NCBI GenBank assembly: GCA_002269645.1
Contig: NIVC01000363.1
Coordinates: 186,001-250,000, forward strand
Length of the DNA stretch: 64,000 nt
From: Macrostomum lignano
Lineage: Eukaryota
Reading direction: 5' to 3'
Below are positions 1-64,000 of the stretch, in pieces. Position 1 is the stretch's first letter, and the number at the start of each line of letters is the position of its first letter. The position numbers and the translations under genes are program-made. Below the pieces are notes generated by a model. The model was not told the DNA's origin, made no database searches, and saw only the letters and a program-made list of their open reading frames with translations.

Positions 1-136
1 CGCCTCTGGTGCTGGCGCCTCTGGTGCTGGCGCCTCTGGTGCTGGCGCCTCTGGTGCTGGCGCCTCTGGTGCTGGCGCCTCTGGTGCTGGCGCCTCTGGT
101 GCTGGCGCCTCTGGTGCTGGCGCCTCTGGTGCTGGC
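1..136. repeat. 15-bp tandem repeat (CGCCTCTGGTGCTGG)n, truncated by the window start
   Basis: Perfect 15-bp period seen directly. It lies upstream of the calmodulin-like exon at 244, so presumably in an intron. Confidence 0.97.
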
Positions 137-243
137 AAAAAGACAGGCAAATTACTTGTAGACGTACATACATGTACACACAAAAATTTAGAAAGACACA
201 CCAGCAGTCAATCAATCTCGTGTTTAACCTGCTCGCCCTGAAG

Positions 244-554
244 GTATTCGACAAGGACGGCAACGGGCTGATTGACAGCTCCGAGCTGAAGCGAGTCATG
301 GCCAGCCTTGGTGAGGAGCTCAGCGACCAGGAGATCGACGAGATGATTCGCGAGGCAGATCGCAATGGCGACGGGTTCGTGGACTACGGAGGTAAGTGCA
401 TGGCAACCCTGGCCAGCTGCTACACTCACTGGAAAGTATCAAAATGTCAAGAGCTTGAGCAAACTTTAACAAACGGAATTTCGATTAACATCAAACGCCA
501 ACCAAACATATTTCAATTTTAGAATTCTCAAGGATCGTCTTCTCGAAGCGATAA
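244..554 (+). CDS. Calmodulin-like EF-hand protein, last two exons (244-391 and 523-554); 5' part lies outside the window
   Basis: Translation [49 protein letters not shown]|[10 protein letters not shown] has two canonical 12-residue EF loops. AG acceptor at 242-243, GTAAGT donor at 392, TTTTAG acceptor at 517-522, phase 1 matches, TAA at 552-554. Confidence 0.88.
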
Positions 555-974
555 TATTGAAGCGAATATGAGTTGCCCCAAGTAACTATCCAAGTTTACT
601 CCACTCTACACCGACTCAAACCTCGAATGAATTTATATGCCTTTTAAATAACATTTGTTCTTTATTGTACTACTATTAGTAGAGAAGAAAAAAATACACA
701 ACTTTTATAGTAATTCTCGACTGCTACTTAACAAAAAGTTTACCAGGACCCCGCATATGTATTTAAATGTCTTTTTATATTATTAGAAACGTATTTATCA
801 ATTTAAACAATATAAAGATAATATGAATAATGCAAATAATATAATAATATGCAAGAATATTGATTTACCTTATAGTATATACTTTATCATTTTAAGATCA
901 AATTGCATACCAAGATTTCTCGGACTATCGAGCACAAACAGCACAAATCAATGTTTGAGTCAATTTTTAGTACA

Positions 975-1460
975 TGCCTGAAGGTGGCTCTTTCCGCTCG
1001 GCAGTTGAGACGGTGCTGACCTACGGGCTGGAAGCCGTCCCCATGACTGCCACTCGTGAGGCGAGCTTGGAGGCCTGCCATCGCCACCTCCTGCGCAATG
1101 CCCTGGGCATCCGGTTCCCCAAGCGCGTGAGCAACGCTGAGCTGATGGCCTGGACCCGCGTGCCGTGCCTGGGCCGCACCTTGCAGAGGCGACGCCAGAT
1201 GTTGATCGGCCACTGCCTGCGGGCCCACACACGGGGCACTGGGCCGCCGCTCGCTGACCTGCTGCCTCAGCCCGCCTTGTGGGAGACTCCACCGGGGCCA
1301 GGCACGCTGCACCACTCTGACTGACACCTTTCTCACTGACTTGCAGGCTCTGGGCCTTACCCTTTAGTCTGCAGCTAGGCTGGACTCAGCTGTTTTCCAC
1401 CAGCCGGTGCTTCGCTGACCCCTGAGCCAGCGTCTGTTTAATAATAATAATAATAATAAG
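975..1460 (+). mobile_element. 5'-truncated non-LTR retrotransposon (RTE-like) 3' end with (AAT)n tail
   Basis: ORF 974-1324 (VETVLTYGLEAVPMT...LEACHRHLLRNALGIRFPKRVSNAELM...RRRQMLIGHCLR) resembles the post-RT region of RTE-type LINEs (YGxEaW...rilgI.W.drvsN.ev...RlrwlGHv.R). An AATAATAAT tail follows at about 1439-1458. Confidence 0.75.
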
Positions 1461-2548
1461 GCGAGTTTCTCATTTTTCATGGTAAAACAAAGCAGGAAAT
1501 ATTTTAACAAAAGTTGTCCTGCTAGAAAGAATTTATTTTATAAAGACAAAGATCATTATTGATAAAAGTTGCTTAAAATATTAGTTAGTGGAACATTAAT
1601 TATAAATAAAAAAATAAGGCAAACACTCTTTTTTTCTATATTTTAAACACCTTCGTGTTTATACCACGAGCAAAATATAATCTTGACAGGATTTTGCTAA
1701 AGACTTATTAAAAAATATTCAATTCCGTATAAATTTAATTTAATAAGTGTGTTGTGTTTGAATTCACTTCTATCCAAAAGATTGTCAAAAAGTAGTAAGA
1801 TAGAAATGACAAAATTGTAACTTAAGCTGCTAAATCAAAACATTCCAGGTGTATATAGCATGTTTTGGTAATGCTGGGTGTCTTACTTTCATATTATCTA
1901 CTTGTAGTAGGTAGTGCTAATATTAATTTTCAACTATCTAGTTTTCCCGATAGACTTAAAAACATGGAAAAACACTAAGAAGACACTAAAAGAGGAGGCA
2001 CAACCTGAGGCAGACGGAAAGGATTAAATATTAAGCTGCTCTAATATAACTTGTTGTCACGAAGGCCACAGTTAATCAGCAGAAAGTTAAATAAATTATT
2101 GTAGTTAATAGAAAGGTGCGAAATATCACACATCCGTAAATAATGTTATGTGGCGAAATCAGTAAAAATTACAAGGTACATGTAAACTTTCTATTATAAA
2201 TAGTAAAAACGCGAAAATTATATTCACTGAAAATAAGCGACAATAACATAAATAAGTGACGTATCTGTGTTTCACAATTGTGCAGAGTTTGTTTAAATCA
2301 AAGAATTTAGTAAATCTGCGTCGACCAAAAAGGCAAATATAAAGTGGATAAAGACATTTTAATCGTATGCAAATTGAATATCCATTCGCGAACCAGCTAC
2401 TCACAGTAGTGTAGTAAACCAAATAGTTTACGAAAACATATTGTATAGAATACAGCATGTCGTGAAAACTAACTAAAGCCACTGTTTGTTAATTCGATAA
2501 CGATCGCATTTTAGTTTTTTATGCTTTTCCACTTCATCCCTTGGGGCT

Positions 2549-33247
<30,699 letters not shown>

Positions 33248-35534
33248 CTAATGCCAACTGATCTAATTAGCTGCAAGTGGATAGTGTTTTAGCGATAAGT
33301 ATGAGTAGGTTCAGTAAATTAACAGTCTACAAAAGTTGAGAATAATTCCAAACTAAAAAAACTCTGAGAGCTGAGTTAAATTAATTTATTTTATTTATCT
33401 GGAATTTGCAGAAGCCTAGAATATATAAGAATCTTTTTTAAGTGAATCTTCATGTATACACGAACAGTATTTACAATTTTACACTGAGCAAACACTTTTA
33501 TATGTATATCTTGCACACATTTTAAGAACTCGTTTGTCTGGCAGAATCAGAGCACTGGAAACACCTACTTGAGTGTAACTGTATATACAAATTATAAATA
33601 GTTACTAAAGTGAAAGTATTTGTACAAATAAATGGAAAATGATTTACAACTATTTGTTTACTAAAAACAGTTTACTTGATTAAAAATTAAGCGCGAATAT
33701 TCTCATTCGCATGTAGATACAAATAAAACTATACAATAGGAAATAAGTCTAAACCGAATGCTATTTCAACACTAATAGCCTTTGCTGATGCATTTTTAAG
33801 TGGTAATAACCAATTTTTATACATGAGATAATAATCATAGGGCTATGTTACAAAATACACTAAACTATCGGAGCAGACGGCTTTTTCTGTCTAGCTGTGT
33901 ATTTCATAGTATAATGTAATACATTCTATTATCCCTTTCCGTCATAGGAGTGAGAAATATTAGCTTCCCTCCAGTACATATTTTATAAAAAAATTATTGA
34001 TGTCGCCATCCAGTCCCAGCTAGTTTAATTTTATGATACGAAAAAATTCGCTTTTAAATATTAAAATGGATACTGCAGCTTTTTTGGTAAAGCATATTTT
34101 CTGCAATACTAAAACTTTTTAAGTTTATGTATTATCAAGGGTTCGAACGGCTTAGTGATGCTTCAGTTTGAATATTTTATTCATCTGCTTTTTGGTCAAT
34201 AAATTTTTGTCCATGACCATACGCTTCAATAAAGAATAAAAGAATGCAAGTTGAATTCTGACTTTCTGTTGCCTGCATCTTTTGTAAACAGAATGCGAAG
34301 TAAAACAAAAGAGATTGTAAATGATATAAATATACTAAATTCTATTAGTTTAAAATATATATTTTATTTCTAATTATTTAAAAGTTATTTAATTAGATAA
34401 TCTAATAGTTATAGTACCAATAGTTCTAAACAAGCGTTAACAGGACTTCGCATGTGTCAAGACTTATCAACAGGACTTATCAAATAATATGTGTCAAGTG
34501 TCAATCTTGTCAATGTATCAAGACGTGTTGACGGAATTCAAACTATTTTAAATAAACACCTAAATGAACGAGAAAGAGAAAAGTAAATATTTATTTTTTG
34601 TGTTGTCTCGACAGAACTCTAAAAATCGAAGAAGTTGTACAGCTAGGTTGCATGATGTACATATTTATTTTCCAGCGAACTTTTGAGTCGTAGTATAAAT
34701 TATAACAATAAAAAACTAAAAATTACACATGTTCTTGAATTTCCATGGTCTACAACCACGTATCGTGAAGAAACATAAAAATTAAATACGAACAAAGAAA
34801 CGTACTATACACTGCTAGCAAAAATTGGTCTATATAATACGAGTTATAAAAAACGCTTTTAGCAAGTCAGTAGTGCATCACAAACAAAAAAAATTAAATT
34901 TAAAATAATATTACTTCGCTTATACCAAAGTTGGAACTTTATAATTCAAACACTATCTTTTCTTTCACTCATATTTCACGAATTGAATTCATAAATACAC
35001 TGTGAGCACAATGAAAAACTGATTGTAAAACATATACAAGAGCGCATGTTTAGACTAAAGATAAAAAATACCGCATATCAGCGACATCAAAGATGCACTA
35101 TAAATCATATAGAGGTTTGCTATGTACAAGGCCGGTTGAGCGAAGTTTTGAAAATGCAGTTATGACGGTAGCGAGTGCACGCATGAGAGATACATTGTAA
35201 ATAGAAATAAAAAGTTACCTTGCAGTTTAAAATAGTGCATAAACGTACAGTAGACACAAAAAACTCAGTCACAACTTTCTCCAATATTTGAGTTAAAGTT
35301 ATTAAAGTTATAAAACAATGCCATATTTGGGACATAAAAAACTCATATTTACACATTCGGCGTAATTTCTCGTGCAAGCTTTAAAAGCTTCGACAAAGAA
35401 ATTCGATTTCGATATATAAATGTACATGTATATGGAACACTCATTTTTATGTTTATCCGATATGTTTTGTCGGTTTAAATCGTTTTTTCTGAGATGAAGG
35501 GTTAGAAATAAACACGAACCCTACATTCATATAT

Positions 35535-36945
35535 ACGAGTCAACCACTGAATAATCTTAAGTTGACCCACTAAAGAATCCAGAGTTGAACCATCATGAAT
35601 AATCCAGAGTTGACTCACCATGAAGAATCCAGAGTTGACTCACTAAAGAATCCACAGTTGACCCATTGAAGAATCCACAGTTGACCCACTGAAGAATCCA
35701 CAGTTGACCCATTGAAGAATCTTAAGTTGACCCACGGAAGAATTCAGAGTTGACTCACCATGAATAATCCAGAGTTGACTCACCATGAAGAATCCAGAGT
35801 TGACTCACTAAAGAATCAAGAGTTGACTCACCATGAAGAATCCAGAGTTGACCCACTGCAGAATCCAGAGTTGACCCACTGAAGAATCCAGAGTTGACCC
35901 AATGCAGAATCCAGAGTTGACCCACTGTAGAATCCAGAGTTGACCCACTGTAGAATCCAGAGTTGACCCACTGTAGAATCCAGAGTTGACCCACTGCAGA
36001 ATCCAGAGTTGACCCACTGAAGAATCCAGAGTTGACCCACTGGAAGAATCCAGAGTTGACCCACTGAAGAATCCAGAGTTGACTCACTGAAGAATCCAGA
36101 GTTGACCCACTGAAGAATCCAGAGTTGACCCACTGGAAGAATCCAGAGTTGACCCACTGGAAGAATCCAGAGTTGACTCACTGAAGAATCCAGAGTTGAC
36201 CCACTGAAGAATCCAGAGTTGACCCACTAAAGAATCCTTAAGTTGACCCACTGAAGAATCCAGAGTTGATCCACTGCAGAATGCAGAGTTGACCCACTGA
36301 AGAATCCAGAGTTGACCCACTGCAGAATCCAGAGTTGACCCACTGAAGAATCCAGAGTTGACCCACTGCAGAATCCAGAGTTGACCCACTGCAGAATCCA
36401 GAGTTGACCCACTGAAGAATCCAGAGTTGACTCACTGAAGAATCCAGAGTTGACCCACTGAAGAATCCAGAGTTGACCCACTGGAAGAATCCAGAGTTGA
36501 CCCACTGGAAGAATCCAGAGTTGACTCACTGAAGAATCCAGAGTTGACCCACTGAAGAATCCAGAGTTGACCCACTAAGAATCCAAGTTGACCCACTGAA
36601 GAATCCAGAGTTGATCCACTGCAGAATGCAGAGTTGACCCACTGAAGAATCCAGAGTTGACCCACTGCAGAATCCAGAGTTGACCCACTGAAGAATCCAG
36701 AGTTGACCCACTGCAGAATCCAGAGTTGACCCACTGCAGAATCCAGAGTTGACCCACTGAAGAATCCAGAGTTGACTCACCATGAAGAATCCAGAGTTGA
36801 CCCACTGAAGAATCCAGAGTTGACCCACTGGAAGAATCCAGAGTTGACCCACTGGAAGAATCCAGAGTTGACCCACTGGAAGAATCCAGAGTTGACCCAC
36901 TGGAAGAATCCAGAGTTGACCCACTGAAGAATCCTTAAGTTGATC
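35535..36945. repeat. 23-bp minisatellite (GAGTTGACCCACTGAAGAATCCA)n just downstream of the RING gene
   Basis: Periodicity is visible directly. It accounts for the ORFs at 35755-37022. Confidence 0.95.
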
Positions 36946-37107
36946 CAATGCCCCAAGCAATTTATACTACTTAAAGCTCTTAAATTACACAAAAGAGTGT
37001 CCTTTTTCCTAAAGAAAGGCAAGAAACCAGCTCGTTTTTGGAGCAGACACTGGACCCTGTCTGAACACTACAGAGAACTAATTCAGTAGTTTCGCACAAT
37101 GCCAGGC

Positions 37108-37641
37108 TCATAGGTACAGCAGCGTGAATCCTGTGGTGCCGGTTCTACAGCAGAAGCACACTGACCGAGTCCTGTACCAGGCCAGCAGGCAAGGCAAGCA
37201 GGCGACGTGGCCGCAGTTGGCCGCAGCGGAGGGCCCGACCTTCGACAGGCTGGTGAGGCAGATGCGACAGGCTGGTGCGGCAGCGTCTGTGTCGGATGGA
37301 GTCTGCTGTTGACTCCGCTGCAGCTGCTGCTGATTGATGCAGCAGCAGTCGGAGATGCCCGAGTCCGAACTGACAGGCCGGCTGCCATCAGCATCATCGT
37401 CATCATTAACATCGGTCTCGACTGTCCTTAGTCTTCGTCGGTAGAGCTGCTGCAGCTGGGCGTACAGCTGTCGGGGATGCTGCTGAGGCGGCGGCGGAGA
37501 TGCCAACGATGGAGCTGGAATCCAACGGTGCTGCTGATGCTGGTTGCTGGCCGTGGCCGCCGCATCCGCAGGCGCTGGCAGCACCAGCTGCAGTCGGAAT
37601 GGCGGATTACGTATCGAAGTGATCGATCTTGGCTGCTCCAT
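37108..37641 (-). CDS. Single-exon C3HC4 RING-finger protein (putative E3 ligase), about 177 aa from MEQPRS
   Basis: C-terminal CRICLTSLSKVGPSAAANCGHVACLPCLLAWYRTRSVCFCCR fits RING-HC spacing. The N-terminus is low-complexity (Gln/Pro/Asp). The start codon is uncertain because the open frame extends to 37731. Confidence 0.78.
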   Translation of the reverse strand: MEQPRSITSIRNPPFRLQLVLPAPADAAATASNQHQQHRWIPAPSLASPPPPQQHPRQLYAQLQQLYRRRLRTVETDVNDDDDADGSRPVSSDSGISDCCCINQQQLQRSQQQTPSDTDAAAPACRICLTSLSKVGPSAAANCGHVACLPCLLAWYRTRSVCFCCRTGTTGFTLLYL

Positions 37642-38439
37642 GCCGATCAGATTATAGAAATTTAAGCAACGAAGAGAGTACGAGTAACTTTGCAGTCTCT
37701 GGCTTGCTAAATTGGCCACTCGTGCTAACACAGCTCAGTACTCGTCTCAGTTTTGAGTATTATTAGGCACAAGGTGAAGAGTAGGAGGGCTTTGAAGTGG
37801 GCCGTGACTCACAACCCCCCCCCCCCCTGTTCATATAGGCGTACACCGTCGCGCGTTGGTGCAGTTAAACTGCCACCCAGCCCCAGAAATAGACTCACGC
37901 AGCCACAGAATAGCTTCAACTGTACATTGCATGGCACACGCTATTTAGGTTAGGCTCAGAATCGAGCTGTTGAGCATGGGGCAGTATAGGGGGCATTATA
38001 ATCAGAAAATATAGAAACATTCAGCTAGAACTATGAAGTATCTTTGCATCAACCAGTTATACTTCAGCAACTTTAATTAACATACATGTATAGTTTAGTT
38101 AAGCAATGTCATTGATGTCTCAGGAAACCTGTGAAGGAGTCCCGAGCAAGCAGAAATCCTGTCACATGCTGTAGCACCAAAGGGGGCATAGCCAAGATGT
38201 TTCATCGGACTTGAGGGGATTAGCTAGTTGTTGTTGAGCATATTAGACTGTATTCATGCAGATCTGGCACAAAGACAGCTATAGAAGCTTAATTACAACT
38301 GAAAAACTCACAATTCTTTATTTTCCAGACGTTTATAAGAGCTAAAACTTGCAACTTGCAGCCTAAACTACAGATTGACCCTGTCGATAGTTTTTATATC
38401 CTTAAAAACTACTTCACATAATAATAATAATTTATTATT

Positions 38440-38725
38440 ATTTACTCCTGCCCTAATGGCCAGATGTGCAACCGACAGCTCAGCCGCAGCTATTGCGCGG
38501 TGCATCTGAAGGCTGCGTACGGCTGTTCAGTCCAAGGACTGGGGGTCGCCACACACCCTCAATTACCCCAGCTAATGCTGGCACTCATTTTACATCTGGG
38601 TGAACTGAAGCAATGCAGAGTTAACAGTCTTGCTCAAGGACACAAATTGTTCCAGTGGGATCGGGAATCGAACTCCCGACCTTCAAGTCGTGAGTCCGAC
38701 GCTCTGACCAGTAGGCTACAACCCG
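38440..38725 (-). mobile_element. CORE-type tRNA-derived SINE (family A)
   Basis: Near-identical to 61564-61849, with a TAA/ATT-rich tail at the left end. Confidence 0.85.
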
Positions 38726-40066
38726 GTAGTAGTTCACACACCCATCAATTGAGCAAGGTAGTTGATAAAATTATGTAACGTTTAAGACTGATGTTTTTGA
38801 AAAGTATACTGGGCCGTGAGTGCAGTTCGAGCAGAAGCTTTTAGAAGTCAAAGTGACTCACTTTCGGGTCCATTGTCTGTATCCTGCACCTGTTTATTTT
38901 TACTTTACGCGCATTAGCTGGGGCTTCCACATTCTGAGAGCTAAAAGCAATCCACTGTGTCTCTGCCGTGATTTTAAACGTCAATCATGCAGACTGACAA
39001 GCGTGAACAATGGAAGCTTTTTGCAGTGAAACGGAGCTCTTTGATGGTCAGCTTTTAAAAGACTTTCCTATCGAAAAAAATTGGCCACGCATTTCAGTTT
39101 AGGTTAAATCGACAAGAATATTTGCACATTTCATACGCAAGCATTCTCTTTACCTAGGACCACTGGAATGTTATCAGTAGTCCAAGAGCCGAGGGGCCAA
39201 TGACTAGATGTAAGTTGTGAACGGGTTATGAGACGCTCTATTATCCTTGGTCCTTATAGTCTAGTAGTCCTTGTCTCCTTTACAAAGTGCATGATGGCAG
39301 TCTCGAATTGGGGGAACGTCCCTGAGAAAATTCTCTGGGATTAAGCTTGCGTCTCTGAAAATCCTGAATTAGCCTTTTCTTGAAGATATGCAGTTTAGTA
39401 ATTACTAAGGAAAGGAAAACAGCGCCATATACTTCTGGATCGAATATGCGGCCATCTCGACTCTTGCAGGAGCATATGGACAGTGTTCACTGGTAACTTG
39501 AATTTTTCAATTATCAAGTTGGCACTCAAAGGTAGCAAAATGTTGTACAAGTAACTATAGTGTGCTTTTACAGATTTTATTGTCTTTAAATGACGAAATC
39601 CCATTCAGCGTTATGCCTTCTCTAGAGCATACAAAAGGCACAAGCGATGCGATAAATATGATGTTCATTACCGGCAGCGCCTTCCATCTCAGCTGAGAAA
39701 GGCCAGTAATGCCGCCATTCTCATTCAAGCTGGTACTGAAATTTCAAAAAGATTCTTGAACACTCTTGCTTGTATGCAAAATAATGAAAACGGTTGGCTA
39801 TGATCATTATGGTTTTACCGACGTATTTTGCTTTTAAAATATATTTTGAAAAAAGACCTTCTCATAAGACTAGTTGTAGTCTGTCTGTGTAGGCTTCACA
39901 TAGGGCTTCCTTCAAAACGTATTACAACAAGAGAAACCGACAGAGTCTACAGAGCTAAAGAGTAAAGCGTGTTAGAGAGTCACAAGTCTCGGTTTGCAGT
40001 ATTTCTCAAAGGACAATATGAGAAGATAAACTTATTGCCGCCACAGAAAATCTGTTTCTGTTTCAT

Positions 40067-41014
40067 TCACGGAGAACACATGCTGAGAATCTGAGCCACT
40101 TCCAGTTCGCTGATGGCCCGATCGAGAACAGCAAAGCAGTTCATGTGGCCTTGAAACACGCGATTGTGCCCGGTCGATCTGGATATGGCTCCGATCTGCA
40201 CTGAGCTGCCAAAGTGCACACAAGCAGATGATGTCTGAGTCCTGCTGTCTGATTGCTTCAACGAACCATTAACGTACATTCTGATTAGCATCCGGTTGGA
40301 AAAAGTCGCCGAGTCGTAAACTACTGCGAAGTGAGTCCAGCTGACTGATGTGCTCGTCAGGCCAGAAACGGTCTTAGCGAATTCAGCTGTTCCAATCACA
40401 AACTGCAGATTGGTTGTGTCGGGATACAGCCACAGGCGAGTGAAGTACTGATCGGGCATGGAGAGGCCTTCGAGAAGCGGCATCGGACCCCTTGTCGAGT
40501 TGGTGACCTTGACCCACACTGACATGGTGAAGCTGGTGAGACACACCGAAGTCAGCTCGTCAATGTTGAACCGCTCTGACACATCCGACTGACCAGTGAA
40601 GTTGACGGCATTGTCCGTGTACTGCAGCGGGATGTTCTCCTGCAGGTCGAGATGGCCGCTGTTCGGGACCGCATTGCGAGTCCGAGTGGCGTTGCTCATG
40701 GGCCAGAAGGCGACGAAGCCGAGCTCTCTCAAACGACTCCACATCTTGCAGCTAGCATTGTTCGTCCAGACCGTATGGACACTGTCCGACACGTTGCACC
40801 TGCCGTGTCGGTAGCTCCATCCGATGCAGGAGCTCCGACTTGAGCAGAGAGAGGCACAGAAACAGGCGCTGGACGCCTTGAGCTGTTGGCTTGCTTCGAC
40901 CATGAGACAGCCACCGTTGGTTACAGAGAACTTCTGCTGCTTACTGGCGATTGCAACAGAAGTGCTCGCTACGAGAAGGAGAAGCAAACGCATCACTACA
41001 CTCGAGAGATTCAC
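40067..41014 (-). CDS. Secreted PAN/apple-like + LamG/pentraxin-like (ConA-fold) protein, copy A, intact, 315 aa
   Basis: Hydrophobic signal peptide, Cys-rich module (C..CASLCS.RSSCIGWSY..GRC), then LamG-like motifs (vAFWPM, FTMSVWVK, WTHFAVVYD, MYVNG, VQIGA, FQGHMNCFAVLDRAIS). No introns. Confidence 0.8.
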   Translation of the reverse strand: MNLSSVVMRLLLLLVASTSVAIASKQQKFSVTNGGCLMVEASQQLKASSACFCASLCSSRSSCIGWSYRHGRCNVSDSVHTVWTNNASCKMWSRLRELGFVAFWPMSNATRTRNAVPNSGHLDLQENIPLQYTDNAVNFTGQSDVSERFNIDELTSVCLTSFTMSVWVKVTNSTRGPMPLLEGLSMPDQYFTRLWLYPDTTNLQFVIGTAEFAKTVSGLTSTSVSWTHFAVVYDSATFSNRMLIRMYVNGSLKQSDSRTQTSSACVHFGSSVQIGAISRSTGHNRVFQGHMNCFAVLDRAISELEVAQILSMCSP

Positions 41015-42535
41015 TGCAGTCTAGACTTCTCTTAAATTCTTCAGATAACTGTTGATTTGCGGACGAAGTGTTCGTGGATGCCGTCTGTGGCCAGCTACTG
41101 AATGCTTTGAATATTCGTGGCAACGGATCTGCTTCGACTGCGCGTCGAATGTCGCGCTATAGGCTGCGGGTAGCTCAAACAAGATTTTTTCTTAAAGGGA
41201 AACTACGCAAGCGAGGTCGCCAATGAGACAGCGCGCACATGTTAACACTGTTGTCCCATCGCAGGCCTTGCCTGCCTCGTTTCATCCAATGCATCAACTT
41301 TTTGTTTGTCTTGCTTCAGGAAGCTGCGTTTGCCAAAGATAATTTCCGCATTATGTTAAGTTTCATAGACAAGCCAAATGGGGTGTCAAATATTCATATT
41401 TGGTCTTATAAATGGAAGCGGAATATCAAAACGGCCGTCTCACTGTTGGCTCTCACTACTGAGCCTTTGTTTGCAGGCGGCAAACATGACAGAAGCACTC
41501 GCTAGAACAGGTACGAGCGGAACCAAGAAAGCTCTGCTCCGATCAAACCTGGCTCCAATGGACATCGCAAAGTTCTGATGACTGTATCCTGGATCTTATA
41601 GAGTATCGTAACTGAAATGGTAATCTGGGTTAGGATTCGTAAAACAGACGAGGAAACAGACGTCAGACCTTGAATTCGATCTACACTCACTGCCGACACA
41701 AAAGTGGAATCCGAAAACGACTTTTCCATTTTCGGAAGTTCCCACCAAGACATCGAAGCATTAGCCTGCAGTTCCTGCATTTATTTGTTTGTTCGAAATA
41801 AAGTTTGACTCTTTCCAAAACCCAGCAACCGCTCATAGCAGATGAAGCTACCGCAGGTAAACTACAGTTGTGAGTACCCGTGCGCATCTGGCAAACAGTA
41901 TTTGAAGCAAACAAAAACAAAATTTTAAGTAATTAACCTTTGAAATCCGAATACTTCAGCTCTAAAATAATTCTTGCAGTATCCACGAAATGAACAGGTC
42001 TGGACTCCGGCTCAGATAGGGGCATTGGAAGCTGCATTTAAATCCACTTGCTAAGACAATGAAAATTACTTGCAAATACTCCCCAATTAGATTGTTCGCG
42101 CTAAAAAACTGAGGACTGCTGAAGTATGAGCGAACTATGTTGCTTGAACCGTCCTTGGTTTTCGAGTAAAACTCCCCAACTTGATTGGCATCCAAGAACA
42201 AGGCAAAAAAGCTCTTATTGAAACAGTTGAGGATTTCAATCATTCGGAAAGCCAGTTTCAGCAACAGGTGTAAGAAATTACAGCGCACAGTATCATGGGA
42301 AAATATAAAGCAAAGTATTCTCGATACTTCCTTTTGAAGGACGGATTCCGCTTCGAAAAGGCTTGCATTTGGAATCTCAAATACGTGAATGAGTTCGATT
42401 GGCCTCATAAAGAAATTTGAAGAAGCTGCCAGTTAAACCCAGAGGCTCGAATTTTGCTATAAATTCCCGATGTTCAATGCCACACCCAGGAAACTCGCTG
42501 AAGCTGATCAGATTAATTCTTGAAGCATCAATAAA

Positions 42536-43462
42536 ATGATTCATTTCATTATACTGGGGATTCTATTCCTCTCAAGTAAAACAATAGACTGCAGCGAGCT
42601 GCACGGACACATCTCGGTCGGCGGCTGCGTGGTGCCGCAGACTCCGCAGCACTCGCTGGCGGCCTCGAGCGCCCGCATGTGCGCCTTTCTGTGCTCTCAG
42701 CTCCGTCGTCCCTGCATCGCCTGGAGCCACCGCGCAGGCGTCTGCAACATGTCGGACAGCCTCCAGACCGCCAGTCTGACGAACGACACCGACTGCCAGG
42801 CGTGGAGCGCCCTGCGCCAGCTCGGCCTCGTCGCCTTCTGGCCCATGAGCAACGCCACTCGGACTCGCAATGCGGTCTCGAACAGCGGCCATCTCGACCT
42901 GCAGGAGAACATCCCGATGCAGTACACGGACAGCGCCATCAACTTCACTGGTCAGTCGGGTGTGTCAGAGAGGTTCAACATTGACGAGCTGACTTCGGTG
43001 TGTCTCAGAAACTTCACCATCTCCATGTGGATAAAAGTCAACGACCCGGATTGCCGTCCAATGCCCCTGTTCGAAGGTCTGGTCCTGCCCGTCGAGTATC
43101 TCACTCGCATCTGGCTGTACCCGGATTGCTCCACAATGGAATTTACCGTGTTTTCACCTGAGACGCACACCAAATCGGGTCAACCAATCAACCATACAGG
43201 CGATTGGACTCATATCGCTAGCGTGTATGACATGACGATTCCAGCCACCACGCTGTACATCAATGGCACGCCAGTCAACACAACAACTTCGGTGGCTTCA
43301 ACCGTGAATTCGTGCGTCAACTTTGGTTCGACCGTGCTAATTGGAGCCATCGTCCGCTCGACTCCGCACAACCGCGTGTTCCTGGGCCAAATGCGCTGCT
43401 TTGGTGTGTCGGCAAGAGCGCTTGGAGTCGACGAGGTCACTCAGATGATGCGGATTTGTTAG
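42536..43462 (+). CDS. Secreted PAN/apple-like + LamG/pentraxin-like protein, copy B, intact, 308 aa
   Basis: Same architecture as copy A. Signal peptide starts MIHFIILGILFLSS; motifs include WTHIASVYD, LYING and FLGQMRCF. Confidence 0.8.
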   Translation: MIHFIILGILFLSSKTIDCSELHGHISVGGCVVPQTPQHSLAASSARMCAFLCSQLRRPCIAWSHRAGVCNMSDSLQTASLTNDTDCQAWSALRQLGLVAFWPMSNATRTRNAVSNSGHLDLQENIPMQYTDSAINFTGQSGVSERFNIDELTSVCLRNFTISMWIKVNDPDCRPMPLFEGLVLPVEYLTRIWLYPDCSTMEFTVFSPETHTKSGQPINHTGDWTHIASVYDMTIPATTLYINGTPVNTTTSVASTVNSCVNFGSTVLIGAIVRSTPHNRVFLGQMRCFGVSARALGVDEVTQMMRIC

Positions 43463-43714
43463 TAGTGCTGCTTAAGCCACTGCGAGCCAGCTGTTGAACT
43501 GTAGCTCGCTTTTGTTCAAAGAGCCGACGCAACGCATATTGCTGTCGTATTTTTGTTTAAAATCTATGGTCAAAACATTTATATCTGATAATTACGAGTA
43601 CACATATCAATGAGTAGTATCAAAGTCTCTGTATGAAAACGTTAGTGCAATTGGAAGAACTTTAACGCGTTACTAATTCGAACTATTAAACGAATAATAA
43701 TTAACACTAATTGA

Positions 43715-44001
43715 CTACACCTGCCTTAATGTGCACGTGCACAACCGACAGCTCAGCCGCAGCTATTGCGCGGCGCATCGAAGGCTGCGTACGGCTGTTC
43801 AGTCCAATGACCTGGAAGGTCGCCCCACACAGCCTCCAATTACCCCAGCTAATGCTGGCACCCATTTTACAGCTGGGTGAACTGAAGCAATTCAGAGTTA
43901 AGTGTCTTGCTCATGGACCAATTGTTCTGAGTGGGTCGAGAATCGAACCCCCGACCTTTTAGTCACGAGTCCGACGCTATAACCACAAGGCTACAACCCC
44001 C
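43715..44001 (-). mobile_element. CORE-type tRNA-derived SINE (family A)
   Basis: Same body as the other family A copies. The minus-strand head is GGGGTTGTAGCCTTGTGGTTATAGCGTCGGACTCGTGAC...GGTTCGATTC. Confidence 0.82.
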
Positions 44002-44386
44002 TGGTCAGTCAGTTGTCCAGCCGTTATCGTTCAAGTTGCATTGAATCTACCAAGTTCTTGGAATCACTTTATTTAGTGTTAGAGTGAGAAAATAAGTAAA
44101 AGCTGTTTTTTCGTGTATTCAGCTGGTCGTGGGGCGAACTCAAAGGTGACAACATCACTGTATCGGGAGGTAACAAAAAATATTACTTTAAATACGTGTA
44201 TACAGTGCTCAAAAAGTTTTTTAAACAGGGCTCAAACAGCAAGAATGTTGCTTTTCTTCTAAAAACACGTAAAAATGTTTCATTGTGAATAAAAATTTAC
44301 TATCACTAATGCTGGCATAACAATAACGAAAATCAGTCTATTCCGCAATAGTAATTGCTTAAAATACGTTAACTCTAGATTTTTTC

Positions 44387-45295
44387 TTAGCACAGTCTCT
44401 GCAGCAGAGCAACTTCCGAGTCCCTCAGAGCTCTCTCTGAAACTCCGAAGCATCTCATGAAGCCCTCGAAGACGCGGTTGTGACCGGCATTGCGGCTGAC
44501 GGCTCCGATCTGCACGCTGCTGCCGAAGTTCGCGCACGAGGTCAAAGCGGCGGCCGATCCGCTGGTGGCCTGTCGAGTTCCGTTGACGAGGATCCTGATT
44601 TCCGGTGTCTGCTTGTCGTACACCGCGCGATGTGGGTCCAACCGCTGGCCGTGTCGGTGGGTCCAGACACTGAGACCTTCGATACAACGGTGAACTCGAT
44701 GTTGGTAGCTGTAGGATAAAGCCAAAATCGAGTGTGGTATGAAGAAGGCATTGTGAGGCCCTCCAGCAGAGGCATCGAACCCCTTGACGCATTGGTGACC
44801 TTGACCCACACTGACATGGTGAGGCTGGTGAGACACACCGAAGTCAGCTCGTCAATGTTGAACCGCTCTGGCACATCCGACTGACCAGTGAAGTTGACGG
44901 CGCTGTCCGTGTACTGCATCGGGATGTTCTCCTGCAGGTCGAGATGGCCGCTGTTCGGGACCGCATTGCGAGTCCGAGTGGCGTTGCTCATGGGCCAGAA
45001 GGCGACGAAGCCGAGCTCTCTCAAACGACTCCACATCTTGCAGCTAGCATTGTTCGTCCAGACCGTATGGACACTGTCCGACACGTTGCACCTGCCGTGT
45101 CGGTAGCTCCATCCGATGCAGGAGCTCCGACTTGAGCAGAGAGAGGCACAGAAACAAAGCGCTGGATGCCTTGAGCTGTTGGCTTTCTTCGACCATGAGA
45201 CAGCCACCGTTGGTTACAGAGAACTTCTGCTGCTTATTGGCTAGTGCAGTCAAAGAAAAAAAAGTAGTAAATACACCAGGAGCGGCAGTTTTATT
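44387..45295 (-). pseudogene. PAN/LamG-like copy C, with frameshifts at about 45157 (+1) and 44628 (-1) and no clear ATG
   Basis: Three overlapping ORFs (45044-45253, 44542-45207, 44387-44836) stitch into a full-length paralog. The lesions could be sequencing errors rather than real. Confidence 0.7.
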
Positions 45296-45621
45296 GCGCT
45301 GCAGTAATATTTTTTATTATTCTGACAATATTTGGATCTCTTCTCTTTAGGCAAGCATACGAGGGTATTTAAATAATCTTCATGTCTGAAAAATTGATCT
45401 GAAACTCGATTGTCACTTGAATTGAATTATCTCATGCATCATCATTGGCTTCACAATTTTGGTAGCAAATAGCAGAAGTTTGAGATGTCTAGTAGAGTCA
45501 TGGCAACCTCCTGCTCAACTTTCGAGCACACGCCCCAAACGAATGACAACGGGTGACAACAAAGACAAGGGAACATAGAGGGAGGGTATACTTTCGTGTA
45601 GTTTCTAGGAACTGTTAGGGC

Positions 45622-46085
45622 TGTCTGCTGAGGGGCTGCTGAGGGGGTCTGCTGAAGGGGTCTGCTGAGGGGGTCTGCTGAGGGGGTCTGCTGAGGGGGT
45701 CTGCTGAGGGGGTCTGCTGAGGGGTCTGCTGAGGGGGTCTGCTGAGGGGGTCTGCTGAGGGGTCTGCTGAGGGGGTCTGCTGAGGGGGTCTGCTGAGGGG
45801 TCTGCTGAGGGGTCTGCTGAGGGGGTCTGCTGAGGGGGTCTGCTGAGGGGTCTGCTGAGGGGGTCTGCTGAGGGGGTCTGCTGAGGGGGTCTGCTGAATG
45901 GGGTCTGCTGAGGGTGTCTGCTGAGGGGGTCTGCTGAGGGGGTCTGCTGAATGGGGTCTGCTGAGGGGGTCTGCTGAGGGGGTCTGCTAAGGGAGTCTGC
46001 TGAGGTGGTCTGCTGAGGGTGTTTGCTGAGGGGGTCTGCTGAGGGGGTCTGTTGAGGGGGTCTGCTGAGGGGCTCTGCTGAGGGT
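45622..46085. repeat. 12-13-bp minisatellite (TCTGCTGAGGGGG)n
   Basis: Periodicity is visible directly, with a variable G-run. Confidence 0.93.
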
Positions 46086-46873
46086 TCGGACCCTCGTGGT
46101 AGGACTGATTCTGCACTCGGGTTGAGGTGGGAACTTCAGGCGGATCTAAACGGGTTTTGAACGTCTCTTAACTACAAACAACTCTTTTAGCTACAAAATA
46201 ATTGCCGAATCCTAAGTGCTGCCTTTGCCTTTGTCATTCAGCAATATGAATGACTAATTGCTTTCATGCCTGGGAACCAAATATTCACAAATTGACACTT
46301 AGGAAACAATAGCTGTTTCTCAAAATCTGCTTGACTGACTGTTTGAACTGATTTTTTTTAGTTGTCTGTCAATCTAGAAAATTTATGTTTTTCCTAGACC
46401 CAATGTCAAACACGGAGAAACTTTGTATTTACAAACACTTGACATGCCTACACTCAACAATATTCAGTTGGGTTGTCAGCAAATGCGTTGGTGGGAATAC
46501 TTTGGAAGCATTACAGATGGACTTTTTCGAGTGTCAATCCTGTAAATTAATTTCATACGATTTAAGCGGCTGTTTTTATGCAAAAGGGAAATCCTCGAAA
46601 ACACGCCGCAATAGCAGGATTGGAATCCTACGATTTATACTTCGATCTAGCTGTGCCTAATAGGAGGTCACAGTATTCACTGTAGATGATATAGTCCATA
46701 GTCACCTGGCGCCATCTGTTGAAGGTACCGACGGTCAAGCCTACGGCCGGCCAACCTTGTTCAAGCCTACTTCTGTACTTCAGTTACTTTGTGTCTAGCG
46801 TGAATCTCAACATTGAAATAATTTGGGAGTTTTTTTCGAATACTCTAAAAAGTAGTTCCTCCTTGAGTTGCGT

Positions 46874-47420
<547 letters not shown>

Positions 47421-48241
47421 GATGTCGTCGTTGTTACTGTTTTCGTTGTTGTTGCTGTCAATCTGCTTGGCCAGACCTGCTAGTGCGCACCTCCGTACCG
47501 CAGCCGATCTTCAAAGCAAGGCAGCCAGTTCGATGCAGGCATTGCATTTACCAAAGTTACGCGTGATGAAATTCGATGCTGACAAAGTGCACCTCTAATG
47601 TTTTATGGCTGTGCTGAAAATGTATCTACATGATGCGAAATACGCCGTCAACCAAGTGAAGCGGAGATCGATCTTGAAACTCAACCAGACGAAGCTGTTC
47701 CCCCGAAAAACCGAAGGTATTTTTTATACAACTGCCACTCCAAAATAATTTCTTCTTTTTTAATCAAGCAATCTCTCAGTGGTTCTTTCTTATTCCCATC
47801 ACTTCCACAGTTTGCTTCTGTTCTCTGACTAATAGTAGCAATATGCAAGATATTTTGGAAAAAAGTAAATCTGATGAATTACAATCAATTTTACACAGGC
47901 ATCTAGAATGCAGGCCTGAACAACTTTCCAGTACAAGCACCGACATGCAATAAAGTTCCAGCGAAATTAATAACGTTAAAGAAAAATTCACTACGATTAA
48001 ATAGAAAAGCTTCCTATCTGCTTGAAACGGTGAAAAAGGTCAAGGTCACTTAAACCAGCGGTAAAAACTAAACAAAAATGGAACTTGAAGGTGATTGGCT
48101 GCAGAGATGCAATTTTGGCAAAGTAGATAGAGCGACGACAAATTTTCAGTACCTTGCAAAAGTCTTATACAGCAAAGCGCCGAGAAACGAGACAGAATTT
48201 TTCGCCAATCTTTCATTCATTGTCTAAGTCAGCACTAGGAA

Positions 48242-49164
48242 ATGTGCAGCAACTGCTCTCCTTTTCTGTTTCTTCTTTTCTTTCTGCCCGCCATTGCCCA
48301 AGCCGGCAGCGAGCTGCACAGCAGCATCTCTCTCGGCGGCTGCGTGGTGCCGCAGACTCCGCAGCACTCCCTGACGGCCTCGAGCGCCCGCATGTGCGCC
48401 TTCCTGTGCTCGCAGCTCCGTCGTCCCTGCATCGCCTGGAGCCACCGCGCAGGCGTCTGCAAACATGTCGGACAGCCTCCAGACGCCAGTCTGACGAACG
48501 GCACCGACTGCCAGTCGTGGAGCGCCCTGCGCCAGCTCGGCCTCGTCGCCTTCTGGCCCATGAGCAACGCCACTCGGACTCGCAATGCGGTCCGAACAGC
48601 GGCCATCTCGACCTGCAGGAGAACATCCCGATGCAGTACACGGACAGCGCCGTCAACTTCACTGGTCAGTCGGGTGTGTCAGAGAGGTTCAACATTGACC
48701 AGCTGACTTCGGTGTGTCTCACCAGCCTCACCTTATCAGTGAGGGTCAAGGTCACCAATGCGTCAAGGGGTTCGATGCCTCTGCTGGAGGGCCTCACAAT
48801 GCCTTCTTCATACCACACTCGATTTTGGCTTTATCCTACAACTACCGACATCGAGCTCACCGTTGCATCGAAGGTCCGAGTGTCCGGACCCACCGACACG
48901 GCCAGCGGTTGGACCCACATTGCCGCTGTGTACGACAAGCAGACACCGGAAATCAGGATCCTCGTCAACGGAACTCGACAGGCCACTAGCGGCTCGGCCA
49001 CCGCTTTGACCTCGTGCGCGGACTTCGGCAGCAACGTGCAGATCGGAGCTGTCAGCCGCAGTGTCAGCCACAACCGCGTCTTAGAGGGCTTCATGAGATG
49101 CTTCGGAGTGTCAGAGAGAGCTCTGAGCGACTCTGAAGTTGCTCTGCTGCAGGGGCTGTGCTGA
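48242..49164 (+). pseudogene. PAN/LamG-like copy D, with indels at about 48461 (+1), 48484 (-1) and 48592 (-1)
   Basis: ORF 48242-48706 gives the signal peptide and N-module; ORF 48154-49164 gives the C-module. Indels were located by comparison with copies B and E and may be sequencing errors. Confidence 0.72.
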
Positions 49165-49389
49165 AATTAAGCTGGAGCTGTCAACGATTAGAACAGGAAG
49201 CGTTCATCTGGACCTGTTTGAGAAATTGTGGTTTTGTACTGCCTCTTATAGTGTTTACTCCTTAATTCAGTGAGTATCATGGGGAATAAAAGAGATCATA
49301 TTTCGATATCATTATATTCATTTTGTAAAAAAAAATTTTCCTAATGTTCAGCTTTATATAGAACATACAATATTCTACTTCACCTTGAA

Positions 49390-50060
<671 letters not shown>

Positions 50061-52053
50061 ACTAAATTTTAACGATGTTTTTAGCCTCTTGAGCTTGTCA
50101 AATCCATTTCGTATCAGTTATAATTGCCTTTTCTGGGTAAAAAACATACATACACTATAACCTTTTGCATACGAGCATTATTTTTTTTCAAATCGGAACA
50201 TTCTTATCCCTGCGATTGTTCAATTGTGAGTATCTATGTTCTATGCGAGAAAGTTTGTCGTTAAATTTCAAGAATATACTCATTATTCTAGCCCTACGCG
50301 GATGTCAACAGGCCGATTTAATGGAAAGTTTGGTCTTTATGTGAAGCATACCTTTGTTTCACTTTCTAATTGAGTAACTAAGAAAAGTTAAGTGCATAAC
50401 ATCCTGCTTCTTATAGAACTTCAGTTTGCAAGAGGCACAGGAAAGTACGTGCTAGAGTCTGTTGCTTGGTGAGTACACGGACACACGAACACGAGGAAGC
50501 ATATTGGAAAAGAGCACTTTGAAGGAAAGCTCTGAAGGAAGGGTTTATAAAGACTTTAAGAGAAAATCAGTAAAACTAGCTTCAATCTATAACTTTGCCT
50601 CAATTTAAGATGCGACGCGCGACTAAAATCATCAGTCAGGAGGCTGAAAAGACATAATTGACCATGGAGAAAAGCCCATGGAATAGAAAGAATTCAGTGG
50701 TTGCAATAGAAATTTTTAGGTGTAGAATAAGACTGTATAGAAAAGTACACAGCAAATCGCCAAACCGGCAATCCTAGACACAGAGCCAGTTTCATAGGGC
50801 TTCATTCCGCTTCTGAATAGGTAGAACCTGAGACATTGTTAAATTGGCTTTGCCAAAGAGAATAACAGCTTAGAATTCCTAAACACGAGAGCGCGTTGTA
50901 GCTCGTAGTCAAGGCGCCTCTACTCGCCTTTGTTTGAACTGCCTGGAAACGCAATCCAACAAAAAGCTTCCAACTTAATTGGCAATGCAGGCGCAGCGGT
51001 ATGGATGGAGAGGTTCTCATCTTGAATTATTGATTCCCAGGTGCAACGCGTGGGCTGCTATTTTGGCTTATTAGGGACAGCCAGTGAATTCCCGTAAGCA
51101 TTTTTTGAAGAATTCCAATTAAAAAGGCACAGCTATAGTCCCACAACTTTGTTAAGAGTTTAGGCAAGTGAATGAATGGCATTTCTATGCAATTAGAAAG
51201 TCAGCTAGCATTTTTGTGTGTTTGAAATCGCTATATAGCTAAGAGACAATTTAAGTAGAAAGTAGAAAATTACGATTATGCCTTACATGCTATACTCAAA
51301 ACAAATATGATCACACGAAACCAAACTGATTGTTAATTTGATGCTATCTTGGATTTTTGTATCATAAGCGTGAGTCATGACACGTCGCAACCATCAATTT
51401 TGGCACCCTGAAGTTTGATTCCTGATACCATGGGCACCAGCTGGTTTTCCAAGCTGAATACCATTCAGTTCAAGCTTTAAGTTTCATTTAAAGCATCAAT
51501 CATTCTATAATTACGAGTATCGGGATTCTTGCGACTTAAAGACTTCTAACAATCGTCAGATTTAAGCAGTCTGTAAACATGGAGTCTGCAAACTTCTGCA
51601 ACATAACGATACAAATTCGACCTAACTGCAATACAATAAAAGACTGCACTATATTTTTCATAAAAATAGTTTTTTAAAAGCTGATATCATCGAAAAGCAG
51701 CGCTTTACCTACTGAAAACATTCATTTTTCAAACTTGTCAGTCTGCGGATTGACGTTCAAAAATTGCGACAGACACAATGGATTACTTTTAGCTGTCTGG
51801 ATGTGAAAAAACGCAGCATGCAAAGAAAAAATGAACGGATGCTGGATATGCTGTAGTCGAAGACAATGGATCCAGAAGTGAGTCACTTACTCCTAGACCC
51901 AGCAGCCATTCTGTCATTTACCGAAATAGCTAGTCAAACCGCTCAACTAAAGTCAATGCAAGCAGAAATCGATTTTTCTGTTTAAAAGCAGCTGCATCAG
52001 AAAGAAAGCTTCAAAAACATATCTGAGTTTTCTGATTGCAAGACAGCTGGAAA

Positions 52054-52986
52054 ATGCATTGCAAATCGAACATTTTCGCGCTTTGTGCTCTGTCGCTGGC
52101 ACAGCTGGCGCTCTCGGCCCAGTACGAAACCTCGACAGGCGGCTGCGTGGTGCCGCAGACTCCGCAGCACTCGCTGGTGGCCTCGAGCGCCCGCATGTGC
52201 GCCTTCCTGTGCTCTCAGAAGCTCCGTCGTCCCTGCATCGCCTGGAGCCGGCGCGCAGGCGTCTGCAACATGTCGGACAGCCTCCAGACCGCCAGTCTGA
52301 CGAACGACACCGACTGCCAGGCGTGGAGCGCCCTGCGCCAGCTCGGCCTCGTCGCCTTCTGGCCCATGAGCAACGCCACTCGGACTCGCAATGCGGTCTC
52401 GAACAGCGGCCATCTCGACCTGCAGGAGAACATCCCGATGCAGTACACGGACAGCGCCGTCAACTTCACTGGTCAGTCGGGTGTGTCAGAGCGGTTCAAC
52501 ATTGACGAGCTGACTTCGGTGTGTCTCACCAGCCTTACAATGTCCGTGTGGGTCAAGGTCACTAACCCAGCGAGAGGTGCGATGCCTCTGCTGGAGGGCC
52601 TCACAATGCCTTTTTCATACCACACTCGATTGTGGCTTTATCCTACAACTACCAACATCAAGTTCACCGTTGTATCGAAGGTCTCAGTGTCTGGACCCAC
52701 CGACACGGCCAGCGGTTGGACCCATATCGCCGCGGTGTACGACAGGCAGACTCCGGAAGTCAGGATCCTCGTCAACGGAACTCGACAGGCCACCAGCGGC
52801 TCGGCCACCAGCGGCTCGGCCACCGCTTTGACCTCGTGCGCGAACTTCGGCAGCAGAGTGCAGATCGGAGCCATCAGCCGCAGTTCCGGTCACAACCGCG
52901 TCTTCGAGGGCTTCATGAGATGCTTCGGAGTGTCAGAGAGAGCTCTGAGCGACTCTGAAGTTGCTCTGCTGCAGGGACTGTGCTGA
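52054..52986 (+). CDS. Secreted PAN/apple-like + LamG/pentraxin-like protein, copy E, intact, about 310 aa
   Basis: ATG at 52054, signal peptide MHCKSNIFALCALSLAQLALSA, same architecture as the other copies, and a 15-bp tandem duplication giving SGSATSGSAT. Confidence 0.82.
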   Translation: MHCKSNIFALCALSLAQLALSAQYETSTGGCVVPQTPQHSLVASSARMCAFLCSQKLRRPCIAWSRRAGVCNMSDSLQTASLTNDTDCQAWSALRQLGLVAFWPMSNATRTRNAVSNSGHLDLQENIPMQYTDSAVNFTGQSGVSERFNIDELTSVCLTSLTMSVWVKVTNPARGAMPLLEGLTMPFSYHTRLWLYPTTTNIKFTVVSKVSVSGPTDTASGWTHIAAVYDRQTPEVRILVNGTRQATSGSATSGSATALTSCANFGSRVQIGAISRSSGHNRVFEGFMRCFGVSERALSDSEVALLQGLC

Positions 52987-54209
52987 GAGCAGTTTTAGGA
53001 ATCGAAGCAAAAGTTCTAATGAAACTATTTCACTTTAATCAATCGTCTTTTCTGTAATCTTGAAAGTTACGAGTATTTATGGTAGTTGTCTGCAGGTCGT
53101 CGGCTCTTATCTATATTAATATTTTCTATATTACATATACAATTAACTGTTCATGTAATTTTAAACTTACTAATCTAAAATTTGTTCAGAGACACTTTAA
53201 AACTGTCGGTCTATTTTTTGTTCCGAACTATAAGACATGTACCTGGGTGTTGTGTTAACATAACGTTATTGGTTAATCATACTTTTTACTATACTCTCTC
53301 ACTATTTACTTTACCAGCTGCATTTACGAAGCGGCCCAATTGACAATATTGAGCAAATATATCCTGCAAACGTCAATATGACCTACGAGTATTAACATCG
53401 AAAAAGATGGTATACGAACCAAAAATGTTGTTAGCTTTGAGATTGCACAGGTTACCGCCTGTCTGATAAAAATGAAAGAATCTGAAAATTATGGCATTTT
53501 AATAGAGTTCGGAACCTTTGGCACTACAAGAGGGATTTACATTTTACGAGCGTAGGCAGGTGTACAGTACGTTTAAAATCTCGCGAAATCAAAAGCTCAT
53601 CCATTACTCAAATTTTGAGTTGCCTCGTGGATCCCCCCTGTCGCATATGTAATTCTTCCTTCACTATTTCAGTGTACACAGCACTTGAGCTCACGAAGAT
53701 TTAATAAATAGCTATTTCCTGGCAAAATTTGTACAATTTCCAGTTCTCACACTGGTGCGGAAACCAGTACTTCATAGTTTTTGCTTGCTATCTAAAATAG
53801 TCGAATTGGGCGAGTGAAGAAAGGCAAAGGCGGCACGCCACCACCAGTTGACGCTAAATAGGGGAGAGTCCTAATTTCTCAATGTACATTTTAGCCTACA
53901 ATGTACAGTGTGGGGCGTGGGGTGGCTGTCTTATTCACTGCGCGTCACTTCTCAGTAGGGGTGCTGGACTGCTGGGGGGCTTCTTTATCAGTTCTTGGTC
54001 AGTTGATTCCACGCGCTTCGCATAGGCCTTAAAACTTTTAAAACTCAACCAGACAGCAGAGATCAAGATCGTCCTGACGTCTTACTTAACGCATTCCTGC
54101 CACACTGACTATAGAATATAACAAAACAATAAGTGTCGCCGGCAAGCCGTCCATCACAAATAGGATTTTGGTGTTTTAATGGTACTTGTTCAGGGCATTG
54201 TCTACAACC

Positions 54210-64000
<9,791 letters not shown>

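What the first reader, a model, noticed from the sequence alone, without database searches (positions are those of the whole stretch)
40067..52986. Five secreted PAN+LamG-like genes show module shuffling around an invariant core
Two N-modules (N1, QQKFSVTNGGCLMVE..., in A and C; N2, GGCVVPQTPQHSL..., in B, D and E) combine with three C-modules (Cy in A; Cz in B; Cx, ...YHTR.WLYPT...SGPTDTASGWTHI..., in C, D and E). The combinations are A=N1Cy, B=N2Cz, C=N1Cx and D/E=N2Cx. All switch points flank a ~180-bp block (VAFWPMSNATRTRNAV.NSGHLDLQENIP.QYTD.A.NFTGQS.V.ERFNID.LTSVCL) that is almost nucleotide-identical in all five. N1 copies are on the minus strand and N2 copies on the plus strand. This looks like combinatorial diversification by gene conversion or ectopic recombination through a shared core, as expected for a recognition-protein family (immunity, mucus or adhesion, or reproduction; function is inference).
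Basis: partly seen in the sequence, partly recalled or inferred. Interest (0 to 1): 0.75.

Follow-up and report, generated by a model that had tools for sequence, protein, structure and literature searches.

The report
Mosaic lectin-like gene cluster in flatworm
Five neighbouring copies of a flatworm-specific secreted lectin-like gene are real patchworks, built from anciently diverged front and back halves joined at a 190-base stretch kept almost identical by sequence copying between the genes; this is a known kind of gene-family evolution in a family nobody has studied, and its function is unknown.

Summary
The window is Macrostomum lignano DNA. It carries five intronless paralogues: A 40067-40993(-), B 42536-43462(+), C 44387-45253(-), D 48242-49164(+), E 52054-52986(+). 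Each has a signal peptide, a Cys-rich N-module, and a LamG_3 jelly-roll domain.

- **N-modules:** two types, A/C and B/D/E, with saturated synonymous divergence (dS 1.8-2.6) between types and 0.03-0.07 within.
- **C-bodies:** three types, CDE, A and B, with dS of 1.5 or more between types and 0.05-0.11 within.
- **Core:** the 189-bp core has dS 0-0.05 in all ten pairs.
- **Trees:** they conflict at 100% bootstrap, AC|BDE in the N-module against AB|CDE in the C-body.
- **Flanks:** homology stops at the signal-peptide boundary and at the stop codon.

This points to non-reciprocal exchange (interlocus gene conversion) among old tandem paralogues, centred on the core.

- The core is the first ~60 residues of the LamG domain, so the C-side switches lie inside a domain.
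- A finer 'bridge' segment has its own types.
- C and D carry 1-bp frameshifts here, possibly assembly errors.
- C has lost its signal peptide.
- The PAN assignment is sub-threshold.

Adaptive 'combinatorial recognition' is untested. Partial concerted evolution fits equally well. I rate this a new member of a known kind, of moderate interest.

The parts
40067..40993 (-). Copy A (N1-core-b1-Cy), intact 308-aa ORF. It has a hydrophobic leader, MRLLLLLVASTSVAIAS. Segments: N 40726-40918, core 40537-40725, bridge 40479-40536, C-body 40076-40478.
   Evidence: (Laminin_G_3 E=1e-17)
42536..43462 (+). Copy B (N2-core-b3-Cz), intact 308-aa ORF with a leader peptide. Segments: N 42617-42818, core 42819-43007, bridge 43008-43065, C-body 43066-43459.
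   Evidence: (Laminin_G_3 E=7e-13)
44387..45253 (-). Copy C (N1-core-b1-Cx). It has two 1-bp frameshifts, an insertion near 45159 and a deletion near 44628. Its leader is decayed and has no ATG. The frame-corrected reading has no internal stop. Segments: core 44829-45017, C-body 44390-44770.
   Evidence: Another M. lignano gene model (P0002) reads it in frame.
48242..49164 (+). Copy D (N2-core-b1-Cx). It has a good leader peptide. Three 1-bp homopolymer indels lie near 48460, 48484 and 48592. The frame-corrected reading is open. Segments: core 48534-48721, C-body 48780-49161.
52054..52986 (+). Copy E (N2-core-b2-Cx), intact 310-aa ORF from the first ATG, with a leader peptide. Segments: N 52135-52339, core 52340-52528, bridge 52529-52586 (own ancient type), C-body 52587-52983.
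   Evidence: (Laminin_G_3 E=4e-14)
42819..43007 (+). The near-invariant 189-bp core, given here in copy B's coordinates. It encodes LG(L/F)VAFWPMSNATRTRNAV.NSGHLDLQENIP.QYTD.A.NFTGQS.V.ERFNID.LTSVCL, which is the first ~60 residues of the LamG_3-type jelly roll.
   Evidence: Bacterial LamG_3 homologues align from query residue ~101-105 onward.
45623..47419 (.). A minisatellite (13-mer, 45623-46084) and a trinucleotide microsatellite (46875-47419). They fill much of the C-D intergenic spacer and are context only.

Best explanation
This is an old tandem cluster of a Macrostomum-restricted family of small, intronless genes for secreted glycoproteins. Each protein has a leader peptide, a six-cysteine PAN/apple-like module, and a LamG_3 (concanavalin-A-like lectin) domain.

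The paralogues are ancient. Their flanks share no similarity, and synonymous sites are saturated between module types. Parts of the mature coding sequence have nevertheless been overwritten recently and repeatedly by non-reciprocal copying between copies, that is, interlocus gene conversion.

- Tracts covering the N-module plus core link A with C, and link B, D and E.
- Tracts covering the core plus C-body link C, D and E.
- All tracts overlap in the first ~190 bp of the LamG domain. That stretch is therefore homogenised across all five copies.
- Because it is the only stretch identical in every pair, it is also the place where further exchange can start. This is a self-reinforcing hot spot.

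The result is mosaic genes: A = N1-b1-Cy, B = N2-b3-Cz, C = N1-b1-Cx, D = N2-b1-Cx, E = N2-b2-Cx.

**Shown:** the mosaic structure, the incongruent segment histories, the synonymous-site homogenisation, and the lack of flank co-transfer.

**Inferred:** conversion as the mechanism, the core as nucleation site, a lectin-like extracellular binding function, and any adaptive value of the new combinations.
For: - **Species and locus.** The closest protein is M. lignano 'LamGL domain-containing protein' A0A1I8I643. A chimeric M. lignano gene model, P0002, maps onto this window exon by exon at 98-100% identity.
- **Domains.** Laminin_G_3 scores above Pfam's cut-off in A, B and E. The PTX3 pentraxin domain is the best solved-structure relative, at E=1e-5. 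PAN_1 and PAN_4 are the only Pfam hits for both N1 and N2.
- **Mosaic.** Supported by sliding identity and by breakpoints reached in 0 of 200 permutations.
- **Synonymous divergence.**
  - N-module: 1.8-2.6 between types, 0.03-0.07 within.
  - Core: 0-0.05 in all pairs, with dN/dS about 1.
  - C-body: 1.5 or more between types, 0.05-0.11 within.
- **Trees.** Neighbour-joining bootstrap gives 100% for AC|BDE in the N-module and 100% for AB|CDE in the C-body.
- **Finer patch.** In the 18-codon bridge, E differs from C and D at 8 of ~14 synonymous sites. In the rest of Cx the figure is 5 of ~95 (Fisher P = 8e-6).
- **Flanks.** No flank homology lies beyond ~40 nt upstream of the mature N-terminus or beyond the stop codon.
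- **Composition.** GC3 is highest in two of the shared segments (N2 0.91, core 0.82) and lowest in the unique ones (Cy 0.60, Cz 0.64). N1, shared by A and C, is only 0.68 and Cx 0.70. The trend hints at GC-biased conversion but rests on few segments.
- **Related copies.** The related M. lignano model P0003, with E's leader, is itself a patchwork of D-, A-, E- and C-type variants. P0001 joins a B-identical N2 to a fourth C type.
Against: - Conversion normally needs homology on both sides of a tract. The outer ends of the exchanged modules now abut sequence with no detectable similarity. How a saturated module was first replaced is therefore not explained; template switching or cassette-like events cannot be excluded.
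- Only five copies from one assembly were analysed at the DNA level.
- C and D are frame-disrupted here, so part of the 'repertoire' may be pseudogenes.
- No long reads, no other individuals and no outgroup species could be examined.
- Structure prediction failed (pLDDT 34), so the position of the switches in the fold rests on sequence alignment only.
Confidence: 0.8

Rival explanations
1. This is ordinary partial concerted evolution with no diversifying role. Gene conversion is erasing older diversity in a tandem family, leaving one core type, two N types and three C types in five genes. The mosaics are neutral by-products, and some copies (C, perhaps D) are decaying pseudogenes that are passively overwritten.
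For: - D and E are about 92% identical over the entire mature CDS, so they are redundant.
- The core has dN/dS about 1.
- C lacks a leader peptide and has frameshifts, and D has frameshifts.
- Only 4 of 6 combinations are seen.
Against: - Ancient module types persist with dN/dS about 0.2 between types, so distinct types have been kept by selection for a long time.
- Frame-corrected C and D have no internal stops.
- C reads in frame in another annotation.
Confidence: 0.4
2. This is an assembly artefact. The mosaics are chimeric joins made by the assembler across the near-identical ~190-bp core, or a mix of the three homeologous subgenomes of this neopolyploid.
For: - M. lignano is a neopolyploid with extended paralogous regions, and its assemblies are fragmented (PMC10733133).
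- The 1-bp homopolymer indels in C and D suggest an imperfectly polished long-read consensus.
Against: - The published assemblies rest on deep PacBio data, whose reads are far longer than 190 bp.
- Kilobase minisatellite arrays are resolved in the window.
- The P0002 model has the same gene order and the same N1-Cx mosaic for C.
- Breakpoints are staggered and include a 45-bp internal patch, which is not what a join at a repeat would give.
- The core retains three AC|BDE sites.
Confidence: 0.05
3. Reciprocal unequal crossing-over within the core, between tandem copies, created the chimeric genes as classical domain shuffling. Each chimera would carry the 5' flank of one parent and the 3' flank of the other.
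For: The core is the only stretch with enough identity for homologous recombination between any pair. The copies are in tandem within 13 kb.
Against: - Copies that share a module do not share the adjoining flank. Signal peptides, 5' flanks and 3' flanks are all unrelated.
- Several partner copies are in inverted orientation, where a crossover would invert rather than create a chimera.
- Short internal patches (the E bridge, P0003) need conversion-type events.
Confidence: 0.08
4. The core is held identical by a nucleotide-level function, such as an RNA structure, a small-RNA target or an antisense transcript, rather than by exchange.
For: Synonymous sites are frozen in the core. Long antisense ORFs run through it.
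Against: - The core RNA folds no better than shuffled controls (z = +1.3).
- No Rfam family matches there.
- The antisense ORFs are the expected by-product of GC3-rich codons.
- Of the ten variable core sites, one is a 1-bp gap in D. Seven of the other nine change the protein, so there is no strong constraint.
- This idea does not explain within-type near-identity or the conflicting trees.
Confidence: 0.03

Closest known systems
Sp185/333 (SpTransformer) immune gene clusters of sea urchins (Miller et al. 2010, PMC3091723)
   Same: Both have small genes packed a few kb apart in both orientations. Both have members that are mosaics of shared sequence blocks. In both, gene conversion or recombination among neighbours is invoked, and simple repeats lie between genes.
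   Different: - There is no evidence of sequence relatedness between the two families; here the domains are a PAN-like module plus LamG_3.
- Sp185/333 genes share conserved 5' and 3' flanks bounded by microsatellites. Here flanks are completely unrelated and homology is confined to the mature CDS.
- Immune induction is shown there and is unknown here.
- That family has more than 40 members. Here five are seen, plus a few related gene models elsewhere in the species.
SmPoMuc polymorphic mucins of the flatworm Schistosoma mansoni (Roger et al. 2008, PMC2576457)
   Same: Both are flatworm multigene families of secreted glycoproteins in which recombination between members generates variants around conserved portions.
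   Different: The protein type differs: mucin tandem repeats with a conserved C-terminus. Variation there also arises from repeat number and splicing. Its role in parasite-host compatibility is documented. Here the animal is free-living and the function is unknown.
Interlocus gene conversion in classical tandem families (globins, MHC, KIR, plant NLR clusters) - established knowledge, cited from memory
   Same: All show patchwork paralogues, segment trees that disagree, conversion limited to coding sequence while flanks diverge, and GC enrichment of converted segments.
   Different: The contrast here is unusually sharp. dS is about 2 on both sides of a 189-bp block with dS of about 0.05 or less. 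One class of switch point lies inside a single globular domain, not at an exon or domain border.
LamG_3 / pentraxin-type concanavalin-A-like lectin domains (Pfam PF13385; PTX3 structures 8pvq, 7zl1)
   Same: The C-terminal ~210 residues match LamG_3 above threshold. They are distantly similar to the PTX3 pentraxin domain.
   Different: - Pfam's Pentaxin model gave no hit.
- The nearest relatives outside Macrostomum are large bacterial multidomain proteins at 25-32% identity.
- Within the sensitivity of a full-length phmmer search with E, no hit outside the three Macrostomum proteins began upstream of query residue ~87, so none covered the N-module.

Membership tests
Laminin_G_3 (PF13385) concanavalin-A-like lectin/glucanase superfamily | Match to the family HMM above Pfam's gathering score | tested here: met
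   A scores 65.1 bits, B 49.4 and E 53.4, against a cut-off of 27.6. In addition, 338 LamG-type relatives were found at E<=1e-3, aligning from residue ~101 to ~312.
Pentraxin family | Match to the Pentaxin HMM or the pentraxin signature | tested here: not met
   No Pentaxin hit appeared among Pfam results at E<=1. There is only a distant profile match to the PTX3 C-terminal domain, E=1.2e-5. This is resemblance of fold class, not membership.
PAN/apple domain (PF00024, PF14295) | HMM match above the gathering score | tested here: not met
   PAN_1 scores 13.6 bits for N1 and 14.7 for N2, against a cut-off of 21.4. PAN_4 scores 11.5-12.8 against 27. They are the only hits for both diverged modules, so the assignment is plausible but unproven.
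PAN/apple domain (PF00024, PF14295) | Apple fold with three nested disulfides | tested here: inconclusive
   Six cysteines are conserved in both N1 and N2. The AlphaFold model was unusable (mean pLDDT 34), and no PDB sequence hit was found for the N-module.
Secreted protein | N-terminal signal peptide | tested here: inconclusive
   Read by eye, hydrophobic leaders follow the first ATG in A, B, D and E. C's leader is decayed. No signal-peptide predictor was available.
Paralogues shaped by interlocus gene conversion | Different segments of the same genes give significantly different trees | tested here: met
   The N-module gives AC|BDE at 100% bootstrap and the C-body gives AB|CDE at 100%. Maximum chi-square breakpoints were reached in 0 of 200 permutations.
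Paralogues shaped by interlocus gene conversion | Homogenisation includes synonymous sites, so it is not merely protein-level constraint | tested here: met
   Core dS is 0-0.05, against 1.5-2.6 in the adjoining modules between types. P is about 2e-16.
Paralogues shaped by interlocus gene conversion | Non-reciprocal exchange: flanking DNA is not exchanged with the tract | tested here: met
   There is no flank similarity between copies that share modules.
Paralogues shaped by interlocus gene conversion | The mosaics are present in the real genome, on single molecules | not testable with these tools
   No read data are available. Indirect support comes from the UniProt model P0002, which shows the same order and the same mosaic C.
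Sp185/333-like diversifying immune gene cluster | Conserved gene flanks bounded by microsatellites | tested here: not met
   The flanks are unrelated. Simple repeats lie only in the C-D spacer. The comparison feature is taken from PMC3091723.
Sp185/333-like diversifying immune gene cluster | Induced by immune challenge; many variants per individual or population | not testable with these tools
   No expression or population data were reachable. Exact-protein look-ups in public assemblies found nothing.

The most novel reading that the evidence does not exclude
The ~190-bp core may be a selected recombination joint. It would be kept identical so that a free-living flatworm can recombine ancient PAN-like heads and lectin-domain bodies, even splitting a single jelly-roll domain. 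That would yield a germline, population-level or possibly somatic repertoire of secreted recognition proteins. It would be a platyhelminth counterpart of Sp185/333 or FREP-type diversification, with C acting as a leaderless donor cassette.
Probability: 0.1. Interest if true: 0.8.

Novelty: new member of a known kind. Interest (0 to 1): 0.48.

Why it matters
- **A tractable example.** If the mosaics are real on single molecules, this locus is a compact and unusually clean case of interlocus gene conversion. It produces chimeric proteins whose junction lies inside a folded lectin domain. It occurs in a laboratory model flatworm that has transgenesis and RNAi.
- **A family to investigate.** It marks an unstudied, Macrostomum-restricted family of secreted lectin-like proteins. 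These are candidates for immunity, mucus or adhesion, or reproductive interactions.
- **A practical warning.** The public gene models at this locus (P0002, P0003) are chimeras. They string antisense ORFs and neighbouring genes together, so automated annotation of this family is unreliable.

Tried and rejected
- **Structure prediction.** Mean pLDDT was 34, so it was unusable and no fold search was run.
- **N-module against PDB.** A profile search of the N-module gave 0 hits at E<=10.
- **Homologue searches.** Two word-index searches returned only one M. lignano protein.
- **Exact-protein look-ups.** Look-ups for A, B, E and P0001 in public assemblies found nothing on record. No extra DNA loci or transcripts were obtained.
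- **Literature.** Searches for Macrostomum with LamG, pentraxin, PAN, lectin or gene conversion found no description of this family.
- **RNA element in the core.** Rejected: z = +1.3 on folding and no Rfam hit.
- **Shared 3'-flank repeat of A and B/C.** The repeat at 38423-38724 and 43693-43999 was tested as a possible relic of duplication. It is a dispersed tRNA-derived SINE-like element with four copies in the window, so it is uninformative.
- **Hudson-Kaplan Rm.** The value of 14 was discarded as a count of events, because saturated segments create homoplasy.
- **Weak Pfam hits.** Hits to Sialidase N-terminal and to a neurotoxin receptor-binding jelly roll (E 0.002-0.26, below cut-off) reflect only the shared lectin-type fold. 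They were not pursued.

Full report
**What is there.**
The region holds five and only five related coding stretches (tblastn and blastn of the window against itself).

| Copy | Coordinates | Strand |
|---|---|---|
| A | 40067-40993 | - |
| B | 42536-43462 | + |
| C | ~44387-45253 | - |
| D | 48242-49164 | + |
| E | 52054-52986 | + |

- A, B and E are uninterrupted single-exon ORFs of 308-310 aa from their first ATG.
- C carries a 1-bp insertion and a 1-bp deletion. D carries one insertion and two deletions.
- All five of these indels are length changes at short homopolymers.
- Once they are neutralised, both copies read through without internal stops.
- C also lacks a leader. The stretch corresponding to A's signal peptide is recognisable but has ATG changed to GTG and a 10-bp deletion.

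**Organism and independent support.**
- The closest database protein is Macrostomum lignano 'LamGL domain-containing protein' A0A1I8I643 (P0001).
- A search of 1.84 billion representative proteins found only three close relatives: P0001, P0002 and P0003. After them come distant LamG-type proteins with E of about 1e-15 or weaker. Those I looked up are bacterial.
- P0002 is a 1519-aa chimeric gene model. Its exons map onto this window at 98-100% identity, in the order: 59.7 kb, then antisense E, antisense D, copy C, antisense B, copy A, and down to 31 kb.
- So the window is this M. lignano locus. A second annotation shows the same gene order and the same N1-Cx mosaic for C.
- That annotation reads C in frame across both positions that are shifted here. 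The frameshifts may therefore be consensus errors.
- The published M. lignano assemblies rest on deep PacBio data from a neopolyploid with three homeologous subgenomes (PMC10733133).

**Protein anatomy.**
- Pfam places Laminin_G_3 (PF13385) over roughly the last 150 residues, well above threshold.
- Bacterial LamG_3 homologues align from residue ~101-105 to the C-terminus. The structural domain therefore begins at '...LG|LVAFWPM', which is exactly where the 'core' begins.
- The best solved-structure relative is the PTX3 pentraxin domain, at E=1e-5. No Pentaxin Pfam hit was found.
- The ~70-residue N-module has six conserved cysteines.
- For both diverged versions of the N-module, the only Pfam hits are PAN_1 and PAN_4, and both are below threshold at E 0.03-0.3.
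- PAN is therefore plausible but not established. Structure prediction failed for lack of alignment depth (pLDDT 34).

**The mosaic.**
A MAFFT alignment of the five copies with 300-bp flanks and sliding identity show four kinds of segment.

1. **N-module.** A and C are 97-100% identical. B, D and E are 95-100% identical. The two groups are 40-72% identical to each other.
2. **Core.** The 189-bp core is at least 96.6% identical in every pair.
3. **Bridge.** This 58-bp segment has three types of its own: (A, C, D), E and B.
4. **C-body.** C, D and E are 93-95% identical, while A and B are each unique at 55-59%.

| Segment | dS between types | dS within type |
|---|---|---|
| N-module | 1.8-2.6 | 0.03-0.07 |
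| Core (all ten pairs) | 0-0.05 | 0-0.05 |
| C-body | 1.5 to unmeasurable | 0.05-0.11 |

These are Nei-Gojobori estimates on a protein-guided codon alignment.

- At most 2 synonymous differences in ~43 core sites has P about 2e-16 at the flank rate.
- In the bridge, E differs from C and D at 8 of ~14 synonymous sites. In the rest of Cx the figure is 5 of ~95 (P = 8e-6). This reveals a short, anciently diverged patch inside an otherwise Cx gene.
- Maximum chi-square breakpoints were reached by 0 of 200 permutations in every pair.
- The clearest breakpoints are:
  - C against D and E at the 5' edge of the core (C 45017);
  - B against D and E at its 3' edge (B 43008);
  - A against C about 60 bp further 3' (A 40478).
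- Neighbour-joining bootstraps give AC|BDE at 100% in the N-module and AB|CDE at 100% in the C-body.
- Ten core sites vary. One is a 1-bp gap in D, and seven of the other nine change the amino acid. Three sites still carry the AC|BDE split, up to column 834. The CDE split starts at column 887.

**Flanks.**
- Self-comparison of 37-56 kb finds no similarity between copies outside the mature coding sequence.
- Local alignment of 400-bp flanks against shuffled controls detects only two things: the 40 nt before the mature N-terminus for A-C (z=22), and about 30 nt for B-D (z=4.8). Nothing is detected after the stop codons.
- Leader peptides are all different.
- The one repeat shared by the 3' sides of A and of B/C is a dispersed tRNA-derived SINE-like element with four copies in the window.

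**Inference.**
- Unrelated flanks and saturated dS between module types mean the paralogues are old.
- dS of 0.1 or less within types, over sharply bounded segments with conflicting trees, means recent transfer of sequence between them.
- Because flanks do not move with modules, and partners are often in inverted orientation, non-reciprocal conversion fits better than unequal crossing-over.
- The core lies in every inferred tract, and it is the most similar segment of all. It is more similar between types than N2 is within its own type.
- I therefore read the core as both the product of exchange and its preferred starting place.
- GC3 is highest in N2 (0.91) and the core (0.82) and lowest in the unique Cy (0.60) and Cz (0.64). 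N1 (0.68) and Cx (0.70), which are also shared, sit close to the unique segments. Intergenic GC is 0.40-0.43. The trend hints at GC-biased conversion, but the sample is small.
- Exchange appears to be continuing.
  - P0003 is a related copy of E from elsewhere in the species. Its downstream MatE exons map to 54.2-62.4 kb at 65-100% identity, most at 90% or more.
  - P0003 combines E's leader and bridge with D-type N-module variants, an A-type core variant, and C-type variants near the 3' end.
  - P0001 joins a B-identical N2 to a fourth C type.
- One step is unexplained: how a saturated module was first replaced, given that there is no homology beyond its outer end.

**What is not shown.**
- Nothing here tests function or adaptive value.
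- The data fit 'combinatorial diversification' and 'partial concerted evolution' about equally.
  - For long-term selection: ancient types are maintained, with dN/dS about 0.2 between types.
  - For homogenisation: D and E are redundant, only 4 of 6 combinations exist, and two copies may be damaged.
- An RNA-level explanation for the core is unsupported (z = +1.3; no Rfam hit).
- An assembly artefact is unlikely, but it cannot be excluded without reads.

**Comparison with known systems.**
- The nearest analogues in behaviour are the sea-urchin Sp185/333 clusters (PMC3091723) and the schistosome SmPoMuc family (PMC2576457).
- This locus shares their tight clustering and block mosaicism. It differs in protein type, in having unrelated flanks, and in lacking any functional data.
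- I found no paper describing this family.
- I rate it a new member of a known kind: a mosaic tandem family shaped by interlocus conversion. Two unusual details stand out: the extreme contrast around a 189-bp block, and a junction inside a single lectin domain.

Noticed in passing
window 38423-38724, 43693-43999, 61544-61847, 8927-9135: This is a dispersed ~300-bp repeat, 84-92% identical between copies, that ends in a tRNA-like sequence. It is probably a tRNA-derived SINE. The only Rfam hit in the window (tRNA, 61779-61848, minus strand) lies inside one copy, and ARAGORN called no tRNA.
   Followed up: partly
window 1-64000 (e.g. 6532-7885, 10162-11354, 35544-36934, 45623-46084, 46875-47419, 54542-55419, 56032-56929, 59839-60987, 62485-63812): Tandem repeats are exceptionally dense: more than 20 mini- or microsatellite arrays of 0.3-1.4 kb. 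Several are strongly strand-skewed in G/C. Two of them fill the C-D spacer.
   Followed up: no
window 31000-59700, minus strand (UniProt-derived model P0002): The public 1519-aa gene model is a chimera. It splices antisense ORFs of E, D and B together with real copies C and A, and with a RING-finger exon (37165-37587) and PLAT domains. The GC3-rich CDSs lack antisense stop codons and mislead gene predictors.
   Followed up: partly
window ~2500-33200, minus strand: There are many PLAT/LH2-domain-encoding segments, with tblastn hits at about 3.3-4.1, 5.7-6.2, 8.3-8.8, 16.3-17.7, 18.9-19.1, 22.1-22.3, 26.3-26.7 and 31.0-32.8 kb. This suggests one or more large multi-PLAT genes.
   Followed up: no
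window 54186-62382, plus strand: Exons of a MatE-family transporter lie downstream of E. The related model P0003 fuses an E-like gene to this transporter, which is another annotation chimera. P0003 probably comes from a homeologous or allelic locus.
   Followed up: partly
copies A-E (LamG part): The nearest relatives outside Macrostomum among 1.84 billion representatives are bacterial LamG_3 proteins (Lentisphaerota, Gracilibacteria, Armatimonadota, Verrucomicrobiales) at 25-32% identity. The genes are intronless. Ancient horizontal origin versus database bias was not resolved.
   Followed up: no
window 51651-51888 vs 38851-39081: An inverted 72%-identical repeat pair of ~235 bp has one copy ~170 bp upstream of E and the other downstream of A. 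It is probably another dispersed element.
   Followed up: no
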